Source of the DNA: an uncultured Chloroflexia bacterium | GTDB lineage: Bacteria; Chloroflexota; Anaerolineae; Anaerolineales; E44-bin32 | DNA length: 64,000 bases | Direction of reading: 5' to 3' | NCBI GenBank assembly: GCA_963743255.1 | Contig: CAVUPD010000001.1 | Location: 122,854-186,853, forward strand | In this document: one piece after another, positions 1 to 64,000 of the stretch | Layout: every line of letters starts with the position of its first letter | Numbering within the stretch: the first letter of the stretch is position 1 | The notes under the pieces: generated by a model | The model's input: the letters and a program-made list of their open reading frames with translations, nothing else | The model's database searches: none | Told to the model about the DNA's origin: nothing | Program-made: the position numbers and the translations under genes

Positions 1-434
1 TCGGCGGGGGGAATGATGATCTGGCTGCCGACGCCGATACTATTCGGGTTGGCGGCGATCTCGGGGTTGTAGGCCAACAACTGGTCGACGGTGATGCCGA
101 ATTTCTCAGCGATGCTGGACAGCGTGTCGCCCAACTCGACGATGTAGGTCACAGGCCCGGACGGCGTCGGAGTCTCCGACGGCGGGGGCGTGAGTGTGAT
201 CGTCGACGTGAGCGTGGGCGGAAGCGGTGTGTTGGTCAGCGTTGGGGTGGGCGTGTCGGTTGAAAGGAAGGGCAGGCTGGGAATCCCGCCTCCCGTCAGC
301 CAGATCACAACCAGGAACAGGCCGACGACCAGCAGGACGACAGCCAAACCGCCCATGAGCAGCGGGACCATGCGACCGCGTCGCCGGCGATAGGCGTCGA
401 TCACATCGGCCGCGCGATGTTCAGACTCGGACAT
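1..434 (-). CDS. LysM domain membrane protein (C-terminus runs off the window edge)
   Basis: Own minus-strand translation from ATG 434-432. It reads MSESEHRAADVIDAYRRRRGRMVPLLMGGLAVVLLVVGLFLVVIW (TM helix), then a Thr/Pro-rich linker, then YIVELGDTLSSIAEKFGITVDQLLAYNPEI...IGVGSQIIIP, a LysM motif. Absent from the ORF track because no stop lies inside the window. Confidence 0.75.
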   Translation of the reverse strand, partial: MSESEHRAADVIDAYRRRRGRMVPLLMGGLAVVLLVVGLFLVVIWLTGGGIPSLPFLSTDTPTPTLTNTPLPPTLTSTITLTPPPSETPTPSGPVTYIVELGDTLSSIAEKFGITVDQLLAYNPEIAANPNSIGVGSQIIIPPA

Positions 435-510
435 GGTGGCGTCTCCCCTCACCGAGCCGGGGTGACCCCCGGCCCTCTGGCGGAATCAGTATACTCGAAA
501 CTACCGGCCA

Positions 511-1429
511 TCAGGGCCGCGGCCAGTCGGCGATCAAGTAGGCGATCATCGGCTTGAGCGCCGGTGCCCAACTCGCATCGTCGTGACCTCCCGCATACAC
601 GACGTACTCGTGCGGCACATCCAGCCCCTGCAGCAACAGGGCGAAATCCTGCGTGGCTTCCCTGGCCCAATCGCCATCCCCGGCGAGCAGGTAGATCCTC
701 GGCGGCAGGGGTTCGCCCCGTCGAACAATGTAGATCGGGTCGTACTCCTTGCGCGCCGAGTTGAGCTGCAGGGCAGGGCTGATGGCTGCCACCGCACTGA
801 AGACGTCCGGGTTGTTCAATCCGATCTCAAGCGACCACACACCGCCGCGCGAGATCCCGGCGATCGCCCGCCGATCGGGACGCGGGTCGGTGTGGTAGGT
901 CAGGTCGATGAACGACACCAGCCCTTCCGTCAGTTCCGCCTCATAGGAGTACGGCCCCCCGTCGGTGGAGCGGAAGAGCGGGTCGGGAACGCGCGGCATC
1001 ACGACCAGGAACGGCGGCCACTCGCCGCTCATCACCGCTCCGGCGACCAGCAAGTCGAGGCCCAGCGCTCCCCACTCGGTTTCGTCGTACGGAGAGCCGT
1101 GGAGCAGATACAGCGTCGGGAAGGCCTGGGCGCTTTCATCGTGACACGGCGGCACGTAGACGCGCACCGGGACCTGCTCGTCCAGCAGCAGGCTCGGGTA
1201 GGTGATTGAATTCCACCCGGCCCGGCTGCGCCCCACAATCGCTCGTAGGGGTCGGCACAGGAGTCGGCACCTCGGTGGGGAGCGGGCTGGCACTCGGTTC
1301 TGGCGCAAGGGTAGGCGTGCGCGCCATCGGCGTCGCGCTGACACCGCACCCGGACTGGGCGATCGTCAGCAGGCAGACGAGGGCGGCGAGGGCGCGCCTC
1401 GCTGGAAGGGAGATCGGGAGTGGTTTCAT
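511..1429 (-). CDS. esterase-family alpha/beta hydrolase lipoprotein, one apparent frameshift near 1210
   Basis: Track ORF 511..1344 has the esterase core (LYLLHGSPYDETEW; GISRG nucleophile elbow). The lipoprotein signal MKPLPISLPARRALAALVCLLTIAQSGC lies in another frame (ORF 1136..1483, ATG at 1429-1427). The two parts join only after correcting one indel near 1205-1215. Confidence 0.7.
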
Positions 1430-1523
1430 GCCGGTCAGGCGCCCCGGCCCGCATACAGCCCGCCGGGAGCGAATGCCAATCATACAACACGCTGCCAGGG
1501 ACTGAATCCGGAGTTCCTCCGGT

Positions 1524-1529
1524 TATAAT
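1524..1529 (+). promoter_or_regulatory. candidate -10 box TATAAT, 8 nt upstream of the miaB ATG (possible leaderless transcript)
   Basis: A perfect TATAAT stands out in GC-rich sequence. There is no Shine-Dalgarno motif between it and ATG 1538. Confidence 0.4.
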
Positions 1530-1537
1530 CCCGGCCG

Positions 1538-2875
1538 ATGAACTACCTGGTGTGGACCGCCGGCTGTCAGATGAACGTGGCCGACTCACAGCGCGTGGCC
1601 TCGGCGCTCGAGCGCCTCGGCTACGCTGTCACGGACTCCCCCGAGCAGGCGGACGTGATCGTCCTGAACACGTGCGTCGTGCGGCAGAGCGCCGAGGATA
1701 AGGCCTACGGCTGGCTGACTTCCTTACGCCCGCTCAAGTCCCGCCGCCCTGAGATGGTCATCAATCTGATGGGCTGCCTGGTGGGCGTTAGGGGCGATCC
1801 GGCGCTGCAGCGCGCCTTCCCGCATGTGGACGTGTTCTCGCCGCCCTCAGATCCCGGTCCGCTGATTGAACACCTCCGGCAGGCCGACGGGCGTGCGGCG
1901 CTCGAGGCCTCGGTTCAGCGGCGCAACGATCTGCTGGATGAAGAGTGGTCGCTGCCTGTGGCACAACGCGGCCGGCAAATCGCCGCGCACGTCCCGGTCG
2001 TCCTGGGATGTTCGCACGCATGCACGTTTTGCGTGATCCCCTTGCGGCGCGGGGTCGAGCGCAGCCGTCCGCTGGAAGCGATCGAGGCCGAAGTGCAGAC
2101 GCTCGCGGCCCAGGGCGTCCGCGAGGTCACGCTCCTCGGCCAGATCGTCGATCGCTACGGCAAGGACTTGCCGGGGAGCCCGACACTCGCCGACCTGCTG
2201 CGCCGCGTCCACGGCGTGGACGGGATCGATCGGCTGCGCTTCCTGACCTCTCATCCCAACTGGATGACGGACGAACTGCTTGACGCGGTGGCATCGCTGC
2301 CCAAGGCCTGCGAGCACTTTGAGGTGCCGGTGCAGGCCGGGGATGATCAGGTGCTGGAGCGTATGAAACGTGGCTATCGCGTCGAGGACTACCGGCGGCT
2401 GGTGGAGCGCATTCGGGCGCGTTTCCCGGGCGCCTCGATCGCCACCGACATCATCGTCGGTTTTCCGGGCGAGACCGAGGCGCAGTTCCACAGGACGGCC
2501 GAACTGCTGGCTGACCTACGGCTGGATGTTGCCCACCTGGCGCGGTTCTCCCCACGACCCGGGACAGTGGCCGCCCGCCGGATGAGCGACGACGTGCCGG
2601 ACGAGGAGAAGGAACGCCGTTTCCGACTCCTCGAAGAGCTGCAATCGCGGATCGCGGCCGAGATTAACCGCGGCCTGCTCGGGCAGACGGTGGAAGTCCT
2701 GGTGGAGGAGCAGCACCGCGGCCGGTGGAAGGGCCGCACGCGCACCAACCGCCTGGTCTTCTTCGAGTCGCCGGAGGAGTGCAGCGGTCGGCGCGTCCCG
2801 GTTCGGATCGAGTGGACCGGCCCGTGGAGCCTGATCGGGGCGCCGGTCCTCCACGCCCAGCCTGCCGCGCCGTGA
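1538..2875 (+). CDS. miaB: tRNA-i6A37 methylthiotransferase MiaB (radical SAM)
   Basis: 445-aa ORF. The N-terminal UPF0004 domain reads VWTAGCQMNVADS...LNTCVVR, the radical-SAM cluster motif is CSHACTFC, and a C-terminal TRAM-like region follows. Confidence 0.93.
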   Translation: MNYLVWTAGCQMNVADSQRVASALERLGYAVTDSPEQADVIVLNTCVVRQSAEDKAYGWLTSLRPLKSRRPEMVINLMGCLVGVRGDPALQRAFPHVDVFSPPSDPGPLIEHLRQADGRAALEASVQRRNDLLDEEWSLPVAQRGRQIAAHVPVVLGCSHACTFCVIPLRRGVERSRPLEAIEAEVQTLAAQGVREVTLLGQIVDRYGKDLPGSPTLADLLRRVHGVDGIDRLRFLTSHPNWMTDELLDAVASLPKACEHFEVPVQAGDDQVLERMKRGYRVEDYRRLVERIRARFPGASIATDIIVGFPGETEAQFHRTAELLADLRLDVAHLARFSPRPGTVAARRMSDDVPDEEKERRFRLLEELQSRIAAEINRGLLGQTVEVLVEEQHRGRWKGRTRTNRLVFFESPEECSGRRVPVRIEWTGPWSLIGAPVLHAQPAAP

Positions 2876-3070
2876 CCTTCGACGGTGCGCGTCGCCTCGG
2901 CGTCGGTGTGCCGGCCGGGAACCTTCCGCCGGCGGCCGCCGTCCTGAAGTGGTGAGCCGAATCCGCCTAGGGGCGGGGACGCTTGACGCCCTGCGCCCAA
3001 GGCTGTAGCATGACCCTCGGCTGGCGGCAGGCTCTTAGGTCCGTGCCACCAGCGGAGAAGGAGAGAGAAC

Positions 3071-4105
3071 ATGCAAACTCCGACGCCCAGGTCCAACAGC
3101 GGCCCCCTGATCTTCGTCGCCATCGTGGGTGGCGGCGCCGTGCTTCTTCTGCTCGTCCTCGGGGCGTTCCTGCTCCTGCGGTCGCCGGCCGGCCCGAGCC
3201 CGGAGGAACTGCTGGCAACGGGCGCGGCGCAAACCGTCGCCGCCCAGCTGACGCAGGTCGCCATCCAGCAGACGATCGCGCCCCCGCCGCCGACCAATAC
3301 GTCCGGTCCGCCGACCGATACACCGCCGCCTCCGGCGACCGTCACCCCCACGCTTCCACCGATCACGTCGACGCCGGCGTGCACCGATCTGGCGGCGTTC
3401 GTGTCTGACGTGACGATCCCGGATAACACTTACATGCCGCCGTCGCAGGCCTTCACCAAGACCTGGCGGCTGAAGAACGCCGGCACGTGCACGTGGACGA
3501 CGGGTTACGCGCTGGTCTTCGACAGCGGCAACATCATGGGCGGCCCGACGTCGCAGAACCTGGCCGGCAACGTCCCGCCGGGTGCCAACGTCGACGTCTC
3601 CGTCAGCCTGGTCGCCCCGGGCGGCAACGGCACCCACCGCGGCAACTGGAAACTGCGCAACGACCGCGGTACGATCTTCGGCCTGGGCGGCGGCGGCCCG
3701 TTCTACCTGCAGATCATCGTCGGCCCGACGCCGACCTCCGGCCCGACGGTATACAAGACGGCGCAGTTCTACGTCCGGCAGACATACTACGGCGATCTCG
3801 ACGGCGGCACCGAAACGAGCACGGGGGCGGACTTCTGGTTCCACGCCGTCTCGGCCGTCGAAAAGTACATCGAGCCACAGAACGGGGCGAAGATGCTCAA
3901 GATGGGCGGGGTGCCGGACTACGACGCCTGCAAGGCCGCCGCTTTGAGCACCAGCGCCATAAACCTGAACACTTTCCCGGCCGGCAGCTGGATGTGCTAC
4001 AAGACCAACGACGGCCGCTACGGGCGGTTCACGCTGGACAGTTACAGCGATGTCGGCGGGACCAACGCGATGAACCTCGACATGCGCACGTGGAATAGCC
4101 CGTAG
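3071..4105 (+). CDS. membrane-anchored protein with NBR1-like (Ig-like) domain
   Basis: RBS AAGGAGAG lies upstream. It has an N-terminal TM helix (LIFVAIVGGGAVLLLLVLGAFLLL) and a Pro/Thr linker. The domain reads CTDLAAFVSDVTIPDNT...FTKTWRLKNAGTCTWTTGYALVF...HRGNWKLRN, typical of bacterial NBR1/FW-like domains. Function is unknown. Confidence 0.7.
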   Translation: MQTPTPRSNSGPLIFVAIVGGGAVLLLLVLGAFLLLRSPAGPSPEELLATGAAQTVAAQLTQVAIQQTIAPPPPTNTSGPPTDTPPPPATVTPTLPPITSTPACTDLAAFVSDVTIPDNTYMPPSQAFTKTWRLKNAGTCTWTTGYALVFDSGNIMGGPTSQNLAGNVPPGANVDVSVSLVAPGGNGTHRGNWKLRNDRGTIFGLGGGGPFYLQIIVGPTPTSGPTVYKTAQFYVRQTYYGDLDGGTETSTGADFWFHAVSAVEKYIEPQNGAKMLKMGGVPDYDACKAAALSTSAINLNTFPAGSWMCYKTNDGRYGRFTLDSYSDVGGTNAMNLDMRTWNSP

Positions 4106-4135
4106 CCCGGAACACGCCGTCACCGGCAGAACAGC

Positions 4136-4177
4136 CTCCCCGGCCCGCCGCCCACACGGCCGCGGGCCGGGGAGTTT
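4136..4177 (+). terminator. intrinsic terminator-like hairpin after 3071..4105
   Basis: 13-bp perfect stem CTCCCCGGCCCGC (4136-4148) / GCGGGCCGGGGAG (4162-4174), followed by TTTG. Confidence 0.55.
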
Positions 4178-4199
4178 GCATCCGGGCGATGATCCGCGC

Positions 4200-5246
4200 A
4201 TGCGGTTCTGGATGAACTCTCTCGTCAGAATCTCCATCCGCCACTTGCTCGTCGCGCTGGTGCTACCTGCTTTAGCCGCCTGCAATTACGCGGGTTGGCA
4301 GGTCTCCCGCCGACCCGCGCCCGTCGAGAGCCCAACGTCTCCCCCACTCGCCACGCTGCCCACACCGCAAGCCTCGGACTGTATTGAAGAGTTGACCGTC
4401 TTGAGCGAGTCGGGATACCCGGACGCTTCGCCCGCCAGCGCGGGAGCGATCGTGGAGCGCGTCTGGCACGTGCGCAACTCCGGCACCTGTGCCTGGACGA
4501 CCGCGTACACCCTCGTCCCCGTCGAAGGCGTCTCGTTCGGTCTGGACGCGATCGCGCTTGCCGATCCGGTCGCGCCGGGGGGGCAGACCGACCTGCACCT
4601 GATGCTCACCGCCCCGGACGACCCCGGCCTGCACGCTGGAGGCTGGGCGCTCCGGTCGCCCAGTGGGGCACTGCTCGGCGCCGGCAGCCGCCCGCTGCGC
4701 GTGCGCATCAACGTCGGACCCGTGCCGACCCAGCCGAGCACGGAGATCTACAACTTCGCCGAGCAGATGTGCAGCGCCGGCTGGGTGGCTGCATCACCCT
4801 CGCGCCCTGGGCGGCTGCTCCCATGCCCCGGATACGATCGCGATTCGGGAGGATCGGTGACGCGCCTGGAGGCGCCGCGCTTCTCCAATGGCGCGCTGGA
4901 CGACGAACCGGCGCTGATCCTGCACCCGCCGTTCGAGGACGGCGGGCTGATCAGCGGGACCTTCCCTGCCACCAACGTGCAGGCCGGCGATCAATTCCGC
5001 GTCATTCTGGGGTGCAGCGCTGATGCACCCGGGTGTTCCGCCCGGTTTCAGTTGAACGTGCGGGAGGGCGAGTTGCTCTCCCCCGTGGCCGAATGGCTCG
5101 TCAACGAGGACCAGGCGCCGCGCAACCTGGTGGTCGATCTCTCGTTTCTGGCCGGGCGGACGGTCGAGTTCGTGCTCGGTGTCGACGCCGACGGGTCGGG
5201 CGCTGCCGACGCCGCCCTCTGGCTCCAGCCGCGGCTCGTGCGTTGA
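4200..5246 (+). CDS. lipoprotein with NBR1-like domain (paralogue of the preceding gene's domain)
   Basis: Signal plus lipobox LLVALVLPALAAC. The domain reads VERVWHVRNSGTCAWTTAYTLVPV...HAGGWALRSPSG, with the same C-x-W-T pattern as 3071..4105. The start (4176, 4200 or 4212) is uncertain. Confidence 0.7.
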   Translation: MRFWMNSLVRISIRHLLVALVLPALAACNYAGWQVSRRPAPVESPTSPPLATLPTPQASDCIEELTVLSESGYPDASPASAGAIVERVWHVRNSGTCAWTTAYTLVPVEGVSFGLDAIALADPVAPGGQTDLHLMLTAPDDPGLHAGGWALRSPSGALLGAGSRPLRVRINVGPVPTQPSTEIYNFAEQMCSAGWVAASPSRPGRLLPCPGYDRDSGGSVTRLEAPRFSNGALDDEPALILHPPFEDGGLISGTFPATNVQAGDQFRVILGCSADAPGCSARFQLNVREGELLSPVAEWLVNEDQAPRNLVVDLSFLAGRTVEFVLGVDADGSGAADAALWLQPRLVR

Positions 5247-5294
5247 GCGGCACGAGCGTATTCTGATCTCAACCGACTGATCGCAGGTTCGCCG

Positions 5295-5927
5295 ATGGCA
5301 CCGTCCTTCCTCGAGGGCTTGGTGGCAGGCTATGGGATCGCCATCCCGGTCGGCGCCGTGGCGATGCTGATCGTCAACACGGCGCTCGCCCGAGGCTTCG
5401 CCGCGGGTTTCATGGCCGGCGCCGGCGCCGCCACCGCCGACCTGCTGTACGCAGCCCTGGCAGCATTCGCCGGCGTGGCGCTCTCGAACGCACTCGCCCC
5501 TCATGCCGAGACGACGCGCCTGATCGGTGGGTCCGCGCTGGTGGCGCTGGGGGTATGGGGAATCTGGAGGAGCCTCCACGCGCCGCCGGTGCAGGACGCG
5601 CCGGTCGACGCGCGCCCACCGCTCCGGACCTACCTGAATTTCGTCGGCATCACCCTTCTCAACCCGATGACGATTGTGTACTTCTCGGCATTCATCCTCG
5701 GACGCGGCACGGGCATGAGCGGCACGCCGACCGCCGGCGCGGCGTTCGTGTTCGGTGCCGGATTGGCTTCCCTCTCGTGGCAGACTTTGCTCGCCGGGCT
5801 GGGCGGGCTGGCGCGCAAGCGCGTCACGCCGCGCTTCCGCGCCCTGGCCGTCCTCGCCGGCAATCTGCTCGTGTGCGCCCTGGGCCTGCGATTGCTGATC
5901 CTGGCGCTCGTGTCTTCCCTCTCCTAG
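5295..5927 (+). CDS. LysE/ArgO-family amino-acid exporter
   Basis: 210-aa polytopic membrane protein. The N-terminus FLEGLVAGYGIAIPVGAVAMLIV...AGAGAATADLLYA is typical of the LysE family. Confidence 0.8.
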   Translation: MAPSFLEGLVAGYGIAIPVGAVAMLIVNTALARGFAAGFMAGAGAATADLLYAALAAFAGVALSNALAPHAETTRLIGGSALVALGVWGIWRSLHAPPVQDAPVDARPPLRTYLNFVGITLLNPMTIVYFSAFILGRGTGMSGTPTAGAAFVFGAGLASLSWQTLLAGLGGLARKRVTPRFRALAVLAGNLLVCALGLRLLILALVSSLS

Positions 5928-6044
5928 CCGCAGACCGCGCCGGCGATTCCAACACCACACCCGACCTTCCGGGCCCCTCCTTCCCGCCCACGCGCAAGGC
6001 ACACGCTCCGCTTCACCCGCCGGTTCGCTCACCGTGCGCCGTCG

Positions 6045-7537
6045 GTGCGAGCGCCCGTTCGACGAACTGTGCTAAAGTTCGACCTCGTGACTCTCCCGGT
6101 GCTTGTAGTCGACCCCGATCCCGAGCTGGCGGCGCTGATCCGGCAGTCGCTGGAGAAAGACTACGCGTGCCGCGTTGGCCTGGCCGCCACATCGAGCGAG
6201 GCTCTTGCCGCCGCACGCGCCGAGGAGTATCGTCTGGCCATCGTCGACCTCGACCTGCCGGACCTGCGCGAGGCCGATCTCATCCGCAGGCTGCGCAGTC
6301 TGCAGCCGGAGATGCTGCTCCTGGCGCTCTCCGCCGATCCCGTGGCGTTGACCGCAGACCCTCTCGGCATCCACGCCTCCTTGCCCAAGCCCTTCTATCT
6401 GCCCGACTTGATGGCGAAGATCCAACAGATGCTCAGCGCTCTTCAGCTGTCTCCGGACGAGGCCGGCGTGCGATCCCCCGCCCCCAAGCACCGGCTGGGC
6501 AGTGCCGCCGAAGCCGCACGGCTAGTGGCGCGGGGGCGCGCGATTCGGGCGCCTATCTCGTCCTGTTGACGCACGACGGGCGGCGCTGGGTTCACGCCGG
6601 TCCGATGCCGCAGGCGGCCGTCGAGCAGGTGGTGGCCAAAATTCAGGCTTATGGCATCCGAACTGACACACCGGGGGCCGTGGCCCGCTTTCTCCGATTT
6701 CCCGGCGCCGTCGATGCCTTCCTTCTTTACTGCCTGGCCCTGGCGGACGATTACTTGCTCGCCATCTTGTATCCGGCCCGGGTCCCATTCGGTTCGGTTC
6801 GTCGGCAGGCGGAGCGCCTGGCCGAGATGCTCACCCAGCCGGCTCCCATTCCTATGCCCGTCGTCGCGGGTGCGCGGCCAACCCAGGCGTCCACCGCCAT
6901 TGAGGAGATCGTCCGTCTGCCTCATGACTGGATTCCGCAGTCCTCGGCGCGCTACAGCCTGCCGTTCCTGGAGCCACGTGCTGAAGTGATCGCCGCTCCC
7001 CTCCCCGCATCGGCTCCGCTGATGCTGCCGGGCGACTGGCTGCCCGAGGGCGGGACGCTGCCGGTCGTTCATTCGATCCTCGGTTCCGCGCCGGCCGAGG
7101 AACGGGAAAATCCCGCGCCCGCGCCTCGCCCATCGGTGGCCGTCGAGCGAACCCGCGTCTCGCTGGTCTACGTCCCGCGCGATCCGGAGCTCGCCCTGCA
7201 AGCATCCCTGGCGGCGACGCTGGTCAACTGGACGAAGGAGATCTGCCGGGTGTTGGATTTCCGGCCGGTGGACATCCACGTCCGGCCGGATGCACTGTGC
7301 CTGACGATCGAGCTTCCCCCCGGGACTTCGCCGCCGACGGCCGCCCACCGCATGCGCCAGGAGCTCAGCCGACGCATCTCCGAAACCTATCCCAGCCAGG
7401 CAGCCGCGGCCGCCTCTGGCCGCTTCTGGACCTCGCGCTACTTGCTGATGTCCGGTGAACCTCCCACCTCACAGCGCATCACCGAGTTCGTGCGAGAGAC
7501 ACGCGGCCCTAGCCGCGCCCAGCGCACTACGTCGTAG
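6045..7537 (+). CDS. response-regulator receiver fused to a middle domain and a degenerate IS200/IS605 TnpA-like (HUH-fold) C-terminal domain; one apparent frameshift near 6540
   Basis: The receiver occupies 6045..6569: VLVVDPDPE, acceptor IVDLDLPD, LPKPF. The continuation lies in the frame of track ORF 5555..7537 (AYLVLLTHDG...). The C-terminus VSLVYVPRDPE...PDALCLTIELPPGTSPPTAAHRMRQELS...FWTSRYLLMSGEPPTSQRITEFV aligns by eye to IS200 TnpA (YHIVFAPKYRR...ADHIHMLLEIPPKMSVSSFMGYLKGKSS...FWCRGYYVDTVGKNTAKIQDYI). The start codon is uncertain. Confidence 0.65.
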
Positions 7538-7555
7538 ACCCTCCGCCAGGTCGGG

Positions 7556-7564
7556 TGCTACAAT
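7556..7564 (+). promoter_or_regulatory. candidate extended -10 promoter TGCTACAAT upstream of polA
   Basis: A TGnTAnAAT match lies 35 nt before ATG 7599. That ATG has its own RBS, GGGAGGAGG. Confidence 0.35.
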
Positions 7565-7598
7565 CGCCTTCGCCCCCGCCGTGCGGGAGGAGGTTCCC

Positions 7599-10386
7599 AT
7601 GCCGGATGCCCCGCGCCTTTTCTTGATCGACGGCCACGCGCTTGCCTACCGCGCCTACTTCGCCCTCACGCGCGCCGGCGACGGGAGCCGCTGGATCACT
7701 AAAGCCGGGGAATCGACGGCCGGCACCTACGGCTTTGTGTCCGTCCTTCTGCGACTGCTCGAAAGCCAGGCGCCGGAGTATCTGGCCGTCTCGTTCGACA
7801 CCGGCCGCACCTTTCGCGACGACCTGTATCCCGAGTACAAAGCCACGCGCGACAAGATGCCGGACGACCTGCGCCTGCAGCTCGATCGTATCCGCCAGGT
7901 GGTGCTGGCGTTCGGAATCCCGATCCTGGAGGCGGAAGGATTCGAGGCGGATGATGTCCTAGGGACGGTTGCGCGGCGCGCCGCCGAGCAGGGCGTGCGC
8001 GTCGTCATCCTGAGCGGCGACCGGGATCTGCTCCAGCTCGTGGACGACTTCGATCCACGTCGAGCTGGCCGGTCAGAAGCTCTCGGAGGCAATCGACTAT
8101 GGGCCGCAGGCCGTCTTCGACAAGTTCGGCGTCTCGCCCGGCCAGCTGATCGACTACAAGGCGCTGGTCGGCGACACCAGCGACAACATTCCCGGCGTCA
8201 AGGGCATCGGCGAGAAGACCGCCGTCGGCCTGATCCAGCAATACGGATCGCTCGAGGCGATCTACCAAAACCTGGGCGAGGTGCCGGAACGGTTCCGCAC
8301 CAAGCTCGAGCAAGGCCGCGAGCAGGCCTATTTGAGCCGCCGGCTGGTGACCATCGAGCTCGAGGTCCCGATCGAGTTCGACCTGGAGGCCTGCCGCGCG
8401 CATGACTACGATCGGACGCGCGTCGTCGAATTGTTCCGCGAGCTTGAGTTCCGTTCGCTGCTGACGCGCATCGCTCCGGAAGCAGAAGGTCCGTCGCGCC
8501 AGATGACCCTCTTCGCCACCCCTGCCGCCCCAACCCAGCCCATGGGCACTTTCCACATCATCGACAACCTGGCGGCGCTCGAGTCGCTCTCCGCACGCCT
8601 GCGGGACGCGGCGGAGATCGCCGTCGATGTCGAGACCACGGGCACCGACGCCACCCGCGCCGACCTGGTGGGCATCTCGCTGGCCGTCAAGCCCGGCGAG
8701 GGCTACTACCTGCCCGTCGGCCACCTCCCCCATCTCGCTGGCGGGCCACAGCTGCCTCTCGACGCGGTGCTGGAAGCGCTGCGCGGGCCACTGACCGACG
8801 CCTCGAAGCCGAAGGTGGGACACAACCTCAAGTACGACCTGATGGTGATGGCTCGGCACGGGCTCGCCTTCACCCCTCTCGGCTTCGACACCTTGTTGGC
8901 CGAGTGGCTGTGCGATCCGTCCTCACACAGCCTGGGGCTGAAAGACCTGGCCTTCGTGCGCCTGGGGCTGGAGATGACGCACATCCAGCAGTTGATCGGC
9001 AGCGGCCGCGAGCAGCGCTCGATGGCCGAAGTTCCGATCGCCGACGTGGCGCCGTACGCCTCGGCGGATGCCGAAATCTGCCTGCGCCTCAAACCGCAGC
9101 TCGAGCTGGAGCTGGAGAGTAAGCAGCACGGCTCGCTGTTCCGCGATCTGGAGATGCCCCTGGTCTCCGTCCTGGCGGCGATGGAGACCGCCGGCATCGC
9201 CCTCGATTTGCCGTTCCTGCACGGGCTGTCGCACACGCTGGGCACGCGCATTCAGGAGCTGGAGGCCGAGATCACGCGCCAGGTGGGGCATCCTTTCAAC
9301 CTCAATTCCACCCAGCAGCTGGCGGCGGTGCTGTTCAGCGAACTCGGGCTGGCGCCCCCCGACCGGACGCGGCAAGACCAGCAGCGGGCACTTCTCCACC
9401 GCCGCCTCGGTGCTGGAGGAACTGCGCCACGCGCACCCGGTGGTCGACAAGATCCTCGAGCACCGTGAGCTGTCGAAGCTGCGTTCAACTTACACCGACG
9501 CGCTCCCGGCGCAGGTCAATCCACAGACCGGCCGCGTGCACACCTCGTTCTCGCAGACCGGCGCCGTGACCGGTCGCCTGGCGTCCTCGGATCCGAATCT
9601 GCAGAACATCCCCATCCGCACCGAGCTGGGCCGGCAGATCCGGCGCGCGCTTCATCGCCGCGCCCGGCCACCTGCTGCTCAGCGTCGATTACTCGCAGAT
9701 CGAGCTGCGCATCGTCGCCCATGTCTCGGAAGACCAGGCGATGATGCGCGCCTTCCACGAGGACCAAGACATCCATGCCGCCACCGCTGCCGCCGTCTTC
9801 GGGGTGCCGCAGGCGTCGGTCTCGCCGGAGATGCGCCGGCATGCCAAGGCCGTCAACTTCGGGTTGATCTACGGCATGAGCGCCTTCGGGCTGTCGCGCT
9901 CCACCGACCTGACGCTGGCCGAGGCCGAGACATTCGTCCGCGTGTACTTCGAGCGCTTCCCGGGCGTGCGGCGCTATCTGGACGAGACGCGGCGGCTGGC
10001 CGGCGAGCGGGGCTACGTCGAGACGCTGCTCGGCCGCCGGCGCTACTTCCCGCAGCTGATGAAGGGCGCGCAGGCGGTGCCGGATGCGGCCCGCAACCGG
10101 GCGGAACGCGAGGCGATCAACGCTCCGATCCAGGGGACGGCGGCCGACATCATCAAGCTGGCCATGATTCGTCTGCCTGAGGCGTTGGGCGCGGCGGGGC
10201 TGCGCGCCCGCATGCTGCTCCAGGTGCACGATGAACTGGTGTTCGATGTGCCCGAGGATCAGCTCGGCCCGTCCGTCCTGCTGGTGCAGCAGGTGATGCA
10301 GTCGCCGATGAGTTCTGCGCGTGCCGCTCAAGACCGACGCCAAGGTCGGAGTCAACTGGGCTGAGATGCAGCCGGTCGGGCGCTGA
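7599..10386 (+). CDS. polA: DNA polymerase I, four apparent frameshifts (near 8050, 9370, 9648, 10312)
   Basis: Pieces lie in track ORFs 7455..8405, 8281..9468, 9068..10180 and 9741..10364. Recognisable motifs are the 5'-nuclease [64 protein letters not shown] and QVHDELVF. The C-terminal [21 protein letters not shown] ends at TGA 10384-10386. Confidence 0.9.
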
Positions 10387-10418
10387 CCGGCGTCCCGGAC
10401 AGGCCGGGCATCGAATCA

Positions 10419-10427
10419 TGCTATACT
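10419..10427 (+). promoter_or_regulatory. candidate extended -10 promoter TGCTATACT upstream of the TPR gene
   Basis: TGnTATACT lies 31 nt upstream of ATG 10459. Confidence 0.35.
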
Positions 10428-10458
10428 CGCCGCATCCTCCCGCGGTGAACCGCGCGCC

Positions 10459-12804
10459 ATGACCGGACGCCAGGATCTGTTCGATGAATTGATGCGCCTC
10501 GGCCATTCGGCGGCCTGGGATTTGCAGTGGACGCGGTCCATTGAGTTCTACCGCAAGGCGCTGGCCGAGTTCCCCGACCATCCCACCGCCCTCACCAGCC
10601 TGGCCCTGGCACTGCTCGAAACCGGCGAGCTGAAGGAATCGTTCGCCACCTATCGGCGCGCCTCCCAGGTCTCCCCCGAAGACGCCATTCCCGTCGAGAA
10701 GATGGCCGACGTGCAGGAACGCCTCGGCCAGCTCAAAGAGGCGCTTGAACTGCGCGAGAAAGCCTCCGACTTGTACATCCGGGAGCGTAACGTCGAGAAG
10801 GCCCTCGATAACTGGAACCACATCGCCCGGCTGCAGCCGGAGAATCTCGCCACTCGCTCGCGGTTGGCGTTGACCTACGAACGGCTGGGCCGGCCCAAGG
10901 AAGCGGTGCGCGAGTATCTGGCCGTCGCCTCCGTCCTGCAGAAGCTCGGGCGGAATGAGCGCGCCATCGAATTGGCCCAACGGGCCCTGACACTGGTCCC
11001 CGGCGAGCCGGAAGCCACTGCGGCACTGCGCGTCTTGCGTGAGGGCAAGCCGCTTCCCCCGCCGATCCAGCCGCGTGGCGCCACCGCCCCCCTGCGGATG
11101 GCCCAGGTGAAGGAGTTTATCCACGCCGAGGAGCCCGCCTCGCCTTCCGAGACCGACCTGGAGGCCGGCAACGCCGTCGACCCCGAGGTTGCCGCCCAGC
11201 GCCAGGCGCTGACCATCCTGGCCGGCATGCTGTTCGACGAGCCGCAGGATGCCGTCACCGGCAAGCTGGGGACGCCGGGCATGAACGCGCTGACCAAGGG
11301 CGAGAAGGGCGCGGACGACAAAGGCTCCGGTCGACCTCAGGCGTACCGCTACCTGGGCCAGGCCATCGACCTGCAGACCCACGGACACACGATGCAGGCG
11401 GCCAAGGACCTCGCCCGGGCGATCGACTCCGGCCTGGATCACCCGGCCGCCCATTACAACCTCGGCCTGCTCTACCGCGAGTTGGGCGATGAGGAGGGAG
11501 CGCGCAAGCACCTGATGGGCGCCCTGGGCCATCCCGAGCTTTCGCTGGGCGCCAACCTGGCGCTCGGACGGATGGCACGCGCCAAGGGCGACCTGCCCGA
11601 GGCGTCGCGTTTCCTGCTTCAGGCCTTGCGCAAAGCGGACAGTCTGTCGGTCGAGGAGAGCCAGTCCTCCCAACTCAGCCAGTTGTACGACACGATCCAG
11701 GCGTCGCAGAATGTCGGCGACACGCAGGCGCTGTCGCAGATTGTCGAGAATACGCTGAGTTTCCTCAGTGGCCCGGAGTGGCTCAAGCGGCTGCGCCAGG
11801 CGCGTCAGCAGCTGACCGGACGGCGCCATGGCAGCGGGGTGGTCCCGATCGCCGAGATGCTGGCCGTCGGCGGGACGGACCGCGTCATCCAGTCCATGGC
11901 CCGCATCGACGAACTGACCGACCTGGGCCTGCTGGGTTCCGCGGCGGAGGAAGCGATGCTCGCCATGCAATCGGCGCCCACGTACCTGGCGCTGCATCAG
12001 CGCCTGGCCGACATCATGCTCAAGGCCGGCCGCACGGAGCAGGCGATCGAGAAGCTGCGCGTGATCGCCGAAACCTATATCATCCGCGGCGACGGCGCCC
12101 AGTCGATCGAGATCTTCACCACCATCCTGACCCACTCACCGGTCGATATCCCCATCCGCCTGCGGCTGATCGACCTGCTCAGCCAGCAGGACCGGCTCGA
12201 CGAGGCGCTGCACGAGTACCTCGAGCTGTCGGAACTGTACAAGCAGATGGCCGAGATTGACGAGGCGCGTAAGACGCTGGCCGAGGCCCTGCGCCTCGCT
12301 CAGCGCTCGACCGTCGACCGCCAGCGCTCGGTGGAGATCCTGCACCAGATGGGCGACATCGACCTGTCGCGCCTCGACTGGCGCCGCGCGCTGCGCGTCT
12401 ACGAGCAGGTGCGGACGATCGATCCGGCTGACGACAAGGCGCGCCACAACGTCATTGACCTGAACCTGCGCCTCGGCCAGGAAGACCAGGCGGCCAAGGA
12501 GCTCGACAGCTACCTGCAGCTGCTGGTGGAGTCGGGCCGCAACCAGCAGGCGCTTGATCTGCTGGAGGAAATGGCCCGCGAGCATCCCGGCAAGCAGACG
12601 CTGCACACGCGGCTGGCCGACGCCTACCGAGCTGCCGGCCGCAAGGCCGACGCCATCGCCCAGTACGACGCACTGGGAGAGATCCAGCTCGACGCCGGCC
12701 AGGCCGAAGCCGCCGCCCGCACGATCCAGACCATCCTTTCGCTGGACCCTCCGGACTCCGAGGGCTACCGCGAGCTGCTGCGCAACCTGGAAGCCGGTCA
12801 ATGA
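10459..12804 (+). CDS. tetratricopeptide-repeat (TPR) protein
   Basis: 781-aa ORF with many 34-residue A/L/Y-rich helical repeats (for example AIELAQRALTLVPGEP, AHYNLGLLYRELGDEEGA). Confidence 0.85.
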   Translation: MTGRQDLFDELMRLGHSAAWDLQWTRSIEFYRKALAEFPDHPTALTSLALALLETGELKESFATYRRASQVSPEDAIPVEKMADVQERLGQLKEALELREKASDLYIRERNVEKALDNWNHIARLQPENLATRSRLALTYERLGRPKEAVREYLAVASVLQKLGRNERAIELAQRALTLVPGEPEATAALRVLREGKPLPPPIQPRGATAPLRMAQVKEFIHAEEPASPSETDLEAGNAVDPEVAAQRQALTILAGMLFDEPQDAVTGKLGTPGMNALTKGEKGADDKGSGRPQAYRYLGQAIDLQTHGHTMQAAKDLARAIDSGLDHPAAHYNLGLLYRELGDEEGARKHLMGALGHPELSLGANLALGRMARAKGDLPEASRFLLQALRKADSLSVEESQSSQLSQLYDTIQASQNVGDTQALSQIVENTLSFLSGPEWLKRLRQARQQLTGRRHGSGVVPIAEMLAVGGTDRVIQSMARIDELTDLGLLGSAAEEAMLAMQSAPTYLALHQRLADIMLKAGRTEQAIEKLRVIAETYIIRGDGAQSIEIFTTILTHSPVDIPIRLRLIDLLSQQDRLDEALHEYLELSELYKQMAEIDEARKTLAEALRLAQRSTVDRQRSVEILHQMGDIDLSRLDWRRALRVYEQVRTIDPADDKARHNVIDLNLRLGQEDQAAKELDSYLQLLVESGRNQQALDLLEEMAREHPGKQTLHTRLADAYRAAGRKADAIAQYDALGEIQLDAGQAEAAARTIQTILSLDPPDSEGYRELLRNLEAGQ

Positions 12805-12829
12805 CGGCCGGGGCGCGCCAGGCCAAGCC

Positions 12830-13696
12830 GTGTCCGACCTGCTCCAGGAGCTGATCTTCTCGTTCCAGCGCCTCGACTGGCTCAGCCTGGTCGATCTGCT
12901 GCTGGTGACGGCGATCTTCTTCCTGCTGCTGCGCTGGCTGCGCGGCACGCAGGCCGTCGTCCTATTGCGCGGCATGGTCGTGCTGGTGTTGGCCATCGCC
13001 CTGCTCACCAGCCTGCTGCCGCTGCCGGCCTTCTCCTACCTGTTTCGCACCGCACTCCCCGCCCTGCTGATCGCCGTGCCGGTCATCTTCGCCCCGGAGA
13101 TCCGCCGCGCCCTCGAACGTGTGGGGCGCGCCGGCGACGTCTTCATCTCTGCCTCCGAGCCGGCCCAGGTCGAACGCATGGTCGGGGCCTTGTGCACCGC
13201 CAGCCAGCGGCTGTCAGACGCCCGGCGCGGCGCGCTGATCGTCATCGAGCGCGACGTCAAGCTCGACGAGTATCTCGAGACCGGCGTGCCCCTGGACGCC
13301 CGCCTCTCGGCCGAGCTGCTGCTGCAGATCTTCTACATCAACACCCCGCTGCATGACGGTGCCGCGATGCTGCGCGGCGATCGCGTCGCCGCCGCCGCCT
13401 GCGTCATGCCGCTCTCGGCCAGCGGCACGCTGTCGCGTTCGCCCGAACGCCAGATGGGCCTGCGTCATCGCGCCGCCCTGGGCATTAGCGAGGTCAGCGA
13501 CGCCGTCGTCATCGTCGTCTCCGAAGAGACGGGCAGCATCTCCGTCGCCCACAACGGCCGGATGATTCGCCGCCTCGACCAGAGCCGTCTACGCAATATC
13601 CTGATGGCTTTCTACCGGCCGCGCGCCCCACACTGGATCCCGGTGTGGTTCGAGCGTCTGAGCGCCCGGGCGCGTCCGCCCCGGCGCCCGCGCTGA
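12830..13696 (+). CDS. cdaA: diadenylate cyclase CdaA (DisA_N domain)
   Basis: GTG start in the frame of track ORF 12554..13696. It has N-terminal TM helices and the DAC motifs INTPLHDGAAML and GLRHRAALGISEVSDAVVIVVSEETGSISVAHNG. Confidence 0.88.
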   Translation: MSDLLQELIFSFQRLDWLSLVDLLLVTAIFFLLLRWLRGTQAVVLLRGMVVLVLAIALLTSLLPLPAFSYLFRTALPALLIAVPVIFAPEIRRALERVGRAGDVFISASEPAQVERMVGALCTASQRLSDARRGALIVIERDVKLDEYLETGVPLDARLSAELLLQIFYINTPLHDGAAMLRGDRVAAAACVMPLSASGTLSRSPERQMGLRHRAALGISEVSDAVVIVVSEETGSISVAHNGRMIRRLDQSRLRNILMAFYRPRAPHWIPVWFERLSARARPPRRPR

Positions 13697-13705
13697 GAGG
13701 CACCC

Positions 13706-14947
13706 ATGCTGCGGTGGCTGTGGGAACACCTGAGCACGCTAGCCCTGGCCTTTGTCCTGGCCTTCGTCGTCTGGGTGGCGGCGGTCAATGCCGCCGACCC
13801 GGCTGCCGTGCGCTCCTTCCCCACCAGCCTGCCGATCGACTACGTCGGGCTGCAGGACGGGCTGGTCATCGTCAACGGCGCCCCGAACTCAACCCGCGTG
13901 ACGATCCGTGCGCCGGGTTCGGTGTGGGACCTGCTTACGGCGCGCGATCTGCATGTCGAGGCCAGGCTGCAGGGGCTGGGCATCGGGACGCACGCGGTGA
14001 CGCTGGTCGGTATCGTCGATCGACAGCCGGCGCGGATCACTCAGATCGAGCCGGCGCGCCTCGAGCTGACCCTCGAGCAGGCCTCCAGCCGGAACCTCCC
14101 GATCCGGGCCATGATCACCGGCGAACCCGCTCTCGGCTACCGCATGGACGATCCGGTCGCCATCCCCGAATCGGTCCGCGTCTCCGGCCCGGCGTCGCTC
14201 GTCGAGCAGGTGGCGACGGTCGTGGCGCAGGCGGATGTCACCGGCCGCCGTGAGGATATCGACACCACGGTCAGCCTGGCGGCCCTGGATTCCGATGGGC
14301 GCGCCGTGCGGGGCGTGAGCCTCGACCCTGCCTCCGCCCGTGTGGTGACCACCGTGCATCAGCTCGTCGGCTACCGGCTCGTCGCCGTCATCCCGATCAT
14401 CCAGGGCCAGGTGGAGCCCGGCTACCAGGTCTCGAGCATCATCGTCTCGCCGACGCTGGTGACCGTCTTCTCGCCCGATCCGCAGGCGGTGGATGCGCTG
14501 CCCGGGTTCGTCGAGACCGAATCGGTCAATCTGACCGGCGCCCGCGACGACATCGAGCAGACGGTCGGCGTGCTGCTACCCGATGGCATCTTCCTGGCTG
14601 GCAACCAGTCGGTTGTCGTTCAGATCCAGGTGGCGGCGATCGAGACGACGATCAACGTCCGCCGGCCGATTGAGATCGAGGGCCTGGCGCCGGGGCTGTT
14701 CGCCCAGTCGTCGCCGGTGACGGCCTCGGTCATCCTCAAGGGGCCGCTGCCGGTGCTCGACAAACTGTTGTACGAGGACGTGCGCGTCGTCGTCATCGTC
14801 GAAGGGATGGCGGCCGGAGCCTATCAACTCGCCCCGCAGGTCCTCATCCTACCGGAGGGCGTCGTGCTGCAGACGCTGCTGCCCGAGACGTACGAGATCG
14901 TGCTCTCGCGCACGCCTCCCCCCACGCCCGTCACGCCCGCGCCCTGA
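13706..14947 (+). CDS. cdaR: CdaA regulatory protein CdaR (YbbR-like repeats)
   Basis: Lies immediately downstream of cdaA. It has an N-terminal TM helix followed by repeated beta-rich YbbR-type modules (VxVxG...VxLxP). Confidence 0.78.
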   Translation: MLRWLWEHLSTLALAFVLAFVVWVAAVNAADPAAVRSFPTSLPIDYVGLQDGLVIVNGAPNSTRVTIRAPGSVWDLLTARDLHVEARLQGLGIGTHAVTLVGIVDRQPARITQIEPARLELTLEQASSRNLPIRAMITGEPALGYRMDDPVAIPESVRVSGPASLVEQVATVVAQADVTGRREDIDTTVSLAALDSDGRAVRGVSLDPASARVVTTVHQLVGYRLVAVIPIIQGQVEPGYQVSSIIVSPTLVTVFSPDPQAVDALPGFVETESVNLTGARDDIEQTVGVLLPDGIFLAGNQSVVVQIQVAAIETTINVRRPIEIEGLAPGLFAQSSPVTASVILKGPLPVLDKLLYEDVRVVVIVEGMAAGAYQLAPQVLILPEGVVLQTLLPETYEIVLSRTPPPTPVTPAP

Positions 14948-14951
14948 TCCC

Positions 14952-16337
14952 ATGGCCCGACCCGTCGTCGCTCTCGTCGGCCGGCCGAATGTGGGCAAGT
15001 CGACTCTGTTCAACCGGCTGGCCGGTCAGCGCCTGGCCGTCGTCGACGATCGCCCCGGCACGACGCGCGACCGGCTGGTCGCAGGCGCGGAGTGGCGCGG
15101 GGTTACCTTCAATCTGGTGGACACCGGCGGCATCGACCCCACTGGCGGGTTGCGCGGCGAGCCGCTCAGCCTGGACTCGGCCGATTACATTCAGCAGATC
15201 CGATCCCAGGCCGAGCAAGCCGTCGGCGCTGCCGACGCCATCCTCTTTCTGGTCGACGCCGCCAGCGGCGTCACGCCGGCCGATCATGAAGTCGCCGCCA
15301 TCCTGCGCCGCGCACAAGGCGCGCTGCGCGGCCGGCAGCCGCCCCCCGTCCTGCTGGTCGTCAATCGCTGCGACAACCAGGCGCTGCGCGGTCAGGCGCT
15401 CGAGTTCTACGAGCTCGGCATGGGCGATCCGCTGGCGGTCTCCGCTCTGCACGGCACCGGCATCGGCGACCTGCTGGACCGCCTCTTCGATGCCCTGGGG
15501 CCGATGGCCCAGCCGCCCGACGAACCCGAGACGTCGGTGCGCATCGCCATCGTCGGTCGTCCCAACGTCGGCAAGTCCAGCCTGCTCAATCGCATTCTGG
15601 GCGAGGAGCGCGTCATCGTGTCGCCGATCCCGGGCACGACCCGTGACGCCATCGACACGGAGCTCAACGCTTTCGGGACCCAGATCACCCTGATCGACAC
15701 AGCCGGCATCCGCCGTCGGGGCCACATCGACCCCGGCGTCGAGAAGTACTCGGTGCTGCGCGCTCTGCGAGCGCTCGAGCGCGCCGATGTGGCGCTGCTT
15801 CTGATCGACGCCACCACCGGCGTCACGGCCCAGGATGCGCACATCGCCGGGATGGTCATCGACTTGTCCAAGAGCGTGGTGGTGATCGTCAACAAGTGGG
15901 ACGCGGTCGAGAAGGACAGCAACACGCTGCACGAGTACACAGATCACGTCCGGCAGGAGTTGAGTTTCCTCGATTACGTGCCGGTACTGTTCGTCTCGGC
16001 GCTGACCGGACAGCGCGTGCAGCAGGTCCTCCCGATGGCGCTGCAGGTGCAGGAGGAGCGCTTGCGACGCATCGCCACCTCCGATCTCAACCGCATGATG
16101 CAGGCCGCGCTCGAACAGCACCCGCCGCCGTCCAAGTCCGGCACCGAAGTCAAGCTGTACTTCATGGCGCAGGTGCGCACCGATCCGCCCACGTTCGCCA
16201 TCCAGGTCAACGACCCAAAGCTGGTGCATTTCACCTATTTGCGCTTCCTCGAGAACAGGATGCGCGAGCGCTACGGGTTCCTGGGCACGCCGATTCGCAT
16301 CGTCCTGCGCAAGCACGAACGCAAGTCGCGCCGCTGA
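14952..16337 (+). CDS. der: ribosome-biogenesis GTPase Der (EngA)
   Basis: Two tandem GTPase domains with P-loops GRPNVGKSTLFNRL and GRPNVGKSSLLNRI, plus a KH-like C-terminus. Confidence 0.95.
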   Translation: MARPVVALVGRPNVGKSTLFNRLAGQRLAVVDDRPGTTRDRLVAGAEWRGVTFNLVDTGGIDPTGGLRGEPLSLDSADYIQQIRSQAEQAVGAADAILFLVDAASGVTPADHEVAAILRRAQGALRGRQPPPVLLVVNRCDNQALRGQALEFYELGMGDPLAVSALHGTGIGDLLDRLFDALGPMAQPPDEPETSVRIAIVGRPNVGKSSLLNRILGEERVIVSPIPGTTRDAIDTELNAFGTQITLIDTAGIRRRGHIDPGVEKYSVLRALRALERADVALLLIDATTGVTAQDAHIAGMVIDLSKSVVVIVNKWDAVEKDSNTLHEYTDHVRQELSFLDYVPVLFVSALTGQRVQQVLPMALQVQEERLRRIATSDLNRMMQAALEQHPPPSKSGTEVKLYFMAQVRTDPPTFAIQVNDPKLVHFTYLRFLENRMRERYGFLGTPIRIVLRKHERKSRR

Positions 16338-16406
16338 GGTTCCTTCGCCTGTCCGTTCGGACGCATGCCTCGGCCGCCCTCCGGCCCTCCGGGAGAGGGA
16401 GTCAAA

Positions 16407-16447
16407 CCCCCTCCCCCGTAGGGGGAGGGGGTGAGGGGGCGAAAGAC
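16407..16447 (+). repeat. REP-like element: hairpin CCCCCTCCCCC-GTA-GGGGGAGGGGG plus tail TGAGGGGGCGAAAGAC
   Basis: Perfect 11-bp palindrome. The tail motif GTGAGGGGGCGAAAGAC recurs at 17988-18004. Confidence 0.7.
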
Positions 16448-16546
16448 TCCCCTCATTTGCTCATCTCTGTTCGCCCACGCTGCGAGTTGTCCCCTACCGT
16501 CAGAGATGGAGGAAGGGCGCGGCTCCGCGCCCCTCACGCACCTTTT

Positions 16547-16575
16547 CCCCCCTCACCCCCCGCCCTCTTGCACCT
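16547..16575 (-). repeat. REP-like element copy (reverse orientation)
   Basis: CCCCTCACCCCCCGCCCTCTTGCACC is the reverse complement of the ...AGAGGG..GGGGTGAGGGG family. A partial copy GCCCCTCAC lies at 16529-16537. Confidence 0.5.
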
Positions 16576-16635
16576 GACTACGGTGCCCTGCTGCTCGATG
16601 CGTGCCGGGCGCGTGTTGAGGTGGAAGGAGGCAGT

Positions 16636-16665
16636 CGCCCCCTCACGCCAACCCTCTTGCCCCCC
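16636..16665 (-). repeat. REP-like element copy (reverse orientation)
   Basis: GCCCCCTCACGCCAACCCTCTTGCCCCC has the reverse complement GGGGGCAAGAGGGTTGGCGTGAGGGGGC. This closely matches the 17974-17997 copy. Confidence 0.55.
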
Positions 16666-16742
16666 AACTCGGGTCACCTTGGGCTTGCCCTGGTTTTGTG
16701 GACACATTCGATGACGCGTAAACTGCGGTCAGGAGATGTGCC

Positions 16743-17039
16743 ATGGGGAAGAGAAGTCGGACGTACGGGCGTGAGTTCAAGGTGGAAGCACTGCAGCTCC
16801 TGTCCCGGGGCGGGAAGAGCGCTGCCGAACTAGAGCGGGAGTTAGGGATCACCAAGGGGATGCTGCTCAAGTGGCGGGATCGTTATCAGGTGGACGAGCA
16901 GCGCCAGAGTCTTGAGCCAAGCGACCTCGAGGCCGCTAAGGCTGAGGTCAGGCGCCTGAGGCGGGAACTGGAGGTGACGACGCAGGAGCGCGACATCCTA
17001 AAAAAAGCGGTGGCGATCTTCTCGCACAAGGGCGAGTGA
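16743..17039 (+). CDS. IS3-family transposase OrfA (HTH)
   Basis: 98 aa: RTYGREFKVEALQLL...ELGITKGMLLKWRDRY, then a leucine-zipper-like region RRLRRELEVTTQERDILKKAVAIF. Confidence 0.88.
   Translation: MGKRSRTYGREFKVEALQLLSRGGKSAAELERELGITKGMLLKWRDRYQVDEQRQSLEPSDLEAAKAEVRRLRRELEVTTQERDILKKAVAIFSHKGE
17000..17007 (+). other. programmed -1 ribosomal frameshift site A AAA AAA G (makes the OrfAB fusion)
   Basis: Seven A followed by G sits in the zero frame as cta-aaa-aaa-gcg. The -1 frame continues SGGDLLAQGRVTYEFIARQ into orfB, and the orfB frame is -1 relative to orfA. Confidence 0.75.
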
Positions 17040-17914
17040 CGTATGAGTTCATTGCCCGGCAGAGCGGGGAGTATCCGGTGAGGCGGTTGTGTGGAGCACT
17101 TGGGGTGCCGCCCAGCAGCTACTATGCCTGGCGCAAGCGACCGGCCAGTGGCCATCAGCAGGCCAACCGGGGGCTGGTGGAGCAGATTCGGAGAGTGCAT
17201 GCAGAGAGCCGGGGCACCTATGGCAGTCCACGGGTACACCAGGGGTTGCGGCAGCGGGGCGTGGTCTGTGGACGGCACCGGGTGGCGCGGCTGATGCGTT
17301 TGAGCGGGATCGTGGCGAGACGGGCGTCTCGGCGGCGCCCCACAACCACGCAGCGGCGGGCGGGGGCTCCGATCTGGCCGAACCGGCTGCGGCAGGACTT
17401 CCAGGCGGAGCGGCCGAACCAGAAGTGGGTAGCGGACATCACGTACATTGACACGCGGGAGGGCTGGCTGTATCTGGCGGTGCTCATGGATCTGTGCAGC
17501 CGGCGAGTGGTGGGCTGGTCCATGGGAGAGGATCTGAGTGCGAGCCTGGTGGAAGATGCCCTGGCCATGGCGGTTGGTCGACGGGACGTGGGGGAAGGAC
17601 TGTTACATCACTCGGATCGGGGGTGCCAGTACACCAGCCACACCTATCAGGGACGGCTGGCTGAACTCAAGGCGCAGGTGAGCATGAGCGGCGTGGGCAA
17701 CTGCTACGACAATGCGGTGATGGAAAGCTTCTTCAGCACGCTCAAAGCAGAATGCGCCACGTATCGCTTCACCTGCCGGGAGGAGGCACGGCGGCAGATC
17801 TTCGAGTTCATCGAAATCTGGTACAACCGCCAGCGGATGCATTCAAGCTTGGACTACCTGAGCCCAGCCAAGTACGAAAGCAGGCTGAGCTCAGACATGA
17901 TAAGTGTCCATTGA
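17036..17914 (+). CDS. IS3-family transposase OrfB (DDE integrase core)
   Basis: WVADITYI...HSDRGCQYTS...YDNAVMESFFSTLKAE are rve-domain motifs. The stop TGA (17912-14) lies just beyond the IS end, across the junction with the duplicated target. Confidence 0.88.
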   Translation: MTYEFIARQSGEYPVRRLCGALGVPPSSYYAWRKRPASGHQQANRGLVEQIRRVHAESRGTYGSPRVHQGLRQRGVVCGRHRVARLMRLSGIVARRASRRRPTTTQRRAGAPIWPNRLRQDFQAERPNQKWVADITYIDTREGWLYLAVLMDLCSRRVVGWSMGEDLSASLVEDALAMAVGRRDVGEGLLHHSDRGCQYTSHTYQGRLAELKAQVSMSGVGNCYDNAVMESFFSTLKAECATYRFTCREEARRQIFEFIEIWYNRQRMHSSLDYLSPAKYESRLSSDMISVH

Positions 17915-17961
17915 ATCGGGGGAACCTCACCCTGCGGCCCTACGGGGGAGGGAGCCGAGCG

Positions 17962-18004
17962 CCCTCTCCCGTAGGGAGAGGGTTGGGGTGAGGGGGCGAA
18001 AGAC
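17962..18004 (+). repeat. REP-like element: hairpin CCCTCTCCC-GTA-GGGAGAGGG plus TTGGGGTGAGGGGGCGAAAGAC
   Basis: 9-bp perfect palindrome with the same GTA loop and the same 17-nt tail as the copy at 16407-16447. Confidence 0.7.
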
Positions 18005-18077
18005 CCGCCTTCAATTTCGCCTCCCCCGGCACGCCGCCGTACACGAGGCCTACCTTGTCACCCCTCGCGCCGGGTCT

Positions 18078-18083
18078 TATAAT
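18078..18083 (+). promoter_or_regulatory. candidate -10 box TATAAT, 7 nt upstream of the in-frame GTG 18091 of lepB (possible leaderless start)
   Basis: A perfect TATAAT is followed by no SD motif. GTG 18091 is in frame with track ORF 18055..18672. Confidence 0.4.
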
Positions 18084-18090
18084 CTCCAGC

Positions 18091-18672
18091 GTGACCGAAC
18101 CGACGCTTGAACTCCCCCCCGCCGAGCCGCGCCGCTCGGCGGTTTGGGCCGTCGTAGTGGAAATCCTGCAGACGGTCCTGATCGCCGCCTTGCTGTTCCT
18201 GGTCGTCAACCTGGTAACGGCTCGCATCCGCGTCGAGGGCAGCAGCATGGAGCCCAGCCTGCACGACGGCGAGATGGTCGTCGTCAACCGGCTGGCCTAC
18301 CGCTGGTCCATGCCCGGCCGGGGCGATATCGTCGTCTTCCGCTTCCCGCTCGACCCGTCACGCCGCTTCATCAAGCGGGTGATCGGGCTGCCGGGCGACA
18401 GCCTCGAGGCGCGTGACGGGCTGGTGTACGTCAACGGCACGCCGCTCGACGAGCCGTACATCGCCGCCGCGCCGCGCTACGCCGGCGCCTGGTTGGTCCA
18501 GGCCGACGAGCTGTTCGTCCTGGGGGACAACCGCAACAATTCCTCCAATTCGCAGAATTGGGGCCCCCTACCCATCGCCGAGGTCATCGGCAAGGCCGTC
18601 CTGGTCTACTGGCCCCTGCCCGACGTGGGCGTGATTCCGCACTACACGCTGGTGGCGGCGGCCGAGGAGTAG
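18091..18672 (+). CDS. lepB: signal peptidase I
   Basis: TM helix, the catalytic Ser box VEGSSMEPSL, and the motifs GDIVVF, RFIKRVIGLPGD and VLGDNRNNSSNS. The start is 18055 or 18091. Confidence 0.9.
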   Translation: MTEPTLELPPAEPRRSAVWAVVVEILQTVLIAALLFLVVNLVTARIRVEGSSMEPSLHDGEMVVVNRLAYRWSMPGRGDIVVFRFPLDPSRRFIKRVIGLPGDSLEARDGLVYVNGTPLDEPYIAAAPRYAGAWLVQADELFVLGDNRNNSSNSQNWGPLPIAEVIGKAVLVYWPLPDVGVIPHYTLVAAAEE

Positions 18673-18897
18673 GGCCCGCGAGGGGTGTGCTACAATCCCT
18701 CCGACCCGAGGCTCATCGATGAACCCCGCATCGCCGCGCCCTCCCTCTCCTTGTGGATGGAAACGGTCCAGCCCCGCGTGCTGTCGGCGGCAGGGACCGC
18801 CAACGCCGTTCGGCGGTGGACCAGGGCTGGCGTGAACATTGCACGGCAGGTTCAGGGGGAGATGGCGGCCGTGGCTTCGCCGCCAGGGTATTGATGC

Positions 18898-19191
18898 ATG
18901 CAGGATGAGAAGAAACGCCCCTATCCGTGCCGCGAGTGCCAGGTCGGCGCTCTGCAGCCGCGACCGGTGTCGTACTTCACCGTCCAGGACGGCCAGCTGA
19001 TCTCCGTCCCGGATTTCCCGGCCTGGGTATGCGACGTGTGCGGGTCGACCGAATACGACTCGAGCGCCCTGGCCGAGCTCCACGCCATGCTGGAGGCGAA
19101 CCGGCAGTCGCTGCGACCACGCCGCAGGCTCCGCCCCAAGGGCGACGCCGAGCCGCCGCGCCCAACCGCCGACCCGCGCCGCCGACCCTGA
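18898..19191 (+). CDS. YgiT-type (MqsA N-terminal-like) zinc-finger protein with a basic tail
   Basis: CRECQVG...WVCDVCGSTEYD is a four-Cys zinc ribbon of the YgiT type. The C-terminus is Arg/Pro-rich. Confidence 0.65.
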   Translation: MQDEKKRPYPCRECQVGALQPRPVSYFTVQDGQLISVPDFPAWVCDVCGSTEYDSSALAELHAMLEANRQSLRPRRRLRPKGDAEPPRPTADPRRRP

Positions 19192-19227
19192 TCGGCGCGC
19201 CGGAAATCGTCCGTCCCGGAGGGCGCG

Positions 19228-20871
19228 ATGACCGACGAGAGCGGGAAACGCCCTTCCCCCGCGTGATCGTCATCGCCGACGTCGAAGCCAACGCCCAGGC
19301 GCTGGTCAAGCGCGTCCTCACCCCGGCCGGCATGCAATCCTGGATCGAGACCGCCAAGGCCCCGCCCTGCGATGTGCTCGTCGTCGACGTCACCCAGCTG
19401 CGCGGCGACCCGCTGGCCGGGCTGCGCGCCCGCCGTGACGCCGGCGACATGACCCCGGCGATCGTGCTGGCGGCCCATTTCTCCCCGGCCCGCATCCGCG
19501 ATCTCTTCCGCCTCAACGTCGGCGACGTGCTCCTCAAGCCCTACCGGCCCGAGGACCTGATCCAGGCCGTCCTCGATCTGGCCGAGTTGCGGTCGGCCGA
19601 GGCGAATACCCAAATTCTGTCCCGCAAGCTCGACACGCTGCGCGAGCAGTTCAAGCGCCGTTCGGAGGAGGTCCGCACGCTGTCCGAGATTGGCCGGGCG
19701 GTGGTCAGCCTGGGAGACCTGGACGCGATTCTGGCCCGTGTCGTCGAGGCGGCGGCCTTCCTGTCCGACGGCGAAGAGGCCAACATCTACCTGGCCGAAC
19801 CGGGTACCACGCGACCTGGTCCTGCGCGCCAGCAAGCAGGCCGGCGAAAAGCACGCCTCGCTGCAGCGCCTGCGCGTCTACGACACGCTGGTCGGCCAGG
19901 TATTCCAAACCGGGCAGCCGCTTCTGCACCAACCGTCGCTCGAGGGCAGCACGGTCAAAGTGCAGACGGGGTTCCTGGTGCAGTCGTTGATCGAGGTTCC
20001 CCTGCGCGTCGGCAACCGAGTCGTCGGCGTCCTGGGTGTGTACAATCGCCTGGCGCCGCGCGCATTCACCCAGCACCAACTGACGTTGATGCAGGCGCTG
20101 ACCGATTGGGCCGGGGTGGCTCTTGAGCACGCCTCGCTGCTTAACAAAGCCCGGAGTGCCGCACCCGAGAAGGCGGAGGCCGGCCCAATCGCCCTGGCGC
20201 CGCAGTCACTCGTCGACGGCTTACGCCAGGCGGCGGAAGGATTGGGCATGGTGATCGAGGAAGGTGCCGGCGCCATTGCTGAGGTCCAGCGTCGCCAGCT
20301 GCAGAGGCTGCTGGCGCTCCTGCGGCAGCTCGGCACCCTGCCCGTGGCGCTGATCGACGATCAGGGGGCAGAGGGCCTGGTGGATATGACGGAGGTGATC
20401 GGCTCCGTCGTCGACGAACTAAAGGATGAGGCGGCCCGCAGCGAGATCGAGTTGGTCATCCAGCCCGGGCCGCAGCTTCCGCACCTGCACATCGACCGGC
20501 CGCAGGTACGCCAGATCCTGATCTCCCTGATCAGCGCTTCGATGCGCCGTGTCGGCCGCGGCCGGGTGGAGATCGCTACTCATCGCTTCAACGTCGCCCA
20601 GGGTCGGGCGACCGGCCATTCGGTCCCAGGTGGGCTCACTTTGCGGGATGGGATGTGGGCGGCCGTGGACGTGGCCGACAACAGCCAGGGCTACTCGCCC
20701 GACACGCTCTACGCACTCACGGCGCGCACCGCCGACCCGAACGCCGGGCGCAGCGGGCCCGGGCTGAGCATGGGGGAGACTCGTATGGTGGCCGAGGCCC
20801 TGGGGGGAGAGTTGTGGCACTCGAAGCCGCCCTCGGGGACGTGCATCACCTTCGCATTGCCGGCAGCCTGA
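19228..20871 (+). CDS. REC-like / GAF / HATPase_c signalling protein without a recognisable H-box; apparent frameshifts near 19258 and 19805
   Basis: RBS GGAGGG plus ATG 19228 are out of frame with the body unless one C is added to the C5 run at 19256-60. The receiver-like part (VIVIADVE...VLVVDVT...LLKPY) and the start of the GAF domain lie in track ORF 18927..20126. The rest of GAF (VGVLGVYN) and the ATPase G-boxes (DNSQGY, GPGLSMGETRMVAEALGGEL) lie in 19690..20871. Confidence 0.7.
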
Positions 20872-20883
20872 GCGGAGGGTCCC

Positions 20884-21489
20884 ATGGCCTACAAACCCGT
20901 ATCGGTCGAGCTCTACACCACCAGCCACCGGATCCTGGGCAAGATCACACCCGGGGCGGCAGGCCTGTTCTCCTTTCTCAACATCCCAACCACCTCCTAC
21001 ATCGAGGTCGAGGGCGCACATCTCAATCGCCTTCATCAACCCGGCCGTCTGGTCGCCCGCTACCCGTCGGTGTGGATCGCCAAGCACAAGGTGGTCGCCA
21101 TCCTGCTGAGCAATCGGGCGGAGATGGGGCCAACGGGCATGGCGCGCGGCGGGTACTCGACCTCGGCGCCGCACTGGACGCACATCATGCTCGGGGGCTA
21201 TGAACTGCGGGGCATGATCGAGTCGCCGGGCAAGTTCGATTTCGGCGCGTTGATGTTCCAGAGCGAGCGCCTGTTCGTTCCGATCTACATCGCCAAGCTT
21301 TTCGCCATCCTGTTCCCGAGCGTCGAGGCCGAATCACAGGCCATGCTCTTCAATCGCTCGATGGTCGATGGCATGGCGCTGCTGCCCAAGGATGAGATCC
21401 CCGAGCAGTACCGGTCCGCGGCAGTGCCCGGTACGAGCCCGCTCGTTCCCAACCTGCCGAGCAGGGGCGGCACCGGCCCGCTACCGTAG
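20884..21489 (+). CDS. hypothetical protein
   Basis: 201-aa ORF with RBS GGAGGG and coding-like composition. I recognised no motif. Confidence 0.55.
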   Translation: MAYKPVSVELYTTSHRILGKITPGAAGLFSFLNIPTTSYIEVEGAHLNRLHQPGRLVARYPSVWIAKHKVVAILLSNRAEMGPTGMARGGYSTSAPHWTHIMLGGYELRGMIESPGKFDFGALMFQSERLFVPIYIAKLFAILFPSVEAESQAMLFNRSMVDGMALLPKDEIPEQYRSAAVPGTSPLVPNLPSRGGTGPLP

Positions 21490-21559
21490 TCCTGTGATCT
21501 GAACCGCGGCACGGACGGTACGCTGGCGCCCGCGCCTCGTCATCCACCGGGGGGCAAGG

Positions 21560-23905
21560 ATGACGCTCTTCACCCTGGCGCTCGTGTGGCTGATCGGGAT
21601 CGGCCTCGGGGCGCGGATTCCGCTCTCCACGCCGCAGTGGATGATCCTGGCCGCCCTCGCTCTGGCGGCCAGATTGCTGATACGTCACGGGCGTAGCGCG
21701 CTGGTCTTTGGCGGGCTGCTGGTCCTGTTCTCCGGCGCCGCCCGATTCCAATCCAACCTCCAGCCCCCCACCCCCGACGCCGTCCGGTGGCTGAACGATA
21801 CCGGCCATGCCGTCCAACTGACTGGCATCGTCGCAGACTATCCGGACGTGCGCGACGCCTATACCGGGCTGCGCGTGCGCGTGCAGCAGGTCGAACTGGA
21901 CGGCCAGCCTCGTCCGGCGCAGGGGCTCGTACTGGTGTACGCCGACCCCTCGGGCGGCTGGGCCTACGGCGACGTGGTCACAGCCTTCGGCCGTCTCGAG
22001 ACACCCCCTGAATTCCCCGACTTCTCTTACCGCGAATACCTCGCCCGACAGGGCGTTCACAGTCAGATGCCGCGCGCCAGCGTCACCCGCCTGGCCTCCG
22101 GCCGCGGCAACCCTGTGTTGCAGCGCGTGTACGCCTACCGGGCACACGCGCAGGTGGTGCTGCGAGCACTGGTCCCCGAGCCGGAGGCATCGCTGCTCTC
22201 GGGGATCCTGCTGGGAATCGAGAGTGGTATCCCCGCCGACCTGCGTCAGGCTTACAACACCACCGGCACGGCGCACATCATCGCTATCTCCGGCTTCAAT
22301 ATCGCCATCATCGCCGGGTTATTCGGCAAACTCTTCACCCGCTGGTTCGGCGCCCGCCGCGGCACGCTCGCCGCGCTGCTGGGGATCGCCGTGTACACCG
22401 TGCTCGTCGGGACCGGGGCCTCCGTCGTGCGCGCAGCCCTGATGGCCGGGCTGGCCCTCGCCGCACAGCGACTCGGACGGCAGGGCGACGCGCTTGCCGG
22501 GCTCGGCGCGGCGGGGATCTTGATGACGCTCGCCAATCCGTACACGCTGTGGGATGCCGGTTTCCAGCTATCCTTCGGCGCCACGCTCGGGTTGGTGTTG
22601 TACGCCGAGCCGCTCAAGGCGGCTTTCGTGCGAACGATCGGCCATTGGGTTACCGCTGAGCGCGCGGCGCAGATCGCCGGCCCTGTCGGCGAGTATGCCC
22701 TGTTCACATTGGCGGCGCAGGTGACGACGCTTCCGCTGACTGCAGCCTACTTCCACCGGCTGTCCCTTGTGGCCTTGATCGCCAACCCACTCGTGCTACC
22801 GGCCCAGCCGGCCGTGATGATGTTGGGAGGAATGGCGGCAATCGCCGGGTCGGCCTGGCTGCCGCTCGGGCGTCCGCTGGCATGGATCGCCTGGCCGTTC
22901 GTCGCTTATACCAACCGCGTTGTCGAATGGTTCGCCGGCTGGCCGGGGGCCTCCCTGCCCCTGGGAAACGTCGGCCCGCTCGTCGTCGTCATCTACTATG
23001 TCGCGCTCTTCGGGTTGACGTTCGGCTGGGGGCGCGTGCGGGCGCGATGGCCGGACGTCAGATTCCCGAGTCTCTCCGCGAGTGCCGAACTCGGGGCCCT
23101 GGCGATCGCCTGCGCGTTTGTCTGGCGCGCGGCCAGCGACCACCCGGACGGCCTGCTGCGCGTCACCGTCCTCGACGTCGGCGGCGGGGGCGCGGTGCTG
23201 ATCCAGTCGCCGACCGGGCGGAGTGTGCTCATCGACAGCGGACCCAGCCCGGTGGCGCTGGCCGAGGCGCTCGGCCGCAGGCTTGCCTTCCACGATTCCG
23301 GGATCGATGTCTACGTGATGAGCGGCAGTCCCGGCGTCACGTGCGCCGGACTGCAGGGCCTGCAGGGACGCTTCCCCGTGGCTATTGCTATCGTCCCGAT
23401 GGGAATCAGCGCCCCCGACTGCCGCGAGGCGGAGGCATGGCTGGTCTCCTCGGGCACACGCTTCGCCCGCGCCGCGACCGGAATGGGCGTCGACCTGGGA
23501 GCGGGCGCCCGCCTCGAAGTGCTGTCCTCCGGCGAGCATGGCCTGGCTCTCGGACTGGTATACAACCGGGCGCGGTTCCTCCTACCGCTCGGCGCCAATC
23601 CCGAGATGATCGATGAGCTTCTGCATTCCGGTCGTCTGCTGCGTGCCCAGGCGCTCGTCCTGGCCGACAGCGGCTACGCCGCCGTCAACCCACCGGAGCT
23701 GTTCGAACGCGTGCAACCGCTGGCCGCCGTCATCGGCGTCGAGGCCGATGATCGCCGCGGTTTGCCGTCGCCCGAAGTCCTTGAGACGTTGAAGGGGACG
23801 ACGGTCCTTCGCACCGACCATCATGGGTGGATTGCTTTCCGCACCGACGGACAAAGCCTGTGGGTCGAGGTCGAACGGAGGGGGGCGGAGGAGCAGCCCG
23901 GTTAA
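21560..23905 (+). CDS. comEC: DNA internalisation competence protein ComEC/Rec2 (with metallo-beta-lactamase-like C-terminal domain)
   Basis: 781 aa. It has an N-terminal OB-like region, a polytopic competence domain (AHIIAISGFNIAIIAGL) and a C-terminal lactamase_B-like domain (VTVLDVGGGGAVLIQSPTG). Confidence 0.88.
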   Translation: MTLFTLALVWLIGIGLGARIPLSTPQWMILAALALAARLLIRHGRSALVFGGLLVLFSGAARFQSNLQPPTPDAVRWLNDTGHAVQLTGIVADYPDVRDAYTGLRVRVQQVELDGQPRPAQGLVLVYADPSGGWAYGDVVTAFGRLETPPEFPDFSYREYLARQGVHSQMPRASVTRLASGRGNPVLQRVYAYRAHAQVVLRALVPEPEASLLSGILLGIESGIPADLRQAYNTTGTAHIIAISGFNIAIIAGLFGKLFTRWFGARRGTLAALLGIAVYTVLVGTGASVVRAALMAGLALAAQRLGRQGDALAGLGAAGILMTLANPYTLWDAGFQLSFGATLGLVLYAEPLKAAFVRTIGHWVTAERAAQIAGPVGEYALFTLAAQVTTLPLTAAYFHRLSLVALIANPLVLPAQPAVMMLGGMAAIAGSAWLPLGRPLAWIAWPFVAYTNRVVEWFAGWPGASLPLGNVGPLVVVIYYVALFGLTFGWGRVRARWPDVRFPSLSASAELGALAIACAFVWRAASDHPDGLLRVTVLDVGGGGAVLIQSPTGRSVLIDSGPSPVALAEALGRRLAFHDSGIDVYVMSGSPGVTCAGLQGLQGRFPVAIAIVPMGISAPDCREAEAWLVSSGTRFARAATGMGVDLGAGARLEVLSSGEHGLALGLVYNRARFLLPLGANPEMIDELLHSGRLLRAQALVLADSGYAAVNPPELFERVQPLAAVIGVEADDRRGLPSPEVLETLKGTTVLRTDHHGWIAFRTDGQSLWVEVERRGAEEQPG

Positions 23906-23959
23906 CTCGGCACGCGGTTTCCCGTCCTGGCTTCCGCGGCGCAGCGTCCGCAAGGGACC

Positions 23960-23983
23960 CGAGGCGAGGTCCCCCTCGCCTCG
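23960..23983. terminator. hairpin between the convergent comEC and SIMPL genes
   Basis: 10-bp perfect stem CGAGGCGAGG / CCTCGCCTCG with loop TCCC. There is no U tract, so this is a weak call. Confidence 0.35.
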
Positions 23984-24006
23984 AGCCCGAGTCGCCGGAG
24001 CCCGCC

Positions 24007-24822
24007 TCACTCAAGCCCGTAGACGACGCCGACCTCGGCCCGGATCGAGATCTGCCCCAGGCTGACAGGTCCATCGTCACTCGTCCCGGACGTCCCGCCG
24101 CTTGGGCTGGCGTTCTGGACGACATTCTGCGCCCACAAGTTCTGGTCGCGCCCATACCACCAGCTGTTGAAATACGACCAGGTGTTCTCGTTGATCGAAA
24201 GCACACATCCGGGCCTGGCTCCGGCGGCGCCTGCCAGGGCAGCGGCTTTCTCGCCGGCCGCCTTCATCGCCAGCTCGCGCGCCTGGTCCCGATACTGGCG
24301 CAGCTCGCTGGTGTAGAACTCGACATTGACCACCTGGTTGGCGCCCGCCTTCAGCGCCGCGGCGATCACGGGGCTTACCATCGTCACCTTTCGCAGCGTA
24401 ACGGCGACCAGGTTGTTGATCCGGTAGCCCTTGATGAACAACGAGTCGTAGTCCTCGTAGATCGGCTCGATGATGTACCAGTCGGTGGCGATGTCCTTCT
24501 CGGCGACCCCCTGGCCACGGAGCGCCTGGATCACCTTCTGGATCGCCCGCGTGTTGGCTGTCTCGACCTCGTTGACCGTCACGCCATTCGACTGCACGCC
24601 GAGCTGGATCAGGACGCGGTCTGGGGTGACGTTGACCACCGCAGTCCCACTGACCTGGATCGTGCGGTTGGAAGTGCAGGCGGCCGGAACGGGCGGCGTG
24701 ACAGTGGGCGTTGGTGCCGGGGCAGAAGCGTGAGCCGTCAGCGGCGGAAGGCCGACGGCGATCACGGCCAGGAAGAGCGCACCGGTCATGAGGGCGTTGA
24801 GGATGGCAGAGAGCGGTTTCAT
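24007..24822 (-). CDS. SIMPL (DUF541) domain secreted protein
   Basis: Signal peptide, then TIQVSGTAVVNVTPDRVLIQLGV...AIQKVIQALRGQGVAEKDIAT, typical of the SIMPL / 26-kDa periplasmic protein family. Confidence 0.8.
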   Translation of the reverse strand: MKPLSAILNALMTGALFLAVIAVGLPPLTAHASAPAPTPTVTPPVPAACTSNRTIQVSGTAVVNVTPDRVLIQLGVQSNGVTVNEVETANTRAIQKVIQALRGQGVAEKDIATDWYIIEPIYEDYDSLFIKGYRINNLVAVTLRKVTMVSPVIAAALKAGANQVVNVEFYTSELRQYRDQARELAMKAAGEKAAALAGAAGARPGCVLSINENTWSYFNSWWYGRDQNLWAQNVVQNASPSGGTSGTSDDGPVSLGQISIRAEVGVVYGLE

Positions 24823-24883
24823 GAGACCTCCTGAAGGGGAGAGGGCTCCTCAAACCGTACGCTGTCCCTGGGTCAGGAGGGTG

Positions 24884-26369
24884 TCAGGACTCGGGCAGTT
24901 GCCGGGCGGTTGTCGAGGCAGGAAGCCAGAAGAAGATGCTGGCACCCTGCCCTGCGCTGCTCTCCACGCCGATTCGTCCACCCTGCGCTCCGATCAGAGC
25001 GCGTGCGATCGCCAGGCCCAGGCCGGCGCCGCCCGAGGCCCGGTCCCGTGCGGCGTCGACGCGGTAGAAGCGTTCGAAGACAAAGGGGATGTGTTCGGCC
25101 GGGATCCCCGGGCCCTGATCCCGCACCGAGCAGCGCACTCCCTCTCCGGCGCGTTCTAGCTCCACCACGACGGCAGATCGCTCAGGCGCGTGGCGAAGGG
25201 CGTTGTCGAGCAGGTTGTCGAGCACCTGCGCCAGACGATCGGCATCGCCCCGGACCAGGAAGTCCCTCGGGGGGCCGTTTCGGTCCGCCACGACACGAAT
25301 GTCCACCTGCCGTCGAGTGCCTAGCGTGCCGAAGCGCTCGCAGCGGTCGCGCGCCAGCGCCGCCAGGTCCAATGGCTCCATGTTCAACCGCAGTGCGCCG
25401 GCGTCGGCTCGGGTGAGCACGAGCAGCTCGTTGACCAGGCGGATCAGCCGATCGGTCTCGCGTTCCATCGACGCCAGGAGTGGCTGGCGTCCTTCGACGT
25501 CGTCCAGCGCGCCGTCCTCTAGAGTCTCGATCGTCCCCTTGATCACCGTCAGCGGAGTCCGCAGTTCGTGCGTCACGTCGGCCAGGAAGGCGGTCTTGGC
25601 CTGGTCGGACTGGCGCAGGCTTGCCGTCATGGTATTGAATGCCTCGCCCAGGCTGTGCAGCTCAACGATGTCGCTGTCGGCGGGGACCGGTTGGCTCAGG
25701 TCGCCGGCGCTGACGGCCTCGGCCGCGCCGGCGAGCGTCACCAGCGGCCGTGCGAGGCGGCGGGCAAGCAGTGTTCCGGCGACACCGGCAAGCAGGATGG
25801 CAGCCAGGACCGCGCCAGCGAACTCGAGCGTCGCGCCGGCAGGAAGGCCGCCCGCCGGCAGCGGCATCGCCAGGTAGGCAATCCCTGCCAGGCTGCCATC
25901 GGCGGCCAGGATGGGTGCGGCGGCGTATAACACCCGCCGATTGCCGGCGGCGGCGACACGGCGGACCGCCGTCGCTGCCTCACCCTGCATGGCCTGCTGG
26001 ATCTCGGGCCGGTGGAGCAGCTCGTCTGACGCAACGAACCCTGCATTCTCGGCCGCCGGCACCTGGGCTTGCGAGCCGCCGCGCGAGGGGAAGCCCGACA
26101 ACGACCGCGCCCTGCTGCCCGAGCACGCGGGTGTGGATGCCCGGCACGACATTCGATGTCTGGACGTACGGTTCGACGGGACCGGCGGGCAGCGGCGCGC
26201 CCTGCAGCGCGGCTGCTGTCAGTCGCGCCTGGGCGAGCAAGTTCTCGCTTTGGGCGTCGAGGTAGAGCTGCTCGACGGTGAGCCAGGCGAGAAGTCCTGC
26301 CAGGCCCATCCCAAGGACGAGGACGGTCAAGTAGCTGAGGGTCAGGCGCGACTGCAGGCGGGTGCGCAT
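24884..26369 (-). CDS. sensor histidine kinase (TM-sensor-HAMP-HisKA-HATPase), one apparent frameshift near 26090
   Basis: The N-terminus MRTRLQSRLTLSYLTVLVLGMGLAGLL lies in track ORF 25980..26555 (ATG 26369-67). The body lies in 24884..26152, with the H-box FLADVTHELRTPLTVIKG and the G-boxes GAGLGLAIA. Confidence 0.85.
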
Positions 26370-26373
26370 GGCG

Positions 26374-27067
26374 TCACGCGGTGAGGCGGTAACCGACCCC
26401 GCGCACGGCTTCGATGCCGTCGGCCTCGGGGGACGCCCGGCGCAGGGCGGCTCGCAGGCGTTTGACGGCACTGTCGACGGCGCGGGTGTCGCCGGCGAAG
26501 TCATAACCCCAGGCCTGTTCCAGCAGGCGCTCGCGGCTGAGGACCTTCCCGGCATTGAGCAGCAGGCAGTGCAGCAGGTCGAACTCGAGGCGCGTCAACT
26601 CGATGGGCTCCAAGCCGATCGTGACCAGGCGCCGCTCGACGTCCAGGCTCAGGTCGCCGGGGCCGTGCAGGACCGCCGCCGGCGCGGGCTGCCCCTCTCC
26701 CGGTCGGGCACGGCGCAAGACGGCTTTGACCCGCGCCAGCAGCTCGCGCATGCTGAACGGTTTGGTGAGGTAGTCGTCGGCGCCAAGCTCGAGCCCGATG
26801 ACCCGATCGGTTTCCTCGCCCAGTGCGGTGATCATGATGATCGGCACGGAGCTGGACTTGCGCAGCTCGCGGCACACGTCCAGCCCGTCGATTTCGGGGA
26901 GCATCAGATCGAGCAGGATCAGGTCGGCGTTCGCCTCGGACGCCAATCGCAGCGCCTTCTCGCCCGTCGGCGGCAGTCAGCACGTCGTAGTGCGCCTTGC
27001 GCAGGTTGTAGGCCAGCAGGTCGGTGACCGACGGTTCGTCGTCGACGACGAGGATGCGTGCGGACAT
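26374..27067 (-). CDS. OmpR/PhoB-family response regulator, one apparent frameshift near 26965
   Basis: MSARILVVDDEPSVTDLLAYNL lies in the frame of ORF 26501..27280. It continues as EKALRLASEANADLILLDLMLPEIDG...TKPF plus a winged-helix region (LTRLEFDLLHCLLLNAG...GVGYRL) in ORF 26374..26946. Confidence 0.88.
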
Positions 27068-27070
27068 TGG

Positions 27071-27090
27071 GCACAGGATAGCACAGGATT
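27071..27090 (-). promoter_or_regulatory. tandem 10-bp direct repeat GCACAGGATA/GCACAGGATT abutting the RR start; also reads as extended -10 TGCTATCCT 7 nt before the ATG
   Basis: The minus strand reads AATCCTGTGC-TATCCTGTGC-CCA-ATG. This is either an OmpR-type direct-repeat operator or a leaderless promoter. There is no SD. Confidence 0.35.
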
Positions 27091-27757
27091 GTGGCAGGCC
27101 GGTGTCAGGGGAGCGGCAGGCGTGTAGAACGCGTCCCATCTTCTTTCTGGACCGCTCCAAAGACCCCGGGGGTCCCAGATAATCGGTCGAACAAGGAACG
27201 GCGGCACGCAGGGAACTCGCCATGACGGGCGCAACACGCGTTGTGTCGCTCCCGAGGGCGTGAGGGGAGCGCGGCCCCAATTGCGCGGCCTTGGACCACG
27301 ATAGATAATGGGTGGGGACGGCCGAAAGTCGCCAGCCGTTCTCCTCGCGACTTGCCGTGATGACATCGTGTGGGGGTCGGTCTTGCCCGCTTCACCACGT
27401 ACGCCCGTCTTCGCAGCCATCCCGGTTCCGTCCCCGCAGGCCGGCAAGCAGCCCTGCCTGGGATTCCGAGGCCAATCTGCCGCTCGTGGAGACGGTCCTG
27501 GCGCGGTGCCTGGATCTCACCCCGCCGCTCAGGTCCTTCGGCACAGGTTCAAGTGCCCTTAAGATCCCTTTGGGGCAGTGTCTTTGATGGGTGGAACCTT
27601 AAGGGCCGTCTGCTGGACATTCCCCATGGTGGTGGCGCGGCACAAGTTGCTTCGATCGCAAGCGAGATTCGCCTTTCGCAAGTCAGGACACTCCTGAGTG
27701 GATGATCAGATCGGCGCCCCAGCCAACACGCCCCGCCCGGGCGCCGACGGAGGCCTC

Positions 27758-28965
27758 ATGTCTGAACAGCATCGCCCCTTGCTGGACGGAGTCATGGTTG
27801 TTGACCTGACGCGTGTACTGGCCGGACCGTATTGCACGATGATGCTTGGAGACCTGGGCGCGGAGGTCGTCAAGGTCGAAGAGCCGAGACTGGGCGATGA
27901 CACGCGTGCATGGGGACCGCCTTTCGCCCCGGGAGGCGAGTCGGCCTATTTTCTTTCTGCCAACCGAAACAAGAGAAGCCTGACGCTCAACCTGAAGACG
28001 GACGAGGGGAAGGCTATCTTACGGCGCTTGATCGCGCGCGGCGACGTCCTCGTAGACAACTTCCGCACCGGCACGCTGGAGAGTTGGGGGCTTCGACTAT
28101 CCCACCCTGCAATCGATCCGTCCGGGGCTGATTGTCTGCTCCATCACCGGCTACGGTCAGACGGGGCCGTACCGTCATCGACCGGGGTACGACTTCATGG
28201 TCCAGGCCATGGGTGGGTTCATGAGCCTGACAGGGCCGGCAGACGGCGAGCCCTTCCGGGCCGGTGTCGCCATCGCTGATCTCGGGGCGGGAATGTTCGC
28301 GGCCACATCGATCCTGGCCGCCCTCTTCGCGCGGGAGCGCACCGGGGACGGGCAGCGCATTGATATCTCTTTACTGGACACGCAGGTTGCGCTGCTGTCC
28401 TACGTGGCCAGCAATTTCCTCGTCTCGGGGCAGCCCCCCACCCGCTACGGGAACGGCCATCCCAATCTCGTTCCGTACCAGTCGTTCCGGGCCCAGGACG
28501 GATATTTCGCCTTTGCCTCAGGGAACGACTCCCAGTGGAAGCGCTTCTGTGAGAGAGTGGACAAGGTCCGAGTGGGCTGAGGATTCGCGCTTTGCTACGA
28601 ACAAGGCACGCGTCGAGAACCGTGGTGCTGTCGTCGAATTGCTGAGCGTTCTGTTTCGGACACGCCCGGCGCAGGCCTGGATCGACTTGTGCGAGGCGAT
28701 CGGGATTCCGGCGGCTCCGATCAATAGCGTCGACCGGGTCTTCGCCGATCCGCAAGTCATCGCGCGCGGGATGCGGACCGAGGTCGACCATCCGACCGCC
28801 GGATGCGTGCCGATGATCGGATCGCCTCTCTGCATCCCGACCTCCCCTGCGCAGATCTTCCGTGCGCCGCCCACCCTCGGGCAGCACACAGACGAAGTGC
28901 TTGTCAGTCTGCTGGGCTACACCGCGGACGAGGTGAGCGCCTGGCACCAGGCTGGCGTCATCTAG
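27758..28965 (+). CDS. family III CoA-transferase (CaiB/BaiF/Frc type), two apparent frameshifts (near 28090 and 28560)
   Basis: RBS GGAGG plus ATG 27758. The sequence reads LDGVMVVDLTRVLAGPYCTMMLGDLGAEVVKVE...SANRNKRS. Deleting one G from the G5 run at 28087-91 restores LESWGFDYPTLQSIRPGLIVCSITGYGQTGPY. The remaining parts lie in ORFs 28197..28580 and 28264..28965. Confidence 0.85.
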
Positions 28966-29060
28966 GCGCCTCAGCGCGATTCGGTCACTCGATCCGGACC
29001 GGTGCGCAGGCGTGAAGTCTGGATGGGGAGTATTCAGACGTACAGGCGGCGGATCGGGCT

Positions 29061-30822
29061 TCAGCCATCGCCGGCTGTAGTGCCTTCTGCGTTCCCAAGC
29101 GTCCGTTCCGTGGGGTGGGGACGCACGACTCGCTGCCCTGTCGGAGCATGCCCGGACTTCCCGATCAACTCGGGCGAGAGTCCAGGGGGAAACCCATACA
29201 TCTCAAGCAGGGGAGGGTCAGGCGGGCCCGGACGGACGACCGGGTAGATCCGCGCTGTCTCGCAGGCATGGGCCACACGCAGGAGGGCCGACTCATCAAA
29301 GTGCCGACCGACCAACATCATGCCCACAGGCAGGCCGTCGGAAAGCGCACACGGGACCGAAAGCGCGGGATGCCCGGTGACATTGAACGCTGCGGTGTTC
29401 GGGGTCATTTCCAGGTTGCGAGGAAAACTCTCCACCCACGATGTCTTTGCGTCAGGGAGGGCCGTGGCCTTCATCGGGGTGGTGGGCAGGAGCAGCACGT
29501 CGACCGTTGTCAGGGCCTCGTCGTAGGCCTGTCTGAGATGCAGCGCCAGATTCTGGGCCCTGGCGTAATAGCGGCCATCATAGCGGCGCAGCATCGCCTC
29601 CCCCAGGAGGATCTGAAACTTGATGGTCTCTGACAGGAGGTGGGGCTTGTCCCGGAATCCGCGGGCATAGGCATCGAGCAAGCTGAGTGGGTAGTATCCT
29701 TTCCAGTTGGTGCCTGTCCCCCGGCCCCGGAACATTTGGGCGGTCCGCCCCTCCACCGCAACGACACGCCAGATGTGACGCGCCTGACGGTGGAGGGGAA
29801 TGGAGATGCTCTTTACCTCCGCCCCGAGGTGAGCCAGGCGAGCAGCAGCCGCGCGCACCGCGGCATCTACATCGTCCTCCGAGGCGGATGGCCAGGCGAA
29901 ACCTTCCTCGAGCACCCCGACCCGCACGCCCTTCACCTCGCCCGTCAAGGCGCGGCTGTAGGCTTCGGGGATGCAGTGGGGCTGCCGGGGGTCCAGATCG
30001 TCTTCTCCGGCCACAGCTTCCAGCAGAAGGGCCAGGTCGATGGTCGTGTCGGCGATCAGGCCGACATGGTCCTGGGTCAGCTCGGCCGACGAAATCCCTG
30101 TGTACGGAACAAGGCCATACGTCGGCTTGAGGCCATACACGCCACACCATGCGCTGGGAATGCGGATCGAGCCACCCTGGTCTGCTCCCAAGGCCAGCTC
30201 GGCTTCACCGGAGGCAACCAGGGCGGCGGGGCCGCTGGTGGACCCCCCCGCAGAGCGACTGAGGGTCATGAGGATTGCGCACGGGGCCTGTATCCGAGGT
30301 GAAGCTGCTGCCGCCGGAGGAGAGATGCTCACAGACTCCTTTGCCCACGATTTCCGCTCCGGCGTCCAGCACACGGGTCACAATGGTGGCATCGACATCC
30401 GGCACGTAGCCTTCGATCACCCGAGAGCCGTTCATCATCGGTACACCGGCTACGCAGATGTTGTCCTTGACCACTACCCGCTTACCCCGCAGCGGGCCAT
30501 CCGCCTTCCCCTTGATGGAACATCTCCAGTACCAGGCGTTGAGGGGGTTCTCCTCCGGTCTCGGCGGCCTCACGTCCTCCCGCGGGTAGCGTACCGGAAG
30601 CGTTGGCTGGTCCGCCGCGGCCACCGCCTCAAAGGAGGCCAGGGGAGCTTGCATCAGGTCCCGGTAGGCTTGCAGGTCTGAGTCGTTCACATCCAGACCC
30701 AGCTCGTCGGACAGAGTGCGCAGGAATTCAAGGGAGGGGAGCTCTGGTCTCCCGATTGCCTTATCAGCCGCAGGCGAATTTGCCTGGGGCAGCTGTTGAA
30801 GCGAAAGGGAACCCTTCCTCAT
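29061..30822 (-). CDS. amidase-signature family hydrolase, one apparent frameshift near 30255; C-terminal end uncertain
   Basis: The N-terminus lies in ORF 30205..31071 (ATG 30822-20: MRKGSLSL...LRGKRVVVKDNICVAGVPMMNGS). The signature GGSTSGPAALVASGEAELALGADQGGSIRIPSAWCG lies in ORF 29061..30374. The last ~60 codons look non-coding-like. Confidence 0.8.
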
Positions 30823-31819
30823 CTTGACTCCGCGACGGTCTGAATGTGTCCGTTCAGTCACCCGTCGATGAAGATCTCGGACGTGGTGCGAAGAGCCAAT
30901 CGCACCAGGATCTGGGGAGAGTGTCTCTGCGCCCCTCCCAAGCTTCCCTATCGCCACCGCCCTCGACGTCGGGGAGGCGGGCGTCCGGATCACGGTGCAA
31001 TTCGATCCGATTGTCTTGGAGTGTGCCCTGCGCGTGCTCCGATGCGCCCCAGGCCGTGTGTCGCCGCCCACGGGTGTCTGTGTTTCATGAAGGGTGCGTC
31101 CTGGAACAACCGTGCGGCCTGATGCCTCACCCGTGCGCCGTGCACATGACGATCGACTGCCTCGACGAGTCCAAGGGACGATCCCTTGTCCCTTCGAACA
31201 TGCGTCAAGGTAGAAAGCACTTCGCGATCAGGCCGATGGACGTGAACCAAGGCGAATCCTAGCACACTCGGTCCTTGTTGCCTGATATCGGCCATTGAAC
31301 AGGTTGTCGCCAGGCCGTCCTAGGGGACTGTCCGAACCAAGCGCGGCACCTCATGTGGCATGTTCGTCAGTCATTTCACTCGGCGTGGTTTCAAGACCGG
31401 TCGTATCTCGACAAACCGTCTCCACGTCGGGCTCCCACTCCATGGTCAAGCCCGCGTGAGAAGGGGAATGGCCAGGGATCGCATACCTATTTCGATTGGC
31501 CGGACCAGTGCCTCACCTTGATTCGTCAAGCCAGAATGAATATACTTGACTATCCCTAAGGCCTCCTTTCAGTGGGAACCCAGCTCGTGCGATTGGAACC
31601 CCCGGGACCAGTTGCGCGCGAAGAATTCACGTCAAGCGGCCGCGCTTTCGAACCGTTGCTCCGGGGCGCGACCCGATGGACTTGAACCCGTGGCCCGCCG
31701 CGACCCCAGGGCCTTGAACCGGCGAGAAACGGGACGGCGAGGCCCGGCCTGTGAGTACGGCCCAGGTGACCTTGGGTGCCCGGCATCGAACCGGTCGGCT
31801 GATGAACTTGGGGGTGTAC

Positions 31820-31828
31820 TGCTATAGA
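31820..31828 (+). promoter_or_regulatory. candidate extended -10 promoter TGCTATAGA upstream of the fdrA-like operon
   Basis: This is the only TGnTAnnnn match near the operon start. It lies ~100 nt before ATG 31932, which has the RBS GGAGAG. Confidence 0.3.
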
Positions 31829-31931
31829 AGGAAAGCCCCCCGCACCTGGCCGAGGAAGGGGGAGGGTATCCTGTCCGCATCCCACAGGCCTGGACCGATC
31901 GGCATCCCGAGTCCAGCAGAGGAGAGGCCCG

Positions 31932-33664
31932 ATGGCAGTCCTCAAGGCTGAAGTTCGTTCGGGCGCCTATTACGATTCAATCGTCCTCATGCAGCTGCAG
32001 CGGGCCTTGACGGAACAGCCCGGCATCCTCGACGCCGGGGTCGTCATGGGCACCGACGCCAACAAGGAAGTCCTGGCGCAGAGCGACCTGCTGGTCGCCG
32101 AAGCCGAGGCCGCCGGCAATGACGACCTGATCATCGTCGTGCGCGGCACGGATGACGACCCTGGCTCAAGCGGCGCTGGCAAAGGTGGATGAGCTCGTGG
32201 CCGCGCGCCGAGGTCGGACCGGCGACCAGGAGTACCACCCGCGCAGCCTTGAGACCGCGGCCAAGATGCTGCCCGAGGCCCAGTGGGTCCTGGTTTCCGT
32301 TCCGGGGCGCTACGCCGCCGGGGTGTCGCGAGACGCCTTGCGCCTGAACAAGCACGTCTTCCTCTACAGTGACAACGTCTCCCTCGAAGATGAGGTCGCG
32401 CTCAAACAGGAGGCGGCCCAGAAGGGGCTCCTGGTCATGGGGCCGGATTGCGGCACGGCGATCGTGAACGGCATCGGCCTGGGGTTTGCCAACAAGGTCC
32501 GCAAGGGCCCCATCGGAGTTGTGGCGGCGTCCGGCACCGGCCTGCAGCAGGTCACCGTGCGGATCCACCAGATGGGAGGCGGCATCACGCATGCCCTGGG
32601 TACCGGGGGGCGCGATCTTTCGGAGGCGGTCAACGCCGTCACCGCCCGCCAGGGCCTCGACTTGATGGCTCGCGACCCGGATGCCAGGGTGATCGTCCTG
32701 GTGTCGAAGCCGCCGTCACCCAAGATCGCCGACACTCTGATCCAGGCGGCGCGTTCGGTCGGTAAGCCCGTGGTGGTCAACTTCATCGGCTATGCCAGCG
32801 CCTCGCGCCGAGTGGACAATGTCCTCTTTGCCACTACCTTCGATGAGACCGCCGAGCTGGCCATCCGGCTGATCGACTCGCCCGAAGACTTCGCCGCGCA
32901 GCCGGATGTGTCCAAGTTCGCGCCCGGCCAGCGCTACCTGCGAGGCCTGTTCTCGGGCGGTACGCTGCAGTACGAGGCCTTGTTGATCCTGCAGGACTAC
33001 GTTCCCGTCGTCTACTCGAACGCCCCGCTGGACAAGAAGAACAAGCTCGAGGACTCGCTGGTCAGCAAGGCGTCACACGGTCATCGACCTGGGCGAGGAC
33101 GAATTCACGGTCGGCCGGCTGCATCCGATGCTGGACAACGATCTGCGCATCCGGCGTCTCGAGAAGGAAGCCGCGGATCTGGAAGTGGCCGTCATTCTGT
33201 TGGACGTCGTTCTGGGTTACGGCGCCCATGCCGACCCGGCCAGTGAGCTGGCTCCGGCGATCGCCGCCGCTATCAAGACTGCCCAAGAGGCCGGCAGACA
33301 GTTGGAGGTGGTGGCGATCGTCTGCGGCACCGATGGTGACCCGCAGGGAATCGAGACCCAGATCAAGCAGCTGCGGGATGCCGGCGCCAAGACCGAGATC
33401 AGCAATGATGCCGCCGCTCGTTATGTGGGTCGATTGCTGCAGGCGATCGAGCGCGCCTCCCAGCCCGGCACCGGTCCGACGATGAAGCCGGTTGATCTGC
33501 TGGCGCTGAAGAACCCCCTGGCAGGGATCAACGTCGGACTGGAATCCTTTGCCGAGAGCCTCAGAGACCAGGGCGCTCAGGCTGTTCACGTGGACTGGAA
33601 ACCCGTTGCCGGAAGCAGTGAACGGTTGGTGAGTATCCTGGAGCGGATGAGACAGGCCAAGTAG
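31932..33664 (+). CDS. fdrA: FdrA-like protein (succinyl-CoA-synthetase-alpha-like CoA-binding/ligase fold), two apparent frameshifts (near 32155 and 33070)
   Basis: MAVLKAEVRSGAYYDSIVLMQLQ..., then LVMGPDCGTAIVNGIGLGFAN...GVVAASGTGLQQV...HALGTGGRD, then HTVIDLGEDEFTVGRLHPMLD. The pieces lie in ORFs 31932..32192, 32152..33246 and 33128..33664. Confidence 0.82.
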
Positions 33665-33932
33665 GTCTTGGGTCGATCGTCTTGAGGGCCGTGGCCCCAC
33701 CGGCGTGGAGGTTCATCTCCTCGGATGTCACACCTCATCAGGGCCGCTCAAGCGATGAACGGCTTGTCGCCGGTGCGGGGTTCCCGATTCGGTCGATCCA
33801 CGCGTGTGCCGCTCCAACCCGGCACTCTCGTCCAGCGTGTAGTCCCGGCCCTGCGCCCGTGGAAGATCGGTCTTTCTTGAGTCTGCACACGGGATGGGCG
33901 TAAGGTCCCCCGCCAACGATCTGGAGGTGCCC

Positions 33933-35175
33933 GTGGATATCGACAAAGCGAACACCGAAGTCACCCAGCGCATGATGGACGCCCGGCCGATCGCCACCAC
34001 GATGGCCAAGGCGATCGAAGTCGTGCCCGGCCTGCACGAGAACATGCTCTTGCATGCGGGTCCACCGGTGACCTGGGAGCGCATGGCCGGACCGATGCGC
34101 GGCGCCATGATGGGCGCGTTGATCTTCGAGGGCAAGGCCAAGAACGGCGACGACGCCGAGAAGATGCTCAAGTCAGGCAAGATCGAGTTCTCGCCCTGCC
34201 ATGAGCACATGTGCGTCGGCCCCATGGCCGGCGTGATCTCGCCTTCCATGCTGGTCTATGTCGTTGAGAATGCAGACCCACAAGATCAAGTGCTTCTCCA
34301 ATCTCAATGAAGGCCGCGGCAAGGTCCTGCGCATGGGCGCCTACAGCCCGGAGGTCCTGGAGAAGCTGCGCTGGATGGAGTCCAGCCTCGGCCCGACGAT
34401 CAAGGCCGCCCTGGAAGCCATCGGCGGCATCGATGTCCGCGCCATCCTTTCCAAGGCGCTTCACATGGGCGATGACGGGCACAACCGCCTGGACGCCGCC
34501 TCGGTCCTGTGGACTACCCAACTGGCCCCGTACATCGCCAAGACCGCCAAGGACAGCGCCACGGCGTTCGAAGTCATCAAGTTCCTGGGCGAGAACGCCT
34601 TGAGCATTCTCAATCCCGTCATGGCCGGCTGCAAGTCCATGACCGCCGCCGGTCACAACGTGGAAGGCAGCACCATCGTCACCATCATGGCACGCAACGG
34701 CACCGATTTCGGCATCAAGGTCAGCGGCCTGGGCGACCAATGGTTCACGGCGCAGTCCCCGATCGTCAAGGCGCTGTACTTCCCCGGCTTCACCGAGGCC
34801 GACGCCTGCCGCGATATCGGCGACAGCGTCATCACCGAAACGGCCGGCATCGGCGGCTTTGCCATGGCGACCGCCCCGGCCCTGGTCACGTTCATCGGCG
34901 GCGTGCCCAGGGACGCCATCAATACCACGCTCGACATGTACGAGATCACCTACGCCGAACACAAGCAGTTCTCCATCCCCTACCTTGACTTCCGCGGCAC
35001 CCCGACCGGAATCGATATCCGCAAGGTGGTCGAAAAGCAGATCGCCCCGCGGGTGAACACGGGCGTCGCCCACAAGGATCCGGGCGTTGGACAGGTCGGG
35101 GCGGGCGTCGTTTCCGCCCCCATGAGCGTGTTCGAAGACGCGCTGGTTGCCTTCGCGGATCGCTACGGCTTCTAG
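33933..35175 (+). CDS. DUF1116 (YlbE-like) protein, one apparent frameshift near 34275
   Basis: RBS GGAGG plus GTG 33933 (alternative ATG 33894). Sequence: DIDKANTEVTQRMM...LLHAGPPVTWERMAGPMRGA...CHEHMCVGPMAGVISPSM, then NLNEGRGKVLRMGAY...GDSVITETAGIGGFAMATAPA. The pieces lie in ORFs 33894..34310 and 34258..35175. Confidence 0.8.
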
Positions 35176-35203
35176 ACCTATCCTCAACCTGACGGAGGCG
35201 AGC

Positions 35204-36879
35204 ATGGACCGCGAGAGCTTCATCACGATGATGACGCCAGGCCAAGCTGCACGACCTGACTCAAGCCTGCAGCGTGTTCACTCCCCCCTGGCCCGGGGAG
35301 AAATCGCTGGAAGTGCATTTCTTCAAGCGCGTCACCGGCGCGTACGGCGGCGGGCAGGGCGCCAACGGTCAGATCCTGAACTGGAGCAATACGGTCGGCA
35401 CGCACCTGGTGGGAGAACGGGCATTTCACTCCGGCGGCCGCGCCATCGCCGACATTCCGCTGAAGGACCTGTGCGGTCCCGGCGTGATCGTCGACCTTTC
35501 GGACATGGTCTCGGATTACAGCATCATCACCCCGGAGATGATCACCAAGAAAGCCGAGGTCAAGAAGGGCGACATTCTGATCATCAACACCGGGTATCAC
35601 AAGTACTCCTGGGACCAGCCGCAGGTGAATAACCCGCAAGGCGCAGGGCGGCGTGGAATCCATGGAGTTCGGGTTTCTCGTGCGCCATCCGGGCCCTTCC
35701 ATGGCCTTCTACAAGTGGGCCCTGGACATGAAGCTCAAAGTCGTCGGCGTGGATTGCGGCGCCGCCGAACATCCCATGAACACCCCGATCCGCCGGATGC
35801 ACGAAAATCACTTCAAGCTGGCCGAGGAGAAGCTGAAGAAGGAAACCGGCAAGACCTGGGACGAGACCTTCCCGCAGGGCGAGTACTACGAGCTCACCCA
35901 CCTCACCATGCCGAAGCAGCATCTCGTGCTGGCCGAGTGCATCGTGGGCGAGATCGACCAGCTGAAGAACAAGCGCGCCTGGATCCAGATCATGCCGATT
36001 CCCTTCGTGGAAGTGGAGACCGCCTGGGCGCGCGTCTCTGCCCTGACCGCGCCGGCTGGAATGAGCGATGACGCGTTCATGGCCGCGATGCAGAACTCGG
36101 AAATGATCGACATGACCGTGCCCTTCAGCGTGCAGACCCCGCAATGGCTCAACTACGTTCCGTTGAGCGTCACCTACACCAAACGCGTGGGCGGACAGTA
36201 CTTCGGCATGGGACGCAACGGCTCCATCTGCAATGCCAGCATCCACCTCGGCACGCACATGGACGGCGAGAAGCACTTCTATCCCAACGGACGAACGATC
36301 GGACAGGTGCCGCTGTCGGAATGGGTCGGCCCCGGCGTCATCGCCGATATCTCGCAGCTGGTCAGCGATTCCAGCGTGTACACCCCCAAGATGATTGAAG
36401 GCGTGGTCGACATCCACAAGGGCGACATCCTGGTCATCAAGACGGGGTGGAACAAGTTCGGCTGGTGCAGCAAGGATTCGGATGAGTTCCGCTACATGGT
36501 CAAACACCCGGGGCCCTCGGCTGACTTTTCGAAGTGGGCGGCCGACCTGGGACTCAAGTGGATCGGCGTGGACGCCGTATCCGCCGACCACCCCATGAAC
36601 ACCATCATGCGCCTGTGGCATCCCAAGACCTTCGCCGAGGCCAACGCCAAGCTGATCAAGGACTTCGGCAAGGATTGGGATCAGATGTACCCGCTGGAAG
36701 GCTTCTACCAGGACATGCACCTCAATCTGTTCCCCAAGAAGATCGTGCACGCCGAGAACCTGGCGGGGGATATCGCCACGGCACAGAGCGGACGTTATTA
36801 CATCGGCTGCTACCCGCAGAAAGCCATGGAAGCGGAATCGATGTGGGGCCGCTTTGTGGCCTTCAAAGAGGGAAAGTGA
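35204..36879 (+). CDS. tandem (two-domain) cyclase/kynurenine-formamidase-fold protein; N-terminal copy has degenerate metal motif; two apparent frameshifts (near 35243 and 35640)
   Basis: RBS GGAGG plus ATG 35204. Domain A carries KLHDLTQACSVFTPPWPGE...SNTVGTHLVGERAFH...VGVDCGAAEHPMNT. Domain B carries MIDMTVPFSVQTPQW...ASIHLGTHMDGEKHFY...IGVDAVSADHPMNT. No stop separates the two domains in ORF 35653..36879. Confidence 0.75.
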
Positions 36880-36928
36880 GGAACCAGGCCGAGAGCCAGA
36901 GGCGAGGACCCGCTGGTATGTGTCGGCG

Positions 36929-37792
36929 ATGATTCTGGTCACCGGTGCAGCCGGCAAGACAGGTCGGGCGGTGTTGCGCGCGCTGTCTGGCCGAGGGGAG
37001 CCTGTCCGGGCGCTGATCCACCGCGCCGACCAGGCGACTTCTCTGAAGGCGCTCGGCGTCCAGGAGACGCTGGTCGCAGACCTGCTCGACCAGGCTGCCA
37101 TGCGACGGGCCGTGGACGGGGTGCGGGCGATCTATCACATGGCGCCCAATGTCAGCCCGGACGAGCTTCCCATGGGCAAGGCTGTCATCGCCGCCGCGCA
37201 ATCCGTAGATGTGGAGCACCTGGTGTTCCACTCGGTGCTGCATCCGCACATCGAGGCCATGCCGCATCACTGGCAGAAAGCGCGTGTCGAGGAGCTGCTC
37301 TTCGCTTCCGGCGTGCCCTTCACCATCCTGCAGCCGACCGCCTATATGCAGAATGTCGCTGCGGCCTGGGATCAGATTCTGTCGCAGGGCAGGTATCCGG
37401 TGCCGTACTCGCCCGAGACGCGCCTGAGCCTGGTCGACCTCGAAGACGTGGCCCAGGCGGCGGCCCGGGTGCTCACCGAACCCGGGTACACCGGCGCTAC
37501 GATCGAGTTGGTCGGCACGCCGGGCATGTCCCCACGCGACATCGTGGAGGTATTGAGCGCCGAGCTGGACCGCCCCGTGGCCGTCGAGGTAGTACCTCTG
37601 GGATTGTGGGCAGAAAGGGCCCGGGCCTCGGGCCTGGGGGAGTATCAGGTATCGGCGCTGACCGGGATGTTCGCTTACTATGAAGAACACGGACTCACCG
37701 GCAGCCCGCAGGCTTTGACTGGTGTCCTCGGGCGGCAGCCCACTTCCTTCTCGGCGTTTGTCCGGCAGGTCATCCAGGAGCACACACTGTGA
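36929..37792 (+). CDS. NmrA-like/SDR-family NAD(P)-binding protein
   Basis: MILVTGAAGKTGRAVLRAL is a Rossmann GxxGxxG motif. The overall pattern is NmrA-like (HFVFHSVL, TILQPTAYMQN). Confidence 0.8.
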   Translation: MILVTGAAGKTGRAVLRALSGRGEPVRALIHRADQATSLKALGVQETLVADLLDQAAMRRAVDGVRAIYHMAPNVSPDELPMGKAVIAAAQSVDVEHLVFHSVLHPHIEAMPHHWQKARVEELLFASGVPFTILQPTAYMQNVAAAWDQILSQGRYPVPYSPETRLSLVDLEDVAQAAARVLTEPGYTGATIELVGTPGMSPRDIVEVLSAELDRPVAVEVVPLGLWAERARASGLGEYQVSALTGMFAYYEEHGLTGSPQALTGVLGRQPTSFSAFVRQVIQEHTL

Positions 37793-38355
37793 CCACCGAG
37801 TTGGCCAACTACCTGGAACGACTAGAGGACCTGCACGGCCAGATCACGGGCATGGTCGCCGGCTTATCTGCGGAAGCCCTCAACTGGCGGCCGCTCCCAG
37901 GGTCGGGCGACCACGCCACCAATTCCCTGGCGGCTCTGGCCGCCCACGCCGCCGGAGCCGAGCATTTCTGGATTGCGGAAGTAGTCGGCGGCCGTCCGGC
38001 GACCCGCGACCGGGAGGCGGAACTGGCCACGCAGGCCGCCTCTTCGGCGGAGGCTGTCCAGCTGCTGGAGAACACGGCGCTGGAGACCAGGGAGATCTTC
38101 CTGACGCTGAAGGATCCTGACCTGGAGGCCACGCGTCAGACCGCAGGCCGTACGGTCCCCGTGCGTTGGTGCCTGTTGCATGTGATCGACCACACCTCCC
38201 TTCACCTGGGGCACATGCAGATCACCTTCCAATTGTGGGCGGGCGGGCAGAGCATGCCGTCGCCGCATTGGTATGACCGTCTGCCTCACCGACCAGAGAA
38301 CGAGCAGAGATCCACGCAAGGTTTGGCCGATGGCCCAGGAGATGAAAGTCTATGA
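37789..38355 (+). CDS. DinB-family (four-helix-bundle metalloprotein) protein
   Basis: GTGA overlap with the upstream gene. LERLEDLHGQI...LNWRP...NSLAALAAHAAGAEHFW...IDHTSLHLGHM is the His-triad pattern of the DinB_2 type. Confidence 0.7.
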   Translation: MTTELANYLERLEDLHGQITGMVAGLSAEALNWRPLPGSGDHATNSLAALAAHAAGAEHFWIAEVVGGRPATRDREAELATQAASSAEAVQLLENTALETREIFLTLKDPDLEATRQTAGRTVPVRWCLLHVIDHTSLHLGHMQITFQLWAGGQSMPSPHWYDRLPHRPENEQRSTQGLADGPGDESL

Positions 38356-39233
38356 AGCCAGCCCCCTTCGATTACTACGCGCCCACAACGGTCGAGCAAG
38401 CCCTGGCTCTCCTGGCCGAGCACGGCTACGAGGCCAAGGTCCTGGCGGGCGGGCAGAGCCTGGTCCCGATGATGAACTTCCGCCTGGTCCAGCCTTCAGT
38501 ACTGGTGGACCTGAACTCCATCCCGGACCTGGCGTTCATTCAACCCAACGAGGATGGCGGTCTGCGCATCGGCGCGCTGACGCGACACTATCAGGTCGAG
38601 ATGGATCCTCTGGTTGCAGCACGGATGCCCCTGCTCCACGAAGCCGTGCCCAGGATCGGCTATCCCCAAATCCGCCGGCGCGGCACGATGGGCGGCAGCT
38701 TGTGCCACGCGGATCCGTCGGCTGAGCTCGTGGCCGTGAGCGTTGCCCTGAACGGGCGCTTCCGACTTCGCAGCCCCAAGGCCGAACGTTGGGTCGTGGC
38801 GCAGGACTTCTTCATCGGGCTGTTCACCACGGTCCTCGAGCCCGATGAGCTGATGGTCGAGGTGGCCCTGCCACCCCTGCCGGCGCGAACCGGAACGTCC
38901 TTCATGGAGGTTGCCCGCCGGCGTCACGATTTCGGTCTGGTCGGGGTCGCGGCGATCGTATCCCTGGACGGAAAGGGAGTCATCCGGCAGGCGCGGATGG
39001 TGTTTCTGAGCGCCGGCGACCGGCCGATGCAGGCCCATCGGGCGGCGGAGGCACTAACGGGACAGCTACCGACGCCGGAAGCGATCCGGGCTGCGGCGGA
39101 ACTCGCCGCCACGGACGAGATCGATCCCTGCAGCGACATTCACGCCACGGCCGAGTTCCGCCGACATCTGGCAAAGGTTCTGGCTCGGCGCGCCTTGGAT
39201 CAAGCTTGCCGGCGCGCGGCGGGGAAGGAATAG
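38352..39233 (+). CDS. molybdenum hydroxylase FAD-binding (medium, CoxM-like) subunit, set 1
   Basis: ATGA overlap with the upstream gene. FDYYAPTTVEQALALL...KVLAGGQSLVPMMNFRL...RRGTMGGSLCHADP, with a CO_deh_flav_C-like C-terminus. Confidence 0.88.
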   Translation: MKPAPFDYYAPTTVEQALALLAEHGYEAKVLAGGQSLVPMMNFRLVQPSVLVDLNSIPDLAFIQPNEDGGLRIGALTRHYQVEMDPLVAARMPLLHEAVPRIGYPQIRRRGTMGGSLCHADPSAELVAVSVALNGRFRLRSPKAERWVVAQDFFIGLFTTVLEPDELMVEVALPPLPARTGTSFMEVARRRHDFGLVGVAAIVSLDGKGVIRQARMVFLSAGDRPMQAHRAAEALTGQLPTPEAIRAAAELAATDEIDPCSDIHATAEFRRHLAKVLARRALDQACRRAAGKE

Positions 39234-39234
39234 C

Positions 39235-39754
39235 ATGGAAACCACGGAGCCCACCATGCACAAGCTCTTCGATCTGGCACTGACGGTCAACGGCACACGC
39301 TATGAACAGGCGGTCGAGCCGAGACTGCTGCTGAGCGATTTCCTGCGTCACGATCTCGGCCTGACCGGCACGCATGTGGCCTGCGAGCACGGCGTGTGCG
39401 GTGCCTGCACCGTCCTGCTCGACGATGAGCCCATCCGCTCCTGTCTGGTCTTTGCCGTTCAAGCGCACGGTCACAGCGTCACCACGGTCGAAGGTCTGGG
39501 CGACATCGACCAGCTGCACCCGGTCCAGGAGGCCTTTCGGCAGGCGCACGGCGTGCAGTGCGGGTTCTGTACGCCGGGGATCCTGACCACGGTGGTGGCC
39601 TTCCTGGCCGAGAACTCCCGACCCGAGCGAGGAAGAGATCCGCGAGGCGCTTTCCGGAAACCTGTGCCGCTGCACTGGCTACCAGCACATCGTCGACGCC
39701 GTCCGGCTGGCCGCCCAGAACATGAAAGCCGCACACCATCAGCCCGCCCGATGA
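39235..39754 (+). CDS. molybdenum hydroxylase [2Fe-2S] small (CoxS-like) subunit, set 1; one apparent frameshift near 39615
   Basis: [11 protein letters not shown] and CGFCTPG are the cluster motifs. The C-terminal [25 protein letters not shown] is recovered in another frame and ends at TGA 39752-54. Confidence 0.85.
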
Positions 39755-39800
39755 TGGACACGCCTTCCCTCCGTCACGGGGTGACCCCAGGAGCAGTTCA

Positions 39801-42174
39801 GTGACCAAGACACTCATCGGACAGCGCGTGCTGCGAAACGAGGATCCCCGCCTGCTGACCGGGCAAGCCCAATTCGTGGACGATGTGGAAATCCCCGGTC
39901 TGCTGCACGCCGCCTTCTTGCGCAGTGACCACGCCCACGCCCGCCTGCTCGGCCTTGATGTGAGCGCCGCCCGCCAACGACCGGGCGTGGTTGCCGTCTT
40001 CACGGCCGAAGATATGGGCGACGATTGGCAGCCGGGGCCCCCGTTGGTTTCTCCTCCGCCGACCGCCAAGGATGTCGTGTTCTATTCGCGCCGCCAGGTT
40101 CCGCTGGTCAAAGACAAGATTCGACATGCGGGCGAGGCGATCGCCGTGGTCATCGCCGAGAGCCGCTACATCGCCGAAGACGCAGTCGAAGACATCGTCG
40201 TGGACGTGGAACCGCTGGAGGCAGTGGTCGATCTGGAGAAGGCTATGGAGCCGGGCAGTCCCCTGGTGCACGATGACCTGGAATCGAATCTGGCCGCTCA
40301 TCTGTTCCAGAAGAAGGGTGACTATGAAGCCGCCCGCGGGAAGGCCGATCTGGTCCTCAAGCGCCGAATCATCATTGACCGCGGGGCGGCGGCCGCCATG
40401 GAGAATCGCGGCATCGTCGCCGAGTGGGACGAGAAGAGCCAGCATCTGACGATATGGGATACGACCCAGGCGCCGATCCCGATTCGCAACGGGACGGCGG
40501 CCAGGCTGGGCCTGTCGGAGAACCAGGTGACGGGTGATCGCCCCCTTCATCGGCGGCGGCTTCGGCCCCAAGATGATGATGTTCTACGCCGAGGAGCTGG
40601 TGATCCCCTGGGCGGCGAAGAAGCTGAAGCGCCCGATCAAGTGGATCGAGGACCGGCGGGAGAACTTCTACGCCACCACCCAGGAGCGCGGGCAGATCCA
40701 TGATGTCGAAATCGCCCTGAGCCGGGACGGGCACATCCTGGGTTTGAAGGACGTGTTCCTGCACGACACCGGCGCCTACGACCCCTACGGCCTGACCATC
40801 CCCCTCAACACCCAGTGCCATGCGATGGGGGGGTACGACGTCAAGAACTTCAGCAGCGAAGTCAGCGTGGTTTTCACCAACAAGACGCTGGTCACCCCCG
40901 TTCGGGGAGCCGGACGCCCGCAGGGCATCTACGTGATCGAACGCATGCTGGATGCCGCCGCCCGAGAGCTGGGCATCGATCCGGTGGAGATCCGCCGGCG
41001 CAACCTGATCCCTCCGGATGCCTTTCCCTATGAGCACGGGATCATCGACCAGGCCTTTTCGCCGCTGATCCTGGACAGCGGCAACTACTGGCCCGTGATG
41101 CAGAAGGCACTGGAGATGATCGGCTACGAGCAGTTCGTCCGCGACGAGCAGCCACGCCTGCGCAAAGAGGGGAGACGTGTGGGCATCGGCATCGTCCCCT
41201 TCATCGAGTCGACGGGCGTCGGCCCCTATGAAGGCGCGCGTGTGACGGTCGAGGCCAGCGGCAAGATCCATGTCGCCACGGGTGTCGGCACCCAGGGGCA
41301 GGGCCACTTCACGGTCTTCGCCCAAGTCGTGGCCGAACAGCTCGGGGTGGCGGTGAGCGATGTGCGCATCGTGTCCGGCGACACCGCCGAGTTCCACTGG
41401 GGAACCGGCACCTTCGCCAGCCGCGGGGCCGTCGTCGCCGGCAATGCCATCCACGCCGCCGCCTCGATTGTGCGCCGCAAGGTGCTGGCACTGGCCAGCA
41501 AGCAGCTGGACACACCCGAGGACGAGCTGGAGCTGGACGGTGGCATGGTCCGGGTGGCGGATCTTCCGCGCAAGTCGATCAGCCTGGCCGAATTGGCCTC
41601 GCTGGCCAACCCTTTGCGCGGTGCCGTTGAGCCGGGTACCGAGCCCGGCCTGGAGGCCACGGCCTACTTCGGCCCGCGCTACGGCGCCACGGCCTTCGGC
41701 GCCCATGCCATGATCCTCGAGATCGATCCGGAAACGATGATGATCGAGATCAAGCGCTACGTCACGGTCGAGGATTGCGGCACGGTGCTCAACCCGCTGA
41801 TCCTGGAGGGCCAGATCCACGGGGGCGTATCCCTGGGCATCGGCAACGCCTACTACGAGAAGCTGCACTTCGACGAGAACGGGCAGCTGTTGAACGCCTC
41901 CTTTGCCGACTACCTGATCCCGTCGGCGACGGAGATGCCGCGCATCGAGGTCGGCCATATGGAAACTCGCTCCCCTCTGAACGAACTGGGCACCAAGGGA
42001 GTCGGTGAGGCGGGAACGATCCCGGTGCCCGCCCTTTTCGCTCAGGCCGTCGAGAACGCGCTGGCCGATCGGGAGCTGGAGATCCTGGAGAGTCCCCTCA
42101 GCCCGAACCGCCTGTATGAACTGCTTGAGCCGGAAGGAGGCTGCGATGAAGGTCGAAGGTCAGTACACCTTTGA
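39801..42174 (+). CDS. molybdopterin-binding large (CoxL-like) subunit of a xanthine-dehydrogenase-family hydroxylase, set 1; one apparent frameshift near 40527
   Basis: LRNEDPRLLTGQAQFVDD, then FIGGGFGPK and TPVRGAGRPQG (not the CODH VAYRCSFR loop), then GVGEAGTIPVPA. The pieces lie in ORFs 39801..40703 and 40534..42174. Confidence 0.88.
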
Positions 42175-42603
42175 CGGCCCTCGCGAGATCCTGTGGGAGC
42201 TGGTGCGGGATCCGACAGGTCCTGGCGACATGCCTGCCGGGGTCGCCGAGCGTGCGTCAGACGGGAGCGCGTGAGTACGAGGGCGAGATCGGCATCCGGG
42301 TCGGCCCCATTTCGGGGTCTTTTGCCGGCCAGCTTTCGGTCACGAACGAGGTGCCGCCCGCCAGTTGCACCCTGACAGTGGAGGGCAAGGGAAAGGTCGG
42401 CTTTGTCAAGGGTGTCGGAAACATCGACATGACGGCGCAGGGCCCGGGCAAGACCTCTGATGAAATACACCGGTGAAGTGCAGATTGGCGGCAAGGTCGC
42501 CAGCGTAGGCCAGCGCCTGTTCGACTCGGTGAGCCGAGGCATGATTGAACAAGCCCTGGGCAAGTTGAATGAAACGTTGCAGGCACGGAGCGCTGCGGGA
42601 TAG
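42146..42603 (+). CDS. coxG: CoxG-like SRPBCC-fold protein, two apparent frameshifts (near 42215 and 42456)
   Basis: RBS GGAAGGAGG plus ATG 42146. MKVEGQYTFDGPREILWELVRDP, then VLATCLPG...GEIGIRVGPISGSFAGQLSV, then MKYTGEVQIGGKVASVGQRLFDSVSRGMIEQALGKL, ending at TAG 42601-03. Confidence 0.75.
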
Positions 42604-42871
42604 CACTGGCAGGCTGGAAGGTCGGCTGCCGAACCAAGCCAGGGCTTGCGTGTGGCATATTCGGCCAGTTGCCTGTAATATCGAAGGCACGGCTGGTGGC
42701 CATGCGGTTGGCTCCAGCCAGGCTGCAAACCGGACCGATCGCGGTCAGGCCCCAACAGAATGCCAAAGGATGAGACTCGCGAAGGGAGGTCACCGGCCCG
42801 TCGATAGCCCAATCATGCTCCGTCTCTCCAAGATCCGTTTCCATTCTCAGATGATCGCGAGGGAGGAAGTG

Positions 42872-44176
42872 ATGAAGCCCAAGAAGTCCTTCGTGCTCGC
42901 AGCACTGCTCGTGGTCGCCGGCATGCTGCTCGGCTCCTGTGCGCCCGCGGCTACGCCTACGGAAGCGCCTCCGGTCGAGCAACCCACGGCAGCAGCGGAG
43001 CAGCCCACGGCAGCGGTCGAGCCGCCCGCCGCGGAACCGATGCCGGTGACCCTGGCGATTGAGCACTTCAGTGTCATTGCCGGGACCACCTGGTCCGGGG
43101 CGCAAGACCGCGCCGGCAAGCGCATCGCCGAGAAGTACCCTAACGTCACCTATGTCTACCGCGAGAACGTCGCTCCCGATCAGACCAATCCCTTCGCCGA
43201 AGAGCTGATCGCCAGCGGCGCCAACATCGTCGTCGGCAATGCGGAATTCATGGGAATGCCACTGAAGGATATTGCCGACAAGTACCCCGACGTGTACTTC
43301 GCCTCCGTCATCGCCAGCGACCTGACGACCAAGCCGAATTTCATTCGGTTCTTCCCCAAGCAGTATCAGGCCCTGTACCTGGAAGGGCTGATCGCCGGGG
43401 CGCTGACCAAGACCGGCAACATCGGCATCACTTCCGCCTTCCCGTGCGTGCAGGTGATCCGGCGCCAGGCTGGCTTCATCCTGGGCGTGCAGGATGCGGC
43501 CGCCATGCTCAACAAGCAGATCACCGTGTACGTCAAATTCGCCGGCGACTGGTACCTGCCCGCCGATGAGCGCGCCATCGCCGAGACTCTGGTCGACACC
43601 TACAAGGTGGATGTCCTGACCCAGCAAACCGACTCCAGCTCCACCATGGACGTGGCCAAGGAGAAGGGCGTCTGGTTCGTGGGCAAGGACATGGACATCG
43701 TGGGTGAATACGGTTGGTCCGACACGAACACCGTCGCCGTCTCGTTCGACACGCGCTGGGAAGTGATCTACGAGCAGATGGTCCAGGAGTATCTGGCCGG
43801 CAACATGACGCCGGAGACCATCATGTACCCGGGCATGGAGACAACCATGACCCTGGCCGACGGCACCGTCGAGCCGACGGTGGACCTGATGAACGCGGGC
43901 AAGATCGGCGTCGACGCCATCAGCCCGGCGGCGCTCCCGCTCATCCCGCAGGAGATCATCGATCTCGTCAAGCAGCGACGCGAGCAGATGATGGCGGGTA
44001 CGTGGGATCCATTCACGGCGCACGAATTCGTGAGCAACGGAACGGGCCTGGAGCTCGAGGGCCTGCCGATCCCGGCCGCGGGTACCGTAGTCAAGGCCGC
44101 CGACGTGGCTCCGACGACGGAGTTCCTGCTGGGCGCGTTCAACTTCGATCTGCAGGGCACGACCATCCTGAAGTAG
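42872..44176 (+). CDS. BMP-family (PnrA/Med-like) ABC transporter substrate-binding lipoprotein
   Basis: RBS GGGAGGA plus ATG 42872. Lipobox LLGSC, then a Pro/Ala/Thr/Glu linker, then a BMP-type fold (IVVGNAEFMG...GNIGITSAFP...YVKFAGDWYLP). Confidence 0.85.
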   Translation: MKPKKSFVLAALLVVAGMLLGSCAPAATPTEAPPVEQPTAAAEQPTAAVEPPAAEPMPVTLAIEHFSVIAGTTWSGAQDRAGKRIAEKYPNVTYVYRENVAPDQTNPFAEELIASGANIVVGNAEFMGMPLKDIADKYPDVYFASVIASDLTTKPNFIRFFPKQYQALYLEGLIAGALTKTGNIGITSAFPCVQVIRRQAGFILGVQDAAAMLNKQITVYVKFAGDWYLPADERAIAETLVDTYKVDVLTQQTDSSSTMDVAKEKGVWFVGKDMDIVGEYGWSDTNTVAVSFDTRWEVIYEQMVQEYLAGNMTPETIMYPGMETTMTLADGTVEPTVDLMNAGKIGVDAISPAALPLIPQEIIDLVKQRREQMMAGTWDPFTAHEFVSNGTGLELEGLPIPAAGTVVKAADVAPTTEFLLGAFNFDLQGTTILK

Positions 44177-44222
44177 CACGCTGCGTCGGTCCGCGTGAGA
44201 TGTGACGTCTAGTCACAGACAG

Positions 44223-44269
44223 GTGAGGCTCTCGTCCTGTGGGAGCAGACCTTGGGACGAGAGCCTCAC
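44223..44269 (+). promoter_or_regulatory. perfect 15-bp stem-loop between the binding-protein and ATPase genes
   Basis: GTGAGGCTCTCGTCC (44223-37) pairs with GGACGAGAGCCTCAC (44255-69), with a 17-nt loop and no U tract. It may be an attenuator or an mRNA-stability element. Confidence 0.5.
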
Positions 44270-44352
44270 GCTTCACGAGGTCGAACGGCGTCTCCGGGCG
44301 GGCTTGTCCGAGGCCGTCAGGCAGAAACACTGGCACGCTACAGGGTGACAGC

Positions 44353-45900
44353 ATGCCCCTCCAACCCGTGAAACGCGGCGATACCGTCCTTGAGGCCCGG
44401 GGGATCACCAAGCGATTCCCGGGGGTCGTCGCCAACGACCACATCGACTTTGAGATACGCGCAGGCGAGATCCACGCCATCCTGGGTGAGAATGGTGCAG
44501 GCAAGACCACCCTGATGAAGATCCTGTTCGGGCTGCTCCAGCCCGACGAAGGCGAGATTTACGTTCACGGGGAAAAGGTGGCCTTCCGCTCGCCCCTGGA
44601 CGCCATTCACCTCGGCATTGGCATGGTTCACCAAAACCGAAAGTTGATCCCCGCCCACACGGTTCTCGAGAACATCCTCCTGGGCCATCCCAAAGCGGGG
44701 AGTATCCCCGACATGCGGCGGACCCGAGTTGAGATCGCGGAGATCTGCGACCGCTACGGCTTCAAAATCGACCTCAAGGCCAAGGTCTGGCAGTTGTCGG
44801 AGGGCGAGAAGCAGGCGGTTGAGATTCTGAAGACCTTGTATCGAGGCGCCCGCATCCTGATCCTGGATGAGCCCACGTCCGCCCTGGCGCCTCCGGAAAC
44901 CGAGAAGCTCCTGGCGTCGATCCGCATCATGACCGGCGACGATCTCGCCCTCGTCCCGTTCATCACCCACAAGCTGCCCATCGTGCTCGACATTAGCGAA
45001 CGGGTCACCGTCCTGCGGCGCGGCAAAGTCACCGCCCGCCTTCGCACGTCCGAGGCCACCGAGAACAGTCTGGCCAAGGAGATGGTGGGCCGCGAAGTGA
45101 TCTTCCGGCTCGATCATGTGGACGTCGAGCAAGGCAAACCCATTCTCGAAGTGGAGGACCTATCCGCCCTGAACGACAAGGGGCAACTGGCCCTGCAGGG
45201 CGTCTCCTTCAAGGTGCACGAGGGTGAGATCTTCGGCATTGCCGGGGTATCCGGCAACGGTCAGCAGGTCCTGGCCGAGGTGCTGGCGGGGCTGCGCAAG
45301 GCCGTGGCCGGCAGAGTGCTGATGGACGGGATCAACATCACCCGCTCGAGCAGTCTCGAACGATGGAAGAGCGGCATGGGCTACATCCCATCGGACCGGA
45401 TCGATGTCGGTTCGATCGGCGCCTACACGCTGATGGACAACGTCTTGATGAACTACTACTTCGACCGCACATTCTCCAGTTGGGGGATCGTGGATTCCCG
45501 GAAGACGCGCAAGCTCACCGAAGGACTCATCACCGAGTACGACATCGCCACCCCCGGCCCGGACAGCACGGCCAGGAGCCTGTCAGGCGGCAACCTCCAG
45601 AAGCTCATCCTGGCCCGGGTACTGTCACGCAAGCCGCGGCTCATTATTGCCAACCTTCCCACCCAGGGGCTGGATGTGGGCGCCACCGAGTTCGTCCAGA
45701 ACAAGTTGCTGGAAGCCAAGCGGCAGCAAGCCGCCATTCTGCTCATCTCGGAAGATCTGGACGAGGTCCTGTCGCTGAGCGATCGCGTGGCGCCGATGTA
45801 CGAGGGCGAGTTCATGGGCGTCATCCCGGTCAAGGATGCCCGGATCGAGGACATTGGGGCCATGATGGCGGGCTTGAAGCAGAAGGTCTCACAGCCATGA
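44353..45900 (+). CDS. ABC transporter ATP-binding protein (duplicated ATPase, CUT2/nucleoside type)
   Basis: Walker A GENGAGKTT, signature LSEGEKQAVEI, and a second-half signature LSGGNLQKLIL. Confidence 0.9.
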   Translation: MPLQPVKRGDTVLEARGITKRFPGVVANDHIDFEIRAGEIHAILGENGAGKTTLMKILFGLLQPDEGEIYVHGEKVAFRSPLDAIHLGIGMVHQNRKLIPAHTVLENILLGHPKAGSIPDMRRTRVEIAEICDRYGFKIDLKAKVWQLSEGEKQAVEILKTLYRGARILILDEPTSALAPPETEKLLASIRIMTGDDLALVPFITHKLPIVLDISERVTVLRRGKVTARLRTSEATENSLAKEMVGREVIFRLDHVDVEQGKPILEVEDLSALNDKGQLALQGVSFKVHEGEIFGIAGVSGNGQQVLAEVLAGLRKAVAGRVLMDGINITRSSSLERWKSGMGYIPSDRIDVGSIGAYTLMDNVLMNYYFDRTFSSWGIVDSRKTRKLTEGLITEYDIATPGPDSTARSLSGGNLQKLILARVLSRKPRLIIANLPTQGLDVGATEFVQNKLLEAKRQQAAILLISEDLDEVLSLSDRVAPMYEGEFMGVIPVKDARIEDIGAMMAGLKQKVSQP

Positions 45901-47009
45901 GACTCGGCAGCTATGACGTCAGGCTCGAGAAGAAGGCCAGGGTCACCGGTCTGGAGGCGACGACCATCTCCCTGCTGGCGATCGTCATTGGCCTGGCGAT
46001 GGTGGGCCTGATCTTCCTGAAGGCCGGGGTCAATCCGCTCACCGGGTACAAGGCCATTTTCTCCTATGCCTTTGTCAACGCCTTCGGTCTGCCCCTGACC
46101 ATCAACCGTTCGGTCTTCATCCTGCTGTGCACCTGCGCCTTCATCATCCCGCTGAAGGCCGGGCTGTGGAACATCGGCATGGCTGGCCAGCTGTACGGCG
46201 GCGCCCTGGGCGCCTTCGGCGTGGCGCTGGCCTTCGGCGCCAAAGATCCCCAGACCCCGACCGTGGCGCCGGCGGTGATCATCGGCCTGATGATGCTCGG
46301 GGCGATCCTGGGTGGGGCCATCCTCGGCGCCATCCCGGGCTTCCTCAAGGGGCGCTTCAACACGAACGAGATCGTCGTGACCATGATGCTCAACTCGATC
46401 GGCTACTGGCTGATCGCCTTCATGATCAAGGAAGGTGGCCCCTTCATGGGCGGGGGTGGGGAAGGCCAGGGGTTCAAGCTTTCGGAGTCAGTCTTCGCAC
46501 CCCTGGTCTGGGGCGGGACCTTCACCATCCCGATCGCACTGGCCCTGGCGGCGCTGCTGTACTTCATGTTCGCCAAATCCACCCTGGGCTACCAGATCAA
46601 GGCCTTCGGCCTGAGCCCGTCGGCGGCCAGGTACGCCGGCATTAGCCCGCAGAACGTGCCGCTGCTGGTGTTCATGCTGGGTGGGCTGATCGCCGGCCTG
46701 GCCGGATACCACTACTTCGCCGCCGTCCCCGGGTTGTACAAGATCCCCACGAACTACGGGGACTTCGGCGATCTGTCCTTCTATGGCATCATCTGCGGGC
46801 TGATCTCTCAGGGCAACCCTCTGGCGGCCATTCCCTTCGCCCTGCTGTTCGGCGGGCTGACCAACGGGGGCCGCTTCGTCCAGGGACAGCTCCAGCTGGG
46901 GTACGGCATCGACTACGCCCTGCTCGGGGTGCTGATGATCACCCTCGTCGCCTTCCAGTTCTTCTACCGAAACGCCGTCATCTGGAAGAAGATCGAAAGG
47001 GAGACCTAG
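45897..47009 (+). CDS. ABC transporter permease
   Basis: ATGA overlap with the ATPase gene. It is a polytopic membrane protein in the frame of track ORF 45363..47009, and only the part from MRLGSYDV onward is hydrophobic and coding-like. Confidence 0.85.
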   Translation: MRLGSYDVRLEKKARVTGLEATTISLLAIVIGLAMVGLIFLKAGVNPLTGYKAIFSYAFVNAFGLPLTINRSVFILLCTCAFIIPLKAGLWNIGMAGQLYGGALGAFGVALAFGAKDPQTPTVAPAVIIGLMMLGAILGGAILGAIPGFLKGRFNTNEIVVTMMLNSIGYWLIAFMIKEGGPFMGGGGEGQGFKLSESVFAPLVWGGTFTIPIALALAALLYFMFAKSTLGYQIKAFGLSPSAARYAGISPQNVPLLVFMLGGLIAGLAGYHYFAAVPGLYKIPTNYGDFGDLSFYGIICGLISQGNPLAAIPFALLFGGLTNGGRFVQGQLQLGYGIDYALLGVLMITLVAFQFFYRNAVIWKKIERET

Positions 47010-47010
47010 A

Positions 47011-47886
47011 ATGTGGGAGTTCGCGGCGCGAAGCCTGAATGCCTCGACGGTCTTCACCATTGCGGCGCTGGGAGAGCTGATCGGACAGCGCTCGGGCATT
47101 CTGAATGTCGGCATTGAAGGGGTGATGCTCTTCGGGGCCACGCTGGGGTTCATCGTGGCCAAGACCACCGGGAGCTATCTCCTCGGCCTCCTGGCTGCCG
47201 TGGCCATCGGAGGCCTGATCGCCGCGCTGCACGGCTTCTTTTCCATCACCCTGGGGGGCGACCAGGTCGTCAATGGGATGGGGATCTGGATCCTGGGCTT
47301 CGGCCTGACGGCTTACATCGGCTACCCCTACACGGGGCCGCTGGGCCTAGACCGGATCCCCGACGTGGCAGGCCTTTCGCCCTTCTTCTTCCTCGCCATC
47401 GGGCTGGTGGCCCTGACCTGGTGGGTGTTCTCCAAGACCAGCCTGGGGCTGCGGATCCGATCGGCGGGAGAAAGCCCGTCGGTCACCGAGGTCTCGGGCA
47501 TCAGCGTCACCCGAACGCGTTACCTGAGCGTTGTGGTCAGCGGGATGCTCATGGGCCTGGGCGGGGCGATCTACTCCCTCAGCTACAACCCCGTGTGGAG
47601 CATCAACTTCCTACTGGGCTGGGGCTTCATTGCGCTGGCGCTGGTCTTCTTCTCTATGTGGAATCCCTTCATTCTTTTCGGCGGCTCCATCCTGTTCGGC
47701 ACGCTGTGGCAGCTCTCGCTCAACCCTCAGCTTGTCCTGCAGAGCGTTCTGTCCCGCTACATCTGGAGAACCGTGCCGTTCGTCATCACGATCGCCGCCC
47801 TGGTGCTGATGTCCACCAAGTGGTTCAGTTCGCGATGGGGCGCCGCCAAGCCTGAAGCCCTGGGGCTGCCCCGCTCGGAGGAGTGA
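47011..47886 (+). CDS. ABC transporter permease
   Basis: 291-aa polytopic membrane protein directly following the first permease. Confidence 0.85.
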   Translation: MWEFAARSLNASTVFTIAALGELIGQRSGILNVGIEGVMLFGATLGFIVAKTTGSYLLGLLAAVAIGGLIAALHGFFSITLGGDQVVNGMGIWILGFGLTAYIGYPYTGPLGLDRIPDVAGLSPFFFLAIGLVALTWWVFSKTSLGLRIRSAGESPSVTEVSGISVTRTRYLSVVVSGMLMGLGGAIYSLSYNPVWSINFLLGWGFIALALVFFSMWNPFILFGGSILFGTLWQLSLNPQLVLQSVLSRYIWRTVPFVITIAALVLMSTKWFSSRWGAAKPEALGLPRSEE

Positions 47887-48029
47887 TGCCGACGTTCCGG
47901 TCACGGGCTCCGGCTCCAGACCGGATGTCGATCCCTTCGCTCGGCCCGTCCTGTCGAGCGGAACGTCGGATCCCTTAATTGCACTCCGAGGGGCCGCGGG
48001 CTCACGCCGGGAAGGAAGATGGCAGGACC

Positions 48030-48920
48030 ATGAACACCCATCCGACGCTGCCTGAGTTCGACTATCTCCGGCCTCAGACGCTGGCCGAAGCCAGCGAGTT
48101 CCTCTCCCGCCATTCGGGAGAAGCCCGGGCGTTCATGGGAGGCACCGATGTCCTGGTCCGCATGCGGGACGGAGTCCTGACCCCCCAATTCCTGGTCGAT
48201 GTGAAGGGACTGGACGGGACGAATGATCTGCGCTTCGACCCGAAGGCCGGCCTCACGCTCGGGGCCGCCGTCAGCATGAATCGGGTGATCGCCTCCCCCG
48301 AGGTGCGCATGCATTACCCCCTGCTGGCCGAGGCCTGCCGCTCTGTCGCCAGCTATGCGTTGCGCACGCGGGCAACCGTGGTCGGCAACATCTGCAACGC
48401 CTCTCCCGCCGGGGACTCGATTGGGGCCTGCCTGGTGCTGGATGCTGTGCTCCACATCCACGGTGTGCGCGGCCCGCGCCAGGAGCCGCTGGCATCGTTC
48501 TTCCTCGGCCCTGGCAAGACCAAGCTCGAACCCGGCGATGTCGTCACGGCCATCCAGCTTCCCCTCCCCCCCAAGGGATGTGCCGGGGTGTATCTCAAAC
48601 TGGGACGCAACCAGCTGAGCGACCTGTCCATCGTCGGTGTGACGGCACTGGGCCACCCGGACTCGAGCTGCCCGTCCGGCTTCCGCTTTCGCCTGGCCCT
48701 GGCCTCGGTCGCTCCGGTGCCTCTCGTGCCCGTGGAAGCGGAAAGGCATCTGTCCAACCATCCGATCACGCCCGAGTCGCTGCGTGAGGCGGCCCAGCTG
48801 GCAGCCGACGCCTGCTCTCCGATCGACGACGTTCGCGGAAGCGCCCGCTACCGCAGGCTGATGGTTCGGAACCTGTCCGCCACCGCGCTGGGGCAGGTCT
48901 TGAAGCGGCTGTCCGGCTGA
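48030..48920 (+). CDS. molybdenum hydroxylase FAD-binding (medium) subunit, set 2
   Basis: FDYLRPQTLAEASEFL...FMGGTDVLVRMRDG...TVVGNICNASPAGD...DDVRGSARYRR. Confidence 0.88.
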   Translation: MNTHPTLPEFDYLRPQTLAEASEFLSRHSGEARAFMGGTDVLVRMRDGVLTPQFLVDVKGLDGTNDLRFDPKAGLTLGAAVSMNRVIASPEVRMHYPLLAEACRSVASYALRTRATVVGNICNASPAGDSIGACLVLDAVLHIHGVRGPRQEPLASFFLGPGKTKLEPGDVVTAIQLPLPPKGCAGVYLKLGRNQLSDLSIVGVTALGHPDSSCPSGFRFRLALASVAPVPLVPVEAERHLSNHPITPESLREAAQLAADACSPIDDVRGSARYRRLMVRNLSATALGQVLKRLSG

Positions 48921-48976
48921 CAGGCGGGTTCTCAAGAGAACGCGGGCCGAGGCGGCATGCAGTCTTCGAGGGACCG

Positions 48977-49456
48977 ATGACACTTCACGAGATCCACGTC
49001 ACCATCAACGATGAGCCGGAACAGGTGGCCGTCCCCGCCAACATGACCCTCATGCGCATGCTGCGGGAGAAACTGGCGCTGACCGGCACCAAGAACGGCT
49101 GCTCCGCCGGCGAGTGCGGGGCATGTACGGTGCTGCTCGACGGGGAACCGGTCAACAGCTGCATGGTCCTGGCGGTCGAATGTGACGGAGCCCAGATCGT
49201 CACCGTGGAGGGGCTGGCCAGCGAAGAAGGGCTGGCCCCCGTTCAGGAAACGATCCTCCGTCAGGGGGGCGTCCAGTGCGGGTTCTGCACGCCGGGCATC
49301 CTGATCTCCGCGCACGCACTGCTGGAGCGGAACCCGAATCCGGATGAGGATGAGATCCGCGAGGCGCTGGTTGGCAACTTGTGCCGCTGCACGGGATACG
49401 TGCGCATCATCGAAAGCGTCAAGGAAGCGACCAGGATGCAGTCAGCCGCCGGCTGA
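48977..49456 (+). CDS. molybdenum hydroxylase [2Fe-2S] small subunit, set 2
   Basis: [18 protein letters not shown] and CRCTGY motifs in an intact 159-aa ORF. Confidence 0.92.
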
Positions 49457-49512
49457 CCCGCGCCCGCGGGGACGGTCTGGCTGGATCCGTGCAGTCAGAG
49501 GGGAGAAGAACC

Positions 49513-51868
49513 ATGAAGAGCGCCGGTACGCAAGCCTCGGGTAGCCCTGTAGGCGAGAACGTCCCCCGCATCGACGCCCGTCCGAAGGTGACCGGGGCGG
49601 CGGTGTTTGCGGATGACATCCAGTTCGGGGATTCGCTGCTGCACGCCCGCATCAAGCGCAGTCCCCACCCGCACGCGCTCATCTGCAAGATCGACACCTC
49701 CCGCGCCCGCGCCCTGCCCGGCGTGAAGGCAGTCGTCACCGGCGAGGATTTCCCCCTTCACATCGGGTTGTATCTTCAGGACCGATACATCTTCTGCCGC
49801 GACCGCGTGCGCTACGTCGGCGATCCGGTGGCGGGGGTGGCCGCCACCAGCCCGGAGATCGCCCAGAAGGCCCTCGATCTGATCGACGTGGAGTACGAAG
49901 TGCTCGAGCCGGTCCTGGACCCTGAACTGGGAACCTACCCCAACGCGGCGCTGCTTCACCCCGAGCTGGGCCAGTATCCGGTCGCCAACTTCATCTTCCC
50001 CAAGCCGGGGACGAACATCTCCAATCACTTCAAGATCCGCAAGGGTGATGTCGACAGCGCCTGGAGCCAATGCGCGGCCACGGTCGAGCGCAAATACCGG
50101 ATTCCCCACATTCAACACGTGCCCATCGAACCTCATGTCGCCGTGGCCCAGGTGGAAGAGTCCGGGGAGATCACGCTGTGGGGCAGTTCCCAGTCGCCGT
50201 TCGCCCAGCGCAATCTCATTGCCCAGTCGATGGGGATCTCCCAGAGCCGGATGCGTGTGATCGCGCCGCTGGTGGGCGGCGGGTTTGGAAGCAAGGCCGG
50301 GGTCAGCATGGAGGCCCTGGTGGTGGCCATCGCCACGAAGGCGCACGGACGGCCGGTGAAGCTGCTGCTGACGCGTGAAGAGGAGTTCTACACGGCGTTC
50401 GTGCGCCAGGGACTGGTCGCCCAGTTCAAGATGGGGTGCGATGCCAAGGGCCGGCTCCTGGCCATGGAGAATGTCTTCTACTGGGACGGCGGAGCCTACA
50501 CGGAATACGGCGTCAACGTCACGCGGGCCGCCGGCTACAGCAGCAGCGGCCCGTACGAAGTGCCCAACATCCAGACCGACAGCTACTGCGTCTACACCAA
50601 CCATCCGGTCGGCGGGCCGATGCGCGGCTTCGGTATGCCCGAGATGCACGCCGGATTGGAGCAGTGCATCGACGAGCTTGCCCTTCAGGTCGGGATGGAT
50701 GTGGTTGAGTTCCGCAAGCTCAACTGCCTGAAGACCGGCAGCACGCTGGTGACCGGGAGCAAGATGCATCCGACCGGGTTGCCCGTCTGCATCGAGAAGA
50801 CCGCCGAGGCCATCGGGTGGGGAAAGAAGGCTCCGCCCAGCGCCCCCAACAAGCGGCGCGGCAAGGGGCTGGCCCTGATGTGGAAGGCGCCGGCCATGCC
50901 TCCCAATGCGGGCTCCAGCGCCTGGGTCGAGCTGGCCGAGGACGGCACGGTCACGGTCGGTGTCGGGGGCCAGGAAATCGGGCAGGGAGTCTTCACCGTG
51001 GCTGCCCAGATGGCAGCCGCCGCACTGGGCGTTCCGTACGAGTCTCGTCCGCGTCGCCACGCCGGTCGACACGCGCTACAGCCCCTACGAATGGCAGACC
51101 GTCGCCAGCCGCCTCACCTGGAGCATGGGCAATGCCATCGTAAACGCTGCCCACGACGCCAAGCGCCAGATTCTGGGTACGGTGGCCGAGGCCTGGGGAG
51201 AGACTCCCGAAGACCTGGAGATCGTCCAAGGCGTGGTGGTCTCGTACAAGAGCGAGAAGGAGATCCCGCTCAAGGGCATCGCCATCTACGGCCTTCCCAA
51301 GCCGAATGACCAGGGCTGGAGGGGCGGACCGGTCATCGGGCGTGGCAACTTCATGCCCACGTACGTTACCGGTCTGGATCCAGAAACCGGCCAGGGCGAA
51401 CGCGCCGTCGTGCACTACACCACCGGAGCCCAGGCGGTCGAATTGGAGGTCGACCTGGACACCGGCCGCCTCGAGATCCTCCGGGGAGTCTCGGCCTTTG
51501 ACGTCGGCAAAGCCATCAACCCGGGACAGGTCGAAGCGCAGATGGAGGGCGGTTTCGTTCAGGGCATGAGCTCGGCCCTGTTTGAGAGCCTGAACTTGAA
51601 GGACGGCGTGGTGAGGAGCCCCAGCTTCGTCGACTACCGCATCGCCACGTCGGCCGACGCCCCCATGGACCTGCGCTCCTTCATTGTCGAGGTGGCGCAG
51701 GATGATGGGCCGTGGGGAGCGCGGGGGATTGGCGAGCACTCCATGGTGCCCACCATCCCGGCCATTGCGAATGCCATCTATGACGCGGTCGGGGTCCGTC
51801 TGGAAGGACCCCCGTTCACGGCCGAGAAGGTCTATCTGGCCATGCTGGAGGCCGGGGTTGTGAAGTGA
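49513..51868 (+). CDS. molybdopterin-binding large subunit of a xanthine-dehydrogenase/aldehyde-oxidoreductase-family hydroxylase, set 2; one apparent frameshift near 51040
   Basis: IDARPKVTGAAVFADD, VGGGFGSK, GGPMRGFGMPE, then VRVATPVDTRYSPYEWQTVASR...GIGEHSMVPTIPAIANAIYDA. The pieces lie in ORFs 49381..51309 and 50906..51868. Confidence 0.88.
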
Positions 51869-52105
51869 TGGTGGCGAGCGGCAGGACCCTGGGCAGGCGG
51901 GCCGATAGGATCGGGATGTCCCGCAGCCCCTCCGAGAGAAGGCTGAACGGCAGGATGCTTCCGCAACCCTGTAGATGTCGAGCGGCCGAATGAGCTCAAC
52001 AAGAGGAACTCCGGCCAGGCGCTGCCCGCGTGATCACATTTCGGCGCCGTGCCCTATGGCGCGCGTCGTCCCGTACATCCTGATTTTCCGATAGGAGGAA
52101 ACGCT

Positions 52106-52795
52106 ATGCCCGTGGACATGGAACTCGAAATGGTCTTGCGGCCGCCGCAGATCCCCATGCCGCCGTATCCGCCCAAGGTCATCACGCTGGCCAACGGCAA
52201 GCGGATGGTCGTGCGCCAGGCGCAGCGCGAGGACGTCCCGGCGATCCTCAAGTCGGTTCACCCGTGCCTGTTCATCGAGCGCGACTACTACGACATCGTC
52301 AGCGCCCGGCTGTATGGCGAACTGCTGGCCTGGTACCGCTACCGGGTCAAGAGCGAGTACTGCCTGCTGGGGCAGGTGGACGGCTACCTGGTGGGGATCG
52401 TCAACGGACGGCTGGAGAACGAGAAGGTCGGCATGAGCTACCACACGCTGGCCATCGACCGCGGCCTGCGCATCGGCTCCCACCTGTTCGCAGCCAAGAT
52501 GGAATACCACATCGACTACATCGGGCAGGACCAGATCCTGATCGTGGCCGAGAGCCCGATCGGCTTCCGGCGATGGATGGTCGAGTACCCGCTCGAAGAG
52601 ACGAAGATCCCGCACGAACTGGGGGGCGGCGACTCGTGGGTCCTGACGCGCGAGACCTACCTCAAGGCCAAGCCACGCCTGGTGGTCGGGGACCGTCCGG
52701 TCCCCAAGGCCTTGTTGGACGAGGCCATGGCCGAGATCAAGTTCGCCGACGACGACACCATTCGCGAGCGTATCGCCGGGCTGAAGGGCAGGTGA
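52106..52795 (+). CDS. hypothetical protein, possibly GNAT-fold acyltransferase-like
   Basis: RBS GGAGGA plus ATG 52106. The pattern MVVRQAQREDVPAILKSV...GYLVGIVNG...HTLAIDRGLRIGSHLF resembles GNAT beta-strand/helix motifs. The assignment is tentative. Confidence 0.45.
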   Translation: MPVDMELEMVLRPPQIPMPPYPPKVITLANGKRMVVRQAQREDVPAILKSVHPCLFIERDYYDIVSARLYGELLAWYRYRVKSEYCLLGQVDGYLVGIVNGRLENEKVGMSYHTLAIDRGLRIGSHLFAAKMEYHIDYIGQDQILIVAESPIGFRRWMVEYPLEETKIPHELGGGDSWVLTRETYLKAKPRLVVGDRPVPKALLDEAMAEIKFADDDTIRERIAGLKGR

Positions 52796-52799
52796 GGCC

Positions 52800-53990
52800 A
52801 TGAGAGACGTCGCCATCCTCGGCGTCGGCATGATCCCCTTTGGCCGGCGCGATGAAGACAGCCTGATGGACATGCTGGCCGCCGCCTCCCTGAAGGCACT
52901 GGACGATGCCGGCCTGGGCAACGAGACGGTCGATGCGGTCTACGTCGCCAACATGGGCGGCGGCATGCTGCAGCATCAGGCGTCGATTGCCAGCTCGTTG
53001 GTCGATCGCCTGAGCCTGCTGCCCGCAGCCGCCGAGACCATCGAGAACGGGCCCGCCTCCGGCGCCTCGGCGGTCAAGAACGGCCTGCTGGCGATCGCCT
53101 CCGGTTACTACGACATCGTTCTCGTGGCCGGCGGCGAGAAGATGCGGGAGGTCACCGGCTGGCGCGCCACCGACTTCGTCGCCACCATGACCCACCCGCA
53201 GGCCGAGTACCCCTACGGCATCACCTTGCCTGGGATGGCCGGGATGTTCACCAGGCTGTACATGGAGAAGTACGGCGTGACCCGCGAGCACCTGCTGGCG
53301 ATCTCCCTCAAGAACCAGGAGATGGGCACGCGCAACCCCTACGCCCACGTCGAGATGGCCCTCGATCGGGAGGGCATCTTCGACAGCCCGCACGCCGTCG
53401 TCAACAATCCCGTGTCCGCCGACCCGCTCCACCTCTACGACCTATGTCCGGTGAGCGATGGCGCTGCGGCGCTGGTGCTGTGCCCCGTGGAGATGGCCAA
53501 AAAGCGCGGCAAACCGTATGTCCTCGTCGCCGGCTTCGGCCAGGCCACGGATACGCACACGCTGGCCGAGCGCGACGATCCCACCGACCTCAAGGCCGTC
53601 AGCCTGGCGGCCCAGCAGGCCTTCGCCATGGCCAAGCTCAAGCCGTCCGACGTCAGCGTGGCCGAACTGCATGACGCCTTCACCATCCTCGAGATCGCCG
53701 AAAGCGAACACGTCGGCTTCTTCAAGAAGGGCGAGGGCGGCAAAGCGGCCGTCGCCGGCAAGACGCGCCTCGGCGGGCAGATCCCGATCAATCTCTCGGG
53801 CGGTCTGAAAGCGCGCGGGCATCCCGTCGGCGCGACCGGAGTGGCCCAGATCGTGGATATCGTCTGGCAATTGCGGCATGAGTTGCCAGAGAATCGCCAG
53901 GTCAAGGACGCCACGGTCGGCCTGACGGTCAACTTCGGGGGCTTCGGCAACAATGTCATCGCCTTCGTGCTCAAGAGGGTAGAGGCATGA
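52800..53990 (+). CDS. thiolase-fold (SCP-x/lipid-transfer type) protein lacking the nucleophilic Cys
   Basis: VAILGVGMIPFG...ETIENGPASGASAVKNG...VLVAGGEKM...NLSGGLKARGHPVGATG. Typical thiolases have A-C-A-S-G where this protein has G-P-A-S-G. Confidence 0.8.
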   Translation: MRDVAILGVGMIPFGRRDEDSLMDMLAAASLKALDDAGLGNETVDAVYVANMGGGMLQHQASIASSLVDRLSLLPAAAETIENGPASGASAVKNGLLAIASGYYDIVLVAGGEKMREVTGWRATDFVATMTHPQAEYPYGITLPGMAGMFTRLYMEKYGVTREHLLAISLKNQEMGTRNPYAHVEMALDREGIFDSPHAVVNNPVSADPLHLYDLCPVSDGAAALVLCPVEMAKKRGKPYVLVAGFGQATDTHTLAERDDPTDLKAVSLAAQQAFAMAKLKPSDVSVAELHDAFTILEIAESEHVGFFKKGEGGKAAVAGKTRLGGQIPINLSGGLKARGHPVGATGVAQIVDIVWQLRHELPENRQVKDATVGLTVNFGGFGNNVIAFVLKRVEA

Positions 53991-54337
53991 AAGAGATCCC
54001 GATCGTCGCCTTCAAGTGCAAGAAGTGCGGCAAAATCCACTACCCGTTCCATGACCGCTGCCTGGAGTGCAAGGCGCGTGAGTTCGAAGAATTGCACCCG
54101 GCGGGCCAGGTCAAGCTGGTCACCTTCACCCAGATCTTCAACCTGCCCTGGGGTTTCGACGAGCGCTTCTTGATCATCGGCATCGGGGAGTTCGAGAACG
54201 GCATCAAAGCCATGGGGCGGATCAAGGCCGACGACATCGCCGGCCTCAAGCTTGGGATGAAGATGAAGCCCACCTGGGCGCCCGTCCGCAAGGTCCATGA
54301 CGAGCACGTGTACGGGTTGATGTTCGAGCCGGCCTAG
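53987..54337 (+). CDS. DUF35 Zn-ribbon/OB-fold protein (thiolase partner)
   Basis: ATGA overlap with the thiolase-fold gene. CKKCGKIHYPFHDRCLECK is a rubredoxin-like zinc ribbon, followed by an OB-fold-sized C-terminus. Confidence 0.8.
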   Translation: MKEIPIVAFKCKKCGKIHYPFHDRCLECKAREFEELHPAGQVKLVTFTQIFNLPWGFDERFLIIGIGEFENGIKAMGRIKADDIAGLKLGMKMKPTWAPVRKVHDEHVYGLMFEPA

Positions 54338-54392
54338 GACGCACTTCAGGGCCGGAGCATTCGGTTCACCATACAGGGAGCAGGAGGTCCGG

Positions 54393-55274
54393 ATGAAGCT
54401 GCTCGATCTGACCATCCCACTCGGGATCGCCACGCCGCCGTGGCCGACCTACGAGCCGCTGCAGGTCAAGTACTTCAAGCGCCTGGCACCCAACGGCGCC
54501 AACGGCCAGGTGGTGACTCACTCGAACCACCTGGGGACACACCTCGACGGCGAGATCCATTTCCACACGCCGGGCAAGGACATCGCCAGTCTGGACATGG
54601 ATTTCCTGGTGCACGAGGCGGCCGTCGTCGATCTGTCCGACGTGTGCGGTGACTACGACGTCTACACTTCGAAGATGGTTGAGGAGCGGGTGCAGGTGAA
54701 GGAGGGGGACATCCTGATCATCCACACCGGCTACCACCATTTCGGGTGGGACCAGCCCGGTGCCGATGAGATCCGCTACATGGTGAAGCACCCCGGCCCG
54801 GACCGCGAGTTCGCCGAGTGGGCCAAAACGAAAAAGCTGCGCTGGATCGGCGTCGATTGCGGCAGCGCAGATCACCCGATGAACACGATCATCCGCGATT
54901 GGATGCCGCGCCAGGCGCGCCAGGCGGACAAGGTGTTCCAGAAGAAGTTCGGAAAGCCGCTGGCGGACTACTTCGACGACAGCAAGTACCAACTGATGCA
55001 CCTGGAGATGTTTCCGTTCGGCATCATCCACGCCGAGTGCCTGGGCGGCGATCTCGACCTGCTGGTCAACCGGCGTGCGACCGTCGGTTTCTTCCCGTGG
55101 CGCTTCGTCGACGGAGAAAGCAGCATCGGCCGCTGCGTGGCGCTGGTCGAGGACGACGACTACGCCGCGCTGATGAAGAAGAAAGCGGCGATGCCGAAGA
55201 CCAAGTTCGGCGACGGCTATGATCCGACGCACGTCGAGCGGCTGAACAAGCTGACGATGGCAAACCTGGCCTAG
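54393..55274 (+). CDS. cyclase/kynurenine-formamidase-fold metal-dependent hydrolase (third paralogue)
   Basis: HSNHLGTHLDGEIHFH (HxGTHxDxxxH metal motif) and IGVDCGSADHPMNT. Collinear with both halves of 35204..36879. Confidence 0.82.
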   Translation: MKLLDLTIPLGIATPPWPTYEPLQVKYFKRLAPNGANGQVVTHSNHLGTHLDGEIHFHTPGKDIASLDMDFLVHEAAVVDLSDVCGDYDVYTSKMVEERVQVKEGDILIIHTGYHHFGWDQPGADEIRYMVKHPGPDREFAEWAKTKKLRWIGVDCGSADHPMNTIIRDWMPRQARQADKVFQKKFGKPLADYFDDSKYQLMHLEMFPFGIIHAECLGGDLDLLVNRRATVGFFPWRFVDGESSIGRCVALVEDDDYAALMKKKAAMPKTKFGDGYDPTHVERLNKLTMANLA

Positions 55275-55696
55275 AGGGCGAGTTGCGCCTGAAGACATAT
55301 CCTTGCGAGGTATTACGCAAGGGCGCGGGCAATCTTCGTCTGGGCAAGTGGGTGACAGGCAGGCCCGGTCGGAGCGCGGAGGGCGGGGATGCGATGCCTC
55401 CCTGCCCTCAAATTGCGTTGGCCGAGCGTCGAGCCAACCCGAGGACCGATCGCCGGGCGCAGGGACCTGATCCCTGGTATCGTCACTCCATCGCAATCAC
55501 CGGCGCCGGGGCGACGACCGGAGTACCCGGTTCGGCTTTAGTGACACGTCGGACCCAGCTGTCGTGCCGTCGATCCGGGCGATAGTGGTCGATCAAAGGA
55601 GCACACCTTGGCCCCGTTTGCGGACCCGTGCTCGCGGGAGTTGAAGGTACCCTCATCAGGCCGGATGATACACTTGTCGCCTCCCGGGAGGCTCGT

Positions 55697-57076
55697 ATGA
55701 CCCGTCGCCTGCTCCCGTTGCTCCTCCTGCTCCCCGCCCTATCGCTTGCCGCCGCCCCGCGCCCGTCGATTCGCGTGGCGGATGCGCAGGCCGTTCTGCA
55801 CTTCCCGGACTCCATCGACTTCACGCTCCAGGCGACGAGCACCGACCCGATCGTCACGGCCGAGGTGGAGTACGGCCTCGAAACCGCCTCATGCGCCACC
55901 GACATCAACCGCGCCAGACCGGAAGACTATGAGCCGGCGGGGGCGATCGACGTGCAGTGGACCTGGGACATGCGCCAGACCGGATCGCTGCCGCCCGGCG
56001 CACGCCTGTGGTGGCGCTGGCACCTGGTCGACTCGACGGGCCAGGAGCTGCGCACGACGACCGAGATGGTCACCTGGCTTGATGACGTGCACGCCTGGCA
56101 GACTCTGACCGACGGCACACTGTCGCTGCACACCTACAACGCCACGCCCGCCATGGCCCGCCAGCTCCTTGACGCGGCAGTGGGCGGCGCCAAACGGCTG
56201 CAAACGCAACTCGGCTCGCTGCCGGCCGACCAGGTCAACCTCTACATCTACGACAGCACGCAGGCGATGGCCGACGCCATCCTGTTCGAACCGCAATGGA
56301 CCGGAGGCATGGCCTTCCCCGAATACCGCACGATCATCCTCGGCATCGGCGAAAGCGATCTCGAATGGGGATTGAAGGCCGTCGCCCACGAACTTGCCCA
56401 CGTGGTGGTCGGCAACCTAGTCAGCGCCTGCTACAGCCGGCTGCCCACCTGGCTCAGCGAAGGCCTGGCGATGGTCGCCGAGGGCGGGCTGGACGCCGAA
56501 TCGCAGCGCATGCTCGATCAAGCGCTGCAGGACGACACGTTTTACCCGGTGCGCGCTCTGAGCGACGGGTTCACCGAGGACCCGGGCGGTGCGTCGCTGG
56601 CCTACGCTCAATCCTACAGCCTGGTGACTTACTTGCTCGAGGCGCACGGCCGCGAACGCCTGCTCGGCCTTCTCGACGCGGCACAGGCCGGGTCTCGTCC
56701 GGATGCCGCCCTGGCTGAGGTGTACGGCTTCGACACGGACGGTCTCGACCGCGCCTGGCGCCAGTGGATCGGTGCACCGCCACTCCCCGCCGAGTCGTCC
56801 GACGCCGGATCCACCCCGACCGTCATGCCGACTTATCAGCCGCTGGCCGGGCCGCCGCTGGCGATCACCGCCACGCCTGTCCCCTATCAGCCGCCTCCTC
56901 AACCGCAGCCGTCGGGAGCGTCGGATAAGTCGTGGTGGCGAACGATCGCCCTCTCGGCTGCCATCGGCATCTGCATGGGGCTCCTCGTCACGGCCGTGCT
57001 CGTGGCGGTCATCATCGTGGTCCTCGTGCGACGCCGTCGACGGCAGCCGCCGGCGGGAGGTGACCGCCATGCGTAA
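55697..57076 (+). CDS. MA-clan zinc metallopeptidase (peptidase_MA-like) with C-terminal membrane anchor
   Basis: RBS GGGAGG. Signal peptide LLPLLLLLPALSLAAA. The motif is HELAHVVVG...WLSEGLAMVAEG (HExxH plus a downstream Glu). The C-terminal TM helix is followed by RRRRRQ. Confidence 0.75.
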   Translation: MTRRLLPLLLLLPALSLAAAPRPSIRVADAQAVLHFPDSIDFTLQATSTDPIVTAEVEYGLETASCATDINRARPEDYEPAGAIDVQWTWDMRQTGSLPPGARLWWRWHLVDSTGQELRTTTEMVTWLDDVHAWQTLTDGTLSLHTYNATPAMARQLLDAAVGGAKRLQTQLGSLPADQVNLYIYDSTQAMADAILFEPQWTGGMAFPEYRTIILGIGESDLEWGLKAVAHELAHVVVGNLVSACYSRLPTWLSEGLAMVAEGGLDAESQRMLDQALQDDTFYPVRALSDGFTEDPGGASLAYAQSYSLVTYLLEAHGRERLLGLLDAAQAGSRPDAALAEVYGFDTDGLDRAWRQWIGAPPLPAESSDAGSTPTVMPTYQPLAGPPLAITATPVPYQPPPQPQPSGASDKSWWRTIALSAAIGICMGLLVTAVLVAVIIVVLVRRRRRQPPAGGDRHA

Positions 57077-59132
57077 CATGCGGCTGGTCATCCCGCTCGT
57101 GCTCACCGTCTCGATCCTTGCCGCCTGTGGTCCGCTGGCGCCTCCCCCCGCACCTACCGCCGCGGCCGAGGCGACGCTTCCCCCGCCGGGTGCGTCGTAT
57201 CCTGTTCGCTACTACCACACCGAGATGCCCGTCTCATTCGAGCCGCCCGTCGGCTGGCAGGTCAGCGAAGACATCGACGGGTTGGCCCTGGCGGAGATCA
57301 TGTCGCCCGACGGCACGCAGAGCATCCTGATCACCGCCGGCACGCCCGCCCTCAACTCCGATGCGCAGGACGAGAACCTGCAAGCGGTTCGCACCTGGCT
57401 GGGATCGAGCGCGGAGGCAGACGACGAGGGTGTCGTGGAATTCGACAGCGGCGAGGCCGGCTACCTGCGCCGCGGCCGGGGCGCAGACTCGTCAACCTGG
57501 GCCGTCGCAACCTACGTCGATCCCGAGGTCACCCTGCACCTGCTCTACGCCGCGCCGCAGTCTGCAGCCAAGTCTTCCTACACGGCGTTCACGGCTTCGG
57601 TCCGCAGCCTGCGCATCGAGCCGACAGATCCCGTCGAAGTCGATCGCACCACGACCTTGTCACTCGATGCCGGCGAGGCCGAGGAGCTCGATCCCGCCTT
57701 GACACACGTCGGGCCGTCCGGTGCCATCGGCGACCTGTTCCGCGGGTTGGTCGTCCTCGACCCCAGCCTTCGGATCCGCCCGGCGCTTGCCGAACGCTGG
57801 GAGGTCAGCCCCGACGGCGCGATCTACACCTTCTTCCTCAACCCGCAGGCGCGTTTCCACAACGCCCGGCCGGTGACGGCCGAAGATGTGATCTTCTCGT
57901 GGGAGCGCGCAGCCTCTCCGGATCTCGCCTCGCCGACGGTAATGACCTACATGGGCGATATCGCCGGGTTGGCCGCCTTCCATGCAGGGCAGGCTTCGTC
58001 GATCACCGGAGTCGAGGTTCTCGACGAGCGGACGCTGCGGGTGACGCTTGAGACGCCCCGCCCGACATTCCTGTACAAGCTTGCCTACCCGGTTTCGTGG
58101 ATCGTCGATCGAGACAACGTCGGCTTCCCCGACTGGGAGCAGCACCCCAACGGCACCGGTCCGTTCCGCGTCCTGCAACACCTCCGCGACCAGGTGCTGC
58201 TGCTCGAGTCGAATCCATGGTTCTACGGCAGTACTCCGGCCATAGAACACCTCCGCTACCTGATGTACGCCGGAAACACACAGCAGTTGTACGAGCAGGG
58301 CGAAGTCGACCAGGCCTGGGTGACGCTCGATCAGATGAGCCGGGTCGAAGACCCGGGCGACGGGCTGTACGGCACCTTGATGGCCGAGCCTTCGATGTGC
58401 ACCCACTACATCACCCTGAACACGGCCGAGCCGCCCTTCGATGACCCGAAGGTGCGCCGGGCGTTCGCCCTGGCCGTCGACCGCGAGCGCTACGTCGAGG
58501 CGCTAACCAACGGCGAAGATCGGGCCGCCCGCGGCCTACTGCCGCCGGGCATGCCCGGCTACGGCGCGGCGCTCGTGCCGCCATCCTTCGATCCTCAGGC
58601 GGCGCAGGCACTCCTGGCCGAGTCGAGCTACGGCCCGGGAGGGCTGCCCGAGATCGTGTGGACGGTGGCAACCTCCGGCGGGTGGGCGTCGGGAACAGTG
58701 GCCTTCCTGGCCGACACCTGGGAGCGCGAGCTAGGGGTCGAGATACAGCTCGAGGGCATCGACTGGCAGGACTACTACAAGCGACTGGACGCCGGAGACT
58801 ACGGCCAGATCGTATTCGAGGGCTGGTGTGCCGACTACCCGGACCCGGAGAACTTCCTCGAAGCACTGTTCCATTCCGGATCGGCGCAAAACCACGCGCG
58901 CTATGCCAGCCCCGAGTTCGACGCTCTGGTGGAGGCGGCACGCGTGGAGACCGAAACGGCCATACGGCTCGATCTGTACCGGCAGGCTGAGCAGCGGCTG
59001 CTGGATGATTCGCCGGCCATCTTCCTCAGCCACAGCGGCCCGTCGTACATGGTCTGGGATCCCTCAGTGGGCGGCTACCTGCCGGCAGCCATCGGCGTCC
59101 CGCAACACGCGGGGATGTGGATCGGGGAGTAG
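57069..59132 (+). CDS. ABC transporter substrate-binding lipoprotein, family 5 (peptide/nickel type), with ~190-aa N-terminal extension
   Basis: The ATG overlaps the upstream gene end. Lipobox ILAAC. The SBP_bac_5 core begins around LFRGLVVLDPSLRIRPALAERWEVSPDG and includes WCADYPDPENFL. Confidence 0.8.
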   Translation: MRNMRLVIPLVLTVSILAACGPLAPPPAPTAAAEATLPPPGASYPVRYYHTEMPVSFEPPVGWQVSEDIDGLALAEIMSPDGTQSILITAGTPALNSDAQDENLQAVRTWLGSSAEADDEGVVEFDSGEAGYLRRGRGADSSTWAVATYVDPEVTLHLLYAAPQSAAKSSYTAFTASVRSLRIEPTDPVEVDRTTTLSLDAGEAEELDPALTHVGPSGAIGDLFRGLVVLDPSLRIRPALAERWEVSPDGAIYTFFLNPQARFHNARPVTAEDVIFSWERAASPDLASPTVMTYMGDIAGLAAFHAGQASSITGVEVLDERTLRVTLETPRPTFLYKLAYPVSWIVDRDNVGFPDWEQHPNGTGPFRVLQHLRDQVLLLESNPWFYGSTPAIEHLRYLMYAGNTQQLYEQGEVDQAWVTLDQMSRVEDPGDGLYGTLMAEPSMCTHYITLNTAEPPFDDPKVRRAFALAVDRERYVEALTNGEDRAARGLLPPGMPGYGAALVPPSFDPQAAQALLAESSYGPGGLPEIVWTVATSGGWASGTVAFLADTWERELGVEIQLEGIDWQDYYKRLDAGDYGQIVFEGWCADYPDPENFLEALFHSGSAQNHARYASPEFDALVEAARVETETAIRLDLYRQAEQRLLDDSPAIFLSHSGPSYMVWDPSVGGYLPAAIGVPQHAGMWIGE

Positions 59133-59207
59133 CTACCAGCAGCTAGCGCCTGGCAATTTGCGGTCAGCGGTCAACATTCAGCGATCTGCGGGCGGGAGCC
59201 AGCAAGA
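59131..59207 (+). repeat. heptanucleotide tandem array (about 11 units, AGCNNNN) starting at the TAG stop of the upstream gene
   Basis: AGCTACC AGCAGCT AGCGCCT GGCAATT TGCGGTC AGCGGTC AACATTC AGCGATC TGCGGGC GGGAGCC AGCAAGA, phase-coherent at a 7-nt period. Confidence 0.7.
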
Positions 59208-59510
59208 CCGTTGGCGGTCCGGATTGATCCCGCCTTGCAGGGCAGCTCAGCCTGCCGCGGCCGCCGCCAGATTGACCGGCCGTGCAGCAACCCAGCTCCA
59301 GCCGGGTACGAGTGCGCCGAGGCGAAGGCTTCGCGGCCGCCGTCCCCTTGCCTGGGCCGCGGTGGTTTACCTCACATCAGCCCGCGCACTGCCGATCCGT
59401 GCGGCAGCCGCCGGTCTTCCTCACCGGCGCTTAAGGCCTGTGCCAATCAATCGGGGTAGACTAGGCGGACATCCGACGCCCCTTGCGGTGGGTGTCGGTC
59501 GAGGTAGGAA

Positions 59511-60092
59511 ATGTACACACAGGGTAGTGTTCCGGCGCGGCCGGGGCTTTCGCTAGCTCTGGCTGCACTTCTAAGTGGCTTTTTGCTCGGTGGCTGCGCT
59601 GCTGGGAAAGACGGCTTGGCCGTTGGTGATGCCGCTCCGGACTTCGAGCTTCCCTCGACGTCCGGCGAACTGGTCGGCCTTTCGGACTATCGGGGTCGGC
59701 CGGTCTTACTCCTCTTCCACATGGCGGTGGGTTGAGCGCCTTGTCTACAGCAGGTGGTCGACCTGCAAACCGATCCGGCGTACCAGGCACTTGGCGTTCC
59801 CGTCGTAAGCATCGCCTTCGACACCCTCGAGGAGCAGTCAGCCGCGGCACAGGAGCTGGGCATCACGGCCTTCCCGATGTTATCCGACGCGGATCATTCG
59901 GTCTCAACCGCGTATCAAGTCCTGCAGTGGGCTGTGGGCACTGGCGAGCCGGGGCATACGTTCATCCTGGTCGGCGCCGACGGCCGCATTGCCTGGCTGC
60001 AGGACTACGGTGCGCCGGACAACCCGAACCGAACGATGTACGTGCCGCTGGCCGAATTGACAGAGAAGGTGGGAGAGGCGGTGGGCAATTAG
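59511..60092 (+). CDS. AhpC/TSA-redoxin-family thiol:disulfide oxidoreductase lipoprotein with in-frame TGA at the CxxC position (candidate selenoprotein, U-A-P-C)
   Basis: Track ORFs 59511..59735 and 59754..60092 share one frame and are split only by TGA 59733-35. Read through: LGGC lipobox...DFELPSTSGELVGLSDYRGRPVLLLFHMAVG-U-APCLQQVVDLQ...GVPVVSIAFD...FPMLSDADHSV. A SECIS-like hairpin lies immediately downstream. Confidence 0.65.
59750..59766 (+). promoter_or_regulatory. SECIS-like hairpin GCAGGU-GGUCG-ACCUGC, 14 nt after the in-frame UGA
   Basis: Perfect 6-bp stem (59750-55 / 59761-66). The apical loop GGUCG starts 20 nt after the UGA. A GGUC-containing loop is also found in the E. coli fdhF SECIS. 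Confidence 0.5.
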
Positions 60093-60216
60093 CTGCTAGC
60101 GACTAGCGACTAGCGGCTGGCAACTGGCGACTAGCGAACAGCGGTCAGCGGGTGGCGATTGGCGGTCAGCGAATCGCGGTCGGCTACTCGTGAAGGGCGA
60201 CTTGAGATTGGCGATT
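60091..60216 (+). repeat. heptanucleotide tandem array (about 18 units, RGCGNNN) starting at the TAG stop of the redoxin gene
   Basis: AGCTGCT AGCGACT AGCGACT AGCGGCT GGCAACT GGCGACT AGCGAAC AGCGGTC AGCGGGT GGCGATT GGCGGTC AGCGAAT CGCGGTC GGCTACT ... GGCGACT ... GGCGATT, all in one 7-nt phase. Confidence 0.75.
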
Positions 60217-60300
60217 GGTGATGGGCATGAATGCGCTGGTGGGAGCACATGGTTGCCAGATGCTATCTGCCAGTTGGCTCCAACTACCCTATCGCGCTTC

Positions 60301-60350
60301 GGTACCTGCAGGCTAGAAGCTAGAAGCTGAAACCTGATAGCTGACAGCTA
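60301..60350 (-). repeat. heptanucleotide tandem array (7 units) starting at the TAG stop of the minus-strand response regulator
   Basis: The minus strand reads T-AGCTGTC AGCTATC AGGTTTC AGCTTCT AGCTTCT AGCCTGC AGGTACC. Confidence 0.65.
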
Positions 60351-60725
60351 GATCGTCTCCCCCATCGCCTGACGGACGGCGCTCAACAGCTCGATCTTGG
60401 TCACCGGCTTGGTCAGGTAGTAGTTGGCGCCGGCCTGCAGCCCGGCCTGGACATCGGCCAGCTGCGACTTGGCCGAGACGACGATGATCGGCAGATCGGC
60501 CATCCCCAACTCGCCCCGCACCTTCTGGCACAATTCCAGCCCCGAGATGCCGGGCAGCATCACATCGACGATCATCACATCCGGCCGTTCCCCCCGCAGC
60601 GCCTCGAGCGCCGTACGCGCGTCGAAGGCCGCCACCGGCCGGTAGCCCTCCAGCTCGAGCATCATCCCAAACAGCTGAGTGTTGCTCATCTCATCGTCGA
60701 CGATCAGCGCGGTCTTGGCTCGCAT
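60348..60725 (-). CDS. single-domain CheY-like response regulator
   Basis: ALIVDDE, acceptor MIVDVMLPGISG, VSAK, and YYLTKPV, in 125 aa. Confidence 0.9.
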   Translation of the reverse strand: MRAKTALIVDDEMSNTQLFGMMLELEGYRPVAAFDARTALEALRGERPDVMIVDVMLPGISGLELCQKVRGELGMADLPIIVVSAKSQLADVQAGLQAGANYYLTKPVTKIELLSAVRQAMGETI

Positions 60726-61012
60726 GTCCCCTCCGGCGCGGGCTGCCTGCCCTGCGTCACGTGCGCTGGACAGTGTCGTCCGTCACGCACCGGCTACAGG
60801 CCGACTCATACTCCGGGTGCACGTTTCGTACCAGGCACAGGCGCCCCAGCATCGATTGGCGTACCTGCAGCTGAAACGCATGCAAGTGCCGGTCTGTGAC
60901 ACACGCGATTTGGCGGACGCCAGCCCCGGCAGGGTCCCGGCATTCTCCCCCGGTCGTGGACTGCGTGCACTTCGGCTGGACAGGCGCTTCCCACCGGCGT
61001 ATAGTCCTCGCC

Positions 61013-62296
61013 GTGCCCGACCTGACCACGGCCATCTTGCCCGTCCTGCGGTCCCAGCGCCTGCCCGATCTCGACCTCGGCGCGGATGCGTTCCACCCGC
61101 ACTATTCCGGCTTGTCGATCCTCAACCTTGCCGCGAGCATCGACCGCTGGCTCAGCCTGCCGCCCGGCCCGCACCCGCCTCTGGCGCTCGAGGCGCTTGA
61201 TCCGATGGCCAAGGACGCGCGGCAGATCGTGGTCTGTCTCCTGGACGCGCTCTCCTTCGCCCGCTTCACGAATTGGCTCGAAGGCCCGGGTCGCGCACTC
61301 CAACCGCTGGTCGCCGACGGCCTACTTGCCCCCCTCACCTCCGTCGTTCCCTCCACGACCGCATCCGCATTGACGACGCTGTGGACCGGACGAAGCCCGG
61401 CCGAGCATGGCATCCTGGGCTACGAGCTGCTGCTGCGTGAGTACGGACTGATCACCAACATGATCACCCTTGCGCCGGCGGCCTTTGACAATCAGCGCGG
61501 CCTGCTCGAGCGCGCCGGCGTGCATCCGCGAACACTCCTTCCCTTCCCGACGCTGGGCACTCGCCTGACTCAGGCCGGGATCGAGGCCCACGCGTTTGTC
61601 GGCAATTCGATCCGCAACTCGGGCCTGACGCGCATGCACTATGCCGACGCCGTGCTGCACGGCTTCGGCTCCCCCGCCGACCTGTGGCACAGCCTGCGCC
61701 AGCTGGTCGAGAGCCCACCGCCCGGCCGGCGGTTTGCCTGGGCTTACTACAGCGGCATTGACGCGCTGTCGCATGTCTACGGCCCGGACTCAGATCAGGT
61801 GCGAGCCGAGTATGAGTTCTTCGTCCGGGCGATGGTGGACCTGTTCGTCCAGCCCCTCGACCGACGCGTGGGGCGCCAGGTGCTGCTGCTCCTGCTCGCC
61901 GATCACGGCCAGGTCGCGACGCCGATCCAGCCGCACTACCAGCTCGCACAACACACCGGCCTCGCCCGCCGGCTGCATCTCTCGCCCACGGGAGAGGCCC
62001 GCCTGCCTTACTTGTACTTGAGGCCGGGACAGGCAGCGGCGGCCGACGAATACATCGGCCGCTCCTGGCCGGGCGGTTTCACACGCCTCAAGTCGGACCA
62101 TGCACTGAGCGCCGGTCTGTTCGGCCCCGGAACTCCGTGCCTCCAGGCCGCCTCCAGGCTGGGCGACGTTGTGCTGATCGCCCACGGCCCCGCGTACCTA
62201 TGGTGGTCCGACAGGCCCGACACGCTGCTCGGCCGACATGGCAGCCTGACGGCCGACGAGATGTTGGTTCCCTTGCTGGCGACGCGGCTGGGATGA
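61013..62296 (+). CDS. alkaline-phosphatase-superfamily protein (nucleotide pyrophosphatase/phosphodiesterase-like)
   Basis: VVCLLDALSF (metal Asp), VVPSTTASALTTLWTG (Thr nucleophile region) and LLLLADHGQV. The start is uncertain, between 60896 and 61013. Confidence 0.75.
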   Translation: MPDLTTAILPVLRSQRLPDLDLGADAFHPHYSGLSILNLAASIDRWLSLPPGPHPPLALEALDPMAKDARQIVVCLLDALSFARFTNWLEGPGRALQPLVADGLLAPLTSVVPSTTASALTTLWTGRSPAEHGILGYELLLREYGLITNMITLAPAAFDNQRGLLERAGVHPRTLLPFPTLGTRLTQAGIEAHAFVGNSIRNSGLTRMHYADAVLHGFGSPADLWHSLRQLVESPPPGRRFAWAYYSGIDALSHVYGPDSDQVRAEYEFFVRAMVDLFVQPLDRRVGRQVLLLLLADHGQVATPIQPHYQLAQHTGLARRLHLSPTGEARLPYLYLRPGQAAAADEYIGRSWPGGFTRLKSDHALSAGLFGPGTPCLQAASRLGDVVLIAHGPAYLWWSDRPDTLLGRHGSLTADEMLVPLLATRLG

Positions 62297-62348
62297 ACGC
62301 GGCGGGAGCAATCGCGCCGTCTCCCCTCGCGTTGCGGAGGTGCTTGCG

Positions 62349-62744
62349 ATGAAGTCCAAGTCGACCTGCCCGAAGTGCGGATCGGTCCGGATCATCCGGA
62401 ACGTTCAGGTGGTCGACCGGTCCGATTCTGGGACACAATCGCTCTCTCTGCGCCGCGGCACGCGCGCCCTGGGCAGGTGGCTCAAGATTCCCCGGAGCTT
62501 CCCCCTCGATGCCTGGACGTGCGGCGCCTGCGGCTTCACCGAGCTGTACGTCCGCGAGCCTGCCGAACTGCTGGCGGCGGACGGATGCGCCTCCGGCGCA
62601 CCGGCCGGAGCCGGCGGATCGCCTTCCGGCGCCGCAGCCTCACCGACCGATCAGGCGCGGACGGTACTCGTCCTGGCGCTGCTGGCCGGACTGGTCATCG
62701 CACTCGGCGTGTTGGCTGCTCTGGCAGTCGCGCTCGCCCGCTAA
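62349..62744 (+). CDS. small zinc-ribbon protein with C-terminal TM helix
   Basis: CPKCGS...CGACGF is a four-Cys ribbon, followed by a Gly/Ala/Pro linker and the TM helix VLVLALLAGLVIALGVLAALAVALA. Confidence 0.6.
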   Translation: MKSKSTCPKCGSVRIIRNVQVVDRSDSGTQSLSLRRGTRALGRWLKIPRSFPLDAWTCGACGFTELYVREPAELLAADGCASGAPAGAGGSPSGAAASPTDQARTVLVLALLAGLVIALGVLAALAVALAR

Positions 62745-62773
62745 GGTAGCGCCCGTACAACTACCCAAGAACA

Positions 62774-62800
62774 AAGCCTCCCGCCGGTGGCGGGAGGCTT
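62774..62800. terminator. bidirectional intrinsic terminator between convergent genes
   Basis: 12-bp perfect stem AAGCCTCCCGCC / GGCGGGAGGCTT with loop GGT. A T-rich run follows on the minus strand (TTTGTTCTT) and CTTCATC follows on the plus strand. Confidence 0.7.
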
Positions 62801-62822
62801 CTTCATCGTCTGGGTTGCTGTC

Positions 62823-63849
62823 TTAGGGCTGCGCGCCAGGGGTCAGGCTTGGCAACGGCAGCAGGAACGGGTTGTCATTCGGGACCAGCATCACCTGGAT
62901 GCCGGGGCCCAGCTTCTGCACGTACTGGTATGTGATCAAGTCAGGGTTCCCGGCCAGGGCGGCGGCGATCAGCTCGAGCGCCTTGGCCTCGGCCTGGGCA
63001 TTGATCAACCGCGCCTCGGCGTCGCCCTTGGAGGCGATGACGCGGGCGTCGGCCGCGCCCTGGGCCGTCTGGCGCGCCTGCTCGGCTTCCTGCCTGCGCT
63101 GCTCGACGACGAAAGCCGATTGCTTGGCCTGCTGCTCGGCGATCTGCTTCTGCTCGATCGAAGCGGCGAACTCCGGTGAGAAAGTGATGTTGCGCAGGAT
63201 GAACTCGTCCAAGACGAGCCCGTTCGCCTCAAGTTTTGCCCGCAGCGTGTCCGTGATACCGTTGATCATGTCGGCGCGCTTCTCGGTGACGATCTGCTCG
63301 GCCGTGTAAGCGGCTGCTCCGTCACGGATGATGCCCCGCGTGAGCGGCCGCACCAGGTCGGCTGAGTAGCGGTCTTGCCAGGCGATGTGCACGTTGACGA
63401 CCTCGCCCGGCTTGATCGAGTAGATGACCGAGGCGTCGATCTTGACCTGCTGGCCGTCGGAGGTTCGCGTGTCAACCAAGTCATCCCCTGCTACCTGTCC
63501 CTCCGAAGGAGCAATGGACATGGTGTAGGTCTGCCGGGAGATCGGGTAGCGGACCACATTCTCGGCAAACGGAATGATCCAGTGCAGGCCCGGTTGGAGT
63601 GCTTCCAGGCGATAGCCTTCCGGGGCTACGGCCGAGATCACAACGCCGCGGTCCTCAGGCTGGATGAAGACCAGGCCGGCGCTCACGCCGGTCAGGACAA
63701 GTGCCGAGACGACACCGACGGCGACCAGCGTCCCGGCGGCCTTGAAGGGCTGGTTGCGGGACGCGCCGAAACACCGCCAGGCCAATCACCAAGAATGCCA
63801 GCACCCATGCTAGGCTGGATGCCGCACGGAGCAAATCAGCGACGTTCAT
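62823..63849 (-). CDS. SPFH/band-7 (prohibitin/HflK-C-like) membrane protein, one apparent frameshift near 63765
   Basis: Strong RBS AGGAGG plus ATG 63849-47, giving MNVADLLRAASSLAWVLAFLVIGLAVF (ORF 63655..63849). The body lies in ORF 62823..63785 (LHWIIPFAENVVRYPISRQTYTM...ILRNITFSPEFAASIEQKQIAEQQA). Confidence 0.85.
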
Positions 63850-64000
63850 GCAATCCTCCTGGATTGTCCACCACGGAATGAGGATGGAGCCATGCCGATT
63901 CTACCATCCCCTTCCTGCCATTCGCCGACGCCGGGCTGACAATGCCCGGCCTTCCACCAGCTGCTGACGCATGCTAGCATCCGGCCATGCGTCGGACGCT

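What the first reader, a model, noticed from the sequence alone, without database searches (positions are those of the whole stretch)
59511..60092. In-frame TGA at the CxxC position of a redoxin lipoprotein with a SECIS-like hairpin: candidate selenoprotein
Track ORFs 59511..59735 and 59754..60092 are in the same frame, separated by a single TGA (59733-35). Read-through gives a 193-codon AhpC/TSA-redoxin-fold lipoprotein.

The TGA sits exactly where the family has the first Cys of CxxC: ...LLLFHMAVG-U-APCLQQVVDLQ... This gives the motif U-A-P-C.

Fourteen nt downstream a perfect hairpin forms, GCAGGU/ACCUGC with loop GGUCG. The loop begins 20 nt after the UGA and contains GGUC, as does the E. 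coli fdhF SECIS loop.

Prx-like thiol:disulfide oxidoreductases are known bacterial selenoprotein families. Standard gene callers would split this gene, and Sec use in this lineage would be notable.
Basis: partly seen in the sequence, partly recalled or inferred. Interest (0 to 1): 0.65.

Follow-up and report, generated by a model that had tools for sequence, protein, structure and literature searches.

The report
Selenocysteine redoxin lipoprotein gene, mis-split
The in-frame TGA is almost certainly a selenocysteine codon in a membrane-anchored, peroxiredoxin-like redox protein that is conserved across Chloroflexota and is cut in two by gene callers, but it belongs to a selenoprotein family that is already known.

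Summary
TGA 59733-35 joins two same-frame ORFs into a 193-codon lipoprotein, and one AhpC/TSA domain spans the TGA. A 6-bp hairpin with loop GGUCG starts 14 nt downstream.

Taken alone, the hairpin is not statistically unusual in this 66% GC DNA. The comparative evidence is decisive:
- All 80 species-representative Chloroflexota genomes fetched (50-97% identity) carry TGA at this codon.
- All 80 have a hairpin in the same register.
- Two stem pairs switch G-C/A-U with no half-changed intermediates.
- Synonymous sites are frozen only inside the stem.
- More distant homologues have Cys at this position (CxxC).
- TGA is the normal stop codon in the window.

The hairpin meets the published bacterial SECIS model. 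This rules out a sequencing error, a pseudogene and a reassigned code.

By the field's own definition (pfam00578 plus UxxC), the protein belongs to the known "Prx-like thiol:disulfide oxidoreductase" selenoprotein family. Chloroflexota are already known to use Sec, so the lineage is not notable.

I could not check selA, selB, selD or tRNA-Sec in this genome. They are absent from the window. A related genome has three candidate selenoprotein genes in a row.

Verdict: a genuine selenoprotein gene and a new member of a known kind. Its main value is as an annotation fix.

The parts
59511..60092 (+). Complete selenoprotein coding sequence: 193 codons including Sec75, then a TAG stop. It is currently split into two ORFs (59511-59735 and 59754-60092).
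   Evidence: Translation. The Pfam AhpC-TSA domain spans the TGA. tblastn matches to 80 genomes cover residues on both sides of the TGA.
59501..59509 (+). Shine-Dalgarno-like GAGGTAGGA just upstream of the ATG at 59511.
   Evidence: Read directly from the sequence. This is inference only.
59511..59597 (+). Lipoprotein signal peptide ending in the lipobox L-G-G-C29. The Cys codon is at 59595-59597.
   Evidence: Sequence. A hydrophobic region followed by [GAS]-C occurs 43-66 residues before Sec in 82 of 83 homologues. It is a canonical lipobox in 72 of them.
59622..59996 (+). AhpC/TSA (peroxiredoxin-fold) domain, residues 38-162.
   Evidence: Pfam PF00578 E=1.4e-23 and PF08534 E=8.8e-17. An AF2 model of a homologue has pLDDT 88, and its best PDB matches are peroxiredoxins.
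59733..59735 (+). UGA, read as selenocysteine 75. It is the first position of the U-A-P-C redox motif.
   Evidence: TGA at this codon in 80 of 80 genome loci, in L002 and in the window. Distant homologues have Cys here. In the model this is the last residue before the helix, which is the canonical CxxC site.
59742..59744 (+). Cys78 (TGT), the second residue of UxxC. It aligns with the peroxidatic Cys of peroxiredoxins.
   Evidence: Invariant in 82 of 82 sequences. Alignment to Bcp 5enu and to Etrx 2yp6.
59750..59766 (+). SECIS hairpin: stem 59750-55 paired with 59761-66 (6 bp), apical loop GGUCG at 59756-60.
   Evidence: The hairpin alone folds at -8.9 kcal/mol. Across 82 homologues 96% of stem cells are paired, with 31 double changes and no single-sided changes at two pairs. 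Synonymous sites are frozen only here. It meets the published bSECIS constraints.
59955..59957 (+). His149, invariant in the family. It occupies the position of the catalytic Arg of peroxiredoxins.
   Evidence: Invariant column H149. It aligns with Arg of the RSTF motif in 5enu. A role in the active site is inferred, not shown.

Best explanation
Window 59511-60092 is one gene for a selenocysteine-containing lipoprotein with a peroxiredoxin-like fold. It would be anchored on the outer face of the cytoplasmic membrane.

Recoding. During translation, UGA75 is read as Sec rather than stop. The mRNA hairpin 14 nt downstream (59750-59766, with G-U in its apical loop) acts as a bacterial SECIS. It recruits SelB carrying GTP and Sec-tRNA(Sec) to the ribosome.

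Protein. After export and lipidation at Cys29, the mature protein carries a U-x-x-C centre at the N-terminus of the first helix of the thioredoxin/peroxiredoxin fold. The selenolate of Sec75 is the attacking nucleophile. Cys78 resolves the intermediate by forming a selenenylsulfide.

Likely function. I think it most likely acts as a thiol:disulfide oxidoreductase or reductant outside the cytoplasm, in the manner of TlpA, ResA or Etrx. It is not a classical peroxidase, because the Pro, Thr and Arg of the peroxiredoxin catalytic site are replaced by Met, Sec and His.

Shown versus inferred.
- Shown: the gene is a single unit, the UGA and the hairpin are under selection, the position is Cys in homologues, the protein has the peroxiredoxin fold, and it has a lipoprotein signal.
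- Inferred: decoding as Sec by SelB, the chemistry, the substrate, and any link to metal export.
For: 1. TGA is at the same codon in 80 of 80 species-representative genomes of Chloroflexota (Anaerolineae, Ca. Limnocylindria and others) at 50-97% protein identity. A metagenome contig and the window also have it.

2. The hairpin is in the same register in all of them.
- 96.3% of stem cells are paired, against 10-38% when the partner is slid.
- Pair 27-37 is G-C in 58 sequences and A-U in 20. Pair 28-36 is A-U in 67 and G-C in 11. Neither has any one-sided change.
- On a tree there are about 6 and 5 independent switches.

3. Synonymous sites are frozen only in the stem. Ile is ATC in 71 of 71 sequences and Leu is only CTG or TTG. 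The third position of the loop Val is free: G 31, T 31, C 19, A 1.

4. The hairpin meets the bSECIS model: loop of 3-9 nt, stem of 4-16 bp, G in the first two loop positions, 16-37 nt from the UGA, and MFE of -7.5 kcal/mol or lower. The criteria are from PMC13188914.

5. Homologues with TGC or TGT have CxxC at this site. Examples are P0100 (CAPC) and P0136-P0198 (EG[LIV]xCxxCW). The one Cys homologue whose DNA I read lacks the hairpin.

6. TGA is the usual stop codon here. It ends 37 of 53 genes in the window and 25 of 83 genes of this family.

8. The lipobox is present in 82 of 83 homologues.

9. In related locus L017 the gene is followed by rhodanese-like and DsbA-like genes. Each has an in-frame TGA in its catalytic motif, and Pfam domains span both TGAs.

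10. SelB and Sec-containing formate dehydrogenases are reported in Anaerolineales (PMC4959059).
Against: - No selA, selB, selD or tRNA-Sec is present in the 64-kb window or in about 480 kb of flanks of related loci. The rest of this genome could not be searched, so the Sec machinery is unverified for this organism.
- The hairpin is not unusual by single-sequence folding statistics.
- The peptide QQ[IV]VDL is itself conserved, so part of the hairpin's sequence conservation comes from the protein. The covariation and synonymous-site tests address this but rest on only two variable pairs.
- One homologue (L001) truly has TGG (Trp) at the site. This shows that a form without Sec or Cys can exist.
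- No redox partner (CcdA/DsbD, thioredoxin reductase) is a conserved neighbour. The proposed function therefore rests on homology alone.
- No NCBIfam model reaches its cut-off.
Confidence: 0.88

Rival explanations
1. Hairpin-assisted read-through of UGA by a standard tRNA (for example Trp or Cys near-cognate decoding), not selenocysteine. The protein would be a 1-Cys or ordinary CxxC redoxin made at low level.
For: One homologue carries a genuine TGG at the site. The base after UGA is C in nearly all members, which from general knowledge is a leaky context. The Sec machinery is not demonstrated for this genome.
Against: No such conserved mechanism is known in bacteria. The hairpin has the position, size and loop G-U of SelB-dependent SECIS elements. 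The site is the nucleophilic Cys in homologues, which is the classic Sec/Cys pair. If Trp or Cys were wanted, TGG or TGC would be one mutation away, yet 80 of 80 genomes keep TGA. A relative has three such genes in a row in known selenoprotein families.
Confidence: 0.05
2. Sequencing or assembly error, or a recent pseudogene. The true codon would be TGC, TGT or TGG, and the gene is either ordinary or dead.
For: A single base separates TGA from TGC, TGT and TGG. One metagenomic homologue has TGG.
Against: The same TGA occurs in 80 independent assemblies from different species and technologies. Purifying selection is visible on both sides of it, in the conserved domain and in synonymous variation elsewhere in the gene.
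Confidence: 0.01
3. Genome-wide reassignment of TGA (genetic code 4 or 25), so that TGA simply means Trp or Gly here.
For: Some public gene calls translate this TGA as W (P0015, P0025).
Against: Those W residues are artefacts of the gene caller, because the DNA reads TGA. TGA ends 37 of 53 well-supported genes in the window and 25 of 83 genes of this family. The genome is 66% GC Chloroflexota.
Confidence: 0.01
4. Two separate products: a short secreted N-terminal lipopeptide ending at the TGA, and an independently initiated C-terminal fragment.
For: Gene callers find a GTG, TTG or CTG start a few codons after the TGA in many homologues.
Against: The single AhpC/TSA domain would be cut through its active site. 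The C-terminal piece would lack its signal peptide and its beta1 strand. The supposed start codons vary in type and position. The frame is preserved across the TGA in all 80 genomes.
Confidence: 0.02

Closest known systems
Prx-like thiol:disulfide oxidoreductase selenoprotein family (pfam00578; UxxC/UxxU; type member WP_010940744.1 of Geobacter sulfurreducens; Kryukov & Gladyshev 2004, Zhang et al. 2005/2006)
   Same: It has an AhpC/TSA (pfam00578) domain that is distantly related to peroxiredoxins. It has a thioredoxin-like UxxC motif where Sec-peroxiredoxins have TxxU. This is exactly how the family is described in PMC1088965 and tabulated in PMC9312934 and PMC13188914. Its Cys homologues have CxxC, and its bSECIS lies immediately downstream.
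   Different: The known members are mainly from Deltaproteobacteria, Clostridia and marine metagenomes. This is a Chloroflexota clade of lipoproteins with its own signature: FHMAxG-U-PPC-[LM]QQ[IV]VDL, an invariant GH[TS]F and a DYGAP motif. I could not compare it directly with the type member. No NCBIfam model captures it.
Extracytoplasmic thioredoxin-like lipoproteins and anchored reductases: ResA (B. subtilis), TlpA, Etrx1/Etrx2 (S. pneumoniae; PDB 2yp6, 4hqz)
   Same: It is membrane-anchored outside the cytoplasm. Its CxxC-type centre aligns residue for residue, with U on the first Cys of WCGPC. These proteins are among the best sequence matches in the PDB (E about 1e-8 to 1e-5).
   Different: Those proteins use Cys and have the compact TlpA-type fold. 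Here the best structural matches are peroxiredoxins. The ResA NCBIfam score of 44.7 is far below the cut-off of 170. There are no cytochrome-maturation or CcdA neighbours.
Peroxiredoxins of the BCP/PrxQ, AhpE and AhpC types, including the Sec-containing PrxU (TxxU)
   Same: It has the same fold (Foldseek E about 1e-11, TM about 0.7) and the same Pfam family. Cys78 aligns with the peroxidatic Cys.
   Different: The catalytic Pro, Thr and Arg are replaced by Met71, Sec75 and His149. Sec sits at the Thr position, not at the peroxidatic position as in PrxU.
E. coli fdhF SECIS element
   Same: It is a hairpin just 3' of the UGA inside the coding region, with a small apical loop containing G-U. The window's loop GGUCG even shares GGUC with fdhF.
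   Different: The G-U lies at nucleotides 25-26 from the U of UGA, against 23-24 in fdhF. The family consensus is a plain 7-bp stem with a 3-nt GUN loop and no bulged U.

Membership tests
Bacterial selenoprotein gene (Sec-UGA plus bSECIS) | In-frame UGA conserved at the same codon in orthologues | tested here: met
   80 of 80 genome loci, L002 and the window have TGA. One metagenome contig has TGG.
Bacterial selenoprotein gene (Sec-UGA plus bSECIS) | Cys-containing homologues with Cys aligned to the UGA | tested here: met
   P0100 has CAPC, with TGC in its DNA. P0136, P0137, P0138, P0150, P0161, P0167 and others have CxxC.
Bacterial selenoprotein gene (Sec-UGA plus bSECIS) | Stem-loop that meets the bSECIS model: loop 3-9 nt, upper stem 4-16 bp, G in the first two loop positions, 16-37 nt from the UGA, MFE of -7.5 kcal/mol or lower | tested here: met
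   In the window the loop is 5 nt (GGUCG), the stem is 6 bp, the spacing is 20 nt and the MFE is -8.9 to -10.4 kcal/mol. In the family consensus the loop is GUN, the stem is 7 bp and the spacing is 21 nt. A minority (the CAA/TTG variant) folds at only -6.9. The criteria are from PMC13188914. bSECISearch itself was not run.
Bacterial selenoprotein gene (Sec-UGA plus bSECIS) | The hairpin is under selection as RNA (covariation) | tested here: met
   There are 31 double changes and no single changes at two pairs. 0 of 500 shuffles reach the observed score, and the slid controls are far lower. About 11 independent switches occur on the tree. Synonymous-site entropy is 0 to 0.8 in the stem against 1.2 to 2.4 elsewhere.
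Bacterial selenoprotein gene (Sec-UGA plus bSECIS) | selA, selB, selD and tRNA-Sec in the same genome | tested here: inconclusive
   None is present in the 64-kb window or in the flanks of 82 related loci (ARAGORN, Rfam, tblastn with the E. coli proteins). SelB is reported in Anaerolineales (PMC4959059).
Bacterial selenoprotein gene (Sec-UGA plus bSECIS) | Selenium actually incorporated at the UGA | not testable with these tools
   This needs 75Se labelling or mass spectrometry.
Prx-like thiol:disulfide oxidoreductase selenoprotein family | pfam00578 (AhpC-TSA) domain | tested here: met
   E=1.4e-23, 83.6 bits against a cut-off of 26.
Prx-like thiol:disulfide oxidoreductase selenoprotein family | Thioredoxin-like UxxC motif in place of the TxxC/TxxU of peroxiredoxins | tested here: met
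   U-A-P-C in the window and U-P-P-C in the family. U aligns with the Thr of the Bcp TPGC motif and with the first Cys of the Etrx CGPC motif.
Prx-like thiol:disulfide oxidoreductase selenoprotein family | Detectable homology or orthology to the type member WP_010940744.1 | not tested
   That sequence could not be retrieved with the tools.
Canonical peroxiredoxin (AhpC/BCP/PrxQ) | Catalytic PxxxTxxC motif plus a conserved Arg | tested here: not met
   Pro is replaced by Met71, Thr by Sec75 and Arg by His149. Only the Cys is kept (alignment to 5enu; invariant columns). All NCBIfam peroxiredoxin equivalogs score far below their cut-offs.
Canonical peroxiredoxin (AhpC/BCP/PrxQ) | Peroxiredoxin fold | tested here: met
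   The AF2 model has pLDDT 88.4. The top 50 Foldseek PDB hits are all peroxiredoxins, Bcp or AhpE.
ResA/TlpA-type extracytoplasmic thiol-disulfide oxidoreductase | Family model score, and genomic link to cytochrome c maturation or CcdA | tested here: not met
   NF002854 scores 44.7 bits against a cut-off of 170. No CcdA, ResB or ResC is among the immediate neighbours of 77 and 76 loci.
Bacterial lipoprotein | Signal peptide with a lipobox Cys | tested here: met
   LLGG-C29 in the window. There is a canonical [LVI][ASTVI][GAS]C in 72 homologues and a close variant (LQAC, LPAC, LMAC, GSGC) in 10. The only exception is truncated at a contig end. No dedicated predictor was run.
SCO1/SenC copper chaperone | PF02630 domain with CxxxC plus a distal His | tested here: not met
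   Pfam gives no SCO1-SenC hit at E of 0.01 or lower. The motif spacing is UxxC, not CxxxC.

The most novel reading that the evidence does not exclude
This Chloroflexota-wide clade may be more than another Prx-like disulfide reductase. It could be a functionally distinct, selenol-based protein that handles metals outside the cytoplasm.

Its active site assembles soft-metal ligands that no peroxiredoxin or TlpA has together: His70-Met71, Sec75, Cys78 and the invariant His149, which replaces the catalytic Arg. In roughly a fifth of genomes the gene sits directly beside a heavy-metal (CopA-type, HMA-domain) P-type ATPase. In one case it sits beside merA, merR and a cytochrome c.

It might receive, reduce or detoxify exported Cu(I) or Hg, or keep the Cys pairs of Cu sites reduced. 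That would make it a new functional class of selenoprotein that no curated family model currently covers.
Probability: 0.12. Interest if true: 0.6.

Novelty: new member of a known kind. Interest (0 to 1): 0.35.

Why it matters
Annotation. This gene and well over a hundred database clusters of its relatives are stored as 110-117 aa fragments labelled "peroxiredoxin" or "redoxin domain-containing protein". A few are stored with a false Trp at the Sec position. Recognising the Sec codon restores a complete exported redox enzyme. It also adds a widespread, well-supported family to the selenoproteome of Anaerolineae and Limnocylindria, which are abundant in soils, sediments, fresh water and wastewater.

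A benchmark. The family's SECIS is unusually clean: a 7-bp stem with a GUN loop and perfect covariation. It could serve as a test case for bacterial SECIS models.

Biology. It indicates that these bacteria spend selenium on redox chemistry outside the cytoplasm. The recurrent link to metal-exporting ATPases gives a testable lead on function.

Limits. It does not change what is known about how Sec decoding works or which phyla use it.

Tried and rejected
- Single-sequence folding statistics for the hairpin were not significant in this GC-rich context. I rejected them as evidence either way.
- An Rfam gathering scan and ARAGORN on the window found nothing.
- tblastn with E. coli SelA, SelB and SelD, and ARAGORN on the window plus 82 loci, found no Sec machinery.
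- I looked for a Chloroflexota SelA to use as a stepping stone, via tblastn on the plasmid collection. It returned only Proteobacteria, Firmicutes, Actinomycetota and Gemmatimonadota. I judged further blind protein searches unlikely to reach the right genomes and did not run them.
- Looking up the source contig returned only a 2.4-kb Logan contig without DNA.
I modelled the homologue P0015 instead, which has W at the site.
- The BSepDB supplements are not held and Haft & Tolstoy 2025 is not held. I therefore could not check whether this exact clade is already catalogued.
- Generic scans for other in-frame-TGA genes were dominated by out-of-frame noise. Only the two L017 genes survived inspection.
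- The 'W' seen in P0015 and P0025 first suggested a Trp/Sec alternation. Reading the P0015 DNA showed a TGA translated with code 4. P0025's DNA was not read, so the same explanation for it is inferred. Only L001 is a real TGG.
- I considered a conserved operon partner and rejected it. The immediate neighbours are heterogeneous apart from the P-type ATPase subset.
- A possible second pairing, GGCGG/CCGCC bracketing the UGA, was noticed by eye but does not hold across homologues. I did not pursue it.
Full report
**What is in the window**

Reading 59300-60300 confirms the finding's description exactly.
- An ATG at 59511, preceded by GAGGTAGGA, opens a frame that meets a single TGA at 59733-35. 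The frame then continues to a TAG at 60090-92.
- Read-through gives 193 residues...LLLFHMAVG-U-APCLQQVVDLQ....
- The mechanical ORF list shows the two pieces as 59511-59735 and 59754-60092.
- With Cys placed at the TGA, Pfam AhpC-TSA matches residues 38-162 (E=1.4e-23) and Redoxin matches 38-166. One domain is therefore cut by the TGA.
- The hairpin is GCAGGT (59750-55), GGTCG (59756-60) and ACCTGC (59761-66). It starts 14 nt after the TGA.

The window is 63-69% GC. In that background the hairpin's context folds no better than shuffled sequence: z = -0.39 for 76 nt and -0.22 for 43 nt. Only the isolated 17-mer stands out, at -8.9 kcal/mol and z = -2.9. The single sequence therefore proves nothing.

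**Homologues settle the TGA**

A protein search with the read-through sequence gave 325 hits.
- All but three of the best 120 are 108-122 aa proteins covering only the last 55-64% of the query.
- Their sources name them "peroxiredoxin", "redoxin domain-containing protein" or "hypothetical protein", mostly from Anaerolineae and other Chloroflexi MAGs.
- That is the signature of a gene cut at a conserved stop codon.

Two apparently full-length hits, plus the 122-aa P0025, which starts just upstream of the site, showed W at the position.
- Reading the P0015 DNA showed a TGA that a gene caller had translated with code 4. P0025's DNA was not read, so the same explanation for it is inferred.
- P0007 (locus L001) is a genuine TGG.

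A scan of one genome per GTDB species returned 187 confirmed matches, of which 80 loci were kept. They range from 50% to 97% identity and are almost all Chloroflexota MAGs.
- They are labelled Anaerolineae, Anaerolineales, Aggregatilineaceae, Thermoflexus, Phototrophicaceae and "Chloroflexia".
- One is Ca. Aquidulcis, which belongs to class Ca. Limnocylindria.
- In every one of the 80 the codon aligned with the window's TGA is TGA, within the signature FHMAxG-U-PPC-[LM]QQ[IV]VDL.

This excludes a sequencing error and a pseudogene.

Code reassignment is excluded as well.
- 37 of 53 genes picked by third-position GC in the window end in TGA.
- 25 of 83 genes of this family end in TGA.

**The position is Cys in deeper homologues**

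P0100 is 46-48% identical and has C-A-P-C, encoded by TGC.

An exhaustive search of 1.84 billion cluster representatives with the C-terminal ORF found only 198 relatives at E of 0.001 or lower.
- The full-length ones are largely anchored by an N-terminal transmembrane segment.
- They carry [FY][FHQ]EG[LIV]xCxxCW, or CxxCL as in P0167 and P0194, at the site.

This is the Sec/Cys pair that defines selenoprotein families.

**The hairpin is selected as RNA**

I aligned 57 nt around the TGA from 82 sequences; no gaps were needed. A hairpin sits in the same register everywhere: GCA[G/A][A/G]UC - GUN - GA[U/C][C/U]UGC.

Counting pairs:
- 96.3% of cells are paired, against 9.5-38% when the 3' arm is slid by 1-3 nt.
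- Pair 27-37 is G-C in 58 distinct sequences and A-U in 20.
- Pair 28-36 is A-U in 67 and G-C in 11.
- Neither pair has a single G-U or mismatch.
- 0 of 500 column shuffles reach the observed covariation score.

The first switch couples synonymous Gln CAG/CAA with synonymous Leu CTG/TTG. The second couples Ile/Val (ATC/GTC) with synonymous Asp GAT/GAC.

I built a neighbour-joining tree from the protein with the hairpin region removed. Fitch parsimony on it needs about 6 and 5 independent switches.

Codon-level entropy shows the constraint is local.

| Position | Codon usage | Entropy |
|---|---|---|
| Stem Ile | ATC 71/71 | 0 |
| Other Ile columns | mixed | 1.2-1.5 |
| Stem Leu | only CTG or TTG | 0.8 |
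| Other Leu columns | mixed | 1.5-2.4 |
| Loop Val, third base | G 31, T 31, C 19, A 1 | free |

Two further context features are conserved. The Gly codon before the UGA is restricted to GGY. The base after the UGA is C everywhere except in the window's clade, where it is G.

The window and its three closest relatives (L003-L005) have GTG GTC instead of GTC GTG. This shortens the stem to 6 bp and enlarges the loop to GGUCG.

Two controls agree with this picture.
- The only Cys homologue whose DNA I read has no complementarity in this register.
- The TGG homologue has lost two basal pairs and gained a wobble, and it no longer folds into the hairpin.
- Each control rests on a single sequence.

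**Fit to the SECIS model**

A 2026 review gives the consensus constraints (PMC13188914): apical loop 3-9 nt, upper stem 4-16 bp, G in one of the first two loop positions (usually followed by G or U), 16-37 nt between UGA and loop, and MFE of -7.5 kcal/mol or lower.

| Feature | Window | Family consensus |
|---|---|---|
| Loop | 5 nt, GGU... | 3 nt, GUN |
| Stem | 6 bp | 7 bp |
| UGA-to-loop spacing | 20 nt | 21 nt |
| MFE (kcal/mol) | -8.9 to -10.4 | -9.6, or -6.9 for the CAA/TTG variant |

In E. coli fdhF, fetched for comparison, the loop is GGUC with G23 U24. Here the G-U is at positions 25-26.

**The protein**

Lipoprotein signal. The N-terminus has a charged n-region, a hydrophobic stretch and LLGG-C29. 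A hydrophobic stretch ending in [GAS]-C lies 43-66 residues before Sec in 82 of 83 homologues. The one exception is truncated by a contig end.

Fold and active-site position.
- The model has pLDDT 88.4.
- The Sec position is the last residue between strand 52-57 and helix 64-75, which is the canonical CxxC location.
- The top Foldseek PDB matches are all peroxiredoxins (Prx4, PrxIII, AhpC2, AhpE, Bcp), at E about 1e-11 and TM about 0.7.

Sequence matches. The best PDB matches by sequence are a Bcp-type protein (5enu), the pneumococcal surface thioredoxin lipoproteins Etrx1 and Etrx2 (2yp6, 4hqz) and ResA.
- U aligns with the first Cys of Etrx W-C-G-P-C.
- U aligns with the Thr of the peroxiredoxin T-P-G-C motif.
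- Cys78 aligns with the peroxidatic Cys.
- The invariant His149 aligns with the catalytic Arg.
- The peroxiredoxin Pro is Met71 here.

The protein is therefore peroxiredoxin-fold but is not a canonical peroxiredoxin. No NCBIfam model reaches its cut-off. ResA scores 44.7 against 170, and SelL-related, PrxU and WAxxUGC give weak hits.

**Genomic context**

In the window the neighbours are:
- a Peptidase_MA_2 protein and an SBP_bac_5 lipoprotein upstream;
- a response regulator on the opposite strand and a phosphodiesterase-family protein downstream.

Across the related loci the immediate neighbours are heterogeneous.
- The one recurrent partner is a heavy-metal P-type ATPase (HMA plus E1-E2). 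It is directly upstream and co-directional in 12-13 loci and downstream in 3-5.
- A cytochrome c follows in four loci.
- L001 has merA and merR beside the gene.
- No CcdA/DsbD or thioredoxin reductase is linked.

**Sec machinery**

The window has no tRNA genes at all and no Rfam hits. tblastn with E. coli SelA, SelB and SelD found nothing in the window or in the 82 loci. I could not search the rest of the genome. This is the main gap. Two things reduce it.
- In L017, on a 1.73-Mb contig of a Chloroflexia MAG, the redoxin is followed on the same strand by two more genes. One is a membrane-anchored rhodanese-like gene with an in-frame TGA (motif Y-C-T-U). The other is a DsbA-like gene with an in-frame TGA (motif DYQ-U-PYC). 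Pfam Rhodanese and Thioredoxin_4/DSBA domains span these TGAs. Both match known selenoprotein families, the rhodanese CxU form and the DsbA-like UxxC form (PMC9312934).
- Anaerolineales single-cell genomes and A. thermophila UNI-1 are reported to encode the Sec-specific elongation factor, and some have Sec-containing formate dehydrogenases (PMC4959059).

**Comparison with what is known**

The literature defines prokaryotic selenoprotein families by domain plus Sec motif. [quoted passage not shown] - It has been known since 2004-2006 in Geobacter, Syntrophus, Desulfotalea and marine metagenomes (PMC1794560).
- The window's protein meets both defining features.

Chloroflexota are established Sec users. 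Three selenoproteins were already counted in 2006. Dehalococcoidia genomes with 46-49 selenoproteins are in BSepDB, which surveyed 64,762 genomes including unnamed MAGs (PMC13326102). This clade may well already be in that database, but I could not check.

**Verdict**

- The selenoprotein reading is strongly supported at about 0.9. The remaining doubt is mostly the unverified machinery.
- The precise biochemical role is inferred.
- It is a new member, or at most a lineage-specific subfamily, of a known selenoprotein family in a phylum known to use Sec.
- Interest is moderate to low (0.35). It is valuable as an annotation correction and as a clean SECIS covariation example.
- The metal-ATPase association and the His/Met/Sec/Cys/His site are the only leads toward something new.

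Noticed in passing
L017:2902-5077 (contig CAWGNX010000002.1, 1.73 Mb, uncultured Chloroflexia MAG MFD09779.bin.1.231): Three consecutive same-strand genes each have an in-frame TGA in a catalytic motif. They are the redoxin (TGA at 3169, U-P-P-C), a TM-anchored rhodanese-like gene (TGA at 3889, Y-C-T-U) and a TM-anchored DsbA-like gene (TGA at 4625, DYQ-U-PYC). Pfam domains span the TGAs. The DsbA-like gene has a 6-bp hairpin (loop CGGGU) 25 nt downstream. This looks like an extracytoplasmic selenoprotein gene cluster.
   Followed up: partly
L009, L010, L012, L015, L021, L025, L032, L033, L036, L043, L045, L046, L074 (upstream); L014, L062, L065, L070, L075 (downstream): A heavy-metal P-type ATPase (HMA plus E1-E2_ATPase, CopA-like) lies directly next to the redoxin gene in roughly a fifth of the related genomes, usually upstream and co-directional. 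It is the only recurrent neighbour. A cation-transporting E1-E2 ATPase is itself a listed selenoprotein family (PMC5029168), but the ATPases here have no in-frame TGA.
   Followed up: partly
L001:145-4002 (SMUX01365537.1, metagenome GCA_004566075.1): This is the only homologue with a real TGG (Trp) at the Sec position. Its hairpin has decayed. It sits between merR and merA (mercuric reductase with an HMA domain) on one side and a cytochrome c and an HMA protein on the other.
   Followed up: partly
window:60096-60181: Immediately after the gene's TAG stop there is a tandem heptamer CTAGCGA x6 (60096-60137). It overlaps a 35-nt unit repeated twice (60112-60181). No terminator-like site was found there, and its function is unknown.
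   Followed up: no
P0015 (L002:314-862), P0025: Public protein collections contain versions of this gene with Trp at the Sec position. For P0015 the DNA shows a TGA that a gene caller translated with genetic code 4 on a short contig. P0025's DNA was not read, so the same cause is inferred for it. Such entries could mislead alignments into suggesting a Trp/Sec alternation.
   Followed up: partly
L056, L057, L071, L078: Typical family members occur on short contigs (4-9 kb) of MAGs labelled Desulfuromusa, Methanosarcinales archaeon and Nitrosomonadaceae. These are probably Chloroflexota contigs that were mis-binned rather than real occurrences in those taxa.
   Followed up: no
window:59730-59738 and the same columns of alignment A2: The local context of the UGA is conserved at synonymous sites. 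The preceding Gly codon is GGT or GGC in 81 of 82 sequences. The following codon is CCG or CCA (UGA-C) in most, and GCG (UGA-G) in the window's clade. This may tune termination against Sec insertion.
   Followed up: no
window:59721-59741: GGCGG, upstream of the UGA (in ATG GCG GTG), and CCGCC or GCGCC just after it could pair and place the UGA in a loop. The pairing is not maintained in homologues that have GCC or GCA Ala codons, so it is probably fortuitous.
   Followed up: no
window:55628-59132: Upstream of the gene are a Peptidase_MA_2 protein with a C-terminal TM segment and Pro-rich linker (55628-57076) and a 685-aa SBP_bac_5 solute-binding lipoprotein (about 57075-59132). These are ordinary exported proteins. 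The same SBP_bac_5 neighbour occurs in the closest relatives (L003-L005).
   Followed up: partly
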